From NCBI GenBank assembly GCA_963821525.1, contig CAWGED010000004.1, positions 96,001 through 160,000 of the forward strand: a stretch of DNA of 64,000 bases, written 5' to 3'. Positions 1 through 64,000 of the stretch are shown here, one piece after another. Position numbers and translations under genes: made by a program. The notes beneath the pieces were generated by a model. It was not told the origin of the DNA. It did no database searches and was given only the letters and a program-made list of their open reading frames with translations. The DNA is from an uncultured Gemmatimonadales bacterium (GTDB lineage: Bacteria > Gemmatimonadota > Gemmatimonadetes > Gemmatimonadales > GWC2-71-9). Numbering within the stretch: the first letter of the stretch is position 1; each line of letters opens with the position of its first letter.

Positions 1-81
1 ACCGAGCCCAGTTCCGGTGCCATCATTCGCCTGGTCCACGAAATCGACAAGACCGGCACAATCATGGTAGTCGCCGAATGA
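1..81 (+). CDS. 3' end of an unknown gene truncated by the window edge
   Basis: Frame 1 is open from base 1 (TEPSSGAIIRLVHEIDKTGTIMVVAE) to TGA at 79-81, and the next gene starts 3 nt later. Confidence 0.55.
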   Translation, partial: TEPSSGAIIRLVHEIDKTGTIMVVAE

Positions 82-84
82 AGG

Positions 85-483
85 GTGCCAGCGTACGTGC
101 GGTTCTTGCGGGCGCCGGCGTTGCCGCCCTCCTCGGCTCTGGCCGCTGGATTTCTGCTCTGGCCGAAGCTTATCGCGAGCGGCGTGTTGAATCTCGAGCA
201 GTTCAATCATCGGGTGTTCTACATTCTGGCTGGCGCGCTTCCCGCTCTTCTGGGCGGCTACATCGCTGGACGGATGGCGCCCGACCGGCCGGTCGCGCAC
301 GGAATGGCGGTCGGGATTCTGCTCCTGATTCCCCTGCTGGTAGCCCTGCCTGCGGTGCTCAGGGCCTACCACCAGGTTCCCCAATCGCCTTTGCCCATCT
401 TGCTGGCCTGGGTCATGCGGCCGGTCGCCGGAGCGGCAGGGGCCTACCTGACCGGACGGGTCGAGACAGCTCCACCTTCATGA
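85..483 (+). CDS. Hypothetical membrane protein (about 4 TM helices)
   Basis: Hydrophobic segments; stop overlaps the next start (ATGA at 480-483). Confidence 0.7.
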   Translation: MPAYVRFLRAPALPPSSALAAGFLLWPKLIASGVLNLEQFNHRVFYILAGALPALLGGYIAGRMAPDRPVAHGMAVGILLLIPLLVALPAVLRAYHQVPQSPLPILLAWVMRPVAGAAGAYLTGRVETAPPS

Positions 484-1646
484 AGCGCGATTACGAGTTC
501 ATCGTGCTCGGTCTCGGCGGCCTGGGCTCCGGCGCGGCCTATTGGCTCTCGCGTGCCGCAGGGGCCGATGTGCTCGGCATCGAACAGTTCGAGCTGGGAC
601 ATTCCAGAGGAGAGTCGCAGGACCACTCGCGCATCATCCGCCTCTCCTATCACACGCCGGGCTACGTCGAACTTGCCAAACGAGCCTACGCCTGCTGGGC
701 CCAGGTCGAGCAGGACGGAAAAGAGCGCTGTGTGCTCAAGACCGGGGGACTCGACCTTGGCCCCGCCGGTGCCGCGATCTCCCTCGACACCTATCGATCG
801 AGCATGCGGTCTGCCGGAGTGCCATTCGAAGATCTGGATGCGGCCGAGATACGGTATCGCTGGCCGCAGTGGAGCATCCCCGAATCGGTTCAGGGCATCT
901 TTCAGCAGGACGGCGGTATCGCGATGGCGGCGCGGGCCAACGCGCAGCATCAACGACTGGCGCGGGAACATGGCGCGGCCCTCATGGAGCGGAGTGCCGT
1001 CACCGGAGTCCGCTCGGTCGGTGGCGAGGTGGAAGTCGTCGCGGCTGGAACCGCGTATCGCTGCCGCAGACTCGTGGTCGCAGCGGGGCCCTGGTCCAAC
1101 ACGGTGCTCGAATGGCTGGGCAGCTCACTCCCGCTCGAGATCACTCAGGAGCAGGTCATCTACTACTCGACTCCGCACCTGAAGGAGTTCGATCCTGCGC
1201 GATTCCCGGTCTGGATCTGGATGGACGATCCCTGCTACTATGGGTTCCCGGTCATGGGTGAAGCTGCGACCAAGGTCGCCCAGGATGCGGGAGGCCGGCC
1301 GGTGACCGCGGAGACGAGATCCTTCGACCCCGATCCCGACAACTTTGCTCGAGTGGATGCCTTCACCAGGAAGTACCTGCCGAAGGCGCATGGTCCGGTG
1401 TTGTACGTGAAGACCTGTCTCTACACTCTCACGCCCGATCGCGATTTCGTGATTGACGAGGTGCCGGGCCATGAGGGCATCTTCGTGGCAATTGGGGCGG
1501 GTCACGCTTTCAAGTTCGCATCCGTGATCGGAAGAATCCTGAGCGAGCTCGCCATCTCGGGTCAGTCCGAGAGCGACATCGGCCCGTTCTCGATCGAGCG
1601 GCCGATTCTGCGGGAGAAGGAACCGGCCAGGAGCTACATGGTGTGA
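480..1646 (+). CDS. solA: N-methyl-L-tryptophan/sarcosine oxidase family FAD oxidoreductase
   Basis: GLGGLG FAD motif, SRIIRLSY, TCLYTLTPD, GHAFKFA. True start is ATG 480, not 78. Confidence 0.85.
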   Translation: MKRDYEFIVLGLGGLGSGAAYWLSRAAGADVLGIEQFELGHSRGESQDHSRIIRLSYHTPGYVELAKRAYACWAQVEQDGKERCVLKTGGLDLGPAGAAISLDTYRSSMRSAGVPFEDLDAAEIRYRWPQWSIPESVQGIFQQDGGIAMAARANAQHQRLAREHGAALMERSAVTGVRSVGGEVEVVAAGTAYRCRRLVVAAGPWSNTVLEWLGSSLPLEITQEQVIYYSTPHLKEFDPARFPVWIWMDDPCYYGFPVMGEAATKVAQDAGGRPVTAETRSFDPDPDNFARVDAFTRKYLPKAHGPVLYVKTCLYTLTPDRDFVIDEVPGHEGIFVAIGAGHAFKFASVIGRILSELAISGQSESDIGPFSIERPILREKEPARSYMV

Positions 1647-2594
1647 GCGAATCAGCCGCGAAGCCCACCAACTCGTTCAGGCCCGGCGTCATCGCCCTGG
1701 CCGTGGCGCTGGGGTACGTCCTGCTTTGCGGGCTGTACATCGAGTGGTCCACCAGCCTTGCCGCTCGGTGGGCCGGCTCGGTAGATGAATTGGCGGCCTA
1801 CGAAATCGCGAAGGGGCTCACATTCGTCGCGGTGACCGGGATCCTTTTTTACCTGGTCACCTTCCTGCTGCTCAAGCGCATCGCCGCGCCAGGAGGACCG
1901 GCTGCGGCACAACGAATCCACTCTGGTGGCGGCGGACCGCAAGGCGATGGCGGGAGTCTTCGCGGGAGCGGTGGCGCACGACATCGGCAATACACTGACG
2001 GTCGCGAACTCCGCGATTGGCTGGCTCGAGGATGCCTCGATGACCGCGGAGGAGCGCGCGGCAGCGGTGTCGGATCTCAAGCGGGCGTCGCAGGAGCTGG
2101 CCCAGCTTTCCCGCCGCCTCGTGGCGCTCCAGGGCGGGACCCGGACCCCTTTCCCGCCCCAGGTCGGCCCGCTGGCGCCGGTGATCAAGGAATCGGTCCG
2201 CTTTGCTCAGGCTCATTCCAAGGTCCGCAGCTGCAAGTTCACCTACGCCCTGGACGAAACTGCCCGCGCTACCTTCGCGCCCATTACCGTGGGACGCATC
2301 CTGTTGAATCTGATTCTCAACGGTGCCGACGCCACGAATGGCAATGGAAAGATCCACATCCGGCTCTGGCAGAGTGACGGGCGGGTCCATCTGGAGGTGC
2401 ATGACAATGGGCCCGGTATCCCACCCGACATGCGCGACAAAGTCTTCGAGCCGCTTTACACCTCCAAGCCCGATGGAACCGGCCTCGGCCTCGTTTCGGT
2501 AAAGACGGCGGTCACGGATGAGCTTCGGGGTGAGATCTCCGTCATCGACTCGCCCTTCGGCGGGGCCTGTTTCCGGATCAGCCTTCCACGCTGA
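1643..2594 (+). CDS. Membrane sensor histidine kinase (frameshift near 1888)
   Basis: 2-TM N-terminus in one frame; H-box VAHDIGN, N-box, DNGPG and GTGLGL in the next frame. Confidence 0.85.
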
Positions 2595-2608
2595 GATATC
2601 ATTCCCTC

Positions 2609-3445
2609 ATGATGAGACGCCGCGATTTCTGCCGCACCACTCTGGCGGCCGCCGGAGCCTTGGCTTTCCCTGGCCTGATGCCCCGCATTCGGACCGGCGC
2701 CGGCGAACTGGACAGAATCGGGATTCAGCTCTATTCGCTGCGCGACCTCTTCCAGGTCGACATGGTCAAGACGCTGCGACAGCTCAACGCGATCGGCTAC
2801 GATGAAGTGGAGCTCGCCAGCTTCGGCCAGCGCACCGCCACCGAAGTCCGGGCCGCGCTCGACAAGACCCACCTGAGCGCCCCGTCCGCCCACGTGTCGC
2901 TCCAGGCCCTCCGGGAAAACCTGAGCCTGGTGCTGGGGAACGCCAAGATTCTCGAAGTGAAGTACATCGTCTGTCCCTGGATCGACGAGGAGTTCCGCAA
3001 TCCCGCCGGATATCGCCAGGTGGCCGCGATGCTCAACCAGGCCGGGAACGTGGCCCGGCGCGCCGGACATCTGATCGCCTACCACAACCAGGACTACGAA
3101 TTCGCCGAGGTAAATGGAGAGCGGGGTTACGACATCCTGCTGGAAGAGCTCGATCCCGAGGTGGTGAAGATGGAGATGGATATCTACTGGATCACCAAAG
3201 GCGGCGGCGACCCGCTGGCCTACTTCAAGAAGTACCCGGGCCGGTTCCACATGCTGCATTTGAAGGACATGGCAACCGACGGAAGCATGACCGGTGTGGG
3301 AACCGGGAAGATCGACTGGAAGCCCATCCTCGCAGCGTCGGGCAAGGCGGGAGTGCGTCACTACTTCGCCGAGCTGGATGATCCGGTCAACCCGATCAGC
3401 TTCGCCCGGGCGAGCTACGATTTTCTCAGAGAGATAAAGTGGTAA
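2609..3445 (+). CDS. Tat-exported sugar phosphate isomerase/epimerase (AP_endonuc_2 TIM barrel)
   Basis: RRRDF Tat motif, GIQLYSLR, YHNQDYEF, EMDIYW, HLKD. Confidence 0.88.
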   Translation: MMRRRDFCRTTLAAAGALAFPGLMPRIRTGAGELDRIGIQLYSLRDLFQVDMVKTLRQLNAIGYDEVELASFGQRTATEVRAALDKTHLSAPSAHVSLQALRENLSLVLGNAKILEVKYIVCPWIDEEFRNPAGYRQVAAMLNQAGNVARRAGHLIAYHNQDYEFAEVNGERGYDILLEELDPEVVKMEMDIYWITKGGGDPLAYFKKYPGRFHMLHLKDMATDGSMTGVGTGKIDWKPILAASGKAGVRHYFAELDDPVNPISFARASYDFLREIKW

Positions 3446-3448
3446 GGA

Positions 3449-3620
3449 CGTGAGAGGTGAGAGGTGAGAGGTGAGACGTGAGACGTGAGACGTGAGAAGG
3501 TGAAAGAGCGTGAGAAGTAAGAAGTGAGAAGTCAGAAGGAAATGCATGAGGTTCAGCCGGTTCAGCCAACACCCGTCTCACGTCTCACGCTGTCCCGTTC
3601 CCTGTTCCCGCGTTCCCGCT
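3449..3620. repeat. Heptamer tandem array (GTGAGAN)n with inverted GTCTCAC copies and GTTCCC-type repeats
   Basis: Directly visible between convergent genes. Confidence 0.9.
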
Positions 3621-3627
3621 TTTGGCT

Positions 3628-5677
3628 CTAGTTCCTGAGACTGAACGCCACCACGTAATCCCCAAACGTCGTTCCCAGGTCGCCGTGACCGCCCGCGGCG
3701 ATCAGCACATACTGCCTGCCATTGGCGGCGAAAGTCATGGGCGTCGCTTGACCTCCGGCGGGTAGCTTCCCCTTCCACAGCTCGGATCCGGTTTCCAGAT
3801 CGTACGCGCGCAGGTAGTTGTCCATCGCGGCGCCGATGAAGACCAAGCCGCCCGATGTTACCATCGAGCCCCCCATGTTGGGCGAGCCCCAGCGACCGGC
3901 CCAGGGTAACCACTTGAACTCGGGTATCCGGCCCAGCGGTACCTGCCAGCTTTGCTCTCCGGTGGCCAGATCGATCGCCAGCAGACTCCCCCATGGTGGC
4001 CGGTTGCATGGCAATCCCTTGGGCGAAGCCAGCATGCCGCGACTCATCCGGAACGGGGTCCCGATCTGGTTGCCGCTGCTGTCGCCGGGGGCGCGCTGCT
4101 CGAGCTTCACCCAGAGCGGGATACGAATCAGGTTGGTCACCAGTAAATGCTGCTGGGGAGACCAGCTCATTCCTCCCCAGGTCGTACCGCCCGCATAGCC
4201 GGGATACATCACGGTGCCTTGCAGGCTGGGCGGGGTGAAGAGCGGTCCGCTGCGCATCCGGTCGAACTCCGCGAGACACGCCTTCTTCTCACCCGGAGTC
4301 ACTCCCCAGACATCGCTGCGTTCGAGAGGAGCAGGAAACAGCGGCTTGGGTAATACCGGAAATGGCTGTGTCGGCGAAGCCTGCTCCCCAGGCACATCGC
4401 TGGCGGGGACCGGACGCTCCTCGACCGGAAAGAGCGGAGCGCCCGTGGCTCGGTCGAGAATGAAGATGTGCCCCATCTTGGTCGCGACCGCGACGGCAGG
4501 GACCTCGCGTCCATCTCGCGGAACCGTGATGAGCGAAGGCTGCGAGCCGACGTCGAAGTCCCACAGGTCGTGATGAACCACCTGGAAACTCCAGCGAACC
4601 TTGCCGGTCTTTGCGTCGAGGGCGACGACCGAATTGGTGTACCGGTTGTCGCCCGGCCTGAGGCCGGCGAAGAAGTCCGGCGCGGCTGAGCCGGTGGGGA
4701 CGAACACGAGACCCATGCTGGTGTCGGCCGAGATCGGCGCCCATGCGTTGCCGGCACCGGTCGTCGCGGCGGCTTCCTTCGACCAATGTTGATATTCGGG
4801 ATCCGCCGGGCTCCGGGGAATCGGATCGAAGCTCCACAGCTCGCGGCCGGTGCGCGCGTCGTAGCCCCGCACCGCGCCGTGCTCCATGTCCAGGCGCCGG
4901 TTGTCGCCGATAGAGGAACCGACGACGACGACGTCTCCCACGACCGCGGGTGGCGAGGTGACACCATACTGCCCCTCCTGCACTCGGCCGACCCCGACAT
5001 CGAGTCGAACCGTCCCCTGATCACCGAAGTCATCGCAGGGCTGGCCGGTCGCGGCGTCGAGCGCGATGAGGCGTGCGTCAACGGTGCCGAAGAAGATGCG
5101 GCTGTGGCAGGATTGCTGATTGCTTGATTGCCGATTGCTGATTGGGACTGGAAGAGGAACCAGCACATTCGGCAATTGTCAATCGGCAATCGTCCATCCA
5201 GTACGCCACTCCCCGGGAGACGAACCCCTCATTCCGCTCCAGATCGAGCTTGAGCTTGGGATCGTAACGCCACAATTCGCGCCCAGTGCTCGGCTCCAGC
5301 GCAATGACCCGGTTCAGCGGGGTGCTGAGGTAGAGCCGGTCCTCGGCGAGAATCGGAGTCGCCTCGAACTTGCTCTCGCCCGTGTGACAGCGGCCGCAGC
5401 CGCTCTTGGGTCCCTCGCTGTGATCGTCGTGGCTCGCATCCCCGGTCCGATAGGTCCACGCCACCTCGAGCCGCCCAATGTTGCCTCTGGTGATCTGACC
5501 GAGAGGGGAGTAACGCGAGCCACCCGGATCACCGCCATAGCTGCTCCACGGCGCGCCGCTGCCCAGCTCGCCGTCGGGTCCGCGGCGTCCGCTGCGCAAG
5601 GCAAGGAGTGCCACCGCTGAACCAGCGAGGGCGACCAACGCAAGCGACCTCCAGGGATGATCGAATCGAATCCGCAT
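3628..5677 (-). CDS. PQQ-dependent membrane-anchored glucose/quinate dehydrogenase family protein (frameshift at about 5125 inside a repeat insertion)
   Basis: YGGDPGGSRYSPL, EATPI, RGVAYW, HHDLWDFD, PPWG, GGQATPMT motifs across two frames. Confidence 0.88.
5111..5192. repeat. GATTGCN heptamer array with inverted CAATCGG arm inside the PQQ dehydrogenase CDS
   Basis: GATTGCT GATTGCTT GATTGCC GATTGCT ... CAATCGGCAATC. Confidence 0.9.
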
Positions 5678-5779
5678 CGGCCTGCTCGTCCGAAGGAGAC
5701 GATCACACGGTGCAAGGATCTGGTGTCGGAATCCAACGTTTGGTGATGGGCGGGTTCGTTGTGGTGACCAGCGGGAGCT

Positions 5780-6547
5780 TCAGGGTTGCTCACCCAGCGT
5801 GCCGGGCATTCGGTCGCGGAAGCGCCGGCTCAAAGTCAGGCGGGCTCCGCTCTCCAGCACGACGAGTTGATCGCCGTGGGACCAGGGTTCGAGATACCGG
5901 ATGCGATCCAGATTGACGATCACGGTGCGGTGAATCCGGGCGAAGCGGGCCGGGTCGAGTCGGGTCTCCACGAGTTTCAGCGTGCCGCGGACCAGGTGGA
6001 CAGCATCTTTGCCGTGCAGCTTGAGATAATTGCCCGCCGCCTCGATCCACTCGATCTCCTGAAGAGGCACCAGCCGGGAGCGGTCCCCTTCCTTAACGAG
6101 AAAGCGCTCCAGCCGCGGGCGGGAGCCGGCCTGCTCCAACGCCCGGTCGAGCCGCTCGGCCAAATCCTGGGCACGTCCGCTACTGAGCTGATGCCGAGCC
6201 CGCTCGATCGCCAGGTCGAACCGGTCCGGCGCGACGGGTTTGAGCAGGTAGTCGAGGGCGCCTCGTTCAAAGGCCTGGACCGCATAGTGATCGAAGGCAG
6301 TCACGAAGATGACGTAGGGCAGTGGTTCCTGACTGACAGCGGCCAGCACCTCGAACCCATCCAGCTCCGGCATCTGGATATCGAGCAACAGGAGGTCGGG
6401 GTTCGCGGTGTCGATGACCCGGACTGCCTCACTCCCGTCTCCGGCTTCCCCTACCAACTCCAGGGCTGGATGCCGGGCGAGAAACCCGCGGAGCTTGTCG
6501 CGGGCGAGCGGTTCGTCATCCACGATCACGGTTCGAATCGTCGTCAT
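5780..6547 (-). CDS. LytTR family response regulator
   Basis: REC domain (VDDEP, LDIQMP) plus LytTR (RIHRTVIVN). Confidence 0.93.
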   Translation of the reverse strand: MTTIRTVIVDDEPLARDKLRGFLARHPALELVGEAGDGSEAVRVIDTANPDLLLLDIQMPELDGFEVLAAVSQEPLPYVIFVTAFDHYAVQAFERGALDYLLKPVAPDRFDLAIERARHQLSSGRAQDLAERLDRALEQAGSRPRLERFLVKEGDRSRLVPLQEIEWIEAAGNYLKLHGKDAVHLVRGTLKLVETRLDPARFARIHRTVIVNLDRIRYLEPWSHGDQLVVLESGARLTLSRRFRDRMPGTLGEQP

Positions 6548-7645
6548 CGTCCGTTGTTTACTCCGATCGGCCGGGCAGGCAATTCAATCGTTGCCGCGAG
6601 CCCACCCTCCGGGCGATTGCTGAGCGAGAAACTCCCTGCTTCCCCGTAGAGCACGCGCAGTCGCTCCGAGGTATTGGAGAGCCCTACTCCGTTCTGTCCT
6701 GCCCCGGTTGGATCGCTCAGGCCCGGACCGTCATCCACGACCGAGAGCCGGAGCCGGTCACCCGATCGGAAGGCGGTGATCATCACTTCGGCCGGACCCG
6801 CTCGTTTCGCGGCGCCATGACGGAGCGCATTCTCCACCAGAGGCTGCAGAATGAGCCGGGGCACCGCGAGGTTGAGCGTTTCTCGCCTGGATCTCCTGCC
6901 GGATGGTGAGCCGCCCTCCGAAACGGAGCTGCATCGAGCTCGAGATACCAGCCCAGCCATTCGAGCTCGCTGTGCAAAGGCGCCTCGGGGTCCGGAGTGC
7001 GCGCAAAGGTGAGGCGCAACAGATCCGAGAGCCTGCCCAGCATGCGATCGGCCGCCTCCGGGTCGCGATACATCAGCGAGGAGATGGCGTTCAGGGTATT
7101 GAACAGGAAGTGCGGCTGGAGTTGCGCTTCGAGCCGCTCCAGGCGGGCCCGGTTGAGCTCTGCGGCGAGCTGAGCGGATTCGAGTTCGCGTCGCCTGGAC
7201 CTCTGATAGTACCGCCAGGCGTGGAGCACACCGATCAGGAAGGCCACATTGGGGCCGTTGATCGCAAACTCCATCGGGTACCGGTAGCGCATGATACCGT
7301 AGTCGTAGGGACCGAGGCCGGCGCAGGGGGAAGAGCACCAGGCGGCTGCCCCACATGAGCGTCGTGTGGACCAGGTCGGCAACGATCGACCAGCAAGGCA
7401 TAGGCTGGAAGCCGGCGGTACCAGTTCTCCCGTTCCAGGGGCCAGCGGTTCACCATCCAGACCAGCACGAGGAAGACCAGCGCCATCGCATAAGCACCGG
7501 TCAGCTCCTCGATCAGCCGCGCCTGGTAGGGGTGGTCGTGGCCGCGCGCCAGATCGTCGAGGTGGACATAGGCGAACTTCGACAGGCCGGCGAAGGTAAA
7601 AACTCCGAAGACCACGAGAAAGAACAACCAGCGGCGTCTGTTCAT
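6544..7645 (-). CDS. LytS/YehU-type sensor histidine kinase (several frameshifts)
   Basis: QLQPHFLFNTLNAI, LQPLVENALRHG, GVGLSN in different frames; TM N-terminus. Confidence 0.88.
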
Positions 7646-7732
7646 GATCGCGAATGTGGGGAGCGGGCGCGCGATGCGCCATGGCCAGTGGGCCGAGTGG
7701 GATCGGGGTGGTGACGAGCGGGATCGGAGGGA

Positions 7733-7849
7733 ATTCAGATTGAAGATTTCAGATTGAAGATTGACCGAATGGGCGCAGCAGTCGGACATTCCGGTGGGCC
7801 CAGAAAATGCCCTCACAAATCTTCAATCTGAAATCTTCAATCTTCAATC
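7733..7849. repeat. Inverted pair of GATTGAA/GATTTCA heptamer arrays enclosing the GMC gene start codon
   Basis: GATTGAAGATTTCAGATTGAAGATT ... AATCTTCAATCTGAAATCTTCAATC are perfectly complementary. Confidence 0.9.
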
Positions 7850-9542
7850 ACCGGACACCCCGGGACGACACCTACGACGTGTGCATCGTCGGCTCGGGCG
7901 CCGGCGGGGGCATGGCGGCCACATGCTGACCCGGGCCGGCGCCAAGGTCATCATGCTGGAAGCCGGCGCCGATGTGGGACAACACCAAAGACTCGGCGAT
8001 GCTCAAGTGGGCCTACGAGTCGCCGCGCCGGGGCATGAGCACCAAGACAGCGCTCCTTCGGCGAGTTCGACGCCGGATTGGGCGGCTGGGAATTGCCGGG
8101 TGAGCCCTTTACCAGGGCGGAGGGGACAGACTTCAAGTGGTTCCGGCTCCGGATGCTCGGCGGTCGCACCAATCATTGGGGACGCATCTCGCTCCGCTTC
8201 GGCCCCGATGACTTTCGCCGCCGGAGCATCGACGGCCTGGGTGATGACTGGCCGATCACCTATGACGATCTCAAGCCGTGGTACGACGAGGTAGATCGCC
8301 TGATCGGCTTGTTCGGCAGCGCCGAGGGCCTTCCCAACCATCCCGATGGCATCTTCCTCCCGCCACCGCGCCCCCGCTGTTATGAGCTCCTGGTCAAGCG
8401 TGCCTCCGATAAGCTGAAGATCCCCTGCATTCCCGCGCGGCTTTCTATCCTGACTCGCCCCCTCAACGGGCGATCGGGCTGCCACTACTGCGGCCAGTGC
8501 AGCCGCGGGTGTGCGGTGAATGCGAATTTCACCTCGCCGAACGTGCTGATCCTGCCTGCACTCGCGACCGGGCGAGCTGAAGCTGGTGACGGGCGCCATG
8601 GCGCGAGAGGTAACGCTCGATCGGAACGGGCGGGCGGACGGTGTGCTCTATATCAACAAGGCGGATGGAAGCGAGCAGCGAGTCCGTGCCAAGGTGATCG
8701 TCCTCGCCGCCAGCGCCTGCGAGAGCGCGCGCATCCTGCTCAACTCGAAATCGTCCAGCTTTCCCCAGGGGCTGGCCAACGGCAGCGGGGTGGTTGGGAA
8801 ATATCTCACCGACACCACGGGGACCGACGTCTCGGGCTTCATTCCGGCGATGGTGGACCATGTCCCCCACAACGAGGACGGCGTCGGAGGGGCTCACCTT
8901 TACATGCCGTGGTGGCTCGATAACAAAGGCCTCGATTTTCCCCGCGGATACCACATCGAGATCTGGGGTGGCCTGGGTGCCCCCGCATACGGATTCATGG
9001 ATGGGATCCAGGACTACCCCTCGGGCGGAGGTTACGGAAAGCGGCTCAAGGACGACTACCGGAAATACTACGGCGCCACGATCGGCTTCTCGGGCCGGGG
9101 AGAACAGATCCCCAATGAAGATTGCTATTGCGAGCTGGACCCGGAGGTAGTGGACCGCTGGGGCATCCCGGTACTCCGCTTTCACTGGAAGTGGGCCGAT
9201 TACGAGCTGAACCAGGTGAAGCACATGCAGGAGACTTTCCGCGCCCTGATCGCCGAGATGGGCGGTCAGGTCCAGTCTCAGATGCCCTCCAAGGAAAAAG
9301 GCTACGGCATCGCCATCGGCGGATCGATCATCCACGAGCTCGGCACGGTGCGGATGGGGAAAGACCCCGCCAGGTCGGCGCTCAATTCCTACTGCCAGGC
9401 GCACGAAGTGAAGAACCTCTTCGTCACCGACGGTGGGTCGTTCGTCTCTCAAGCTGACAAGAACCCAACCTGGACCATCCTGGCGCTGTCCATGCGTGCC
9501 AGCGACTACATCGTCAGGGAGAGGAAAGCGGGGAGGCTGTAG
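7807..9542 (+). CDS. GMC family flavin oxidoreductase (glycoside 3-dehydrogenase-like large subunit), several frameshifts
   Basis: YDVCIVGSGAGGG, LGGRTNHWGR, CHYCGQCSRGC, IHELGTVRMG, NPTWTILAL. Confidence 0.88.
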
Positions 9543-9543
9543 G

Positions 9544-9605
9544 GAATGGCGGAATGGCGGAATGGCGGAATTGGTGAATGGGTGAACGGTGAACAGGGAA
9601 CCGGA
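9544..9605. repeat. GGAATGGC/GGTGAAC tandem array
   Basis: Visible between the GMC gene and the next gene. Confidence 0.8.
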
Positions 9606-9615
9606 ACGGAGCCGT

Positions 9616-10206
9616 ATGGATGACCTGAGTCGTCGGGAAGCGGTTCAATTGATGGTCGGGATTCCTCTGCTAATAACGGGGGTCTCCCCAGAGACGATCC
9701 GTCGCGCTGCGGCGTTCGCCAGGACCGCACTGGCCGCACCAGCGCAAGCGGCTCCCGTGTTCTTCACGGCGCACGAGTGGCAAACCGTCAGAATCCTGGT
9801 CGATCTCATCATCCCCAGGGATGATCGCTCGGGAAGCGCCACCGATGCCGGCGTGCCCGAGTTCATGGACTTCATTCTGAACGATCAAGCCGACATGCAG
9901 GACCCGATGCGCGGGGGCCTGGCCTGGCTCGACAACGAGTGCCGGGACCGTTTTGGAAAGGCCTTCGTGGACTGCGGCGATGCCCAGCATGCGGCCGTGC
10001 TCGACGACATCGCCTGGCCGGCGAAAGCCCGCCCCGAGCTGAGCAACGGCGTCGAGTTCTTCAATCGAATGCGAGACCTGACTGCCTCCGGGTTCTTCTC
10101 CAGCAAGATGGGCGTCGAGGACCTGAAATACCTCGGGAACACGGTGGTGGCTGAGTGGAACGGCTGTCCACCGGCGGCGCTGGCCCGGCTCGGAGTGAAG
10201 TACTAG
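9616..10206 (+). CDS. Gluconate 2-dehydrogenase subunit 3 family protein (Tat)
   Basis: SRREA, FFTAHE, IIPRDD.SGSATDAGV, GFFSSKMG..L.YLGN. Confidence 0.9.
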   Translation: MDDLSRREAVQLMVGIPLLITGVSPETIRRAAAFARTALAAPAQAAPVFFTAHEWQTVRILVDLIIPRDDRSGSATDAGVPEFMDFILNDQADMQDPMRGGLAWLDNECRDRFGKAFVDCGDAQHAAVLDDIAWPAKARPELSNGVEFFNRMRDLTASGFFSSKMGVEDLKYLGNTVVAEWNGCPPAALARLGVKY

Positions 10207-10271
10207 ACCCTCACCGCCACCGCAGTCCGCCGCCCCTACCGAGAGCTGCGGAGCAACGAGAGATTCAAGCA

Positions 10272-11507
10272 ATGCCTCCACTCGGAATCGGCTTCATCGG
10301 GAGCGGATTCAACGCTCGCTTTCACATGCTCGCCTTCCAGGGCGTGCGCGACGCGAACGTGCTTGGCGTCTGGAGCCCCAACGCTAAGCACGCCGCCGAA
10401 GGCGCTGCTACCGCACGGCGTCTCGACATCGGCCAGGCTCGGCCCTACGCGTCCATCGGCGAGATGGTAGCCGATCCTGCCATCGATGCGATCTGGCTTT
10501 GCGGCGCCAACCACGCCCGGATCGAGAATATCGAGGAGATGGTTGATCCCATCATGCGGGGGCAGGCCGAATTACGCGGCGTCGCATGTGAAAAACCGCT
10601 GGCTCGCAACGTCGCCGAGGCCAAGCGGGTGACCGAGCTGGTGAAACGGGCGGGCCTGGCACACGGCTACCTCGAAAACCAGGTCTTCGCCCCTCCGGTG
10701 GAGCAAGGCAAGGCACTGCTTTGGGGGCGCGGCGCCTCGACCACCGGGAGACCCTATCTCGCTCGTGCGGCCGAGGAGCACAGCGGCCCCCACACCCCAT
10801 GGTTCTGGCAGGGCAAGCTGCAGGGCGGCGGCGTCCTGAACGACATGATGTGTCACTCGGCGCTGGTGGTGCACTTCCTGCTGACCAAGCCAGGCTCCCC
10901 TTTGAGCACGGTCAAGCCGGTGAGCATCACCGGTCACATCGCGAGCCTCAAGTGGACTCGGCCGGAATACGCCAAGCGGCTGCGGAAGGCGATGGGCAAA
11001 GAGGTGGACTACACCAGGCAGCCCGCGGAAGACTTCGCCAGCGTCACCATTGCGTTCGAAGCCGAGGATGGGAACAAAATCCTCGGTGAAGCCACCACCT
11101 CATGGAGCTTCGTGGGTCCCGGCCTCAGGCTCTCCGCCGAGTTGCTCGGACCCGAGTACTCGATGTCGTGGAACAGCCTCGATGCCGGCCTCAAGGTTTT
11201 CTTCAGTCGCGAAGTGAAGGGCAAAGCCGGCGAAGACCTGGTCGAAAAGCAGAACGCCGAGACCGGGCAGATGCCGGTAGTGGCGAATGAAGCCTCACTC
11301 TACGGCTACGAGGCGGAGAATCGCCATTTCGTCCGGGTCTTTCAGGGGAAGGAGTCTCCCCGTCTCACCTTCGATGATGGTCTGCAGGTTGCCCGCCTGC
11401 TGATGGCAGCATACATGAGCGCCGAACAGGGACGCACGGTGAACTTCCCTCCCCGTGGGCTGGACTCCTTCGTGCCTGCGGTCGCGCGAGGAACCTGGCG
11501 CCCATGA
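10272..11507 (+). CDS. Gfo/Idh/MocA family NAD-dependent oxidoreductase
   Basis: IGSGFNARFH, CEKPLA, GGGVLNDMMCH. Confidence 0.9.
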   Translation: MPPLGIGFIGSGFNARFHMLAFQGVRDANVLGVWSPNAKHAAEGAATARRLDIGQARPYASIGEMVADPAIDAIWLCGANHARIENIEEMVDPIMRGQAELRGVACEKPLARNVAEAKRVTELVKRAGLAHGYLENQVFAPPVEQGKALLWGRGASTTGRPYLARAAEEHSGPHTPWFWQGKLQGGGVLNDMMCHSALVVHFLLTKPGSPLSTVKPVSITGHIASLKWTRPEYAKRLRKAMGKEVDYTRQPAEDFASVTIAFEAEDGNKILGEATTSWSFVGPGLRLSAELLGPEYSMSWNSLDAGLKVFFSREVKGKAGEDLVEKQNAETGQMPVVANEASLYGYEAENRHFVRVFQGKESPRLTFDDGLQVARLLMAAYMSAEQGRTVNFPPRGLDSFVPAVARGTWRP

Positions 11508-13495
11508 AGAGCCTTTGGAACGACAAAGAAGCCTCTGGATCTGAAGGGGATCCGCTCCGGCTCCGGGTCTACACTTCGCGGCTTCTCGGGCGGGAGCCTT
11601 CGCTCGTCCTTCACGGCGGCGGCAACACCTCCGTAAAGACAACCGCGACGACCCTCTTCGGCGATCGGGAGGACCTGCTCTACATCAAGGGGAGCGGGTG
11701 GGATCTCGCGACGATCGAGGCAGCGGGATTCGCGCCGGTGCGGCTGCAGGTGCTGACCCGGATGGCCGAACTGCCTCGGCTCACCGATACGGAGATGGTG
11801 CGAGCCCAGCGGGCCGCGATGACCGACCCCGGTGCTCCGACGCCATCGGTCGAAGCGATCCTTCACGCCATCATCCCGTTCACCTTCGTGGATCACACCC
11901 ACGCCGACGCCGTTGTCGCGATAAGCAATACACCGGGAGGAGAAGCACGAATCCGCGAGGTCTACCAGGATCGCGTGCTGGTAGTGCCCTATGTCATGCC
12001 CGGATTCGTGCTGGCGCGAAAGGTGTTCGAGCTGAGTCGGGGACTGGACTGGTCGCGCTACGAAGGAATGGTCCTGCTGCATCACGGCGATTTTCAGCTG
12101 GGGCAACGATGCCCGCACCAGCTACGAGCGGATGATCGAGCTGGTGACCACGGCGGAAGACTATCTCCAGAAGAAGAAGGCGTGGACCGCCGTCCGTCGA
12201 GTCACCTCCTCCACCGCTCATGGCGTCAACGGCGTGGAGCTGGAACTCGCCCGGCTTCGTCGGGAAGCGTCACTTCTGCGCGGTGCTCCGATGATCGCGA
12301 CCCTCGACGACAGCGCCGAGGCTGCGGGATTTGCCGGACAGCCGGAGGTGGCTTCGATCGCATCGCGTGGTCCTCTCACTCCCGATCACGTCATCCGGAC
12401 CAAGCCTACGCCCTTGGTCTTGAACGGCGGCAAGTTCAGGTTCGGTCGAAGCCTTCGCCGCGGGATACCGCGAGTACTTCGCCCGCCACGCGACGCCGGA
12501 AGTGAAGCCGCTCGACCCGGCACCCCGCTGGGTGGTGTGGCCGGGCGTGGGCAACCGTGGCACTCGGTCCTAGTGCCAAGGATGCCGCGATTGCCGCAGA
12601 CATCGTGCGCCACACCGGGCGCGCGATCCAATGGGCCGAGGCCTTGGGAGGTTGGAGGGCGCTGCCGGAGGAAGACTTGTTCGAGGTGGAGTACTGGGAG
12701 CTGGAACAGGCCAAGCTCAAGGCCGCCGGTGCTTCTCCGCCGTTCCAGGGGAAGATTGCGCTGGTGACGGGTGCCGCGAGCGGTATCGGGCTCGCCACCG
12801 CCGAGATGCTTCACCGGCAGGGCGCGGCCGTGACGGGGCTCGATATCAACCCGGCAGTAACCAGGGTGCTCCAGAAGCCCGGGATGCTGGGGCTGACCTG
12901 CGATGTAACCGATGGCGGCGCGCTCAAGGAAGCGGTCGAGACCGCGATCCGCCAATTCGGAGGTCTCGACATCGTGGTCAGCAACGCGGGCATTTTCTCT
13001 CCCAGCGAGCGGCTGGAGGAGTTGAGCGACGCGAACTGGGAGCAGAGCCTCACACTCAATCTCACCAGCCACCGGATGCTTCTCGAGCTGGTGATTCCCT
13101 ATCTCCGGCTGGGCTTCGATCCGACCATCATCGTCAACGCATCGAAGAACGTTCCCGCTCCGGGGCCGGGTGCCGGCGCCTACTCGGTGGCCAAGGCCGG
13201 TCTGACTCAGCTGGCCCGCGTCGCGGCACTCGAGCTCGCGAAGGATGGAATCCGGGTCAACATCCTGCACCCTCACGCCGTCTTCGACACCGCGGCCTGG
13301 ACCCAGGAGGTCCTCGAGGCTCGGGCGAAGAACTACGGGATGACGGTCGATCAGTACAAGCGCAACAACCTGCTCGGCGTCGAGGTGACCTCGCAGGATG
13401 TCGCCGCACTGGTCTGCGCCATGGCCGGCCCCGCCTTCGCCAAGACGACCGGGGCACAGGTGCCGGTGGACGGGGGTAGTGATCGGGTGATTTGA
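11504..13495 (+). CDS. Bifunctional class II aldolase / short-chain dehydrogenase (rhamnulose-1-phosphate aldolase/ADH-like), frameshifts near 12090, 12440 and 12555
   Basis: GGGNTSVK, PSVEAILH, HTHAD, TPDHVIRTK, YWELEQAKL, TGAASGIG, YSVAK. Confidence 0.87.
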
Positions 13496-13500
13496 AGCCA

Positions 13501-13617
13501 TTGAAGATTTCAGATTTCAGATTGCAGATTGAAGGCGGGACCTCGACCATGGCGTGGAACCACCGACTGCCTGGCGTGAAGCTGTCAAATCATCAATCTG
13601 AAATCTTCAATCTGAAC
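13501..13617. repeat. Inverted GATTTCA/GATTGAA heptamer arrays between convergent genes
   Basis: TTGAAGATTTCAGATTTCAGATTGCAGATTGAA ... TCAATCTGAAATCTTCAATCTGAA. Confidence 0.85.
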
Positions 13618-13622
13618 ATTCC

Positions 13623-15288
13623 TCAGGCTACTGCCAACGCCCGCTCCACCAGATCCCTCGCCTCCTCCACCATCCGTCCGAGGTGGTGATCGTCCTTGAA
13701 GCTTTCCGCGTAAATCTTGTAGATGTCCTCGGTTCCCGAGGGCCGCACCGCAAACCAGCCGTGCCGCGTCGTGACCTTGAGCCCGTCGATCGGGGCGCCA
13801 TTGCCCGGTGCGGTCGTGAGGCGAGTTTCGATCGGGTCGCCCGCGATGAACGAGGCACTCACCGAGCTCGCCGTGAGTTTCTTGAAGCCCGCCTTCTGCG
13901 CCGGAGTGCAGGGCGTGTCGATCCTCGTATAGGCCGGCTCGCCATACATCGCGGTCAGGTCGCGATAGTGCTCGCCTGGATCCTTCCCGGTGGTCGCGGT
14001 GATCTCGGCGGCGAGAAGCCCCAGCAACAGTCCGTCCTTGTCGGTGGTCCAGACTAACCCCGATTTCTTCAGGAAGCTTGCCCCCGCGCTCTCTTCACCA
14101 CCGAAACAGCAGCTTCCGTCGAAGAGCCCCGGGGTAAACCATTTGAACCCGACCGGCACCTCGTAGAGTCGTCTTCCGAGCACCATTCACCACCCGATCC
14201 ACCAGAGCGCTGGTCACCACCGTCTTCCCTACGACGGCCTGAGTCCCCCATCCTGGACGGGACCCGAGGAGATAACGAATCGCGACGGCGAGGTAGTGGT
14301 TCGGATTGAGCAGCCCCGCCGAGCGGGTCACGATCCCGTGGCGGTCCGCGTCCGGATCGGTGGCAAAGGCGACATCGAACCGATCCTTGAGCCGCACCAG
14401 GCCGGCCATGGCCCAGGGACTCGAGCAGTCCATCCGGATTTTCCCGTCGTGATCCACGGTCATGAACTTGAATGTGGGATCGATCTGGGTGTTGGTGACG
14501 GTCAGATCGAGTCCATACTGCTCGGCAATCGGTCCCCAGTAGCCGAGCGACGATCCGCCCAGCGGATCGACTCCGATTCTGATGCCGGCGGCACCGATCG
14601 CCTCGAGATCGATCGCGTTGGCAAGATCGGCGACGTAGGTCGCGACCAGATCGCCATGCCGGGTAGTCCGAGCCGTTCGTGCCTTCTCGTACGGCACTCG
14701 TTTCACGCCGCGGTTTTCGTCGCGCAGCAGCGCATTGGCCCGTTCCTGGATCCACTTGGTGATCGTGGTGTCCGCCGGCCCTCCATTGGGCGGATTGTAT
14801 TTGATGCCCCCATCGGCTGGTGGATTGTGGGACGGGGTGATCACGATGCCGTCCGCGAGACGCACCGCCTCACTGCTCGTGTGCCCCCCGGCCCGGGAGG
14901 CGTTCCATGCCAGGATCGCGCGGGAGATCACCGGGGTAGGAGTGAACCCGTCGCGCCGCTGCATGACTACTTCAATGTGGTTTGCGGCGAGAACCTCGAG
15001 CGCGGTGCGCTCGGTAGGAGTCGAAATCGCATGGGTATCCTTGCCGAGAAAGAGCGGCCCGGCGATACCTCGCCCGGTGCGATACTCACAAATCGCCTGG
15101 GTGATGGCGAGGACGTGTGCTTCGGTGAATGTGCCCTCGAACGGGGATCCGCGGTGACCGCTCGTCCCGAAGCTGACCCGCTGGGCCGGATCTTCGGGAT
15201 TGGGCTGCCGCTCGTAGTAGTCACGCTCCAGCCGCGCCACGTCGATCAGCAGTTGTGGTGGAGCGGGCTGGCCGGCGAGTGGATGCAT
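13623..15288 (-). CDS. pgm: Phosphoglucomutase, alpha-D-glucose phosphate-specific (frameshift near 14185)
   Basis: [32 protein letters not shown]. Confidence 0.93.
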
Positions 15289-15325
15289 GGTCTCCGTAAC
15301 CGATTCGGGAACTGGCGCCGCGCGC

Positions 15326-15354
15326 TTGCGGCGCTCCCTACCTCATGATAACAT
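15326..15354 (+). promoter_or_regulatory. sigma70-type promoter TTGCGG-N17-TAACAT with extended -10 TG
   Basis: Exact 17-nt spacing; the same architecture recurs at 19281-19309. Confidence 0.65.
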
Positions 15355-15360
15355 GCTCAC

Positions 15361-15497
15361 TCGGGACTCAGCCGGGTCGCTGGCTCAGGTGGAGCCTGGG
15401 TCGCCTTGTCGAGGGAGGCAGTAGCCTCCGAGTCGAAGGCACGAATGAGCTGTCCGCCTCCGCGGAGAGTTTCGTTCGGGCCTTTTTTCATTTCCGG
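15361..15497 (+). ncRNA. Putative cis-regulatory leader RNA, copy A (CCUUGUCG-hairpin-AGUCGAAGG plus terminator)
   Basis: CCTTGTCG 15404-11; GGAGGC/GCCTCC hairpin; AGTCGAAGG 15431-39; terminator stem 15436-15484 ending in the T6 run at 15483-88. Confidence 0.7.
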
Positions 15498-15526
15498 CTA
15501 TTCCGTCGCACCAATCAGGGGGTCGA

Positions 15527-18502
15527 ATGGACGATGCACTGAAGCCACAATCGCACGGCTTCGATGCTGATGCCTTGGTACCCGACAGCCGAGCCCGGTG
15601 GGCGGGTCGAGTAGCGGGTTGGCTGCTCCTCCTCCTGGGCGCGACCGGAGCTCTCGGTCTCCTTCCAGGACTGCAATTTCTCAAGCAACCGGTCACCGGC
15701 TTCTCCCCGCTTTCGCTAGTCACCGGCCTGAGCCTTTGCGCCCTCGGCGCGGGCCTTGGTGGCGCTGGTCAGCGGCAAGCGGACGGCTGGCGCTCTGGGC
15801 GCCGCCGGGGCCGTGCTCGTCGCCGCACTGGCAGTCACTCAATATCTCCTCGGGGTCGATCTCGGGATCAATCCCGTCGCAGGCGGAGCGCGGCGGCGAG
15901 CGGGTTGAGCTCGTCGGTTCGGGTGTCGATCGCCAGCGCGATGCTCCTCGGACTGGCAGGCGCCGGCCTTATCACTCTCGCTTCACCGATCTCCCCGCAT
16001 CGCGGGAGACTCTTCGCCGGTGGATTCGGTTGTGTGGTGGTGGCCTTCGCCCTCGGCATTCTGCTTACAACAGGCATCTGGAATCTCGAGCAACAGGCGG
16101 GGCTTCTGGCCGGCTCCTCATTTCAGACGCTGATCGGCTCGCTGATCGGAGGCTCCTGCCTGGTGTTCATCGCCTGGAGCGCCGATCCCACCGCAGCACG
16201 CTCGGCGTATTGGCTACCGGTATCGGTGGGCGCGGGATGCCTCGTCACCGCGATCTTCCTCTGGCGCGCCCTCATCATCTACGAAGACGATCGGGTCCGC
16301 GGCCAGGCGACGATCGCGGCGCGAACCGCGAGGCGAGAGATCTATGGCCAGGTCCAGACCGGCACCCGGCTCCTGAGCCGCATTGCACGGTTCAGCTCGC
16401 CTCCCCGGCCCCAGTCGCCCAACTGGTCAAGCAGCATGGTGGCGATCACTCGCGATATCGACGGGCTCCTCGCAATCGCGTGGACCGATTCGACCGCGAA
16501 GGTCACCTACGTAGCACCTCCCACCGCCGATGCCGACACGTTGCGCTCCCAATTGCAGCGGGGACTGGAGGCGGCACTCGGTGGAACCCCGCCGGCATCT
16601 TGGCATTCCGCCACGATGTATTTCGGCATCGGGCCCGAGGGACAGACCTTCGCGGCTGCCGTACCTATCTGTGTACCCGCCGGCTGCAGCGGCTATGTGC
16701 TTGGCGTCTTCGACGCCGCGAGCCTGCTGGAGCCGGTGTTGGACAACCCAGGTGAGGGATACGCCTTTACCATCCTGACGTCGAGGGGCGCGAGCCTCCT
16801 CACCTCGCGCGAGCCGCCTGCCGGTGCCCGGAATCTCATGGACCGGTCCTCATTCAAGCTCGGCGATCTCAACTGGCAGCTTCAGGTCGGCGCCACACGA
16901 GAGACACTGCAGCGGCTCCGTTCGAAGCTTCCCGATCTGCTTCTGCTGGCAGGCCTGCTGGTCACCGCTCTCCTGCCGCTCACCGTGCGGCTGGCCCAGA
17001 TGACCTGGTCGCGCGCCCGCCTGGTGGAAAGAGTTCGCCTCAATCTCGCCCTGGAAACGGCAACCGACGGAATCTGGGAGTGGGACGTGCCGAGCGGTGC
17101 CGCGATCCGGAGTGCGACACTCTGGCGCCATCTGGGGTATGGCCCGACCGAGTTTCCGGCCAAGATCGACAGCTGGATGTCTCTCATTAACCCGGACGAT
17201 CGCGCCGCGGTGCAGGCGGCGATGGCGGCGCACCTCGCGGGCAAGACCGAAAGCTTCGAAGCGGAATACCGGATCCGGGACCATCTCGGCGGCTGGCATT
17301 GGGTCATCGATCGAGGCAGGGTCGTCGAACGAGCGCCCAGTGGCGTGCCGCTTCGGGTGCTGGGTATCAGCGCCGACGTTACCGAGCGGAAACGGACCGA
17401 CGAGGCGCTCGAGGCAAGCGAGCGGAGGTTCAGGGCCTGCTTCGACAGCGCTTACCAGCTGCAGAAGCTGCTCGACCTCGATGGGCGAGTGCTGGAGGCG
17501 AATCGCACCGCGCTGGACTTCTCCCGTACGACGATCGAGCAGTTGCGCGGCGTGCCGCTCTGGGATACCGAGATCTGGCTGAACAGTCCCACCAGCCGCG
17601 AAGCCTTGCGCGCCGCATTCGCCGAGGCGTGCAAAGGGAAGACAGTGAGGCAGGAGATGGAGCTGGACGCCGGCGAGGGACGCCACGCCATCATCGATTT
17701 TTCGCTGACCCCGATCATGGATACGGAAGGCAGGGTGGTTCAGCTCCTCGCCGAGGGGAGAGACATCACGGCCAGCAGGCAGGCCGAAGACCAGCTGCGC
17801 GAGGTCGAGTCGCTCTCGACCATGGGCCGGCTCGCGGCGCGCGTCGCGCACGAGATCAATAATCCGTTGGCCGGCATTCAGAATTCTTTCCTTCTCATCA
17901 AGGACGCGGTCCCCGAGGATCACCCGCATCACAGTTACGTGGGCGCCATCGAGCGAGAGATCGGCCGGATTGCCGGGGTAACCCGCCAGCTGTATGAGAC
18001 CTACCGCCCTGACTCCGACGGCGCGCGTGAGACATCCATACCGAACCTGGTTGGCGACGCGGTGGCGCTCCTCGGCCAGGTCAACCGCGATGCGCGGGTA
18101 ACGATCAAGGTGGACTTGCAGCGGGCACCCCACGTCGTACAGCTTCCCGATGCCCTGCTCCGCCAGGCGGTCTACAATCTGGTGCAGAACGCGGTAGAGG
18201 CATCCCCAAAGGGGGGAACGGTTTGGGTCACCGCGGCAGGAGAGGATGGCGTCTTCGAGCTGCGGGTCAAAGACAACGGACCCGGCATCCCGCAGGAGAT
18301 TCGAGAGCGAATTTTCGAGCCGTTTTTCACGACCAAGCCATCCAGCACCAGGACCGGTGGCATGGGTCTCGGTCTCTCGCTGGTCCGCCGCTCGGTCCAC
18401 GCGCTGGGCGGTCAGGTAGAAATTATTGACGTTCCTGGAGGCGGCACGGAGTTCGTGGTCCGGTTGCCCCTCGGGACCCGACATGCAGGAGCAATCTCAT
18501 GA
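15527..18502 (+). CDS. Multi-TM sensor histidine kinase with extracytoplasmic (CHASE/Cache-like) domain and two PAS domains
   Basis: PAS motifs ([21 protein letters not shown]), [20 protein letters not shown]. Probable compensating frameshifts at about 15780-15885. Confidence 0.9.
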
Positions 18503-19230
18503 CGATGCGCGGCAGGATCCTCCTTGCCGACGATGAAGAGACCTTCCTCAGTTCTACTGCGGATCTTCTTCGAAAAGAAGGCTTCGAGTGCGATACGGTC
18601 CAGGATGGCGTGAGCGCACTGGCTCGGGCGTCGGAGAATAACTACGACCTCCTGGTCACCGATCTGGAGATGCCCGGGAACGCCGATCTCTCCCTGATCC
18701 GGCAGATCACGTCCGCGAGAGGTGGCCTGCCCGTGATGGTTATTACCGGAGTCCCGTCGCTCCGCTCGGCTATGGCCTGCGTGGAACTGCCGGTCGCGGC
18801 CTACCTGGTCAAGCCGGTGGTTTTTTCCGACTTGCTGCCGCGGATCCAAACCGCGGTCACCCGGTTCCGTTCCTATCAGGCCATGCAGAGCGCGGAGCAG
18901 CGGTTGCAGGAATGGCGCAAGGAGCTGAAGACCCTGTCCGGGCCGGAAGGCAACTCGGCGTCCCCCACGGCGGGAATCGATGTGTTCCTGTCGCTTACGC
19001 TGCGAAACGTGATGGGATCGCTTACCGACCTGGAGCAGCTGGGACGCGCCCTGGCGGGTCAGCCGGTAGGACAGCACCCATGTCAGCTGCTGAATTGTCC
19101 CCGGGGAGCCCAGCTCCAGGAGGCGGTTCGGGAGACGATTCGGGTCCTTGAGGAGACTAAAAACGCCTTCAAGTCCAAAGCACTCGGGGAGTTGCGCCAG
19201 AGATTGGAGCTGCTGCTCGAGCACAATTGA
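18499..19230 (+). CDS. Response regulator with an unrecognised helical C-terminal output domain
   Basis: Intact REC domain (LADDE, TDLEMPG, YLVKP); coiled-coil-like linker; C-terminus ETIRVLEETKNAFKSKALGELRQRLE; ATGA coupling to the kinase. Confidence 0.9.
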   Translation: MTMRGRILLADDEETFLSSTADLLRKEGFECDTVQDGVSALARASENNYDLLVTDLEMPGNADLSLIRQITSARGGLPVMVITGVPSLRSAMACVELPVAAYLVKPVVFSDLLPRIQTAVTRFRSYQAMQSAEQRLQEWRKELKTLSGPEGNSASPTAGIDVFLSLTLRNVMGSLTDLEQLGRALAGQPVGQHPCQLLNCPRGAQLQEAVRETIRVLEETKNAFKSKALGELRQRLELLLEHN

Positions 19231-19265
19231 GGTTTAGGTCTGTTGTCTAAAGGCTTAGATCTACC

Positions 19266-19309
19266 TGTGACAATGGTCACTTGCGCGAATAGGGCAATTT
19301 TCTTAACAT
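19266..19309 (+). promoter_or_regulatory. Class II CRP/FNR-family promoter: TGTGA-N6-TCACT box abutting TTGCGC-N17-TAACAT
   Basis: Box at 19266-81 is centred about -42 relative to the predicted start site (about 19316). Confidence 0.7.
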
Positions 19310-19327
19310 AGGCCCGCAGCCAAAATC

Positions 19328-19435
19328 GGCGGGGATTGGAATCCTGCCACCTTGTCGGATGAGGCCTCGGCCTCATCAGTCGAAGGCGCGAACGACCCTC
19401 CTCGAGAGGTCGCCGCGCCTTTTGTGTTTCCCGGC
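19328..19435 (+). ncRNA. Putative cis-regulatory leader RNA, copy B
   Basis: CCTTGTCG 19350-57; GATGAGGC/GCCTCATC; AGTCGAAGG 19378-86; AAGGCGCG...CGCGCCTT followed by TTGTGTTT. Confidence 0.72.
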
Positions 19436-19454
19436 TGCTGCAGTCATAGATCGT

Positions 19455-19615
19455 ATTACCGGTCACCACGCTCGGCCGGGCCTGACCCCGGCCGAGTGCG
19501 GTAACCATCAGCGGAAGCCTTGTCGAGCGGAGCGAAAGAGGCTTTGCGAGTCGAAGGCGCGGGATGACCGCTCTCCATGGGGAGATGCGCGAATCCGCGC
19601 CTTCGTTCGTTCCGG
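19455..19615 (+). ncRNA. Putative cis-regulatory leader RNA, copy C
   Basis: CCTTGTCG 19518-25; GCGGAGC/GCTTTGC; AGTCGAAGG 19549-57; CGAAGGCGCGG...CCGCGCCTTCG followed by TTCGTT. Confidence 0.7.
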
Positions 19616-19652
19616 TACCCGCGAGGCACGAAGCAGTAAGGGTTGGGGTTCG

Positions 19653-19862
19653 ATGAATCTGGATACGGTAGAAGGGCAGTGGACACGCCTGAGAGGAAAG
19701 ATCCTTGAGCAATGGGGTCGGCTGACCGCGGACGAGATTTCGATTGTCGCGGGCCGGCGTGACCAGCTCATCGGCATGCTCCAGCGGCGCTACGGAGTGG
19801 CGCGGGCGGAGCTGGAGCGCCAAGTGGAGGATTTCGAACGCAGGGTTCTGGCCGGCCGCTGA
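19653..19862 (+). CDS. csbD: CsbD/YjbJ family stress protein
   Basis: MNLDTVEGQWTRLRGKILEQWGRLT...G.RDQLIG.LQ.RYG pattern. Confidence 0.9.
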   Translation: MNLDTVEGQWTRLRGKILEQWGRLTADEISIVAGRRDQLIGMLQRRYGVARAELERQVEDFERRVLAGR

Positions 19863-19888
19863 GTCCGCGAGCCGCAAGAGGAGGGACT

Positions 19889-20104
19889 ATGCTGCGTTGG
19901 GCGATGGGTCTGCTCGTGGTCGCGCTGGTGACGACGATGTTCGGCGCAGGCGGGATCTTTTTCGCGACCGAGGCGTTGCGAACGCTGTTCTACCTCTTTG
20001 TTGTCGTCCTCCTGGCAACCATTCTGCCAGTGCTCGTTTCCGATCGCCGTAACATGGATGAATACCGCAGAGACCGCCGCACACGTGCCGCGAGTCGCGC
20101 CTGA
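19889..20104 (+). CDS. Small membrane protein, DUF1328 (UPF0391/YtjA)-like
   Basis: MLRWA, two TM helices, FGAGGI; SD GAGGGA. Confidence 0.75.
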   Translation: MLRWAMGLLVVALVTTMFGAGGIFFATEALRTLFYLFVVVLLATILPVLVSDRRNMDEYRRDRRTRAASRA

Positions 20105-20140
20105 GCGGTGGCATGCTCTGAGATCTCATAGGAGAGAGAA

Positions 20141-20807
20141 ATGCCGCTCGTTTCGATGAAGGACCTGCTCCTGTTCGCCTTGAAGGATCTGCACAGCGCG
20201 GAGACACAGTTGGCGAGGACTCTGCCCGCCATGATCAAAGGCTCGGGCGCTCCGAGCCTGCGTCGCGCGCTGAATCATCACCTTCGGCGGACCGAGGAGC
20301 ACGTGGACCGTTTGCAGGTCATCTGCGAGGCCCTCGAAACCTTCCCCGGCGGCCAGCGCTGCCGCGGCATGGAAGGGATGATCGAGGAAGTACGCACCGT
20401 CCTTCGCTCCATCGGAACCCAAAGCGTGGTTGATGCCGCCATCATCGCCGTGGCCCAGCGCATCTCCCATTACGAGATTGCCGCTTACGCAGTGCGCCAG
20501 GACCTATGCCGCCATGCTCGGACTGGACGACATCGCCGATCTGCTGGCGATGAGTCTCCAGGAAGAGGAAGCGGTGGAGACCGAGCTCACAGATATCGCG
20601 AACGAAGAAGTGAATGATCGGGCCCTCGTTGGGATGACGGAGTCAGAGCACTTGAGCCCGCTCGAAAACTTTCTGGACCCCGCAGGACGCCTGCCACATC
20701 GAAGGGAATCGGCACCGAAACCGGTGCCGGTTTCCCTCCCACCTCGATCGGGAGAGATGAGCAGGAATGGTGTGACAGTTGCCACATCCGGTCCAGGGAC
20801 ATGCTGA
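20141..20807 (+). CDS. DUF892 / YciF ferritin-like protein (frameshift near 20490)
   Basis: LKDLHSAETQL, TEEHV.RL, C.GMEGMIEE, AQRISHYEIAAY, LQEE...ELT. Confidence 0.85.
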
Positions 20808-20813
20808 TAGGTT
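20771..20813 (+). promoter_or_regulatory. Class II CRP-type box TGTGA-N6-CCACA plus extended -10 TGnTAGGTT
   Basis: Box 20771-86, -10 at 20808-13 (21-nt gap); lies in the tail of the DUF892 ORF. Confidence 0.55.
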
Positions 20814-20830
20814 GACTTTACGGATCGATA

Positions 20831-20936
20831 GGACGGGCTGACGGTTGTCCGTCCACCTTGTCGGATGGGGTTGAGCCCCATCAGGTGAAGGCGCGCTGAG
20901 CTGAAATTCAGGCTCTCGCGCCTTCGCTGCTTCCGG
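20831..20936 (+). ncRNA. Putative cis-regulatory leader RNA, copy D
   Basis: GGACGGGC/GTCCGTCC hairpin; CCTTGTCG 20856-63; GATGGGGT/GCCCCATC; AGGTGAAGG 20883-91; GAAGGCGCG...CGCGCCTTC. Confidence 0.68.
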
Positions 20937-20975
20937 TCTCGATGGCGCACTCTGGCATCGCGAGTGGAGGATTGA

Positions 20976-21593
20976 ATGTCGATCAAACGTCTACTTCGCG
21001 TCCTCGCATTCGGCCTCATGCTCGCCGGACTCGCGACGATTATTCCGTCCCGGGTCCACGCTCAGAATAGTCATGAAAGCAGCACCAGTCTGGGCGTCTG
21101 GGCCGCGATGTCCGCGCCGCTGGGCTCGGATCGCAGTGCAAGCTTGATCGGTACCAGCATCAACCGGCGCAACAGTTTTGCCGGCGGTGCCCGGCTCACG
21201 TTCTGGGGCACCAATATCCTGGGTGTTGAGGCAGTCGCCGGATTGACGCCGGCCAAAGTGGTGGCCGGAGCCAACATTAACGAGACCCGCAGCCTCGACG
21301 TCTTCGCCGGTGGGGTCAAGCTGATGGTCGGGTTGAGTCCCAGCATGTCGCCGGTAGGATTTCACGTGGGCGCGGGTCCCGCGATCGTACGTCGCGGTCA
21401 CTACGGCCTCGACCAATCGACTAGTAAGACGAACTTGGGCGGCCTCTTTGGAGCGGGCTTCAGGTTCCCTATTAACCAGACACTTGGGTTCCGGCTGGAC
21501 GTGGAAGACTACGTATACAACGCTTCGATCGAAGGCAAAGGGAAAACCCAAAATGATCTTATCACTTCGGCCGGCCTGACAATCAAATTCTGA
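20976..21593 (+). CDS. Outer membrane beta-barrel protein
   Basis: Signal peptide, alternating amphipathic strands, C-terminal Phe; SD GGAGG. Confidence 0.8.
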   Translation: MSIKRLLRVLAFGLMLAGLATIIPSRVHAQNSHESSTSLGVWAAMSAPLGSDRSASLIGTSINRRNSFAGGARLTFWGTNILGVEAVAGLTPAKVVAGANINETRSLDVFAGGVKLMVGLSPSMSPVGFHVGAGPAIVRRGHYGLDQSTSKTNLGGLFGAGFRFPINQTLGFRLDVEDYVYNASIEGKGKTQNDLITSAGLTIKF

Positions 21594-21610
21594 TCAGCCC
21601 ACCGTCCGAA

Positions 21611-21654
21611 GTGAAAGGGTCCAGCGCCTCCCCGGTGCTGGGCCCTTGCTTCAC
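21611..21654. terminator. Hairpin between convergent genes (probable bidirectional terminator)
   Basis: AAGGGTCCAGC...GCTGGGCCCTT. Confidence 0.65.
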
Positions 21655-21670
21655 GTACAGCGGTCGATGG

Positions 21671-22929
<1,259 letters not shown>

Positions 22930-22930
22930 G

Positions 22931-23048
22931 GAGGTAGGGAGTAGGTGGTGGGGTAGTGGGTGGATGGGGGGTCCAGGTGGTCGGTGGGGAGCAGAGGGAT
23001 CGGAGAGTCGCAGTTCCCTACCCACTCCCTACACCCTACAACCCACGC
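22931..23048. repeat. Inverted GGTAGGG/CCCTACA degenerate heptamer arrays
   Basis: Visible between the DUF1080 and permease genes. Confidence 0.7.
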
Positions 23049-23051
23049 CAA

Positions 23052-23753
23052 TCACTGCAGCCCCCTCACCTTTATCCCCCGATACGCCACCCGATCGCCG
23101 TGGTCCTGGATCGCGATATGACCGCGGGTCGCGCGACCGTAACCTGGCCACTGCGCGAACTTGCTCGCCTTGACCTTCGCCTCCCAGTCGGGACTTCCCA
23201 GCTCGTACTCCACCGCCTTGGTCCCATTGAGCCAGTGCTCCACATGGTTTCCGTTCACGACTATCCGGACGGAGTTCCATTCGCCGACTGGCTTGAGGAG
23301 ACCAGCGGGTGAGGGGTAGAGCCCGAAACAGGAGCCGGCCGCGGTCAGTCGAGACTGGCCATCCTTGTGGCCGGCGTCGTCCAGCACCTGCATCTCGGGA
23401 CCGGTTTCGTAGGTAGCGTCGGCGTCCTCGGTGACCCGGTACATGATCCCGCTGTTGCCGCCCGGAGCGATCTTCCACTGCAGCGCGAGCTCGAAGTTGC
23501 CGAACTCGTCGTTGGTGATCAGGTCACCGCCTTCCCCGACTCGAGTGATCGCGCCGTCGACAACCTTCCAGCCGTCCGGTACACTGGTCTTCTTGAACCC
23601 GCGCCATCCATTCGTGGTCGAGCCATCGAACAGGAGTCGCCAGCCCTCCTGTTTCTCTTTCTCGGTCAGCATGTTGGGATTCTCCTGCGCACTGGCGAGC
23701 GTAGCAGGGAGCGACAGAGCAAACACAAGCAGTAATGAAGAGGCGGCGCGCAT
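23052..23753 (-). CDS. DUF1080 (3-keto-disaccharide hydrolase/hydratase family) secreted protein
   Basis: GWRLLFDG, GNSGI, GPEMQVLD, GEWN, IQDHG. Confidence 0.92.
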   Translation of the reverse strand: MRAASSLLLVFALSLPATLASAQENPNMLTEKEKQEGWRLLFDGSTTNGWRGFKKTSVPDGWKVVDGAITRVGEGGDLITNDEFGNFELALQWKIAPGGNSGIMYRVTEDADATYETGPEMQVLDDAGHKDGQSRLTAAGSCFGLYPSPAGLLKPVGEWNSVRIVVNGNHVEHWLNGTKAVEYELGSPDWEAKVKASKFAQWPGYGRATRGHIAIQDHGDRVAYRGIKVRGLQ

Positions 23754-23761
23754 GGCGAGAA

Positions 23762-24178
23762 TCAGAGCTGGAGGGGAGTACGTTCATGAGGAGACAATTT
23801 GAACACCAAGCCATAGATGATCCCGCTTGCTATCCAGGCAAACGGAAAGGCTAGCAAGAGCTGCCCCCCGAAGGGACCAAGGACCAGACCTCCGATCCAC
23901 ACGAGGATCGGTGCGAGCACAGCGGCGAACAATCTGCGGCGACGAGCGTCCTTGCCTCGGCCGAGTAGGTGAATGGCCCAGCCGAGGAGCAAGACCGTCG
24001 GCAGGGCGATCAGAAGAAGCCCCGGTGCCTCGAACACCCCCCAAGCGCCCGCCTGATACCGAAGCTCGGCAGGATTGAACCCCCACATGCCCCTGACGGC
24101 GCCCTCTACCAGGCCGAGCACGCAGGTGAGCGGCAGGAAGATGGCCAGGTAGCGGAGGAGGTTGGTGAGGAAGAGCAT
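23762..24178 (-). CDS. Hypothetical membrane protein
   Basis: Four hydrophobic segments; SD GGAGG is not on this strand, so the start is inferred. Confidence 0.6.
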   Translation of the reverse strand: MLFLTNLLRYLAIFLPLTCVLGLVEGAVRGMWGFNPAELRYQAGAWGVFEAPGLLLIALPTVLLLGWAIHLLGRGKDARRRRLFAAVLAPILVWIGGLVLGPFGGQLLLAFPFAWIASGIIYGLVFKLSPHERTPLQL

Positions 24179-24346
24179 GGAGGTGTCAGGTGTCGGTGGA
24201 GAAAGGATACGTTTCAGCCGCCCACTCCGATAGTAAGTCTTGCTGGACGAGAACCCTGAGGCGAGGTAGGTTCGCTGTCGCCAGGTTCTCATTGTCGCTT
24301 GGAAGCCCCGTTCCCTGTTTCCCTGTACCCCGTTCCCGCGTTTCTC

Positions 24347-24736
24347 ATGCCTCGCCCAATTCACTTCGAGATTCACGCTGACAATCCGTCACGCGCCGTG
24401 AAGTTCTACGAAAGCCTCCTCGGCTGGCAGTTTACCAAGTGGGAAGGCCCGATGGAGTATTGGCTCATCAAGACCGGAAGCGAAGGTACACCGGGCATTG
24501 ATGGCGGCCTCGTGAAGCGCATGGGGTCGCCCCCGGCGGAAGCCGCTGCCGTGAACGCCTATGTCTGCACCGTAGACACTGACTCGGTGGATCAGACCAT
24601 CGAGAAGCTGACGGTTCTCGGCGGTAAGGTGGCGCTCCCCAAGATGGCTGTTCCCGGAGTGGGCTGGCTCGCGTATGGAAAGGACACGGAGGGCAACATC
24701 CTCGGATTCATGCAGGCCGATCCGCTCGCCAAATAG
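24347..24736 (+). CDS. VOC/glyoxalase family protein
   Basis: HFEIHA, FY..LLGW, DTEGN. Confidence 0.9.
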   Translation: MPRPIHFEIHADNPSRAVKFYESLLGWQFTKWEGPMEYWLIKTGSEGTPGIDGGLVKRMGSPPAEAAAVNAYVCTVDTDSVDQTIEKLTVLGGKVALPKMAVPGVGWLAYGKDTEGNILGFMQADPLAK

Positions 24737-24742
24737 GAGGCC

Positions 24743-25225
24743 ATGAGCCGAGCGCTGCTGGCCCTCCTGTTTCTTCTTCCAGCAGGCCTTGCCGCCCAGG
24801 CAAGAAAGAGCGCCTTCTTTTTCGAGTTCGGCGGCGCCGGCGGCTATGGCTCAGCCAACCTCGAGTTGGGCCTGAGCCAGCGGCTGCGGGTGCGAGGCGG
24901 AGCCGGCCTGATGTGGATCTGGCCCACCTTTCCGGTCACCGCATCGGTGCTGGTGGGACATGGCGCGCACCTCCTCGAAGTCGGAGGCGGTGCCACGTTC
25001 ATCGTCACTCCCGACGAGGGGTCTGGCGAAGACACACCACCCAATGATTTCATCGAGCACATTTTCTTCGCGGAGGGGCAAGGTACTCTCACCATGGCGA
25101 CGGGGATCGTGGGCTACCGCTGGCAGCCGGCGCATGGAGCAATGCTGCGCGCCGTGGTTACTCCGCTGTACTACGACGGAACCGTCCAGTTCTGGGGAGG
25201 GCTGTCCCTCGGATTCTCCTTCTGA
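24743..25225 (+). CDS. Hypothetical secreted / outer-membrane beta-strand protein
   Basis: Signal peptide, GYRWQP, C-terminal GFSF; SD GGAGG. Confidence 0.7.
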   Translation: MSRALLALLFLLPAGLAAQARKSAFFFEFGGAGGYGSANLELGLSQRLRVRGGAGLMWIWPTFPVTASVLVGHGAHLLEVGGGATFIVTPDEGSGEDTPPNDFIEHIFFAEGQGTLTMATGIVGYRWQPAHGAMLRAVVTPLYYDGTVQFWGGLSLGFSF

Positions 25226-25302
25226 AACCATCGCGTTTGTCACCCGGCCAGTCGCCACCTACCTTACGACCGGTTCCAATCCGATTCCTCAAACGCGGTT
25301 CC

Positions 25303-26715
25303 ATGATTCGCATCCGACGTACTGCCGCACTGTGGCTCGCCATTCTTCTGATTCCAATTTCGGCTCCCGCGCAATCGAGCCCATTCGACTACACCGCCCT
25401 GCGGGACGAAGCAGTTCAGCTCCTTTCCCAGTACCTGACGATCAACACCAGCAACCCGCCCGGCAACGAGCTGGCCACCGCGAGCTGGTTGAAGGAGGTG
25501 CTGGCCCGGGAGGGAATCCAAGGCCAGATCCTCGATACGGCGGAGCTGGGACCCGGTCGGGCCAATTTCTACGCCCGCCTCAAGGGCAACGGAAAGAAGA
25601 AGCCGATCGCCCTGGTACATCACATGGATGTGGTTCCGGTGACCGACAGCCAGTGGACGGTACCCGCCTTTCAAGGCTTGGTGAAGGACGGATACGTGTA
25701 TGGCCGCGGCGCGATCGACATGAAGGGCCACGGCATCATCCAGCTCATGGCCCTGATAGCGATCAAACGCTCCGGGATGCAGCTCGACCGGGACGTCGTC
25801 TACATCGCCAACGCGGATGAAGAGGTGAACGGCGATGGTGCCATCATCTTCGTCAAGCGGCACCCGGACCTGCTGCAGGATGTGGAATACCTGCTCACCG
25901 AAGGGGCGGACACGAGAGTAGAAGGCGGCAAGGTTCGCTGGTTCGGCATCGACGTGGGGGAGAAGCGTCCCCTCTGGACTCGGCTCGTGGTGGAAGGAAA
26001 GACTTCCCACGGCTCGGTGCCGATGGGGGATCAGAATCCGGTGCCAAGACTGGCGAGGGCGATCGAGCGAGTTTCGGCCTGGCAGACACCCCTCCGACTC
26101 ACTCCGGCGGTGGAGCGGTTCTTCAAGGCGCTCGCCACGATCGAGACCAGCCCCGAAGGCCGGAAGTATCTGGCCGATCCACACACAGCGCTCAGGTCAC
26201 CGGCCGGGCGGGCGTGGCTCCTGAGTGAGCCGGAGCGCAACGCTCTGTTGCGCAACACGATCTCACCGACCGTTCTGGTGGGTAGCAACAAGACCAATAC
26301 CATTCCCCAGCGGGCCACGGCCGACCTCGATATCCGGTTGCTTCCCGATGAGGATCCCGTTGCCTTTACGAAGGAATTGCGCCGGATCATCGCTGACACC
26401 AGTGTCAAGCTGGAGGAGATCGCACCGATTCCTCCCCGTTATGACGCGCCGCTCGACACCGAGCTGTTCAATGCAATCGAGCACGTCGCTGGAGAGGTGC
26501 TGCCCGGGATCCCGATCGCGACCCCGGTGAGCCCCGGCGCCAGCGACCGGCCGAGTTACGCCCAGGCCGGCATTATTACCTATGGGCTCGATCCGTATCT
26601 GATTCCTATTGAAGAGAACCGCTACGAGGTGCACGGAAACGACGAGCGGTTGTCGATAGACAACGTGGGTTGGGGAGTGAAGTTCTACCTGTTGCTCTTA
26701 TCCGGGATGCGATAG
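25303..26715 (+). CDS. M20/M25/M40 family metallopeptidase
   Basis: HMDVVP, GRGAIDMKG, DEE, HGNDE. Confidence 0.92.
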   Translation: MIRIRRTAALWLAILLIPISAPAQSSPFDYTALRDEAVQLLSQYLTINTSNPPGNELATASWLKEVLAREGIQGQILDTAELGPGRANFYARLKGNGKKKPIALVHHMDVVPVTDSQWTVPAFQGLVKDGYVYGRGAIDMKGHGIIQLMALIAIKRSGMQLDRDVVYIANADEEVNGDGAIIFVKRHPDLLQDVEYLLTEGADTRVEGGKVRWFGIDVGEKRPLWTRLVVEGKTSHGSVPMGDQNPVPRLARAIERVSAWQTPLRLTPAVERFFKALATIETSPEGRKYLADPHTALRSPAGRAWLLSEPERNALLRNTISPTVLVGSNKTNTIPQRATADLDIRLLPDEDPVAFTKELRRIIADTSVKLEEIAPIPPRYDAPLDTELFNAIEHVAGEVLPGIPIATPVSPGASDRPSYAQAGIITYGLDPYLIPIEENRYEVHGNDERLSIDNVGWGVKFYLLLLSGMR

Positions 26716-26717
26716 CC

Positions 26718-27650
26718 ATGGCGGAAGGACTGCACTTTCACACGCTCGACGTCTTCACCGATCGTCCCTTCGGCGGGAATCAGCTCGCTGTGTTCCCCGA
26801 GGCTCCCGAACTGGCCAAGGACGAAATGCAGCGGATCGCGGCCGAGTTCAACCTGTCCGAGACGGTCTTCGTACGACCGGCGCGAGATCCGCGAAATACC
26901 CGCCACCTCCGCATCTTTACTCCTGCGGAGGAGCTGCCGTTTGCCGGGCACCCGACGATCGGCACCGCACACCTGCTCGCCGCGCTTCGGGCCTTCCCGC
27001 TCAAAGGCGATAGAACGAACATAGTCCTGGAAGAGGAAGCGGGACCGGTTCAGGTCACCATCACGCAGCGAAAGGGGAAGCTGCCCTTCGTGGAGCTGGC
27101 GGCACCGGCACTTCCCACTTTCGGCCCGCCACCTCCGCACGCGTCGGAGCTGGCTGCAGTGCTCAATCTCGAGCCCGGAGACCTCCTGGATGGCGCCGAC
27201 GCGCCGCAGGCCTGCTCGTGCGGCGTTCCTTACCTTTTCGTTCCAGTGCGGGATCGGACGGTCCTCGCCCGGGTTCAGGTCGATGGGGGCGCCTGGCGAG
27301 CGGTCCTGGCTCACTACTGGGCACCGGCGGTCTACGTCTTCTGCCGGGACCCGGAGCTGAAAGGATCTACGCTGCGTGCCCGGATGTTCGGCCCCGGCCT
27401 GGGAATCGTCGAAGATCCCGCCACCGGTTCCGCCGCGGCGGCGATAGCGGGCTACCTCGCTTCGCGGGAGTCCACACGGGAAGGCACGCTGCGCTGGCGA
27501 ATCGAGCAGGGCTTCGAAATGGGCAGGCCCAGCCTGCTCGACGTCGAGGCCGATATTCGGCAGGGGAAGGTGAAGCAGGTGAGGGTGGGAGGCACCGCGG
27601 TGCGGATCAGCGACGGAGAGCTTCGGCCGCTGCCTACTAGCTCTCGTTAA
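26718..27650 (+). CDS. PhzF family epimerase/isomerase
   Basis: DVFT...GGNQLAV, NLSETVF, FAGHPT, EDPATGSA, QG.EMGRPS. Confidence 0.93.
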   Translation: MAEGLHFHTLDVFTDRPFGGNQLAVFPEAPELAKDEMQRIAAEFNLSETVFVRPARDPRNTRHLRIFTPAEELPFAGHPTIGTAHLLAALRAFPLKGDRTNIVLEEEAGPVQVTITQRKGKLPFVELAAPALPTFGPPPPHASELAAVLNLEPGDLLDGADAPQACSCGVPYLFVPVRDRTVLARVQVDGGAWRAVLAHYWAPAVYVFCRDPELKGSTLRARMFGPGLGIVEDPATGSAAAAIAGYLASRESTREGTLRWRIEQGFEMGRPSLLDVEADIRQGKVKQVRVGGTAVRISDGELRPLPTSSR

Positions 27651-27657
27651 GGCCGGT

Positions 27658-28200
27658 ATGCGGGCTCGCCTAGTTCTCATAGCGGGTCTTCTCGGCTGTG
27701 CCAGTCCGGACCTGGGCCCACCTGCTCCCCACGTCCTTCCGCCCACGCTCGATCTGGGGAGTGAGGGCCGGTACACTATCGGCGAACAGGCACCGTTCAA
27801 CAGGCTGTACCGGATGGGATCACCCGCGGACACGTTCGCGCTCCATGGAGTTCTCGATACGCGGGGCTCATCTACATGGCCCATCCTGGACGCGCTGATT
27901 CGGTAATGAGTATTCAGGTCAGCGTGGCAAAGTCCGGAGAGCTGCGGTGTATATCTGTGGAGTTCGGACCGAAGCTGGGCTACCGCTACATGCGGGACTA
28001 CTACCAATCTCTCTATGGTCCTCCCATCAACGAGCGGAGAGACCAATTCGGTTGGTTCGCTCTATGGGGCGACGCCTATCTTGCTTTTGGAGTTGCCGCG
28101 GGACCCTTCTCCTACGACAAGGGACCCGTCGTCCTCGCTCTCGGTGAACGGGACCCGGACAGGATTTGCACTCACGTGACTATCACGGCAAGTGCTAAGG
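27658..28200 (+). CDS. Hypothetical lipoprotein, probably frameshifted near 27890; 3' end uncertain
   Basis: Lipobox LLGC; a protein-like continuation in the shifted frame. Confidence 0.5.
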
Positions 28201-28836
28201 ATGGAAATCCTCGCCCCCGAGATCTCTCGCTACCTCGATTCGCTGGTCCCGCCTCGCGACCCCGAGCTCCAAGCCATGGAAGCCGCGGCGGCCAAGACCA
28301 ACTTCCCGATCATCGGCCCGGCGGCTGGCTACTTCTGCTATCTGGTAACCCGTCTCTCCGGCGCCCGCAGCGTCTTCGAACTGGGCAGCGGCTTCGGTTA
28401 CTCGACCGCGTGGTTTGCCCGGGGAGTGAAGGAAAACGGAGGCGGGGTTGTGCATCACACAGTGTGGGACGCCGAGCTCTCCGATCGCGCCCGGGGGCAT
28501 CTCACGGCACTCGGCCTCGACGACCTGGTCCAATACCACACCGCCGAGGCTGTCGCCACGCTGCGGGAAACGCCGGGACCGTTCGATCTCATCTTCAACG
28601 ACATCGACAAGGCCGGGTACCCCGCGTCCCTTCCCGTCATCTACTCCAAGCTCCGTCCCGGCGGAGTCCTGATCGTGGACAACCTGCTCTGGAGCGCAAA
28701 GGTGCTCGATCAGAGTGACCGCTCCGCAGACACCGAGGGCGTCCGGGAGTTTACCCGGCTGGTCATGAACGACCCGCACTGGACAGCCAGCATCGTCCCG
28801 ATCCGGGACGGGGTGCTCTTCGCGACGAGACGGTAG
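28201..28836 (+). CDS. O-methyltransferase (caffeoyl-CoA OMT-like, Methyltransf_3)
   Basis: ELGSGFGYS, DLIFNDIDK, VDNLLW. Confidence 0.9.
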   Translation: MEILAPEISRYLDSLVPPRDPELQAMEAAAAKTNFPIIGPAAGYFCYLVTRLSGARSVFELGSGFGYSTAWFARGVKENGGGVVHHTVWDAELSDRARGHLTALGLDDLVQYHTAEAVATLRETPGPFDLIFNDIDKAGYPASLPVIYSKLRPGGVLIVDNLLWSAKVLDQSDRSADTEGVREFTRLVMNDPHWTASIVPIRDGVLFATRR

Positions 28837-28918
28837 AGTCCTGAACCCGGCGGAGGCCACGCCCCGTACGGTGGCCCATCACCTCCCCTTCAGGTCTCGT
28901 CCTCCTCAAGGTGTCCCC

Positions 28919-30580
28919 ATGCGCGTCTCACTCGCCTGTGCGCTCCTGCTCCTGGCTGCCAATACCGCGGTGGCCCAGATGGCCAGTCGGGCAGCCACCT
29001 CCAGCGACATCACCGCCAAGGATCTGCGAGTCAGGCTCTTCCTCCTGGCCGACGACTCGATGGGAGGACGGGAGCCGGGATCCATCGGGAATTTCAAGGC
29101 CGCCGAATACATCGCGAGCGAGTTCAAGCGACTTGGCTTGAAGCCCGGTGGTGAAGGCGGCACCTACTTCCAGCAGGTGCCCTTCGTGCGCGAGCAACTC
29201 GACGACCAGGCGTCGCTCGAAGGAGCCGGAGTGAAGATGCTGGCGGGACGGGACTTCATCCCCGCTCTGTGGATTCCTTCCCGCACTGGGCCACTGGCCG
29301 GCGCGGGCACGATCTATGGCGGCAACGCGGCTGATTCGACGACCTGGATCGACAGCTCTACCGCTGCAGGCCACCTGGTGGTGCTTGACTCGAGGCCAGG
29401 GCCAAAGGGCCGCGAATACGTCAAGATTCTGATTCCCGCGCGGAGCACGCGTTGGCAGGGGGCCGCAGCGCTCGCCTTTGCCGAGCTGGACCTGCTCGAT
29501 GTCGGGGTCCGTCAGATGGTGACCGACGGTCGGGTGAGTGTCGATGCGCAAGCCGAGACGTCCGGGCCTCCGGTCCTGATAATCACGCCGGAAGCGGCGC
29601 AGACGCTCTTCAGTTCTCCGTTGGAGGGCCTGTCGCCGGGCGCGGCCGGAAAGGCGGTACAGGGGAACGTCACGGCCAAGCGGGCGCCCACCGCGTATCC
29701 CGCCCGCAACGTGATCGCCATTATTCCCGGGAGCGATCCCAAGCTGCGTGGGGAGTACGTCTCGCTCACGGCGCACAACGATCACGTCGGCTTCGGGCAT
29801 GATCCGGTGGACCACGATTCGATCCGCGCCTTCAACCGCGTCGTGCGGCCCTTGGGGGCCGACAGTCCGGTTCGTGACGCGACCCCCGAGGAGATGGGCA
29901 AGATCCGCATCATCCTCGACAGCCTGCGGGCGATTCATAAGCCACGGGCCGATTCAATCCGCAATGGCGCCGACGACGACGGCACCGGCACCGTCTCCAT
30001 CCTCGAGCTCGCCGAGTCGTTCGCGAAAGGAAAGCATCGGCCGAAGCGCTCGCTGATTTTCATCTCCCACACTGGAGAGGAGTACGGCCTGGTAGGCTCG
30101 GCCTGGTTCACCGATCACCCGACGGTTTCCCGCGACTCGATCGTGGCCGAGATCGATCAGGACATGATCGGTCGGGGTGACAGCAGCGATCTACCCGGGG
30201 GCGGCCCCTCTTACCTCGAGGTTGTAGGCGCTCGCCGGCTTTCCACCGAGTTTGGGGATATGCTCGAAGCGGCTAATGCAGCCCAGCGGCCGCCTTTCGT
30301 GTTCAGCTACACCTACGACGCGCCGGGGCATCCCTCGCAGTACTACTGCCGGGCCGATCACTACAACTACGCGCGCTACGGGATCCCCAGCGTGGTCTTC
30401 TCCCGGGGAGAGCATCTCGACTATCATCAAGTCACCGACGAACCCCAGTACATCGACTACGACAACCTCGCCCGGGTGACCCGGATGGTACACGACGCGG
30501 CCCTTCGGGTTGCCAGCGCGGACCATCGCCCCGCTCTCGACAAGCCCAAGGGAGACCCCAAGGCGCCCTGCGTCCAATGA
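28919..30580 (+). CDS. M28 family peptidase with PA-like insert
   Basis: AHNDH, NGADDDGTG, GEEYGL, DYHQVTD. Confidence 0.92.
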   Translation: MRVSLACALLLLAANTAVAQMASRAATSSDITAKDLRVRLFLLADDSMGGREPGSIGNFKAAEYIASEFKRLGLKPGGEGGTYFQQVPFVREQLDDQASLEGAGVKMLAGRDFIPALWIPSRTGPLAGAGTIYGGNAADSTTWIDSSTAAGHLVVLDSRPGPKGREYVKILIPARSTRWQGAAALAFAELDLLDVGVRQMVTDGRVSVDAQAETSGPPVLIITPEAAQTLFSSPLEGLSPGAAGKAVQGNVTAKRAPTAYPARNVIAIIPGSDPKLRGEYVSLTAHNDHVGFGHDPVDHDSIRAFNRVVRPLGADSPVRDATPEEMGKIRIILDSLRAIHKPRADSIRNGADDDGTGTVSILELAESFAKGKHRPKRSLIFISHTGEEYGLVGSAWFTDHPTVSRDSIVAEIDQDMIGRGDSSDLPGGGPSYLEVVGARRLSTEFGDMLEAANAAQRPPFVFSYTYDAPGHPSQYYCRADHYNYARYGIPSVVFSRGEHLDYHQVTDEPQYIDYDNLARVTRMVHDAALRVASADHRPALDKPKGDPKAPCVQ

Positions 30581-30595
30581 GGCGCGGTAACGTTC

Positions 30596-31021
30596 ATGAG
30601 CGATGTCATCCCCTTCACTCTGAAGGTTTCGGGCAAGGATCAATTCCGTGGCGTGAACGCCATCAGTACCTCCTACCGCTTTCATGGACGGTTGAGGTTC
30701 GATGGCGTATCGCTCTGGATCGAATGGACCGGCACCTACCGGGTCCAGGAGGTCGGGGCCCTGACCGTACGAGACGATGTGGCCCCGCTTCCCAACGAGT
30801 CTTTGATGGTTCCCCTCGCACGAGTGCTGAACGTGAGATTCCGTCGCGGCTGGCTGCGGCCTCGACTCGAACTATTGGGGCGGGACCTGGCGGTCTTTGA
30901 AACCGTGCCGGGTGAGGAGGAGGGAATCGCAAGACTATGGCTGGCACGCCAGGATCGCGAGATCGCGGCAAGCCTGGCAAGCGCAGTGAATCGGGCGATC
31001 GCTGAACTCTCCAACGCCTGA
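30596..31021 (+). CDS. Hypothetical protein
   Basis: ORF fills the gap with plausible codon usage. Confidence 0.65.
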   Translation: MSDVIPFTLKVSGKDQFRGVNAISTSYRFHGRLRFDGVSLWIEWTGTYRVQEVGALTVRDDVAPLPNESLMVPLARVLNVRFRRGWLRPRLELLGRDLAVFETVPGEEEGIARLWLARQDREIAASLASAVNRAIAELSNA

Positions 31022-31105
31022 ACAAGCCCATCTTGGTGTGTGCTTGCCGGTGGGCTTCCCAACCGGCACTTTATTGCGAGTAATACCCGCCCAAATGGAG
31101 GATGT

Positions 31106-31606
31106 ATGCTCGCGGCACTCGGCTTGGCCTTAGTCCTGTCCGCCCCACCCGCCTTACCCGCCTCGTTCGCTCGGTCCGGTCCCTGCGATCTCCTCGATCG
31201 CGCGACGGCGAGTCAGCTGCTCGGCAAACCCATCGCCAGCATGGAACCATCGGGCCCCGAGCCCGACGAGGACAGCGGTGGGATGCGCAGCGTCTGCGTC
31301 TACCAGGCTGGGACCAGCATGCTGATGGTTATCCAGGAGACGTTCAAGAGCGCCGCGGCTGCAAGTGACCTCACCACCCAGGAGCTGGTAGGCGAGCGGT
31401 ACGGTGGCAATGAAGCCGTCACGGTGGAGGAAGCCAGCGGGCTGGGAGACCGAGGCTTCTGGATCCACAGCCCTACTGCCGCCGAGTACGTAGTTCTGAA
31501 AGGGGCTAAGGTTCTGGCACTCCTGCTGGGCGGGACCACAAGGGCACCCAACTCATACCAGGAATCTTTGCGGGCGGTGACGGCGGGGCTGCTGGCGAAG
31601 CTCTAG
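31106..31606 (+). CDS. Secreted hypothetical protein (PCDLL...C, GLGD.G pattern, DUF3558-like)
   Basis: Signal peptide, SD GGAGG. Confidence 0.7.
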   Translation: MLAALGLALVLSAPPALPASFARSGPCDLLDRATASQLLGKPIASMEPSGPEPDEDSGGMRSVCVYQAGTSMLMVIQETFKSAAAASDLTTQELVGERYGGNEAVTVEEASGLGDRGFWIHSPTAAEYVVLKGAKVLALLLGGTTRAPNSYQESLRAVTAGLLAKL

Positions 31607-31687
31607 GTCGATCGCGGCTGCTGATTGATTTCAGGTTGAAGATTTGGACACGATTAATTGCAAAATTGGTAATTGCAAATTTCAAAT

Positions 31688-32044
31688 TTGAATCGCCCAC
31701 TCGTTGTCGCTGCGGCGACCGGCCTGCTCTCCTGCGGGGGCAGCGCGCCAACCATGGCGCGGCCGGTTGACTACATCCCGCCCACGGTAACTCTGACCTC
31801 GCCCGTGTCCGGCACCGCGTCCGGCAACGTGACGATCACGGCCAACGCGCACGACGATCAGCGCATGGGGAGCGTGAAGTTCTTCGTGGACGGCCAGGCC
31901 TACGGCCCCTTGGATCAGGCGGCGCCCTTTACGACTCAGTGGAGTTCCAATGCCGGAGGGACGTATACTTTCGGCGCCACGGCCTATGACAAGGCCGGTA
32001 ATGCCACCGCCGCCACCCCGGTATCGGTGACCTACCTTCCTTGA
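31688..32044 (+). CDS. Lipoprotein with bacterial Ig-like domain
   Basis: LLSC lipobox; PPTVTLTSP, VKFFVDG, ATAYDKAGN. TTG start inferred. Confidence 0.8.
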   Translation: MNRPLVVAAATGLLSCGGSAPTMARPVDYIPPTVTLTSPVSGTASGNVTITANAHDDQRMGSVKFFVDGQAYGPLDQAAPFTTQWSSNAGGTYTFGATAYDKAGNATAATPVSVTYLP

Positions 32045-32080
32045 CGCCGTTCGGGATGGCCTTATCCGCTGGAGGTAACC

Positions 32081-32563
32081 GTGGGACCGAAGGTGCTGCA
32101 GCTCAACGTCAAGCCAAGAACATCCGGCGAGTACGGCCTGCCCAAGCAGCCGGTTCCCGAGCTACGGATAACGGCGACTGGGGCCGAGGGGGACTACAAT
32201 CATTATCGTGCCACCACGCTGAAAGGCGATCCAGATCAGGCTATCCTGCTGGTCACTCAGGAAATCCTGTCTCAGCTTCGGACCGAAGGGTGGCCAGTGG
32301 AGCCCGGTCACCTCGGAGAGAACATCACCCTCGACCAGGTACCCGAATCAGAATTGAGACCGGGCACCCGGGTCAGAGTGGAGGAAGTCCTTCTCGAGGT
32401 CACCAAGCCCTGCGATCCCTGCACCGAGCTGCATTCCCTGCCCTACGTCGGCGCCCGACGCGGTCCGGAATTCGTGCGGACCCTGGTCAACCGGCGCGGG
32501 TGGTATGCCCGGGTCCTCATCCCCGGTGTGGTGAGGGTCGATGCACCGGTTCAGATCCTTTGA
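32081..32563 (+). CDS. MOSC domain protein
   Basis: GENIT, PCDPC, RGWYARV. Confidence 0.9.
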   Translation: MGPKVLQLNVKPRTSGEYGLPKQPVPELRITATGAEGDYNHYRATTLKGDPDQAILLVTQEILSQLRTEGWPVEPGHLGENITLDQVPESELRPGTRVRVEEVLLEVTKPCDPCTELHSLPYVGARRGPEFVRTLVNRRGWYARVLIPGVVRVDAPVQIL

Positions 32564-32677
32564 AGCCAGCAGCGCATCCAGGAGTGACCTGAATCCGAGG
32601 CTGTGTTTGGCCCATGTAGAGGACGTAGATTGAGGGGACCGCCCGCTCGTCCAGCCCACAAGCTCCCGGAGGACCCA

Positions 32678-33109
32678 ATGAAAGGGCCCAGCTCTCACCT
32701 GCACGTGCTCATCCTGGGACTCGCGCTCGCCGCCTTCGTCTCGTGTAAAGGGGGAGAAAAGGTTGGGCAGACCGACGCCCCGGCATCGAAGCCCGCTCCG
32801 GCTCCGACTCCGGCTCCGGCGGCCGCGGCCACCGCAACCACGACCGCTGAGGCGACCACCGCGGAGCCCAAGAACAAGGTCGCACCTGCCGAGGCGGTGG
32901 ATGCGACCGTGAGGCCAGCCGTCGACACGGGGCAAAAGGGACCCAGCGGGGAAGCAGCGCTGTTAGGCAAGCCTGCGCCCACAGCAAAGGGTCCAGTCAT
33001 ACCCGTGGGCGCAACAGCCGAATGCAACGACAGCAGCTATTCCATGAGTCACGACAAATCCATGACCTGCAAGGGACATAGCGGGGTCAGGCACTGGCTC
33101 AAGCCGTGA
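32678..33109 (+). CDS. Ala/Pro-rich lipoprotein with C-terminal DUF3761-like Cys/His domain
   Basis: FVSC lipobox; GATAECND.SYS...TC.GH.GV..W. Confidence 0.75.
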   Translation: MKGPSSHLHVLILGLALAAFVSCKGGEKVGQTDAPASKPAPAPTPAPAAAATATTTAEATTAEPKNKVAPAEAVDATVRPAVDTGQKGPSGEAALLGKPAPTAKGPVIPVGATAECNDSSYSMSHDKSMTCKGHSGVRHWLKP

Positions 33110-33148
33110 GCCGTCTCAAGCAGGAGTGATCCCGGAGAGGCTGACGCG

Positions 33149-34214
33149 ATGAGTCCGCTGTTGATCTCCTGGCTCCTCGCGGCAGCTCCGGTGGTAGTCC
33201 AGGCCGACAGCCTCAAGTTCCCCCTCGGTCTCGCCACAGGCCCCGACCAAGCTCTCTACGTTTCCGAGCGCGATGGCCACCGGGTGGTCCGAATCGATCC
33301 GACCAGCGGCGGTATGCGGGTCGTCGCCGGTACCGGGGTTCCAGGCTTTTCGGGAGACGGGGGTCCCGCCACCAGCGCGCAGCTTCGCTGTCCCGACTCC
33401 ATTGATTTTGACGACGCCGGGAATCTTTACATCGCCGACCGCTGCAACGAGCGGTTGAGGGTAGTCGAAGCGGGCACGGGCATCATCCGCACCGTCGCAG
33501 GAAATGGTGCTCGTGGCCGATCTCCCGATGGTCCGGCCCTATCGCTCTCGCTAATGGGCCCGTTCTTCCTAGAGAGCGCATCCCGCGACACGCTGCTCTT
33601 CACCGACACCGACGCGAACCTGGTACGACAGGTCGATCTCCGCTCCGGTCGGGTTTCCACCTTGGCTGGAACCGGTGAGCGCGGCTTCAGCGGGGACGGC
33701 GGCCCCGCCCTTTCTGCCCGGCTCACTCGCCCGCACATCGCGTTCAGGGCCCGCAACGGCGATCTCATCATCGGAGACAGCTTTAATCAGCGCATTCGCC
33801 GAGTGGACCATACGACCGGCGTAATTCGTACGATAGCCGGCAATGGCACCGAAGGTTTTGTGGCCGATGGAACCCCGGCTCTCGAAGCCCCGTTCAAGTA
33901 TTTCGGCGCGATGATCGAGCTGGAGAACGGAGACCTGGTCTTCGATGAATGGGCCGGACACGTGTTGGCTGCGGCTTGATCAGCGGGAGCAGCGTATTCG
34001 AGTGCTCGCGGGAACCCAGGACAGCACGGCGACAGATGCCGAAGGGTCCGACCCACTCAAGACCAGATTCGGATTACTCGGCGGGATGGTCAGAGATTCG
34101 GTGGGACGCTACTACGTGGTGGAACCCGAGCCCGGCCGGGTCACTCGCATCGATCTGGAGAAACGGCGGGTCGAGACGGTCGTCGGACCGCGTCGGGGAA
34201 CCCTGCCACAATAG
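33149..34214 (+). CDS. Secreted NHL-repeat beta-propeller protein (frameshift near 33960)
   Basis: Repeated AGTG..GFSGDGGPA..A.L..P and IADxxN.RIR. Confidence 0.85.
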
Positions 34215-34288
34215 GAGGATGCGGCGCGGAGAGTCCGCGGGCTCCCTCGCACCTGACTCCGAAGGAATCCAGCGCACACTTGTCCTTC

Positions 34289-34605
34289 CTACTCGAATCG
34301 CTCTAACACCGCGGCACGGTGGTCTTTTGTGATTCGCACACGGCCGCCCCCACCGGGAACCAGTGGATCGGGAAACAGCGTTATCACAACTCCCGCCGAA
34401 TCTCGGTCGAACGCATGAACAACTAAAGTGTGGCGCTCGCCGGAGGTACGTCCGCTTGGAACGTGGCAACCGCCAAAGTTACTGCCTCTAAGCTGTCTGC
34501 AGGAGCTGGCGCGCTCGTTTGAGTGCGAGGACCTCCGCACGCACATACGCCGATTGGCGAACCTGTGATTACGAGGAGCACGGAAGTCATAGACTTGGCC
34601 ATCAT
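34289..34605 (-). CDS. Small hypothetical lipoprotein, frameshifted near 34430
   Basis: Signal with VCAC, then a shifted-frame continuation TLVVHAFDRDSAGVVITL...GGGGRVRI. Confidence 0.45.
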
Positions 34606-34695
34606 GTTGGAACCCCTCTGCTGCAGGTTGGATGGCACCTAGCGACATCACGACCGCTGGCGGAGCAGACTAATCATCTCTGCGTTTATCTGCGT

Positions 34696-36009
34696 TCATC
34701 TGCGGCCCGATGGCGGATTCGCGCTTCCTCCGCCAGTCTCCGCAATCACCTCGTCCCCCGCCCTTCGCCCCGACTGCAGCGCACCCTCCATTGTGGCATT
34801 GAGTCCGTCGCCGCAGGTCGCCTCACCGGCGAAGAACAGCGTCTGCTCCACCGGTTCTGCCAGGACACGGTGAGCCTCGACTCCACCTACTGCGACGTAA
34901 GTGTAGGCCCCCAGAGTGAAAGGATCGCGATTCCAGTCGTGGGTCAGACAGGTGACGGCCTTCTTCTCGATCACCTCGCGCGGCATGGCGAGAGCGGCGC
35001 TCAGTGAAGTGAGGGCCAGATCAGCGAGTGCGCCGTCATTCGCGTTGCCGAGTTGAGCCGCTTTGGGTCCTCCAGCCCAACCGATCAGTACCGGAACGTC
35101 TTCTAGAGAGGGCATCCACCAGGTGGGGATAGGCTGATCGGGAGCCTGCACGAACAGCATGCCGCGCAGCGGCTTGATCTCCCGCCAGAATGGTTCACTG
35201 AAACGGAATGCCAGCTTCATCACCGGACCCATCTCGATCTGGCCGAGGGCCTCCCTCTTGTCGAGAATTTCAGGAATGATCCGCAGCCCGGCCGCGGAGT
35301 CCGGCAGCTTCAGGATGGGAAGCGGCACGGTTACGATCACCGATGTCGCTCTCAGGGTGCCGGCGGAAGTGGCAATTTCTACTTCACCGCGTCGCCATCG
35401 CAGCTCGCGCGCCACCGTCTCCAGGCGTATGGGACAGCGCCCCTCGAGCTCTCTTGCGATCGCCTCCACCGATCGATCCAGTCCCTCCGGCACCCGTACA
35501 TCCGACTCCGTCACTTCGTCGTTCGCCTCCGCCTCGAGCAGCCAGCGGATGCTGAGCCGCGCCGGATCGGCGGCGTGAAAGCCCTGCACATAGGAGATCA
35601 ACGAAGCCCGCGCATCAGCCCACGCGGGCTCGCTGCAACACTCGGCGAGTGCCGCAGCCAGGGAACGGTCGGGGGCTTTGAGAGATCGCAGCTGCTGGAA
35701 CAGCCGACCGGCCCCCCGCGAAGGATCGCCGAGGCCCTCCCAGCGCCCGCCGCGACGAATCATGAAGAGGCCTTCGGAGCGCACCGGCTTACTGCCGCTC
35801 CGGAGGACGAGGTCATGCATGGCTCCATGATCCGCCAGCCACTCGGGGCCCAATTCGATCGCGCCGGAAACACCGGAATCTCTCCGGGTCCACACTCGTC
35901 CGCCGATGCGATTCCGCGCCTCGATCACGGTGACCGAACGGCCTGCTTCGACCAGTCGCGCGGCGGCGGCGAGGCCGGCCAGTCCGGCACCAATGACGAC
36001 AGTTTCCAT
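34696..36009 (-). CDS. Flavin monoamine oxidase family protein
   Basis: GAGLAGL, IGGRVWT, FFAGEAT, MEGALQSG. Confidence 0.92.
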   Translation of the reverse strand: METVVIGAGLAGLAAAARLVEAGRSVTVIEARNRIGGRVWTRRDSGVSGAIELGPEWLADHGAMHDLVLRSGSKPVRSEGLFMIRRGGRWEGLGDPSRGAGRLFQQLRSLKAPDRSLAAALAECCSEPAWADARASLISYVQGFHAADPARLSIRWLLEAEANDEVTESDVRVPEGLDRSVEAIARELEGRCPIRLETVARELRWRRGEVEIATSAGTLRATSVIVTVPLPILKLPDSAAGLRIIPEILDKREALGQIEMGPVMKLAFRFSEPFWREIKPLRGMLFVQAPDQPIPTWWMPSLEDVPVLIGWAGGPKAAQLGNANDGALADLALTSLSAALAMPREVIEKKAVTCLTHDWNRDPFTLGAYTYVAVGGVEAHRVLAEPVEQTLFFAGEATCGDGLNATMEGALQSGRRAGDEVIAETGGGSANPPSGRR

Positions 36010-36136
36010 GAAAGGGAGAATAATGTGTATCCTGATGCAGTCCGAACCGGGGCGCGGCAATCTCTGAAACCTCCGCTCCCACTCCTGCCGTCAGCCTTGG
36101 AGACCCGCGACACACCTTAGCCCGGAGACGCTCCTG

Positions 36137-38005
36137 ATGACGGCTGGCTATCCGACCTCTCCTGTTGCTGCGCTCGCCATTGTGGGATTGCTCGCCTGCG
36201 GTGGCTCGTCCATGACCTCGGACGCGGTAATGTTCCGGGAAAATCCCGAGCATACCGGCATTTCAAACGCGAGGTTCTTCGCGGGACAGGGTGGTCTTCG
36301 CTGGCAGGTACAGACCGATGGGGCAGTGCGCTCTTCGCCCGCGGTTTCGGGAGACCGGATCTATGTGGGCAGCGGAGACGGAGGTCTCTACGCGCTTGAT
36401 CGGCAGACCGGAAGACAGCTCTGGCGATTCCAGGCGGGCGGCGCGGTCTACGCCTCGCCGGCGGTGACAGGCGGAGTTGTCGTGTGCGCCAATCTCGAGG
36501 GACGAGTCTTCGCGGTTGAACAATCCTCCGGCAAACTCCGCTGGTCCTTTAACAGCGGCCCTGCACTTCCCTTCAACACGAACCCCGCTGGAGGCTGGGA
36601 CAATCTCGCCTCGTCCCCGGTCGTGGTCGGAACGACCGTGGTTATCGGCACGCCGGACGGCTTGATTCGCGCCGTCGACCTCTCCAGCGGAAAGTCGCTC
36701 TGGCAGGTAAAGACCGGCGGTCGAGTCCGCGCCACTCCGGCCGTGAAAGACGGCCTCGTCGTGGTCGGCTCGTTCGACGGCCGAGTGTACGCCGTGGACC
36801 TGATGACCGGCGCCGAGCGATGGGTACACCGGACCATCGGCGACACGCTGGACTCGTCGAAATTCGGTTACGACCGGAGGGCGGTGCAAAGCTCGGCCGC
36901 GATCGCCGACGGGATGGTACTGGTAGGCTCGCGGGACGGTGGACTCTACGGCCTCGACGCCGCGACCGGCGAGCGACGCTGGCGGGTCACCCACAACGGT
37001 TCCTGGGTCCTCGGATCGCCCGCGGTGCGCGATGGCCGCGTCTACATCGGAAGCTCGGACGGACATTTCTTCCAGGCCGTGGAGCTGACGACAGGCCGTG
37101 AGCTCTGGCGGCTCCAGACCGAAGCCAACGTGCTGTCCTCTCCCCTGCTGGTGGGAGATGCGCTGGTCGTCGGGACCTATCGGACCGATGCTACCTGGGG
37201 CGATCTCATCGCGCTCAATCCGGAGACGGGGACCGTCCGCTGGCGTCTTCGTATGGACGGCACGGTCATGTCGTCGCCCGCAGCGGCCGACGGCGAGTTA
37301 TACGTGGGGACCGACGCCGGGAGCATCGTCGCCGTCAGCGAGGCATCTCCTCTGGTCCCCAGGATGGCGGTGTTCTACGACGCCAGACTCGCGAAGGACG
37401 CCTCGGTACCGGGAGCGGCGCTGACCGTGGCTTACTTCGCCGACCTCGGTTACCAGCCTCTCGACGCCGATTCACTGCCGGCATTCCTCTCGGCCCGCAT
37501 CGCCGACAGCGTTCCCAGCGCGGTCGTATTTGCCCTGGATGTCGTGCCCCACGCGGCCGAACCCATCGCGGCGGACACCGTGCTGATCCGTCGCTACCTC
37601 AATGCCGGTGGCAAGATCGTGTGGCTGGGATCTCCCATGGGGTCGGTATTTCGGGACTCGAGCGGAGCCCTCACCCAGGACGCCTTCCATCGCACCGAGA
37701 AGATCCTGGGCGTTCCCACCAAGTCCGTGGACTACAACGAGTATTCGGCTCAACCAACGGAGACCGGTCGCAGCTGGGGTCTGACTCACTGGTTCCGCGG
37801 AGATTATCCGATCGATACCACCGCCGTCTCCCACGCGCTGGCCGTCGATGAGTCGGGCCAGGCCACGGCCTGGGTCCAGGTCTACCGGCCCGACCGGCCA
37901 GGGTCTGGCTACGTGCAGTTGTGGGGCTTCGGGGCCACGGTCGAGCGGCTTCCCTACATCAGGGCGGTAGCCGAGTACGGCTTGCTCCGGGCCGCTGCTC
38001 CATAG
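36137..38005 (+). CDS. Lipoprotein with PQQ-like/BamB beta-propeller repeats and an unknown C-terminal domain
   Basis: LLAC lipobox; repeated SSPAV...GS.DG..YA.D..TG...W. Confidence 0.85.
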   Translation: MTAGYPTSPVAALAIVGLLACGGSSMTSDAVMFRENPEHTGISNARFFAGQGGLRWQVQTDGAVRSSPAVSGDRIYVGSGDGGLYALDRQTGRQLWRFQAGGAVYASPAVTGGVVVCANLEGRVFAVEQSSGKLRWSFNSGPALPFNTNPAGGWDNLASSPVVVGTTVVIGTPDGLIRAVDLSSGKSLWQVKTGGRVRATPAVKDGLVVVGSFDGRVYAVDLMTGAERWVHRTIGDTLDSSKFGYDRRAVQSSAAIADGMVLVGSRDGGLYGLDAATGERRWRVTHNGSWVLGSPAVRDGRVYIGSSDGHFFQAVELTTGRELWRLQTEANVLSSPLLVGDALVVGTYRTDATWGDLIALNPETGTVRWRLRMDGTVMSSPAAADGELYVGTDAGSIVAVSEASPLVPRMAVFYDARLAKDASVPGAALTVAYFADLGYQPLDADSLPAFLSARIADSVPSAVVFALDVVPHAAEPIAADTVLIRRYLNAGGKIVWLGSPMGSVFRDSSGALTQDAFHRTEKILGVPTKSVDYNEYSAQPTETGRSWGLTHWFRGDYPIDTTAVSHALAVDESGQATAWVQVYRPDRPGSGYVQLWGFGATVERLPYIRAVAEYGLLRAAAP

Positions 38006-38127
38006 CTCCAGCGCAGCTGCGTCACCACCTTCCTTCGATTTCATCATCGCCCCACGCTTGCGCAGTGCGCCATGCCGGTGCAACGTGGGCGGGCAAGCCT
38101 TACGCACGCTCATTATCAGGAGGTCCA

Positions 38128-38514
38128 ATGTCTCGAGTCACCGGCCTGGGAGGCATTTTTTTCAAGGCGAAGGATCCCGACAGCCTGCGAAACTGGTATA
38201 GCAAGCACCTCGAGCTTCCGATCGAGGATTGGGGAGGCATGAGCTTTCGCTGGCGGGAGACCGACCAGCCGGAGCGGGAGGGGACAACGGTGTGGAGTGT
38301 TTTCCCGGCCAGCTCGAAATACTTCGATCCCAGTGCGTCGCCTTTTATGATCAACTACCGTGTCGCGAACCTTGCCCAGGTACTCGAGCAACTACGGAGC
38401 GAAGGCTGTCAGGTAGACGACAAGATGGACGAGTCCGAGTTCGGCAAATTTGGCTGGGTGATGGATCCCGAGGGAAACCGGATCGAGCTCTGGGAGCCAC
38501 CACCCGGGAAGTAA
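38128..38514 (+). CDS. VOC family protein
   Basis: RVTGLGGIFFK, DPEGNRIELWEP; SD GGAGG. Confidence 0.92.
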   Translation: MSRVTGLGGIFFKAKDPDSLRNWYSKHLELPIEDWGGMSFRWRETDQPEREGTTVWSVFPASSKYFDPSASPFMINYRVANLAQVLEQLRSEGCQVDDKMDESEFGKFGWVMDPEGNRIELWEPPPGK

Positions 38515-38535
38515 GCTGGATAAGGGTGAGGTGCA

Positions 38536-39090
38536 ATGAACGAGCTGCCTGCGTTCCGAACGGCCCGCCTCCAGCTGCGTCCCATGGCCGTCGCCGACGC
38601 GCCGCGGGTTGAAGAGCTGGTGAGCGATCCCGAGGTCGCATTGACGACGGCAACCATCCCGCATCCCTATCCCAAGGGAGCGGCGGTGGATTGGATCGAG
38701 CGGCATAGCAAAGGACCGGATTTTGGAGGCGAAGCCGTCTGGGCCATCGTCCATCCACAGCTCGGCCTGGTCGGTGCCATGGGCTTGCGGGTGGACTCGC
38801 AGCAGTCCCGCGCCGAGATGGGTTATTGGATCGGGAAGCCGTATTGGGGACAGGGATTCGCCACCGAAGCCGGCGCCGCCTTGTTGCGCTACGGCTTCGA
38901 GACTCTGGGCCTGAATCGAATCTTCGCGCACCACATGCGGAGAAATCCGGCTTCCGGGCGGGTCATGCAGAAGCTGCGCATGCGTTACGAAGGCTCGCTC
39001 CGCCAGCATTTCCGACGCAATGATCGCTTTGAGGACCTTGAGTGTTACGGAATTCTTGCAGAGGAGTACTCACCGGAGAAAGTGAAATGA
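38536..39090 (+). CDS. GNAT acetyltransferase, RimJ/RimL family
   Basis: TARLQLRP, EMGYW...WGQGFATE, N.ASGRV..K. Confidence 0.92.
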   Translation: MNELPAFRTARLQLRPMAVADAPRVEELVSDPEVALTTATIPHPYPKGAAVDWIERHSKGPDFGGEAVWAIVHPQLGLVGAMGLRVDSQQSRAEMGYWIGKPYWGQGFATEAGAALLRYGFETLGLNRIFAHHMRRNPASGRVMQKLRMRYEGSLRQHFRRNDRFEDLECYGILAEEYSPEKVK

Positions 39091-39482
39091 ACAGCGTAAC
39101 CGGTATGGTGCGCCGCCTGCTTCGGGCCGAAGGGTTCGCGGTCCTGGTGGCGAGTCTTTTTCTCTACCACCGCCTCGAGGCCAGCTGGCTGCGATTCCTT
39201 CTGCTCTTCCTGGTTCCGGATCTCTCCTTTGCCGGATACCTGCGCGGCACCCGAGTCGGCGCCTATGTCTACGATGCCGCGCACAGCTACGTGTTACCGA
39301 TCGCGCTCGGTTTGATCGGGATCATGCTGGATAGCTCGCGGTTACCCGAGCTCGCGATGATCTGGACCGCGCATATCGGATTCGACCGACTCCTCGGGTA
39401 TGGTCTCAAGTACCCTTCCTCGTTCCGGGAGACCCATCTTGGCCTGATCGGTCGAGAAAGTCCCTCCCCGTCCGTTCCCTGA
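39087..39482 (+). CDS. DUF4260 family membrane protein
   Basis: LRAEG, PDLS..GY, AHIGFDR.LGYGLK. Confidence 0.88.
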   Translation: MNSVTGMVRRLLRAEGFAVLVASLFLYHRLEASWLRFLLLFLVPDLSFAGYLRGTRVGAYVYDAAHSYVLPIALGLIGIMLDSSRLPELAMIWTAHIGFDRLLGYGLKYPSSFRETHLGLIGRESPSPSVP

Positions 39483-39514
39483 CGCGGAAAACTCTGCCGG
39501 ATTAAGATGCCCTG

Positions 39515-39739
39515 ATGCGAAAACTCCTGGGGATTCTGGGTCTGGTGGCGTGCGCGCAGGTGGCGGCTGCCTGCCAGAGCAAGACCACTGCGGGCACTGG
39601 TCGCACCGAGCATGAGCGCGACAGCGTGATCGGGCAGTCCAAGCTGCCCGGCGCTCCTGTGGTGCAGAAGGCCTTGGACGTCGCCGACTCTTCGCGAAAT
39701 CGCGTCGCGCAGGAAGATTCGGCGGCCGCGGCGCCCTGA
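39515..39739 (+). CDS. Small lipoprotein
   Basis: AAAC lipobox; RDSVIGQSKLPGA. Confidence 0.7.
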   Translation: MRKLLGILGLVACAQVAAACQSKTTAGTGRTEHERDSVIGQSKLPGAPVVQKALDVADSSRNRVAQEDSAAAAP

Positions 39740-39747
39740 ATTCTGAT

Positions 39748-40140
39748 TCAGGTGCCGCCGAGAGCCGTGAGCAGGACCGCCCACGCAGTAACTGCACCTG
39801 TGACCAGACCGATGATCATCCCAGTGCCGAAGTTGTTGTTGCTGTCCGTCGGCTTCAGGCGGAAGGAGTCAATCTCGGCCTGGGCGATCGAGACCCGGCA
39901 ACTGTCACAGATCGGATAGCGGTCGGTCCGCACGCCGGAAACCGAGTCAGCACCGACGACTACGTGGCGCAGCGTGATCGGAGTCGGGCCGGTCCAGACC
40001 TGCACCACCTTCCTGGCGTCGAGCGCTGCCGGAGCGGGGCGCGGAATGAGACTCCACCCGGCGCAACCGGGAACGGATAGGCAGGCCAGAACGAGGACGA
40101 GAAACCAGACACGGGCGTGCGCGGCAGTGACAGTCGGCAT
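39748..40140 (-). CDS. Hypothetical lipoprotein/membrane protein
   Basis: VPGC lipobox, CxxC, C-terminal TM helix. Confidence 0.65.
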   Translation of the reverse strand: MPTVTAAHARVWFLVLVLACLSVPGCAGWSLIPRPAPAALDARKVVQVWTGPTPITLRHVVVGADSVSGVRTDRYPICDSCRVSIAQAEIDSFRLKPTDSNNNFGTGMIIGLVTGAVTAWAVLLTALGGT

Positions 40141-40280
40141 CGGGCCTCGCAAGGTGATTGCCAACGAAGGCGGAGCGACTCGCTTCTGAGTGTTACCTGA
40201 GTCTGATAAACGACGTTGACCTGGCGGTGAGTCCACACAGGAGGCGGCTACTGCCACCCCACCATCCCTGCCGGAGCGTT

Positions 40281-40318
40281 TTTTCAATCTGCAATCTGCA
40301 ATCTGCAATCTTCAAATC
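40281..40318. repeat. CAATCTG heptamer array
   Basis: TTCAATCTGCAATCTGCAATCTGCAATCTTCAA. Confidence 0.85.
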
Positions 40319-40327
40319 GAGGACCTG

Positions 40328-40507
40328 ATGCCGCTCGAGATGCGGGACCACTGCGAGAAGTGCCAGGCCGCACTGACTCACGAAGACCTGGCCTTCATCT
40401 GCAGCTATGAGTGTACGTTCTGCGCCGGCTGTGCCATCGGCATGGCCCAGCGCTGCCCCAACTGCTCGGGGGAGTTGGTGCGGAGGCCAAGGCGGTCGGG
40501 GGAATGA
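40328..40507 (+). CDS. DUF1272 family Cys-rich protein (59 aa, absent from the ORF track)
   Basis: MPLEMRDHCEKC...ICSYECTFCAGC...CPNCSGELVRRP. Confidence 0.9.
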   Translation: MPLEMRDHCEKCQAALTHEDLAFICSYECTFCAGCAIGMAQRCPNCSGELVRRPRRSGE

Positions 40508-40514
40508 GAGTGAA

Positions 40515-40618
40515 AGGACTGAGGACTGAGGACTGAGGGCTGAGTAGTTCCGAGTTCCGAGTAGGGAACTTATAGCTTACGGCTTACGGCTTATGGCTTA
40601 GGACTTACGGCTTGCGGC
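40515..40618. repeat. Compound heptamer arrays GGACTGA, GTTCCGA and GCTTACG
   Basis: Between convergent genes; overlaps the DinB stop codon. Confidence 0.88.
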
Positions 40619-41156
40619 CGCCTACTGATTGCCGGATCCGCTCAATCTGTCTCCGGTGTACCAGGTCGTGAGCCGCGGTCAGCGCGCGAAGTCGGCGGGC
40701 GCTTTCGCGGCCCCGCTCGGTATGAATGCCCACCCGATCCAGTTCTCCCTCACTGAGTTGACGGTAAAGCCTGAGATTTCGCCCGCGGAGCGCCTCGAGT
40801 TCCCGGAGTAGATCCTCGATCTCGGTCTCCCGATAGCGGAGACGCGCGGCCCATCGGTCCTGGTCGTAGCCCTGAATGACCGGCTCGTCTTCCGCGACAA
40901 TGGCCCGCAACCGATAGCTGTTGACCAGCTCCTGGTCTACGAGATGGCTTACCACCTCGAGGATGGACCATTTTCCCGGCGCCTCGGGCTCCAGCAGATC
41001 CTTACCCGACAACCCGCCGACAAGCCGCCGCACCTCGCCAAGTAATTCACCCTGAACGGCGAGCGGGTTCTGATCCCCCAGCAATTGAAGCAGGGCAGCG
41101 ATGTATGCGGCGGCATCGGCACCCGCCGTGCCCACCGGATTGGAAAAGACGGACAT
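40605..41156 (-). CDS. DinB family protein
   Basis: KWSILEVVSHL.D.E, YDQDRW, HDLVH..QI. Confidence 0.9.
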   Translation of the reverse strand: MSVFSNPVGTAGADAAAYIAALLQLLGDQNPLAVQGELLGEVRRLVGGLSGKDLLEPEAPGKWSILEVVSHLVDQELVNSYRLRAIVAEDEPVIQGYDQDRWAARLRYRETEIEDLLRELEALRGRNLRLYRQLSEGELDRVGIHTERGRESARRLRALTAAHDLVHRRQIERIRQSVGGRKP

Positions 41157-41190
41157 CTGACCTCCCTCGATACCCCCACACCAACGCCAA

Positions 41191-41225
41191 ACTAGGTACT
41201 CGGTACTAGGTACTCGGCACTCACT
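41191..41225. repeat. GTACTAG/GTACTCG heptamer array
   Basis: Same unit as 57216-57316. Confidence 0.85.
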
Positions 41226-42936
41226 CCTTACTGTCGCTGTCAAACACTTCCCGCCCCTCAAAAAACGTCCTCAACACTTTCACCGTGTGAATCTGATTGG
41301 ATGGCACCTCAAACAGGTTCCGGTCCAGCACGATGAAATCCGCCGATTTGCCGACCTCGAGCGAGCCACGCTCCCGCTCCTGATGGTTGGCGAACGCCCC
41401 GTTGATCGTGTAGGCCGCCAGCATCCGCTCCAGGTCTACCCGCTCTTCCGGAATCCAGGATGGGCCTCCGGTCGAGTCCGTGGTATGGCGCGTGATCGCC
41501 ACCTCGATCGCATCGAGGGGATTGAGGGAGCTCACGCTCCAGTCGCTGCCGCCCACCACCACGGCACCGCTGTTCATGACACTGCCGATGGGATAGAGCC
41601 AGCGGGATCGCGCCTTGCCCAGAGCCGGCTCGGTCAGCTCGGTGATGTACTCGTCGGGCTGGGCCCAGAAGGCCTGGAAACTTGCCACCACGCCGAGCTC
41701 GCGGAATCGCGGAATGTCGGTCGAGTCGATCAGCTCGAGGTGCGCGATGATGTGCCGCGCATCGTGAAACCCGTTCTGGTTCGCCGCGTTCTCGAACGCA
41801 TCGAGGGTTTCCCGGATCGCGCCATCGCCGATGGCGTGCACGTGGACCTGAAACCCCGCACGATCCAGGGCCGCGACCAGCGCATTCAGGGAATCGGGCT
41901 GGTAGTTGAGGCTGCCTCGATCGCCCGGCCGGTCGAGATACGGAGCGAGCAACGCTGCGGTCTTCGCTTCGATTACCCCGTCGGCGAAGATCTTCATCGT
42001 CCCGATCTGCAGATGCGGGCTCTCGAGCTGCTCCTTCAGCGTCTGGAGCCGGCGTACTTCGGCATCAGGAGACTCCGCATGGCTCGACACCGCCGCCACG
42101 ATCTCCGCGGTCAGCTCGCCTCGCCGTTCCAGCTCGGCGTACGCCTGCAGGTAATCCGGATCGGCGTTCGCTTCGGACAGTGCCACGATCCCGAGCCTGT
42201 TGGCCTCGGCAATCGCCCGCTTCGCGGCCTCCACCTCCTGGCCCATGGTGTAGCCGGGAAGCACCGCTGTCGCCAAGTCCACCGCGCTTTCCCGCAGCGT
42301 ACCGCTCGGCTCGCCCGTGGCGTCCCGTTCGATCCGGCCCCCCGGCGGGTCTTTGGTGTCCCGCTTGATCCCCGCGACCGCGAGCGCCTTCGAGTTGAGC
42401 CAGGCCGAGTGTCCGTCCGCCGCCCAGAAGAAGGCGGGCCGGTCAGGTACGATCCGGTCGAGCACCGCCTTGTTGGGATTGGCCTCAGGGAAAAGGGGCA
42501 GCTGCCAGCCATTGCCACGAAGCCAGCCGGTATCGGGATGAGCGGCGATGTAGTCCCGAATGATCCGCTCCGCCTCCTCGGGAGTCTTCACATCGTAGAG
42601 ATTGCACTCTCCCAATTCGAGGCCGGCAGCGAGAGGATGAACATGGTTGTCGTGAAAGCCTGGCAAGACCATCCGGCCCGGTAGATCGAGCACCTTGGTG
42701 TGAGGCCCGATAAATGACGCGACGCCACTGTCCGTCCCAACGTAGATCAACCTGCCCTCTCGCACGGCCAGCGCCTCGGCCCAGCTTCGCACCGGGGCGA
42801 CTCGGTAGATCTGCGCTCCCCTCACCACCAGATCGGCGACATTGTGCGGAGGCCAGCGCCGCACCGAACAGGAGATGCCCGTCAGGAGGAGAAAGCCGAG
42901 GACCGCACAGAGCGTGTGGCGGGAGGCAGAGCGCAT
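41221..42936 (-). CDS. Amidohydrolase 3 family (YtcJ-like)
   Basis: PGFHDNHVH, KIFADG, HAIGD, GSDW, YTINGA. Confidence 0.92.
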   Translation of the reverse strand: MRSASRHTLCAVLGFLLLTGISCSVRRWPPHNVADLVVRGAQIYRVAPVRSWAEALAVREGRLIYVGTDSGVASFIGPHTKVLDLPGRMVLPGFHDNHVHPLAAGLELGECNLYDVKTPEEAERIIRDYIAAHPDTGWLRGNGWQLPLFPEANPNKAVLDRIVPDRPAFFWAADGHSAWLNSKALAVAGIKRDTKDPPGGRIERDATGEPSGTLRESAVDLATAVLPGYTMGQEVEAAKRAIAEANRLGIVALSEANADPDYLQAYAELERRGELTAEIVAAVSSHAESPDAEVRRLQTLKEQLESPHLQIGTMKIFADGVIEAKTAALLAPYLDRPGDRGSLNYQPDSLNALVAALDRAGFQVHVHAIGDGAIRETLDAFENAANQNGFHDARHIIAHLELIDSTDIPRFRELGVVASFQAFWAQPDEYITELTEPALGKARSRWLYPIGSVMNSGAVVVGGSDWSVSSLNPLDAIEVAITRHTTDSTGGPSWIPEERVDLERMLAAYTINGAFANHQERERGSLEVGKSADFIVLDRNLFEVPSNQIHTVKVLRTFFEGREVFDSDSKE

Positions 42937-43019
42937 TAGTGGTAGTTGTTGTTTTGGATTGACTCGAGTCCTTGAATCGTTGACCCTGTCCCAAGCGGGC
43001 GTCCTCACCGCCGCCTAAT

Positions 43020-43110
43020 TCCTGTCCCCTTCTCTCCCCGTTCTCCCGTTCTCCCGTTCTCCCGTTCTCCGTTCACCGTCTCACCCGCTCACCGCTCACC
43101 GTTCACCGCC
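43020..43110. repeat. GTTCTCCC / GCTCACC tandem arrays overlapping the SBP 3' end
   Basis: Directly visible. Confidence 0.85.
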
Positions 43111-44727
43111 CATTTCCGAATCCCGCTCACCCACGAATAGGGATCGATCACCACTCCGTCGAGCCGGTGGGAGACCGCAGCCACATTGGTCGGTGCGTAG
43201 AGGAAGAGAGCCGGCGCATCATCGTTGATCCGCTCCATCGCCTCTCGCCAGGCGGTGCGCGCCTCGGGAAGCGAACGAACCGCGAGCGCCCGGGTAAACA
43301 ACGAGTCGAACCCGGTGCTTCGGTAACCCCCGTAATTCAGGACGCCGATCCCGGCAGCGGTCCACTGGTCGGCCAGGCCACGGGGACTCGGTTCGTCGAG
43401 ATAGGCCCCGATATATGCATCGAATTTTCCCTCGGCCAATCGCTTCTGGAACACCGGAAACTCGACGGCTGCGACCGAAACCTGGGCGCCCACTTTTCTC
43501 CATGCTTCCTGCAGAGCCACCGCGGCGTTCTTGCGGGTGACGCTCGTCGCCGGTACCAGGATTTCGAAGCGCAAGAGGCCGGCCCGCCTTGCGACGGCTC
43601 CCGTCGGCTCCACGCACCCACCCTGCCGAGTCGAGCTCCCGTCCCGCGGCGGCGGTGTCGAACGGAAGCGCCCGGATTCCGTCGTCCCAGATCCAGAGGA
43701 GTTGGGACATCGGCCCCGGTGGGGCCTTGCTGTCCGGACCGAAGATCGCCTTGGCGATGGCACTTCGATCCACCGCCATGTTGAGCGCCCGCCGAACCGC
43801 CCGGTCTTCGAGAACTTCGCCACCTGTTGCCGAGCCGCCGGGCCGCCGAGCCGCCGAGACGCGATACCCCACAAACCCATAGGCCGCCGACGGGTACCGT
43901 ACCGCCGAGAGCGACGTGTCTCCCTCGACCCGCGCAACCCGGTCGGGAGAGCCCACCGTCTCCATCAAGTCGGCTTCGTGACTCAACACTGCGTTCAGCG
44001 CGGCATCCGGGTCCGGGGCGAATCGCCAAACCAAACGCCGGATGGCGGGGAGAGGGGTCTGAGTGGAGTCGGCCTCGAGCGTGAGCGACTGTCCGTGCTC
44101 CCACCGGGCGATGCGATACGGTCCGCTCCCGACCAGGTGAACAAGACTACTGTCGTTGATCCACTCAGAGCGTTGAATCTCGGCCCAGATGTGCGCCGGA
44201 ATGATGCGAACGTGCCAGGTCGCGTCCAGCAGCTGCTCCGGATAGCTCCGGCTGAACCGGACCAGCACCGTGGAGCTGTCGGGGGCTTCGGCATGGAGCG
44301 ATCCGCGAATCTGCTCGCCCGCAGCGGTCTCCAGTGTCGAATCGGCGTAGGCATCGAACGAAAACACCACGTCGTTCGCGGTCACCGGCCGGCCGTCATG
44401 CCAGCGCGCCTCTGGGCGGAGGTGAAACCGCAAGGTCAGCGAGTCTACCCGCTCCCAGCTTTTCGCCAAGCGCGGCTCGTATCCCATCGAGTCGAGCGGC
44501 GCCTTGCCCGGCTTGAGGTCCGCCAGCCGCTCGAAGACCTGATCGCTGATGTCCCGCCCGACCGTTTCACCGACCAGCGGAGGCAGAAGAGCCGAAGGCT
44601 CGCCGGTCGCGGCGATGACGACGGTATCACAATTGACGCATGGCGCCTTCTCCCGGCAGGCGCCGAGGAGAATCCCCAAGACGCCAAGGAAAATCTCCGA
44701 GCCGCCGAGGCAGCGACTCAACCTCAC
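43089..44727 (-). CDS. Peptide ABC transporter substrate-binding lipoprotein (SBP family 5), frameshifts near 43570-43620
   Basis: LGAC lipobox, WHDGRPVTA.DV.FS, VGSGPY, VRRAL.MAVDR. Confidence 0.88.
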
Positions 44728-45263
44728 TTCGCCTCGCTCAGATACTTGGCTTTGATGACGTTGAGGTGATGCCGCTCGTGTCCCAGGATGATGAAGGCGA
44801 GGGCGCGAACCGAGATCGGCTTCCCGCTCGCCGTCCCAGTCAGTGCCAGCGTCTCGGCATCCATGCTCCGAAACAGGGTGATGGTCCCCGACCGCACGGA
44901 AGCCAGCTCGGCGCCGACGTCAGCCAACGTCCGGCCGTCGAATCCGGCCACGGCGGCATAGTCATTCTCGTCGAAGGACGCCAGCGGCGTCTTGTCATGC
45001 CGGGCGATCCGCAGGGCGCGATAGGCAAAGATCCGCTCGCTGTCGGCGATGTGTCCGATGACGTCACGGATGCTCCACTTTCCCGGCGCATATCGAAACC
45101 CGGCGCGGGACTCCGGAATCGTGGCGAGGAGTGCCGAGGTTGACTTGGCCTGCGCCTCCAGTTGGCGCATCACATCCTCCCGCGCCACGGGGTCGATGTA
45201 GGCGGCGTAATGCGGGTCGTACTCGGTCGGCGCGGGGGATTGGATCATCGTAGAGGTGGTCAT
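44724..45263 (-). CDS. DinB family protein
   Basis: RYAPGKWSI..V.GHI.D.ERIF.YRAL, GHERHH. Confidence 0.92.
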   Translation of the reverse strand: MTTSTMIQSPAPTEYDPHYAAYIDPVAREDVMRQLEAQAKSTSALLATIPESRAGFRYAPGKWSIRDVIGHIADSERIFAYRALRIARHDKTPLASFDENDYAAVAGFDGRTLADVGAELASVRSGTITLFRSMDAETLALTGTASGKPISVRALAFIILGHERHHLNVIKAKYLSEAK

Positions 45264-45376
45264 CGGTTCGCTCCCGGAAAAGTGCAGCACGCAAGCTAGC
45301 TGAGGCTATCGGTTCTGGCACGTCCCGACAGCCGGCGCTATAGCCGGACGAGAAGGCGCCAGTACATTTCCCGCCC

Positions 45377-46252
45377 ATGTCCCGCAGCTTTGCCCGCGGC
45401 ATTCAGTCCGCCCAGCTCGGCCTACTGGTCAACACCGTCCTCGCGGTGACCAAGCTGGTCGCCGGCATCGTGGGCAACGCGTACGTCCTGATCGCCGATG
45501 CGGTCGAGTCCACCGCCGACATCTTCTCCTCGTTGGTCGTCGTGAAAGGGCTCAGAATCGCCGGGCGCGAGGCCGACGAGGAGTATCCCTTCGGTTATGG
45601 TAAGGCGGAATCTCTGGCCGCGGCGGTCGTTTCAATGCTGCTGATCGGTGCCGCCATCGGGATTGCGGTGGAGGCCGTCCGGGAGATTTTGACTCCCCAT
45701 CACACCCCGGCGCCCTTCACCCTCGCTGTTCTTGTCGGAGTCATCATCATCAAGGAGATCCTCTTCCGCCGGGTGAGCCGGGTCGGAGAGGAAGTCGCCA
45801 GTACCGCCGTCGCCGCCGACGCCTGGCATCACCGGAGCGATGCCCTCACCTCGCTGGCAGCGTTTATAGGTATCAGTGTAGCTCTGATCGGCGGGCCCGG
45901 TTGGGAAGCCGCCGACGACTGGGCCGCTCTCGCGGCCTCAGCGGTCATTCTCTTCAATGGCATCCGGCTGCTCCGTCCCGCCGTGAACGATCTCATGGAT
46001 CGCAGCCCCGGCGGAGAGCTGCTCGCGCGGATCAGCGCCGCGGCCACCGGCACCTCGGATGTCCGCGCCATCGAAAAACTGAAGGTCCGCAAAGCAGGCC
46101 TGGGATACTACGTGGACCTTCATGTGCAAACCGACCCTGCCATGCCGCTGCACGACGCTCACATCCTGAGCGGCCGGGTGAAGACCGCGATTCGAGAAGC
46201 GGTGCCGGAGGTGCTCGGTGTATTGATTCATATGGAACCCCACCAAGGGTAG
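45377..46252 (+). CDS. Cation diffusion facilitator family transporter
   Basis: IADAVES..D, YPFGYGKAE, WHHRSD, IHMEP. Confidence 0.93.
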   Translation: MSRSFARGIQSAQLGLLVNTVLAVTKLVAGIVGNAYVLIADAVESTADIFSSLVVVKGLRIAGREADEEYPFGYGKAESLAAAVVSMLLIGAAIGIAVEAVREILTPHHTPAPFTLAVLVGVIIIKEILFRRVSRVGEEVASTAVAADAWHHRSDALTSLAAFIGISVALIGGPGWEAADDWAALAASAVILFNGIRLLRPAVNDLMDRSPGGELLARISAAATGTSDVRAIEKLKVRKAGLGYYVDLHVQTDPAMPLHDAHILSGRVKTAIREAVPEVLGVLIHMEPHQG

Positions 46253-46282
46253 TCGCGGCCGTTGTCTTATTCGGCCCCTCCC

Positions 46283-46398
46283 TGTAACATTTCGTTGCAG
46301 CCAGATCGTTTCGATTAAGCATAAATGCTTGACGGTGTGTTGTAATACCTTGTCATATAAGAAGTTATAAACACCGTCTCCAGGGCACCCCGATTGCC
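46283..46398 (+). promoter_or_regulatory. sigma-54 promoter (GGCAC-N5-TTGC) with upstream dyad TGTAAC-N5-GTTGCA and an AT-rich tract
   Basis: GG-N10-GC at about 46384-46397, upstream of an operon that encodes a GAFTGA activator. Confidence 0.7.
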
Positions 46399-46448
46399 AT
46401 CCCTACAGGCGACCACTCGCTCGATCGACCTGTAATGGGAGCTATCCA

Positions 46449-47282
46449 ATGTCCAGCAGATCCATCTCTGCCCTTGCCGTCCTTACCGCCGCGGGGATGC
46501 TCGCCTGTAGTGAAGGGACGGGCCCAGGCAATAAACCGCAGATCAGCTTCAACGTCGCCACCTCATCGGGGCCGGCCGCGAATCTCCAATCGGTCTCCGA
46601 TACTGTGGTTGGGGGCGCCAATACTCTCGTCCTTGATCAGGTCGAGCTGGTGCTCCGCGACATCCGTTTCAAGAGACTCAACGACGATGTGTGCGAAGGT
46701 GACAGTGATCAGAGCGGGGACATCGCGGTCCGTCCCATGTCTCACGACGATGGCGGGAACGGCGATGATGGCAATGAGGACGCCTGCGAGACCGTCAACG
46801 CAGGTCCGTTCCTTCTCGATCTCCCGCTCGGATCCGGAGTCGAGCAGGTCTTCAGCGTCGCGGTGGACACCGGCACCTTCGATGAGCTACGGATCAGACT
46901 GCACAAGCCCGAAGACAACGGGCTCGATCCGGCCGACGCCGCCTTCCTGGCCGCGCACCCCGATTTTGCCGGCATTAGCATCCGTGCGACCGGCACCTGG
47001 AATGGAAATCCCTTCACCTTTACCAGCGATCTCGACGCCGACCAGGAAATGCGGCTGGATCCGCCGCTCGTCGTGACCGACGCTGGTGCCAATGTGGACG
47101 TCACACTGAAGGTGGACGTGACGACCTGGTTCGCAGATGGGGCCGGCGGGCTGGTCGATCCCACGACCGCGGGCCAGGGTGGACAGAACGAAAACCTGGT
47201 GCGCGACAACATTCAGCACTCCTTCGATGCCTTCCAGGACGAGGATCACGACGGTCAAGACGACGGGGGGAGCCACGACTGA
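46449..47282 (+). CDS. Acidic lipoprotein (DUF4382-like beta-sandwich)
   Basis: MLAC lipobox; GPFLLDL, GTFDEL, D/H-rich tail. Confidence 0.75.
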   Translation: MSSRSISALAVLTAAGMLACSEGTGPGNKPQISFNVATSSGPAANLQSVSDTVVGGANTLVLDQVELVLRDIRFKRLNDDVCEGDSDQSGDIAVRPMSHDDGGNGDDGNEDACETVNAGPFLLDLPLGSGVEQVFSVAVDTGTFDELRIRLHKPEDNGLDPADAAFLAAHPDFAGISIRATGTWNGNPFTFTSDLDADQEMRLDPPLVVTDAGANVDVTLKVDVTTWFADGAGGLVDPTTAGQGGQNENLVRDNIQHSFDAFQDEDHDGQDDGGSHD

Positions 47283-48619
47283 CCCAGCCTGACTGGTGGT
47301 TAGCTGCGGTACGGCTTTCCGACAGCTTTCGCACCACGATCGGTGATCTGGCCGGTGACCTTGGTGCCGAGCTCCTCGAGTGGAGCCGGGACGGGGCCAC
47401 CGGCCTGCCGCCGCAGGCGTCGGCAGGGCTGGTCCTGGCTGGAGGAGTGGAAAACGACGCGTTGGATTGGCTGGCCACGCTGAGTCCCTTGCCGATCCCG
47501 TTCTACGTGATCGGTGCATCGGGGGATCATCGAATCGCGGTCGCAGCACTGCAGCGCGGGGCCCGGGATTATTTCGCACTGCCGGACGATCTGGGCCTGC
47601 TGCGGCGTTCGCTGGAACGGGAACGAACCGAATCGAGAGGACGACGCGCCGCCGATCGCTTCGCGGAGGACGAACGGGAGTCATCAGGATTCGGCGCCAT
47701 CATCGGGCGCAGTCCCGCACTCCGGCAGATCATCGAACAGGCCCGGCGGGTGGCGCAGCATCGAGACGTTACGGTGTTGATCGGTGGAGAAACCGGCACC
47801 GGAAAGGAGCTGCTGGCCCGGGCGTTGCACTATCACAGCCCGCGAGCCGCGGCTCCCTTTGTCGAAATCAATTGCGCGGCGATTCCCGCAAACCTGCTGG
47901 AGAGCGAGCTCTTCGGCCACGAGCGGGGCGCCTTCACCGGAGCAGTCGCAGCCAAGCCGGGTCTGCTCGAGCTGGCCCACGGGGGCACGGTCTTCCTGGA
48001 CGAGATCGGAGCCCTGCCGCTCGAGCTGCAGCCCAAGTTGCTGAGGGCGCTCGAGACCCGTGAGATCCGCCGGGTGGGAGGCCAAAGCTCGCGTAAGGTT
48101 GATGTCCGGATCATCGGGGCGAGCCACGTGGATCTCCCCGCGGCGGTCGCCCGCGGCGAGTTCCGCGAGGACCTCTTCTACCGGCTCAACGTGGTGGCCC
48201 TGCTGCTTCCGCCGCTGCGAGCGAGAGAAGGTGACGTCGAGCTGCTCGCCGAGATGTTTATTACCCGGCTCGCGGCGCAATACGCGCTCCCGCCGGCACC
48301 GCTCGACCTGGAGACTCGGAGCCGGCTCCGGGCGCACCCCTGGCCCGGCAACGTAAGAGAGCTGCGCAACGTGATCGAGCGGGCCCTGGTGCTTTCGACT
48401 CCCGGTCGTCTGGAGCTGGAGGACCTGGGGGCGAGCCGGATAATTCCCGAGTCCGGAGGAGAGCTGCCGTTTCCGGCTCCGCTCCGCACGATTACTCAGG
48501 CGGCCGTCGAGCGGATGCTGCGGCTGGCGCATGGAAACAAGAGCGAGGCGGCGCGACGCCTGGGGATTTCCCGGCCCCGTCTGCAACGCATCATCGATGG
48601 TCTGGGCGAGGACGAATGA
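47279..48619 (+). CDS. sigma-54-dependent transcriptional activator with degenerate receiver-like N-terminus
   Basis: GETGTGKE, GAFTGA, FLDEI, WPGNVREL, Fis-type HTH. The frame is open back to CTG 47279, which overlaps the upstream TGA. Confidence 0.9.
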   Translation: MTQPDWWLAAVRLSDSFRTTIGDLAGDLGAELLEWSRDGATGLPPQASAGLVLAGGVENDALDWLATLSPLPIPFYVIGASGDHRIAVAALQRGARDYFALPDDLGLLRRSLERERTESRGRRAADRFAEDERESSGFGAIIGRSPALRQIIEQARRVAQHRDVTVLIGGETGTGKELLARALHYHSPRAAAPFVEINCAAIPANLLESELFGHERGAFTGAVAAKPGLLELAHGGTVFLDEIGALPLELQPKLLRALETREIRRVGGQSSRKVDVRIIGASHVDLPAAVARGEFREDLFYRLNVVALLLPPLRAREGDVELLAEMFITRLAAQYALPPAPLDLETRSRLRAHPWPGNVRELRNVIERALVLSTPGRLELEDLGASRIIPESGGELPFPAPLRTITQAAVERMLRLAHGNKSEAARRLGISRPRLQRIIDGLGEDE

Positions 48620-48654
48620 GCCAGCTCAGTCCGAACCCATAAAGGGGACGAAGC

Positions 48655-49284
48655 ATGAAACCGATTGCCTATCTGTCGCCGACGATGGCCGCTGCTCTCC
48701 TGATCGGGTGCAGCAGTTCCACCGACAGCGGGGGCAGCACCACCAAGCCACCCTCGGAACTGAACTTTCTCACGCTGGCGCCCACCGCCCCCGCGCTGTG
48801 CAGCAACAGCGTGACCTTCGACGCCACCAAAGGCGTCGACGTGGAGGCGGCACTCCAGTTTCCGGAGCCCGGTGAGCCCGCCGACTGTTCGGGGGGAACC
48901 GAAGACTTCGTCCGCCTCCGCATCGACAAAGAGAGCTTGCTCGAGCTGCCCGACGGCACGCCGCTCAACGACGGTGACGTAGTCACCATCACCATGACCT
49001 GGGTCGGCGGAGACAGCATCATGGTCCAGCTCGAACCGACCGGGCTCAAGTTCAACCCGGCAAAGCCGGCCGAGCTCAGGATCGAGTACGGCGAAGCCAG
49101 TGACGACCTGAATCACAACGGCACGGTGGACTCCGAGGACACGGCAATCGAGCAGGAACTCGCGCTCTGGCGCCAGGCCACTCTGGCCGATCCGTTCGTC
49201 CTCATCGGCTCCATCAAGCTGGAAGATACGAACGAGTTCGAGGCCGAGTTGAACGGCTTCAGCCGGTACGCCATCGCGTACTGA
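48655..49284 (+). CDS. Lipoprotein with ZU5-like C-terminal region and an EF-hand-like DLNHNG motif
   Basis: LIGC lipobox; LEPTGLKF..PA.L, GFSRYA. Confidence 0.72.
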   Translation: MKPIAYLSPTMAAALLIGCSSSTDSGGSTTKPPSELNFLTLAPTAPALCSNSVTFDATKGVDVEAALQFPEPGEPADCSGGTEDFVRLRIDKESLLELPDGTPLNDGDVVTITMTWVGGDSIMVQLEPTGLKFNPAKPAELRIEYGEASDDLNHNGTVDSEDTAIEQELALWRQATLADPFVLIGSIKLEDTNEFEAELNGFSRYAIAY

Positions 49285-49303
49285 TGAACCGAAACCAGGA
49301 TCA

Positions 49304-50293
49304 TTGATGCCCGGCCCGGCCGAAACTTCCGATCCCACCCGCCAGCTCCGCGAGATGGTGGAAACGGGACGTTTCCGCGAAGCCCTGCAGGAGCATCAGG
49401 CCATGCGGGACCCGGCAATCCGCCATCGTCCCGAGGCCGAATTGCTCGCGGCGACCGCCGCGACCAGGCTCGGCGAATTCGCCGAGGGTGTGGCATTGGC
49501 TGAATCTGCCTTCCAGAGGTTCCGCTCCAGGGCCGACACCGATGGCCGCATGCGCGCGATGAATCTGCTGGGCGCCATCGCCTTCGAGCAGGGCCGCCTG
49601 GAAGAGGCCACCCGGGCATTCAGCGAAGTGCTCGAACTGGCCCGGCAGCTCGACGATACCCTGATGGCCGCCCACGCCTCCAACAATCTCGCTTCCGTCG
49701 CGCACTTGAGGGGGGAGCCGGAGACCTCGCTCAGTCTGTACCGTGTGGCTCTGCTCGGCTACCAACGCCTGGGCGACCGGCGCGGCACCGCGCAGACCTA
49801 CCACAATCTTGGTCTCTCCTTCAGGCAGAGCGCGGACTGGCTCGACGCGGAGAGCGCCGCTTTGCAGGCCGTCCGGCACGCGACTCAGGTGGGGGAGGGC
49901 TCCTTGATCGCGCTCGCAGTCTCGGGCCGCGCCGAGACTCATCTGGAGCGCGGCGAGCTCGAGCTGGCGGCCCGCGAGCTGGAGCGCGCGACGGCCCTCG
50001 CGAATCAGGCCGGGGACGAAATCGGGCTGCTCGAGATCAGCCGCCTCAATGCCATGCTCGCCCTCGCCTCGGGGAATGCCTCCTCCGCCTTCGAGCTCGC
50101 CGAGGCCGCCCGGAGGAAGGCCGAGTCGCTTCAGAGCTTGCAGCTCGAGGGTGAATGCACAGCAGTGGCGGCGCTGGCTTGCCGGCAGCTGGGGAGGGAG
50201 AGCGACGCGGTCGTTCGACGAGAATACGCCTTGGCCATCTTCGGCCGTCTGGGCGCCAAGTGGCATGCGCAGGAGTTGGAGCGTCGCTGGTAG
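49304..50293 (+). CDS. Tetratricopeptide repeat protein
   Basis: NLLG, NNLA, HNLG helical repeats. Confidence 0.85.
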   Translation: MMPGPAETSDPTRQLREMVETGRFREALQEHQAMRDPAIRHRPEAELLAATAATRLGEFAEGVALAESAFQRFRSRADTDGRMRAMNLLGAIAFEQGRLEEATRAFSEVLELARQLDDTLMAAHASNNLASVAHLRGEPETSLSLYRVALLGYQRLGDRRGTAQTYHNLGLSFRQSADWLDAESAALQAVRHATQVGEGSLIALAVSGRAETHLERGELELAARELERATALANQAGDEIGLLEISRLNAMLALASGNASSAFELAEAARRKAESLQSLQLEGECTAVAALACRQLGRESDAVVRREYALAIFGRLGAKWHAQELERRW

Positions 50294-50408
50294 CCAGAAC
50301 TCGATTTCAGGGTCGTGCTCGCGTCTTCGCGATGACGATCCGTCGCGAATCGCGCCGATATTTGAAAGGGGGGGCCCCCACGGACTACTCCCAGAGCGCC
50401 GCGATCGA

Positions 50409-51047
50409 TCAGTCCTTCCAGATGTACATCATCAGATACCCCACCGTCGCCACCCCGATCGAAGCCATCGCGAATTTCTTGTGGTCGGTCCAGCCGCCCC
50501 GTTGTCCCTCGGCGATGCGCTGGTCGATGTCTTCGATGCTGGGTGCGATCGCCGCCGAGTAGGCGAAGCCCGCGTCGGCGAGCAGCATCAGGGCGCCGTG
50601 CACCGTACGCCGGGTCTTGCCTGCAGGATCTCCCTTCGACTCCGCGAGATTCCACACTCCCGTCACGGTGTTCACCAGAAAGACCCCGCCCAGCATCATC
50701 GAAACGGGCCGGTGGATGTCCTGCGCCCATGAAGGCGCTTCGCTGCCCTTGTGAAGGATGGATTCGCCGCTCAGGTACTGGGCCAGCAGGAGCGGGCCCG
50801 TCGCGTAACTGGTGAACTTGTGGATGTCGGCCCGCACCTCGTAGCCGTGACTGTAGTCGATTGATTTCGGCCGTTTTTTTGCCGAATCGGGAAGGACGAT
50901 CAGAATCGACTGCCCCGCGCTGGCGGCCTGAGTCGCCCAGACGTGCGGAGGAGGCAGCTTCACGGTAGAGTCGGCGGCCGGAGTGGAGTCCCGCGCCGGT
51001 ACCAGCGCGACCAGCGCCTGGGCGAGCAGGCCGAGCGGCAGACTCAT
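50409..51047 (-). CDS. Membrane protein with four His-bearing helices (possible b-type heme protein)
   Basis: IHK, IHR, VHG and DHK each begin a hydrophobic helix. Confidence 0.65.
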   Translation of the reverse strand: MSLPLGLLAQALVALVPARDSTPAADSTVKLPPPHVWATQAASAGQSILIVLPDSAKKRPKSIDYSHGYEVRADIHKFTSYATGPLLLAQYLSGESILHKGSEAPSWAQDIHRPVSMMLGGVFLVNTVTGVWNLAESKGDPAGKTRRTVHGALMLLADAGFAYSAAIAPSIEDIDQRIAEGQRGGWTDHKKFAMASIGVATVGYLMMYIWKD

Positions 51048-51562
51048 TTGGGGAGGGTAAGTCGGGCCGCCGCCCAGCGCTCAGGCTCCTTGTCGCTCCG
51101 GATCAGGACTCCCAGGTCCACCGCGATGAGCTTGCCTTTCCTGCTCACGGCGTAGCGGTCCATGTTGCGGGTCGCCTTGCCGCTCATGAAGGTGCCGTCG
51201 GGCTGATACTTCGATTTGTGCTTGGGGCACTGGAACCGGGAATCGTCACCCAGCCAGCGGAGCGCGGTATTCTGGTGCGGGCAGGAGAGCGCGAAGGCAT
51301 ACACCGCTCCCGCGTAGCGGACCAGGATGACCTCGTTGTCCTTGTCGATAACCGCGCCGTCGGCAGGAGGAACCGCATAGCTGCGTTCGTTGCCCCAGAT
51401 GCGAATGGCTGCCCCGGCCCGGATGGGAATCGCCAGCGCATCGAGCGGTGCCGCCGCGATCGTCACCAGGGCGGCTGCCACCGTTGCCAGCGAATCCTTG
51501 AGGAAATCCCGCCGCCCTTCGGGAGGGCAGCCGTCGCACCACGAAGAAGCGAAGTCGCTCAT
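51044..51562 (-). CDS. Tat-exported Rieske [2Fe-2S] protein
   Basis: RRDFL; CPHQN and CPKHKS boxes; start overlaps the upstream stop. Confidence 0.9.
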   Translation of the reverse strand: MSDFASSWCDGCPPEGRRDFLKDSLATVAAALVTIAAAPLDALAIPIRAGAAIRIWGNERSYAVPPADGAVIDKDNEVILVRYAGAVYAFALSCPHQNTALRWLGDDSRFQCPKHKSKYQPDGTFMSGKATRNMDRYAVSRKGKLIAVDLGVLIRSDKEPERWAAARLTLPK

Positions 51563-52056
51563 GCGATGCTGAGCAGAGTGCCCGCAAGTAACACGGCAAA
51601 CCACAGGACGAGACTCGCCGTCGCCGCGAGCTGGAGTCTGCCCCAGAGCCTCGGCGCAATGCCACCGTCGCGCCGCAGGTGCTGCGAGATTCGGGTCATG
51701 AACCACCCATTGATGAGCAGGAGAAGCAGCAAACTCATCTTGAGCCAGAACCAGGGAGATCGCGCCAGGTTGTCGAGATCGGCCGCCAACATCAGCACAC
51801 CGCTGATGCTGGTTACGGCCAGCGCGGCGATCACCGTGCGATGCGCCCCAGAGATGTCGTCGATCCGCCGCAGCCGGCCAGAACCGGCCTGCCGGCAAGC
51901 CTGAAGGACGCCCCGGTCGGCTGTTACGGCCGACCCTCCTGCGACCATCATGCCGCCAAAGTGTCCAAAAGCTATAAGGGCTTGGGTAATGGTGCTGTCG
52001 TTATAGAATGATGCCCAAGGTGCTGCCGCAGCAGCGAGATGTCCCAAGATAGACAT
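51559..52056 (-). CDS. Four-TM membrane protein (DUF6644/DUF2214-like)
   Basis: HFGG, SGVLM, FWLKM.L...LLING. Confidence 0.75.
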   Translation of the reverse strand: MSILGHLAAAAAPWASFYNDSTITQALIAFGHFGGMMVAGGSAVTADRGVLQACRQAGSGRLRRIDDISGAHRTVIAALAVTSISGVLMLAADLDNLARSPWFWLKMSLLLLLLINGWFMTRISQHLRRDGGIAPRLWGRLQLAATASLVLWFAVLLAGTLLSIA

Positions 52057-52104
52057 GCGCGCCTCTCCCTGGCATAACTGCTTAATTGGACAGGATTTTG
52101 ACAG

Positions 52105-52184
52105 AAGCTACTGACGTGGGAGACGGGCAGACTGTGAGCTAGATCACATATTCTGACGGATGTCGAATTGTGACCTAGATCACA
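52105..52184 (-). promoter_or_regulatory. Two tandem CRP-type boxes (52133-48, 52169-84) and a -10 TAGCTT
   Basis: TGTGAGCTAGATCACA and TGTGACCTAGATCACA each match TGTGATCTAGATCACA at 15 of 16 positions. Confidence 0.8.
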
Positions 52185-52199
52185 GATTGAGGAGGGATT

Positions 52200-52529
52200 T
52201 TAGGCCGGTTCCACCACGACTGCGGTGCCGTAACACAGGACTTCCGTGGTCCCCTGCATGACTTCCGCCGCGTCATACCGGACCCCGATAACCGCATTGG
52301 CGCCCAGCTCTTCGGCGTGTTGAACCATGATCTGAAAGGCCTCTTCCCGGGCGTGCTCGCAGAGCTCGGTGAAGAGCGAGATGTTCCCGCCCACCAGCGT
52401 CTGCAGCGTTGCCCCGATGGTCCCGAAGACCGACCGGGAACGCACGGTGATCCCCCGGACCACCCCGAAATTCTGGATGATCCGGTAGCCGTCGAGCTGG
52501 AAGGCGGTGGTGGTGAAGGTCAAGCTCAA
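52200..52529 (-). CDS. YbjQ/UPF0145 family protein
   Basis: GVVRGITVRSR, GANAVIGVRYD, YGTAV. Start uncertain. Confidence 0.9.
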   Translation of the reverse strand: MSLTFTTTAFQLDGYRIIQNFGVVRGITVRSRSVFGTIGATLQTLVGGNISLFTELCEHAREEAFQIMVQHAEELGANAVIGVRYDAAEVMQGTTEVLCYGTAVVVEPA

Positions 52530-52603
52530 CGCCACCTGGCCACCCCGCGCTCTGATTGCCTTCGGATTTTCACCTCCCACTTGTCACCTCCCAAGTTGCC
52601 GCC

Positions 52604-54654
52604 TCACTCGTCCCCATTCTCCTTCCCATCCCTCTTGTTCTCCGACGCCACCTTGGCCGACACCTCGGGTGGGGCCTCCGCATATCCGTGATGCTCGAGA
52701 TGGAAGGTGCCGCGGCCATGGGTAATCGAGTGCAGCGTCGTCGCGTACTTGTAAAGCTCCGCTTCGGGCACGATCGCCTTGATCCGGGTGAGCCGACCCT
52801 CGGTATCGGTCCCCAGAATCTGGCCGCGCCGTGAACTGAGATCGCCCATCACGTCGCCCAGGATTTCTGCCGGGGTCCAGACCGTGACGTCCAGCAGCGG
52901 CTCCAGCAGCACTGGCCGGCACCTCGGTGCGACGTTCCTGAAGGCGAGGATGCCCGCCATCTTGAACGACATTTCGTTCGAGTCGACGTCGTGGTACGAC
53001 CCGTCGTAGCATTCGGCCTGGAAATCCACCATCGGATAGCCGGCCACGACGCCACGCACCGCCGATTCCTGAATCCCGCGATCCACCGCCGGGATGTAGT
53101 GGTTGGGAATGACCCCCCCCACGATGCTGTCGACGAACTTGTAGCCGCTCCCGCGGGGCAGCGGGGAGAAACGGATCCAGCAGTCACCGTATTGTCCGCG
53201 CCCGCCGCTCTGTTTCTTGTGCTTGCCCTGACCCTCGCCTTTTCCCTTGAGCGTCTCCCGATACGCCACCCGCGGCCGGGCCAGCTCGGCGTGAACGCCG
53301 AACTTCCGTTGCAGCCGGCCCAGGAGGATCTCGAAGTGGCGCTCTCCCATCCCGTGAATCAGCGTCTGCCCCAGCTCCGAGCTGTACTCGAAGTGGAAGG
53401 TCGGATCTTCCTCGTGGAGCTTGTGGAGTCCCGCGGCGAGCTTGTCCTCTTCGCCCCGCTGCTTCACGACGACGGCGGAGGTCGCCACGGCCTCGGGAAA
53501 CGGGATTGGAGGCAACCGCAGGGCAGACTCCCGGCGACAGAAGGTGTCGTTGGTGTGGGTGTCGCGGAGCTTCGCCACGGATCCGATGTCTCCCGCCGCA
53601 AGCTCGGCAACCTCGAACCGTTCCTTGCCCTGCTGCACCGAGAGGTGATTGAGCTTCTCGGCCACGTCGTGCTCCGCGTTCCACACCTCGTCCCCGTTCC
53701 GGAGCGTGCCGGCGTAGAGCCGAAAGAGGGTGACATCGCCGACGTGCGGCTCGGAAATGGTCTTGAAGACGTGCCCGATCAGCGGGCCCTCGGCCGGGGC
53801 TGGAATCTCGGCCGGCGAGGGCAGCAGCTCGACCATCTTGTTCAGCAGGGCGCGCATGCCGTAGGTCAGCTCCGCGCTGCCGCAGAAGAGCGGCACGATC
53901 TCGCCCCGCAGCATCGCCTGCTTCATGCGCCGAGTACTTCCTCCCGCGGGATTTCCTCTCCGCCCAGGTAGCGCTCGAGCAGGGCGTCGTCGCTGGAGGC
54001 GACAGCCTCGATCAGCTGCTGGTCGTAGTGGGAGAACTGCTCCTTGTATTCCTCGGGGAGCGGCGATTCGTCGTACTCGCCGGTCTTGGTGCCCTTCTTG
54101 TAGATGTGGGTCTTTCCCGAAAACAGGTTCACGACTCCGTGGAACTCCGGACCCTCGCCCAACGGGATCTCGACCGGAACCACCTTGGGGGAGAGATGGT
54201 CCTTGATGTCGTGGAAGACCCGCTCGAAATTGGCGTGCTCCTTGTCCATCTGGGACACGAAGATGATCCGGGGCAGGTGCAGCCGGTCGCAGACTTCCCA
54301 GACCTTCTCGGTTCCCACCTCGACGCCGCCGGTGGCGCTGATCACCACCACGGCCGAATCCGCGGTGTGGAGCCCGGTGACCGCCTCGCCGAAGAAATCC
54401 AGGTATCCGGGAGTGTCAATCAGGTTGAGCTTCGCATCCATCCACTCGGCATAGGCTACGCCGAGGCCGATGGAGTGCTTGCGTTCGATTTCGTCGGGGG
54501 TGTAGTCGGTGAGCGTCGTACCGTCTTTGATCGAACCGTGGCGCCGGCTGGAGCCGGAGACGAAGGCGAGAGCATCAACCAGGGTGGTTTTGCCGCTCGC
54601 GCCGTGGCCGACGAAGGCCACGTTTCGGATGGCGTTCGAGCCATAGACCTTCAT
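52604..54654 (-). CDS. Elongation factor G-like paralogue (EF-G2 type), frameshift near 53925
   Basis: GHGASGKTT, DTPG, EEDPT, KKQSGGRGQYG, DGSYHDVDS; switch I reads RKHSI. Confidence 0.92.
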
Positions 54655-54720
54655 AGGTCTGGGCCTCCTTCTGTTAGTGGAAAGGGGATACTGCGGACGC
54701 GGGAGGGAGTTGTCAAATGC

Positions 54721-54810
54721 GTGGGTCGTGGGCCTTGGGTCGTGAGTCTTGGGCAGATCCTCTGCGCGTCCAACCGTCTCTGACTCATGACCCACGACCC
54801 ATGACCCACC
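54721..54810. repeat. Inverted GGGTCGT/ACGACCC heptamer arrays
   Basis: Between divergent genes. Confidence 0.85.
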
Positions 54811-54884
54811 TCGCGTCGAATTGGTACCATCCCGTCAACAAATGGTGGCGACCCGGGACCACCTTGGTCCTATGCGTGGCCACC

Positions 54885-55202
54885 ATGCAGTTCGTCGCCG
54901 AGAGAATCCTCCCTGCCTATCTGGATGCGCTGGACCGTGCCCTGGAGGACGCGGTGGCTCGGCTGCCCGAGGGCGCCCTGAGAGCTACTCTGATGCGGCT
55001 TCGTCGTCGGAGTGGGCGGGAGGGAGCGTGGGACCGTTTCGGGGCGTTACACCGGCTCGCCATCCTCGGCGAGGCTCAGGGCTGGCTTCGTCCGGAGGAA
55101 GCCATCGTCATCAGGAAACTGGCCTACCGCGTGGCCTTCCTCACAATGAGGGCTGACACTAGCCGTCAGCCGTCAGCCTTCAGCGATGGGGAACACCGCT
55201 AG
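54885..55202 (+). CDS. Hypothetical helical protein
   Basis: MQFVAERILPAYLDALDRAL...; the tail derives from a repeat. Confidence 0.6.
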   Translation: MQFVAERILPAYLDALDRALEDAVARLPEGALRATLMRLRRRSGREGAWDRFGALHRLAILGEAQGWLRPEEAIVIRKLAYRVAFLTMRADTSRQPSAFSDGEHR

Positions 55203-55312
55203 CCCTAAGGCTTATGGCTTACGGCTTACGCCTTACGGCTTACGGCTTACGGCTTACGGCTAACAGCTAACAGCTAACAGCTAACGGCTGACGGCTGACC
55301 GCTGACGGCTCA
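55160..55312. repeat. Graded heptamer array GCTTACG to GCTAACA to GCTGACG with inverted CGTCAGC arm
   Basis: About 14 units with a stepwise change of unit sequence. Confidence 0.92.
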
Positions 55313-57208
55313 TCTGTACCCCGCCGCCTGAAGCCCGAACAACTCCGAGTAGAGGCCCTTGGTATCCAACAGCTCAGCGTGGGTCCCCTGCTCCACCAGC
55401 TCGCCGTCCTTGAGCACCAGGATACGATCCGCCATGCGGACCGTGCTGAAACGGTGGCTGATCAGCACCGCCATGCGGCCATGGGTCAGCTCGGAGAAGC
55501 GGAGGAAGACCTGGTATTCGGCGCGCGCATCGAGGGCGGCCGTGGGCTCGTCGAGGATCAGGAGCTGGGCATCTCGCAGGTAGGCACGGGCCAGGGCCAG
55601 CTTTTGCCATTCGCCCCCCGAGAGGTCGGCCCCGCCTTCGAACCGCTTCCCCAGTAACTGCTCATATCCGTCCTTGAAGCGGGCGATCACGCTGTCGGCC
55701 AGACTCCTGCTTGCCGCCACCTCGAGCGCCGGTTGGTCGTCCCGCCGGCCTATGTCGCCGACGGCGATGTTCTCCCGGATGGGAAAGTCGTAGCGGACGA
55801 AGTCCTGAAAAATCACGCCGACATTGCGTCTCAGGCTCTCGATGTCGTATTCCCGCAGATCTCGACCGTCGAGCAGGATGCGTCCTTCGCTGGGGTCGTA
55901 GAGGCGAGCGAGGAGTTTGGCGAGGGTGGTCTTGCCCGCACCGTTCTCTCCCACCAGGGCCAGTCGCTCGCCGGGCTTGAGCACGAAGTTGAGTCCCCGT
56001 ACGGCCCAACGCTCCGAGCCGGGGTAGCGGAACCCGATATTCTCGAACTGGAACCCGAGCCGAATGGGAGATGGTACCACGACCGCGCCAGGCGTACGGC
56101 GGATCCGGGGCTCGAGATCGAAGAACGAGAACAGATCTTCCAGATAGAGCGCCTGCTCGAAGAGCTGGGCCAGCGACAGCAGAAACCGCTGGATCAAGTC
56201 CCGGCTCTGCCGGAAGGAAGCGGCGAGGAAGGTCAGCACCCCAAGGGTAAAGGGCCCGGCGGGCGACTGATGCCGGGTTACGGTGAGATAGATGATCGCG
56301 ACATACGCCCCGTAGTACCCGACCGAGCCGACCAGGGCGAGAAGTGAGGAGACCACCGCGCGGCGAATCGCCAGTTGGCGGTTGGCCTCGTAGAACTCGT
56401 CGGAGAGCTGGGCGTACTGCCCTACCAGATAGTCGGAGAGGCCAAAAAGCTTCACTTCCTTGGCGGAGACATCGCTGGCGCCTATGTAGCGCAGGTAGTC
56501 GAGCTGGCGTCGTTCCTGGGTCCAGGAAAAGAGCAGCGAGTAGCCGAGCGCGGCGTAACGAGTCTCGCCGAGGAACGAAGGCAGAACTGCGAGGGCGAGG
56601 AGCAACAGCAGCCAGGGGACGTAGACCGTGATCGCAATGGCCAGCGATACGAGGGTGATCAGGTCCTGGAGGCTGGCGAGTATGCCGGTAAAGAGGCCGA
56701 TCCGCCCTACCGTCTGCCGGCGAGCTCGCTCCAGCTTGTCGTACACCTCGGCGTCCTCCAGCTGCTGGAGATCGAGTGATGCCGCGTGCTGCATCAGTTG
56801 AACGCTGGTGCGGTTGGCGAACAGGTCGCCCAGCAGACTCTCCAGGAGGGACGAGGTACGGGCAAGGATTTCGCCCACGATTGCGATGCCGAACTCGACA
56901 GCCACGAGCAGGAGCAGGTGCCGGTAGGCCTGAATGTCTGAGGCGGCGACTCCCGGCTCCCCCAACACGCGTACTACTTCATCGATGATGAGCTTCCCGA
57001 TCCATAGCGTCGCGATTGGAATCCCCGCCCGGAGCGCCCGGAGCCCCACAATGAGGACGCTGTAGAGGCGGTTGGTCTCCCAAACCAGCCGGAAGAATTC
57101 CGGGAGATGGCGGGTGGCTCGCATCCGCTCCCGCCAACTCGGTGCTTCCTGGATGAGCTTGGGCGGGCGGCGGGGCCGGTTGCTGGCAGGGCCTCCGGGG
57201 AAGGTCAT
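55310..57208 (-). CDS. ABC transporter fused permease/ATP-binding protein
   Basis: GENGAGKT, LSGGEWQ, LDEPT, SHRFST. Confidence 0.93.
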   Translation of the reverse strand: MTFPGGPASNRPRRPPKLIQEAPSWRERMRATRHLPEFFRLVWETNRLYSVLIVGLRALRAGIPIATLWIGKLIIDEVVRVLGEPGVAASDIQAYRHLLLLVAVEFGIAIVGEILARTSSLLESLLGDLFANRTSVQLMQHAASLDLQQLEDAEVYDKLERARRQTVGRIGLFTGILASLQDLITLVSLAIAITVYVPWLLLLLALAVLPSFLGETRYAALGYSLLFSWTQERRQLDYLRYIGASDVSAKEVKLFGLSDYLVGQYAQLSDEFYEANRQLAIRRAVVSSLLALVGSVGYYGAYVAIIYLTVTRHQSPAGPFTLGVLTFLAASFRQSRDLIQRFLLSLAQLFEQALYLEDLFSFFDLEPRIRRTPGAVVVPSPIRLGFQFENIGFRYPGSERWAVRGLNFVLKPGERLALVGENGAGKTTLAKLLARLYDPSEGRILLDGRDLREYDIESLRRNVGVIFQDFVRYDFPIRENIAVGDIGRRDDQPALEVAASRSLADSVIARFKDGYEQLLGKRFEGGADLSGGEWQKLALARAYLRDAQLLILDEPTAALDARAEYQVFLRFSELTHGRMAVLISHRFSTVRMADRILVLKDGELVEQGTHAELLDTKGLYSELFGLQAAGYR

Positions 57209-57215
57209 GATAGAA

Positions 57216-57316
57216 AGTACCTAGTACCGAGTACCGAGTACCTAGTCATCCGGCTAGGCCCACTGCAGAGAGTGGATCGAGCCTCTCGGTACTAGGTACT
57301 AGGTACTCGGTACTAG
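57216..57316. repeat. Inverted GTACCTA/GTACCGA vs GTACTAG/GTACTCG heptamer arrays
   Basis: Fills the whole divergent intergenic region. Confidence 0.92.
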
Positions 57317-57324
57317 ATTGGGAT

Positions 57325-58026
57325 ATGCCCACAGCATTAATCACCGGCGCCACCGAAGGAATCGGTCGCGCGATTTGTTTTTGCCTGGGGAAGGCCGGCT
57401 ACAAGATCGCCGCCTGCGCCAGGACTCCCTCACGGCTTCGTGCTCTCAAGGATGGTCTCGAAGAGGCAGGCATCTCCGTCGCCGTCCACCCGGCGGATGT
57501 CGGAGTCGAAGCCGACGTGAAGACCGCCGTATCGATGCTGGTCAAGGAACTGGGAACGATCGATGTCCTGGTAAACAATGCCGGCGTCGCACTGCTCAAG
57601 CCGTTCGAACAGCTGACGGTCGAAGACTGGGATACCACAATGGCGACCAACCTGCGGAGCCTCTACCTGATGACCCGCGAGGTGCTGCCCGCCATGCGCG
57701 CGGGTAAACGGGGCGCCATTGTCAACATCGCGAGCCTGGCCGGCCGCAACGGCTTTGTCGGCGGGTCCGCCTACACTGCCTCCAAGCATGCCGTACTCGG
57801 CTTCGCAAAATCGCTGATGCTGGAGGTACGGAAGGACAACGTTCGCGTGATCACTATCTGCCCCGGCTCGGTCGATACCTCGCTCATCCGAACCCAGGGG
57901 ATGCTGTCACCCAACATCGACCGCATTCTCCAGCCCGAGGACATTGCCGACACCGTTCTGGCGGCCCTGGCCCTGCCGGAGCGCGCTCTGGTGTCGGAGC
58001 TGGATGTGCGGCCCACTAATCCGTAG
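57325..58026 (+). CDS. SDR family oxidoreductase
   Basis: TGATEGIG, NNAG, YTASK. Confidence 0.93.
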   Translation: MPTALITGATEGIGRAICFCLGKAGYKIAACARTPSRLRALKDGLEEAGISVAVHPADVGVEADVKTAVSMLVKELGTIDVLVNNAGVALLKPFEQLTVEDWDTTMATNLRSLYLMTREVLPAMRAGKRGAIVNIASLAGRNGFVGGSAYTASKHAVLGFAKSLMLEVRKDNVRVITICPGSVDTSLIRTQGMLSPNIDRILQPEDIADTVLAALALPERALVSELDVRPTNP

Positions 58027-58029
58027 TGG

Positions 58030-58124
58030 GGAGTCTGGAGTCGTTAGTCGAAAGTCCAGAGTCGGCGGTCACTGATACCCTCTCGACCCTCGACTCTAGA
58101 CTCTAGACTCCGGACTATCGACTC
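58030..58124. repeat. Inverted GAGTC/GACTCTA heptamer arrays
   Basis: The right arm ends at the next ATG; a similar GACTATC array lies at about 58349-58372. Confidence 0.82.
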
Positions 58125-58328
58125 ATGCACCCGATCCTCATCGCCACCTGCATCTGCCGCCAAATGCCCTTCGCCAAGCTTCTCCCGTTGGCGAGGGAGC
58201 ACGGATGGACCCTTCAGGACGTGATGCGGGAAACCGGGTGCGGCGACGGCTGTGGCCTCTGTCGCCCCTACCTGAGGAGAATGCTCAGAACGGGTGAGAC
58301 TCAGTTTACGGAGCTGCTGACCGAGTAG
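58125..58328 (+). CDS. BFD-like [2Fe-2S]-binding protein
   Basis: CIC...TGCGDGCGLCRPY. Confidence 0.85.
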   Translation: MHPILIATCICRQMPFAKLLPLAREHGWTLQDVMRETGCGDGCGLCRPYLRRMLRTGETQFTELLTE

Positions 58329-58395
58329 CCGGGTAGAACAATCCTCCCACGACCGACCATCGACTATCGACCCCTCGCCCCATAACATTGAGTCC

Positions 58396-59973
58396 ATGAC
58401 CCTCCCTGGGGGGCCTACTCCCCCCAAGTCCATCTGGCAGCGCCTCTACAGCACCCGACCGATCACCGCCGCAGCCGTGATCATTGGATGGGTCGGGGTC
58501 TACCTCATCTACCAACAACACTGGACCGGTATTCTCCTCTGCCTCGTGGCCAGTGCCCTGGCACTCATCGCACTGAGACGGGGGCGACGGATCGCGCTGG
58601 AGCAGCGGCGACGGCTTCAACTCGCCCTGGACCGAGCCGCCGCACGCAATCGCGAGCTGGAGGGCCTGCGCCACCTTGCCGCAACCCTTCTTGGATCGAG
58701 CGACGACGTCAACTACCTCTTCCGCGAAATTGCCAAGGCGGCGACCCAGCTGCTTGAAGCCGAAGGCAGCGTGATCACCCTCGTGGTCGAAGAGGGGCGC
58801 TTCCTCAAGGCGGTCGCGACCGACGGGTTCCTGGAAGGCGCCGCCGGCATCCTGATCCCGGCGGACCATTCGTTGACCGGCTGGGTCGTCACCCACGACC
58901 AAGCGCTCCTGAGCGATGACATGCAGGCCGATCCGAGGAGTTACGACGTGGAGGGGTTGACCTCCCGGATGAAAAGCGCGGCGATCGTCCCGCTCCGGTC
59001 GAGCGGCCTCGCGATCGGAACCGTGAGCGTACACAACCGCCGCGACGGCCGCCCCTTCGGCGAGAACGACCTGGAGCTGCTCAAGACCCTGGGAGACCAG
59101 GTCGTCGTCGGAGTGGATCGAGCCCAGATGCTGGACGAGGCTCGCCGCAACCATAGCGCCTTGGAGGACAAGAACCGGGAGCTGCAGCGATCAACCGACC
59201 TGAAGAGCCAGTTCCTCGCCAATATGTCTCACGAGCTCCGCACCCCGCTAAATGCCATCAACGGTTTTTCCGATTTGATGCTGACCGAGGAGATGGGGCC
59301 GATCAACGAGCTGCAGCGGGAGTTCCTCGCCTCCATTCTCCGCAACGGCAAACATCTTCTCGGCCTGATCAACTCGGTGCTGGATCTCTCCAAGATCGAA
59401 GCCGGCCGGATGACGCTGAACCTCGCACCGACTGATTTGCACGCGGCAATCCAGGGAGTAGTGACCGACACGGCCCCCCTCCGCACCAGCAAGGACCAGG
59501 AAGTCCGGGTGGAGGCCGGATCGACGCCGGTGACGATCCTTGCCGACGGCACGAGGCTGAGGCAGATCCTCTTCAACCTGCTCTCCAACGCTTCGAAGTT
59601 CACCCCGGACAGGGGCAGCGTCAGCATTTCCGCCGTCTCCACCCGGGCGCCCCTCCCCATTTCCACTGACAATGACGAGAAACCCCGCCTGGTATCCCGT
59701 GAGGCGGTGTGGGTGTCGGTGAGCGATACCGGAATAGGGATCAAGCCGGAAGACATGCCCAGGCTGTTCCACGAATTCAGCCAGGTGGATACGTCACACA
59801 GCCGGGCTCAGCAGGGTACCGGACTGGGATTGGTGCTATCGAAAAAATTTGTCGAGATGCACGGAGGCACGATCGGTGCCGAGTCGGTTTACGGGCGGGG
59901 GACTACCCTGTGGTTCATCCTGCCGGTGGAAGGCCCGCTGCATCGGACGGGGACGAGGGTCGCAGGAGACTGA
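58396..59973 (+). CDS. GAF-domain sensor histidine kinase
   Basis: 2 TM, GAF, FLANMSHELRTPL, DTGIG, GTGLGL. Confidence 0.93.
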   Translation: MTLPGGPTPPKSIWQRLYSTRPITAAAVIIGWVGVYLIYQQHWTGILLCLVASALALIALRRGRRIALEQRRRLQLALDRAAARNRELEGLRHLAATLLGSSDDVNYLFREIAKAATQLLEAEGSVITLVVEEGRFLKAVATDGFLEGAAGILIPADHSLTGWVVTHDQALLSDDMQADPRSYDVEGLTSRMKSAAIVPLRSSGLAIGTVSVHNRRDGRPFGENDLELLKTLGDQVVVGVDRAQMLDEARRNHSALEDKNRELQRSTDLKSQFLANMSHELRTPLNAINGFSDLMLTEEMGPINELQREFLASILRNGKHLLGLINSVLDLSKIEAGRMTLNLAPTDLHAAIQGVVTDTAPLRTSKDQEVRVEAGSTPVTILADGTRLRQILFNLLSNASKFTPDRGSVSISAVSTRAPLPISTDNDEKPRLVSREAVWVSVSDTGIGIKPEDMPRLFHEFSQVDTSHSRAQQGTGLGLVLSKKFVEMHGGTIGAESVYGRGTTLWFILPVEGPLHRTGTRVAGD

Positions 59974-60940
59974 CCAGCGCCCTTCGCACGTAGACCGGCA
60001 CCATATCCTTGCGCCAGCCGATCGTGAAATCGGTGTTGTCGAGCGGCTTGGCTCTTCGCGCGGCAGCAGTGGCGGCAGCAGTGATGGATTCGTCGGTGAG
60101 CGACTGACCGACCAGCACCTTCTCCGCTTCCTCGCTCTCCATCGGCCAGGATCCCACGGCACCAACCACAATCCGCGCCGCACGGACCAGACCCTGGGGA
60201 TCGAGATCCACCCACGCGGCGACCCCCAATACCGGAAAATCGAAGGCACCCCGGCGCCTGAGCTTCTGATAGTCTGCGCGAGAGGTCCCCAGCGCGGGCA
60301 CCTCGATCCGGACTAGCAACTCGTCCGGCTGTTTGGTGAGAAACTCTATCCCGTCGTTCCGGTAGAGCGAAGCCGCGGGAATCGAGCGGCTTCCTTTGGG
60401 TCCCATCATCGTCACGCTGGCGCCGAGTGCGACCATCACCGGAGCGAGATCGCTCGATTGCACCGCCCAGCAGCGGGGACTCGAAGGAGCCACCCAGCAG
60501 ATCTTGCCGTCCTTCTTCATGCAGAAGTCGATCGCGCGCCGCCACTCGTAGGTCTGGTCGTAGTAATTGCAGCGCGTGTCGAGCAGCAGATTCCCGCCCA
60601 CAGTACCCATGTTTTGCAGGATGGGCGTCGAGATCGTGGCTGCGGCACGAGACAAGACGGGCCACTCCTGCCGCATCAGCGGATGGTGAATCAGCCGAGT
60701 CAGCGTCACAGCCGACCCGATTCTCAGCTGCCCTTCCGCTCCCCGGTCCAGCAGACCCAACTCTGGCACTCGACGGATGTCGATGACATGACGCGGCGTC
60801 TGTTGCAGCCGCTTCATGTTGGGGTAGAGGTCAGTTCCTCCGGCGACGTAAGACGCGTCCAGCCCGTGAGCGGTCTTGATGCGAACCGCCTCGTCTACCG
60901 TGGCGGGGAAGCTGGGCGCGAAAGCGGGCAGGCGCAGCAT
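59915..60940 (-). CDS. Xanthine dehydrogenase family FAD subunit with [4Fe-4S] insert (HcrB-like)
   Basis: AGGTDL, GTVGGN; DTRCNYY...FCMK...ICWVA...RCWA carries four Cys. Confidence 0.88.
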   Translation of the reverse strand: MLRLPAFAPSFPATVDEAVRIKTAHGLDASYVAGGTDLYPNMKRLQQTPRHVIDIRRVPELGLLDRGAEGQLRIGSAVTLTRLIHHPLMRQEWPVLSRAAATISTPILQNMGTVGGNLLLDTRCNYYDQTYEWRRAIDFCMKKDGKICWVAPSSPRCWAVQSSDLAPVMVALGASVTMMGPKGSRSIPAASLYRNDGIEFLTKQPDELLVRIEVPALGTSRADYQKLRRRGAFDFPVLGVAAWVDLDPQGLVRAARIVVGAVGSWPMESEEAEKVLVGQSLTDESITAAATAAARRAKPLDNTDFTIGWRKDMVPVYVRRALVSLLRPSSPSDAAGLPPAG

Positions 60941-60942
60941 GA

Positions 60943-63387
60943 TCAGGCCGTGGGCACAGCGGTGGAACGCGGCGTCGCCTTACCGTCGCCACCCTCGGCC
61001 GGTGTGCGCACGCAGACCGGCTCCGGCCAGATGATGTGCGGAGTCGAGCTGGGGCCGAACCGCGGCTCGGCTCCCTTGGCCTTGGCCTGCAGCGCCTTGT
61101 ACACCTTGGGCGGGCTCATCGGCACTTCGTCGACCCTGACCCCGACCGCATCGTAGATCGCGTTGGCCACGGCGGGCATGATCGGCAGCAACGGGCCCTG
61201 ACCCGCTTCCTTTGCCCCAAAGGGACCGTTGGCATCAGGTCCCTCGACCAGATAAGTGATCACGTCGGGCATTTCCCAGGTCGTGGGACTCTTGTATTCC
61301 AGCATCGAGGGGAACTTGTGCACCACATTGCGGTTCTCGCGGTACACCATCTCCTCCATCAACGCCTCACCCAGACCCATGTAAACGCTGCCCTCGACCT
61401 GCCCCATGACCAGCACCGGGTTGATGCTGCGGCCGATGTCGTGCGCAATCCAGATAGTAGGAACCCGCACGATACCGGTCTCGGGATCTACTTCGACTTC
61501 GGCGACAGCAGCCGAATAGCTGTACGCCGCGGACGGGCCGACACCGGCGCCACGGTATTTCCCGGGCGGCTTGGGTGGTGCGTAACTCCCGACCGAACCG
61601 ATCGTCCCGAAGCGGGACTCCGCCACGACCACTGCCTCGGCGAAGCTCAGGCCCGGTTCGGGATTCTCTACGTCAAACACCCTGCCTTTGACGAACACGA
61701 TGCGCTCCGGACTCGCGTTCAGCTTCGCCGCCACCGCCTCCGCGATTTGCGCACGGGCTCGCTCGGCCGCTTGAATCGCCGCTTGCCCCGTCATCAGCGT
61801 GACTCGCGACGAGTAGCTGCCGAGGTCGACCGGGGTGAGATCGGTATCGGCGGTGACGACGGCGATGTCGGCCGGTTCAATGCCCAGGATCTCCGCGACG
61901 ATCAATGCGAGGACGGTATCTGAGCCCTGACCGATTTCGGTGGACCCGCAGAAGACCGTCACCCCGCCGCCTCGATCGCATTTGATCTGCACCCCGGAAT
62001 GGGGCATCTCGTTCCAGTAGATCGCCACACCGGCGCCCGTGATGTAGGAGGAACAGGCCAGCCCGATGCCGCGGCCATAGGGCAGCTTGCCGTAACGCTC
62101 CTTCCACCGTGAGCCGGCGACGACTTTCTCGATACACTCGCCCAGCCCGATCGTACCGACACGGAGCCAGTTCGCGGTGATTGTGTTCGGCTTCACCAGG
62201 TGTTTGAGCCGCATCTCCGCGGGGTCGAGCTTCAACTCCTCCGCGATCTTGTCGAGCTGAACCTCCAGCGCGAAGCGTGGCTGCGGAGTGCCGTGACCCC
62301 GCTTGGGACCGCAGGGAGGCTTGTTGGTGAACGCCCGGGCGCCTTTGAACCGGTAGGATGGGATTTCGTAGGTGACGGTCTGCAAGGCGCCGGTGTAGTA
62401 GGTACTCGCGACGCCATAGGAGCCGTAGGCACCACCATCCAGATACGATTCGAAATCCATCGCGGTGATGGCGCCTAGCTTCGTCACTCCGGTCCGGATC
62501 TTCATGAGGACCGGGTGCCGTCCCCGATGACAGTAGAACACCTCTTCCCGCGTGAGGCAGATCTTGACCGGGCGCCCGGTCATCATGGCCAGCTTCGCGA
62601 CCACGATCTCGTGATTGAAGGGATCGCTCTTCCCGCCGAACCCTCCGCCGTTCGGGGTCGCGATCACGCGAATCCGGCTGGGCGGCAACTCCAGCACCTT
62701 TGCCAGCGCCCGATGCACGTAGTGCGGGCACTGGGTCGAGCTCCAGACGGTCACCTTTCCCGCGGCCGAGAACTCCGCCACGGCGGCGTGCTGCTCCATC
62801 GGGAGGTGAGTGTTGCCTTCGTAGAAGAAGAGATCCTCCCGGATCAGGTCGGCCGCCGCGAAGCCGCCTTCCAGGTCGCCAAACTCGAGATTGACCTGCT
62901 TGTGCAGGTTGCCGCTGTCTGCGTAATCGTGAAGCTGGGGGGCCGGAGTTGTTACGGCGTCATCCACCGATCCAATGGTGGTCAGCGGCTCGTAGGTGAC
63001 CTCGATCAGCCGGCAGGCTTCCGCGGCAATGTCTTCGTCCCGCGCCGCGACCGCTGCGACCGGGTCGCCGATGAAGCGGACCACATCGGGACAGAGGGCG
63101 TGCTCGTCCTGGCTGACCGGAAGCACTCCGAACGGAATGGGAAAATCGGCGCCGGTAACCACGGCGTGGACGCCGGGCAGGGCCGCCGCGCGGGAGGTAT
63201 CGATCCGCACGACGCGCGCATGCGGATGAGGACTCCGCAGCAGCTTGCACCAGAGCATCCGGGGAAGGATCAGATCATCGGCGAAGCGGGTCTGGCCCGT
63301 CACCTTGGCCACGCCGTCAATCCGCGGATGCGGTGTGCCTACGACCTGGAAGTCGCGGTCCTTGCCGTCCTTCCGATCAGTGGCCAT
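60943..63387 (-). CDS. Molybdopterin-binding subunit, 4-hydroxybenzoyl-CoA reductase alpha-like
   Basis: GGGFGGK, RGHG.PQ, GQG, GSYSSR, GPFGAKEAGQG. Confidence 0.9.
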   Translation of the reverse strand: MATDRKDGKDRDFQVVGTPHPRIDGVAKVTGQTRFADDLILPRMLWCKLLRSPHPHARVVRIDTSRAAALPGVHAVVTGADFPIPFGVLPVSQDEHALCPDVVRFIGDPVAAVAARDEDIAAEACRLIEVTYEPLTTIGSVDDAVTTPAPQLHDYADSGNLHKQVNLEFGDLEGGFAAADLIREDLFFYEGNTHLPMEQHAAVAEFSAAGKVTVWSSTQCPHYVHRALAKVLELPPSRIRVIATPNGGGFGGKSDPFNHEIVVAKLAMMTGRPVKICLTREEVFYCHRGRHPVLMKIRTGVTKLGAITAMDFESYLDGGAYGSYGVASTYYTGALQTVTYEIPSYRFKGARAFTNKPPCGPKRGHGTPQPRFALEVQLDKIAEELKLDPAEMRLKHLVKPNTITANWLRVGTIGLGECIEKVVAGSRWKERYGKLPYGRGIGLACSSYITGAGVAIYWNEMPHSGVQIKCDRGGGVTVFCGSTEIGQGSDTVLALIVAEILGIEPADIAVVTADTDLTPVDLGSYSSRVTLMTGQAAIQAAERARAQIAEAVAAKLNASPERIVFVKGRVFDVENPEPGLSFAEAVVVAESRFGTIGSVGSYAPPKPPGKYRGAGVGPSAAYSYSAAVAEVEVDPETGIVRVPTIWIAHDIGRSINPVLVMGQVEGSVYMGLGEALMEEMVYRENRNVVHKFPSMLEYKSPTTWEMPDVITYLVEGPDANGPFGAKEAGQGPLLPIMPAVANAIYDAVGVRVDEVPMSPPKVYKALQAKAKGAEPRFGPSSTPHIIWPEPVCVRTPAEGGDGKATPRSTAVPTA

Positions 63388-63922
63388 ACAGACTCTCGCG
63401 CGTCGGTTCCGCGGCTTCGCCGCGCATGCGGGCAGCTGCCAGCTCCACCGCCTCGTAGATTTTCACGTATCCGGTGCAGCGGCAGAGATTGCCGCCCAGC
63501 GCAGAAACGATCTCCGGCCGAGCCGGGGCCGGGTTCTCCTCGAGGAGTGCCTTCGCGGTCAGCAGAATCCCCGGGGTGCAGTAACCACACTGCGCCGCAC
63601 CCAACTCGGCGAACGCCTGCTGCAACGGGTGAAGCTCCGCGCCTGCCGCAAGACCTTCCACCGTGGTGACCGACCGATTCTCGCAGGCCACTCCCAGCTC
63701 GAGGCAGGAGAGGATGGGAACACCGTCGACTAAGACGGTGCAGGTCCCGCATTCGCCGAGCTCACATCCGTGCTTGGTGCCGGTGAGTTGTAAGTCTTCG
63801 CGAAGCACTTCAAGGAGAGTCTTCTGGGGGGCGACGAGACATTCAACCCGCTCTCCGTTCACCTCGAGGGAGAGTGGAGATTTTGGTAAAGATGGGGTAA
63901 GCGTCACCAAAGGATTTCCCAT
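63377..63922 (-). CDS. (2Fe-2S)-binding small subunit (CoxS/HcrC-like)
   Basis: GCELGECGTC, QCGYC, NLCRC. Confidence 0.93.
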   Translation of the reverse strand: MGNPLVTLTPSLPKSPLSLEVNGERVECLVAPQKTLLEVLREDLQLTGTKHGCELGECGTCTVLVDGVPILSCLELGVACENRSVTTVEGLAAGAELHPLQQAFAELGAAQCGYCTPGILLTAKALLEENPAPARPEIVSALGGNLCRCTGYVKIYEAVELAAARMRGEAAEPTRESLYGH

Positions 63923-64000
63923 CGAGCCTCGCTGTCTGACTCCTGGTCCGCCTCGTCCGTCTTGTTCGCCCTGTCCGCCCAACCGCCATGCCGCCCGACC

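Follow-up and report, generated by a model that had tools for sequence, protein, structure and literature searches.

A response regulator with a conserved helical output domain and a terminator–antiterminator RNA element that accompany each other: a candidate antitermination system in Gemmatimonadota

The window analysed here is the whole 64,000-nucleotide stretch spanning positions 96,001 to 160,000 of contig CAWGED010000004.1 (assembly GCA_963821525.1), from an uncultured Gemmatimonadales bacterium. It holds a kinase-regulator operon, four copies of an RNA element and the genes that lie behind them, arranged as follows.

15326..15354, + strand: sigma-70-like promoter candidate TTGCGG-N17-TAACAT ahead of copy 1, found by eye and below the cut-off of a strict scanner
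15404..15495, + strand: RNA switch copy 1, leader of the kinase-regulator operon, which may thereby be autoregulated
15527..18502, + strand: cognate membrane histidine kinase gene, 991 aa, with PAS_3, PAS_4, HisKA and HATPase_c (Pfam)
18499..19230, + strand: response regulator gene, 243 aa, with a receiver (7–116), a long linker helix (109–147) and a helical output domain (about 150–243)
18946..19227, + strand: output domain of about 90 residues, with helix 156–185, a Cys loop and antiparallel helices 201–219 and 227–242; fused to PAS domains in relatives
19081..19098, + strand: Cys pair C195-x4-C200
19156..19179, + strand: TKxxFKSK loop, residues 220–227, forming with R233 the patch of highest conservation and a candidate surface for RNA contact
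19281..19309, + strand: sigma-70-like promoter candidate TTGCGC-N17-TAACAT ahead of copies 2 and 3, found by eye
19350..19432, + strand: RNA switch copy 2, comprising CCUUGUCG, a hairpin, AGUCGAAGG, an overlapping terminator and a U tract, 120 nt past the regulator stop
19518..19614, + strand: RNA switch copy 3, in tandem with copy 2 and 38 nt ahead of csbD
19653..19862, + strand: csbD-like stress gene (PF05532), putative target
19889..20104, + strand: small membrane protein with a weak DUF1328 match (E 0.26), putative target
20141..20617, + strand: DUF892 (YciF-like) gene with a one-base frameshift near 20491, putative target
20856..20935, + strand: RNA switch copy 4, 40 nt ahead of the beta-barrel gene
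20976..21593, + strand: outer-membrane beta-barrel gene (PF13505), putative target

The stop of the kinase gene overlaps the ATG of the regulator gene. An intact receiver had been predicted, and Pfam places PF00072 at residues 7–116 with D11, D12, D55, T83 and K105 all retained. These five residues are invariant among 30 close members, and D55 is present in 113 of 139 aligned rows, 10 of which have gaps there. The stretches quoted in the original prediction are all found in the open reading frame (AMQSAEQRLQEWRKELK at 128–144, HPCQLLNCP at 193–201 and TIRVLEETKNAFKSKALGELRQRLE at 213–237). Within the kinase reading frame, an Arg-rich stretch of the membrane region (window 15750–15900) resembles two compensating frameshifts and is probably a sequencing error; one contig assembled from RNA runs is one base short at 15756, inside this stretch. 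Upstream, a phosphoglucomutase-like gene (by eye) is spread over two overlapping ORFs at 13623–15288, likely another frameshift error. The window also carries arrays of 7-nt tandem repeats of few sequence types, several at gene boundaries (3447–3529, 7731–7857, 13492–13627, 40284–40311, 40555–40632 and 55183–55323), and a long near-perfect inverted repeat of short repeated units at 57222–57315, which gave a chance match to a miRNA model.

The prediction that the output domain is neither HTH, LytTR, canonical ANTAR nor enzymatic held up in searches of Pfam, NCBIfam and PDB sequences, which returned no confident DNA-binding or enzymatic domain. Residues 123–243 had no Pfam match at E<=1, no NCBIfam family at E<=0.1 (every NCBIfam match of the whole protein ends by residue 148) and a single match among PDB sequences, at E 1.5. 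HTH, winged-helix, LytTR and AAA+ output profiles were absent from the window protein in Pfam and NCBIfam, and HTH, winged-helix and LytTR profiles were likewise absent from the 25 commonest families of 139 members. Neither those 25 families nor Pfam and NCBIfam supplied an enzyme profile for the ~90-residue domain. The ANTAR profile PF03861 did not match the window protein at E<=1 and lies outside the 25 commonest of 156 families in the 139 members; hhalign against 16 ANTAR sequences, using a shallow template (Neff 2.9), gave probabilities of 0.03–0.74%. No CAT or PRD match was found in the window protein by Pfam. The domain was also unmatched in the ESM Atlas, a blank that indicates neither novelty nor absence.

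Across the family, the domain keeps the motifs CxLxxCPR and TKxxFKSKxLxxLR. In the alignment of 139 members, conservation reaches 90% or more at thirteen positions (C195, C200, P201, L217, T220, K221, F224, K225, S226, L229, L232, R233 and L236) and is highest at the TKxxFKS residues and R233. The predicted Cys pair is present within HPCQLLNCP, and 134 of the 139 members have both cysteines; it could form a metal or redox site. We infer that the TKxxFKSK patch contacts RNA, with a basic character that is modest (median net charge +3 over residues 217–237), and S226 and F224 could have purely structural roles. An earlier structure model of the whole protein was poor in 148–199; an alignment-based model with a mean pLDDT of 90.4 resolves the receiver, helix 109–147, helix 156–185, a short Cys loop and helices 201–219 and 227–242. 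The hairpin of the original prediction is therefore upheld, but its helix-turn-helix likeness is not: two long antiparallel helices are joined by the TKxxFKS loop. Coevolution in 365 sequences, effectively 189 so that only top pairs count, agrees with this arrangement, since the strongest pairs (212–235, 219–228 and 209–239) describe an antiparallel hairpin and not a classic HTH. It also places F163, N170, the Cys loop and the FKS loop close together. Fold searches with the full-length model (PDB Foldseek, VIA and BFVD) were filled by receiver matches and barely covered residues past about 170. Among the matches listed, EutV was the furthest-aligning chain, reaching residue 165–169, short of the conserved C-terminal motif, in a whole-model search dominated by the receiver.

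Searching with residues 120–243 yielded 713 proteins among 934 candidates, the named ones belonging to Gemmatimonadota, and also 602 clusters at 50% identity; named distant members belong to Deltaproteobacteria and Phycisphaerae. Database names such as 'DNA-binding response OmpR family regulator' derive from the receiver. The output domain is modular: P0211, P0215 and P0264 bear it behind PAS domains without a receiver match, and can be regarded as one-component forms. A fourth PAS-fused protein, P0394, comes from a single short contig that may be chimeric. At one distant locus (L157:7154-7465), a second copy of the output domain, possibly receiver-less or broken, lies directly behind an element copy and adjoins a full regulator. 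No homologue was found on plasmids, and we found no literature on the protein family or the RNA element in a search that was thin on subscription papers and motif-survey supplements.

The RNA element has a consistent anatomy. CCUUGNCG is followed by a hairpin of 17–33 nt with free sequence, then AGNYGAAGG and a long stem whose last bases are CCUU, with a U-rich tail after it. Its core spans 37 nt, of which about 17 nt, on one irregular stem, are conserved in sequence. The pattern CCTTGTCG-N(10-40)-GAAGGC matches the window four times against 0.03 expected. A covariance model, R1, built from 72 copies and encoding the inner hairpin and terminator pairs only, with no antiterminator pairs, detected 11 copies on five contigs of the genome at E<=3e-8 and nothing further below 0.16. 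At E<=1, Rfam 15 matched none of the copies in the window or in seven loci, and the element lies outside the 20 repeat families listed by a general repeat finder. A loose IUPAC version of the core pattern gave as many matches as its reversed control. No weight was given to the core being invariant in alignment A3, whose members had been selected by the core pattern itself. On viral contigs, none of the 80 pattern loci examined, of at least 120, passed a filter for hairpin and terminator. Many distant copies carry an extra 5' hairpin just ahead of the core (noted among L111, L113, L154, L157, L160 and L099). The original prediction had placed the element on both sides of the regulator's operon. 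Copies do begin at 15404 and 19350, but both are on the + strand, so the downstream one serves as leader to the operon that follows and has a promoter-like site of its own ahead of it.

Each copy can adopt two folds. The AAGG strand pairs either with the upstream CCUU, forming an antiterminator, or with the downstream CCUU, forming a terminator, and the two are mutually exclusive. Base changes follow both sets of pairs. In 62 distinct copies from ten genomes, collected with R1, antiterminator pair 8–58 is UA in 45, CG in 4, GC in 3 and UG in 1 (5 unpaired, 4 gaps), pair 7–59 is UA in 56, CG in 2 and UG in 2 (2 unpaired) and pair 9–56 is GC in 40, GU in 11, AU in 6 and UG in 1 (4 unpaired). The same bases covary with the 3' arm of the terminator (pair 58–126: AU 50, GC 4, CG 2), and all three strands are altered together in six copies from four genomes. 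Distant loci repeat the pattern, with pair 9–73 being GC in 48 of 69 matches, UA in 4, AU in 3 and GU in 3 (4 unpaired, 7 gaps). By calculation, with the CCUU/AAGG pairs enforced for the alternative, the terminator fold is the more stable by 6.5–12.3 kcal/mol in all four window copies; in median terms, the closing stem adds about 6 kcal/mol compared with about 27 for the terminator hairpin. The conserved bases sit in the antiterminator internal loop, and the upper part of the terminator is free to vary.

Regulator and element occur in the same genomes. Across 151 Gemmatimonadota genomes, an RNA search that scored 28 candidates per genome found the element in 17 (E<1e-4), and a close homologue of the regulator was present in 16 (E<1e-30): 16 genomes have both, one has the element only and none has the close homologue only, figures for which Fisher values overstate the association, because the genomes compared are kin; this genome-level comparison covers one phylum. 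A further three genomes, all lacking the regulator, show a single marginal RNA match each (E 0.001–0.009), and in two genomes a distant homologue occurs in the absence of the element. Rescoring five negative genomes with 150 candidates gave a best E of 0.147. Presence is patchy inside genera g7, g11, g30 and g41. The regulator and the RNA are inherited together, with exceptions in three genomes: G121 (97% complete) has two good element copies and no regulator by profile; G077 has no element copy and a homologue with an intact C-terminal motif and a degenerate receiver (L085:2965-3756); and G003 has no element copy and a homologue that has lost P201, F224 and R233.

The association extends to individual loci. 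Among the best 80 of 249 genome loci, 72 have the element by a pattern-and-fold filter, compared with 4 of 80 after shuffling, and it lies within 450 nt after the regulator stop in 55 of the 73 with enough flank; the pattern was derived from those same loci, so these counts are descriptive. Of 391 metagenome loci fetched by the distant protein alone, the best 80 include 48 with the element at E<1e-4 and 7 more at E 0.005–0.05, at least one of the 80 resembling a Gemmatimonadota member. The other 25 had no element match at E<=0.06, several of them with 6 kb of flank. Homologues are thus found beside the element in near and distant lineages, contrary to what would have counted against the original prediction. 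Candidate target genes behave in the same way: among the 30 best csbD loci, the element stands beside 7 of 11 from regulator-positive genomes and none of 19 from regulator-negative ones, and among 30 DUF892 loci it occurs in 4 of 8 and none of 22, respectively. ANTAR genes are found in 18 of the 151 genomes, yet in only three of the 17 element carriers (none in 14), and PF03123 (CAT) is absent from all five multi-copy genomes, its controls being positive in 4 of 14. Co-occurrence would equally follow if the kinase-regulator operon were merely a target of the element.

Genes behind the copies in this genome comprise the kinase-regulator operon, csbD (twice), DUF892 genes, a low-affinity iron permease, DUF4397, a PAS protein and the beta-barrel. 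In the window, the DUF892 gene is split by one extra base at 20491 that is missing in contigs of three runs and is probably an assembly error. Calling first genes by a simple start and Shine-Dalgarno rule, which may be wrong in some cases, we obtained Pfam matches for 10 of 23 genes behind copies in seven relatives, among them DUF892 (2), CsbD, DUF1328, DUF4397, a pyridoxamine-oxidase-like protein and LuxR-type regulators (2). Behind distant copies, 20 of 29 genes matched Pfam (kinases, receivers, chemoreceptor-like, HD and HDOD proteins, GvpA, PilM and 2Fe-2S subunits). A GvpA gas vesicle gene lies directly behind a switch copy at L158:7159-7362, and at L143 a copy precedes the regulator gene itself. 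No pathway is common to the downstream genes of different lineages, and across 80 distant loci the shared neighbours are kinases and receivers only, with no third gene family common to them.

Promoter-like sites commonly precede the element. Using our own loose patterns, built on consensus sequences, we found a sigma-70 pattern 19–51 nt upstream of 35 of 61 Gemmatimonadota copies against 1.2 expected. Among 60 distant copies, 18 have a sigma-28-like pattern on their upstream side against 0.3 expected; the promoter type differs between lineages. A strict promoter and terminator scanner reported no promoter and only part of copy 1. The sigma-28-like sites in distant lineages (L111, L113, L154, L157, L160 and L099) tie the switch there to motility-class transcription. 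In RNA runs, taken as assembled contigs that each share under 0.2 of words, coverage from 19532 or 19563 to 21575 comes from two runs of separate studies, with little over the kinase-regulator genes; this ranks nothing and shows no transcript end.

Several known systems bear comparison. Position 1 of the ANTAR hexaloop is a conserved A; the loops of our element measure 3–10 nt in 178 single-loop folds of 184 copies, 19 of them hexaloops, of which one has A1 and G4. The RAT element bound by CAT proteins is a single stem with internal loops, and ours is also a single irregular stem. In the parts of the literature available to us, response regulators that act by antitermination do so through the ANTAR domain (PMC12471899, PMC12591593), phosphorylated EutV dimerises and then binds its RNA (PMC3369931), and the ANTAR target RNA consists of two hairpins whose hexaloops have a conserved G4 (PMC8934654). 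Like the ANTAR proteins EutV/EutW of Enterococcus faecalis, AmiR, NasR and PdtaR, the regulator combines a phosphorylatable receiver and cognate kinase with a long post-receiver helix (109–147, pLDDT about 87–97), through which EutV aligns. Unlike them, it has no PF03861, its profile-profile probability is below 1%, and its output of about 90 aa, with the Cys pair and TKxxFKSK, lies past the EutV-aligned part in a fold comparison that reaches only to about residue 170. The RNAs differ as well, one irregular stem with a free-sequence loop replacing two hexaloops, and the targets are stress and signalling genes, whereas those of ANTAR belong to nitrogen metabolism. In the BglG/SacY/LicT type, the excerpted account in PMC12591593 has the protein stabilising a hairpin that overlaps the terminator, an arrangement that our system would share. 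CAT is described there as a 55-residue beta-sheet dimer controlled by PTS phosphorylation of PRD domains, whereas the present domain is all-helical behind a receiver and no CAT gene occurs in the five multi-copy genomes. The system would work like EutV/ANTAR and BglG/RAT but differs from both in protein profile and from the ANTAR type in RNA signature.

A further parallel lies in the target set. The sigma-B, sigma-S and EcfG regulons share with this system csbD, DUF892/yciF, DUF1328 and a low-affinity iron permease, the last three of which have been linked to sigma-factor stress regulons. For csbD, the consulted portion of PMC11109978 describes a general stress gene often under a sigma factor. 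Here, in contrast, the genes are preceded by sigma-70-like promoters and an attenuator, which would place control at elongation. Genomes with this system have 16–22 matches to sigma region 2 each, so a stress sigma factor may also act.

The leader has two exclusive folds, the terminator is favoured by calculation, the element is promoter-proximal and the regulator co-occurs with it. We therefore consider it probable that the regulator is a phosphorylation-controlled, RNA-binding antiterminator running a stress regulon, in which the binding step is putative. Under such a scheme, a constitutive promoter would make the leader, and transcription would terminate by default. The upstream kinase would phosphorylate D55, and the regulator, with EutV as the precedent, would dimerise through its linker helix. 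The basic TKxxFKSK/R233/R202 surface might then grip the irregular stem of CCUUGNCG/AGNYGAAGG as it leaves the polymerase and so withhold AAGG from the terminator, permitting read-through into csbD, yciF-like, permease and signalling genes. Read-through of copy 1 into the kinase-regulator operon would provide positive feedback, and the tandem copies 2 and 3 may sharpen the response.

Other explanations have to account for the same leader. An unlikely one is a small-molecule or second-messenger riboswitch, with the kinase-regulator operon as a target or with an output domain that makes or degrades the ligand. Second-messenger riboswitches likewise control signalling, motility and stress genes, the classes enriched among the targets; a terminator/antiterminator layout with a sequence-conserved internal loop would suit one, as would the copies that G121 keeps without the regulator. 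Such a sensor is harder to reconcile with a conserved core of about 17 nt on one irregular stem, with the Rfam blank, with the absence of the element from all 41 csbD and DUF892 loci of regulator-negative genomes and with its place just downstream of the regulator, ahead of other genes, in 55 of 73 loci; the lack of an enzyme profile in a ~90-residue domain speaks against a ligand enzyme. Because the targets share no common metabolic pathway, a portable signalling module fits better than a metabolite sensor. Indirect control is decidedly unlikely: the regulator would partner or release another RNA-binding protein, or load at the element and act on RNA polymerase. In its favour, helical bundles are frequent mediators of protein contacts, the Cys pair might have a metal or redox role, and direct RNA binding is itself inferred. 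However, the distant loci offer no third gene family as the partner, ANTAR and CAT do not track the element, and a processive factor would not need the local alternative fold that every copy has.

The sign of control could also be reversed: the regulator would bind the leader but promote termination as a repressor, and the antiterminator, being transcribed earlier, would be the default fold. Its strands are complete before the 3' arm of the terminator, so kinetic trapping could occur. We regard this as very improbable given that the conserved bases fall in the antiterminator internal loop and not in the variable upper terminator, and that a closing stem of about 6 kcal/mol would face a terminator hairpin of about 27 (medians). 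Least probable of all is that the output domain binds DNA at or near promoters and something else controls the RNA switch. Basic residues on a helical hairpin and the 'DNA-binding response OmpR family regulator' names, though receiver-derived, are in keeping with DNA binding; the missing HTH, winged-helix and LytTR profiles among the 25 commonest families argue against it, as does conservation near the genes, which follows RNA pairing and strand while promoter types vary by lineage.

Direct antitermination by the regulator thus remains our preferred account. We lean, with more reserve, towards a broader reading in which RNA-binding response regulators would include a second class, evolved independently, that has an RNA switch of its own and occurs in several phyla of uncultured bacteria. 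Its RNA-binding fold would be new and might be tuned by metal or redox state via the Cys pair. In Gemmatimonadota this class would control a general-stress regulon by antitermination through as many as 14 leaders, a task for which model bacteria employ alternative sigma factors. The parts are small (a 37-nt core and a 243-aa protein) and natural compensatory variants exist; the pair could serve as an orthogonal phosphorylation-gated RNA switch. If an unrelated domain–RNA pair does the job of ANTAR, it would be new on both sides, as an RNA-binding module and as a family of regulatory RNA. Hundreds of regulators that currently go under the misnomer 'DNA-binding OmpR family' would thereby gain a function, and it would mean that an abundant soil phylum has a stress regulon wired at transcription elongation.
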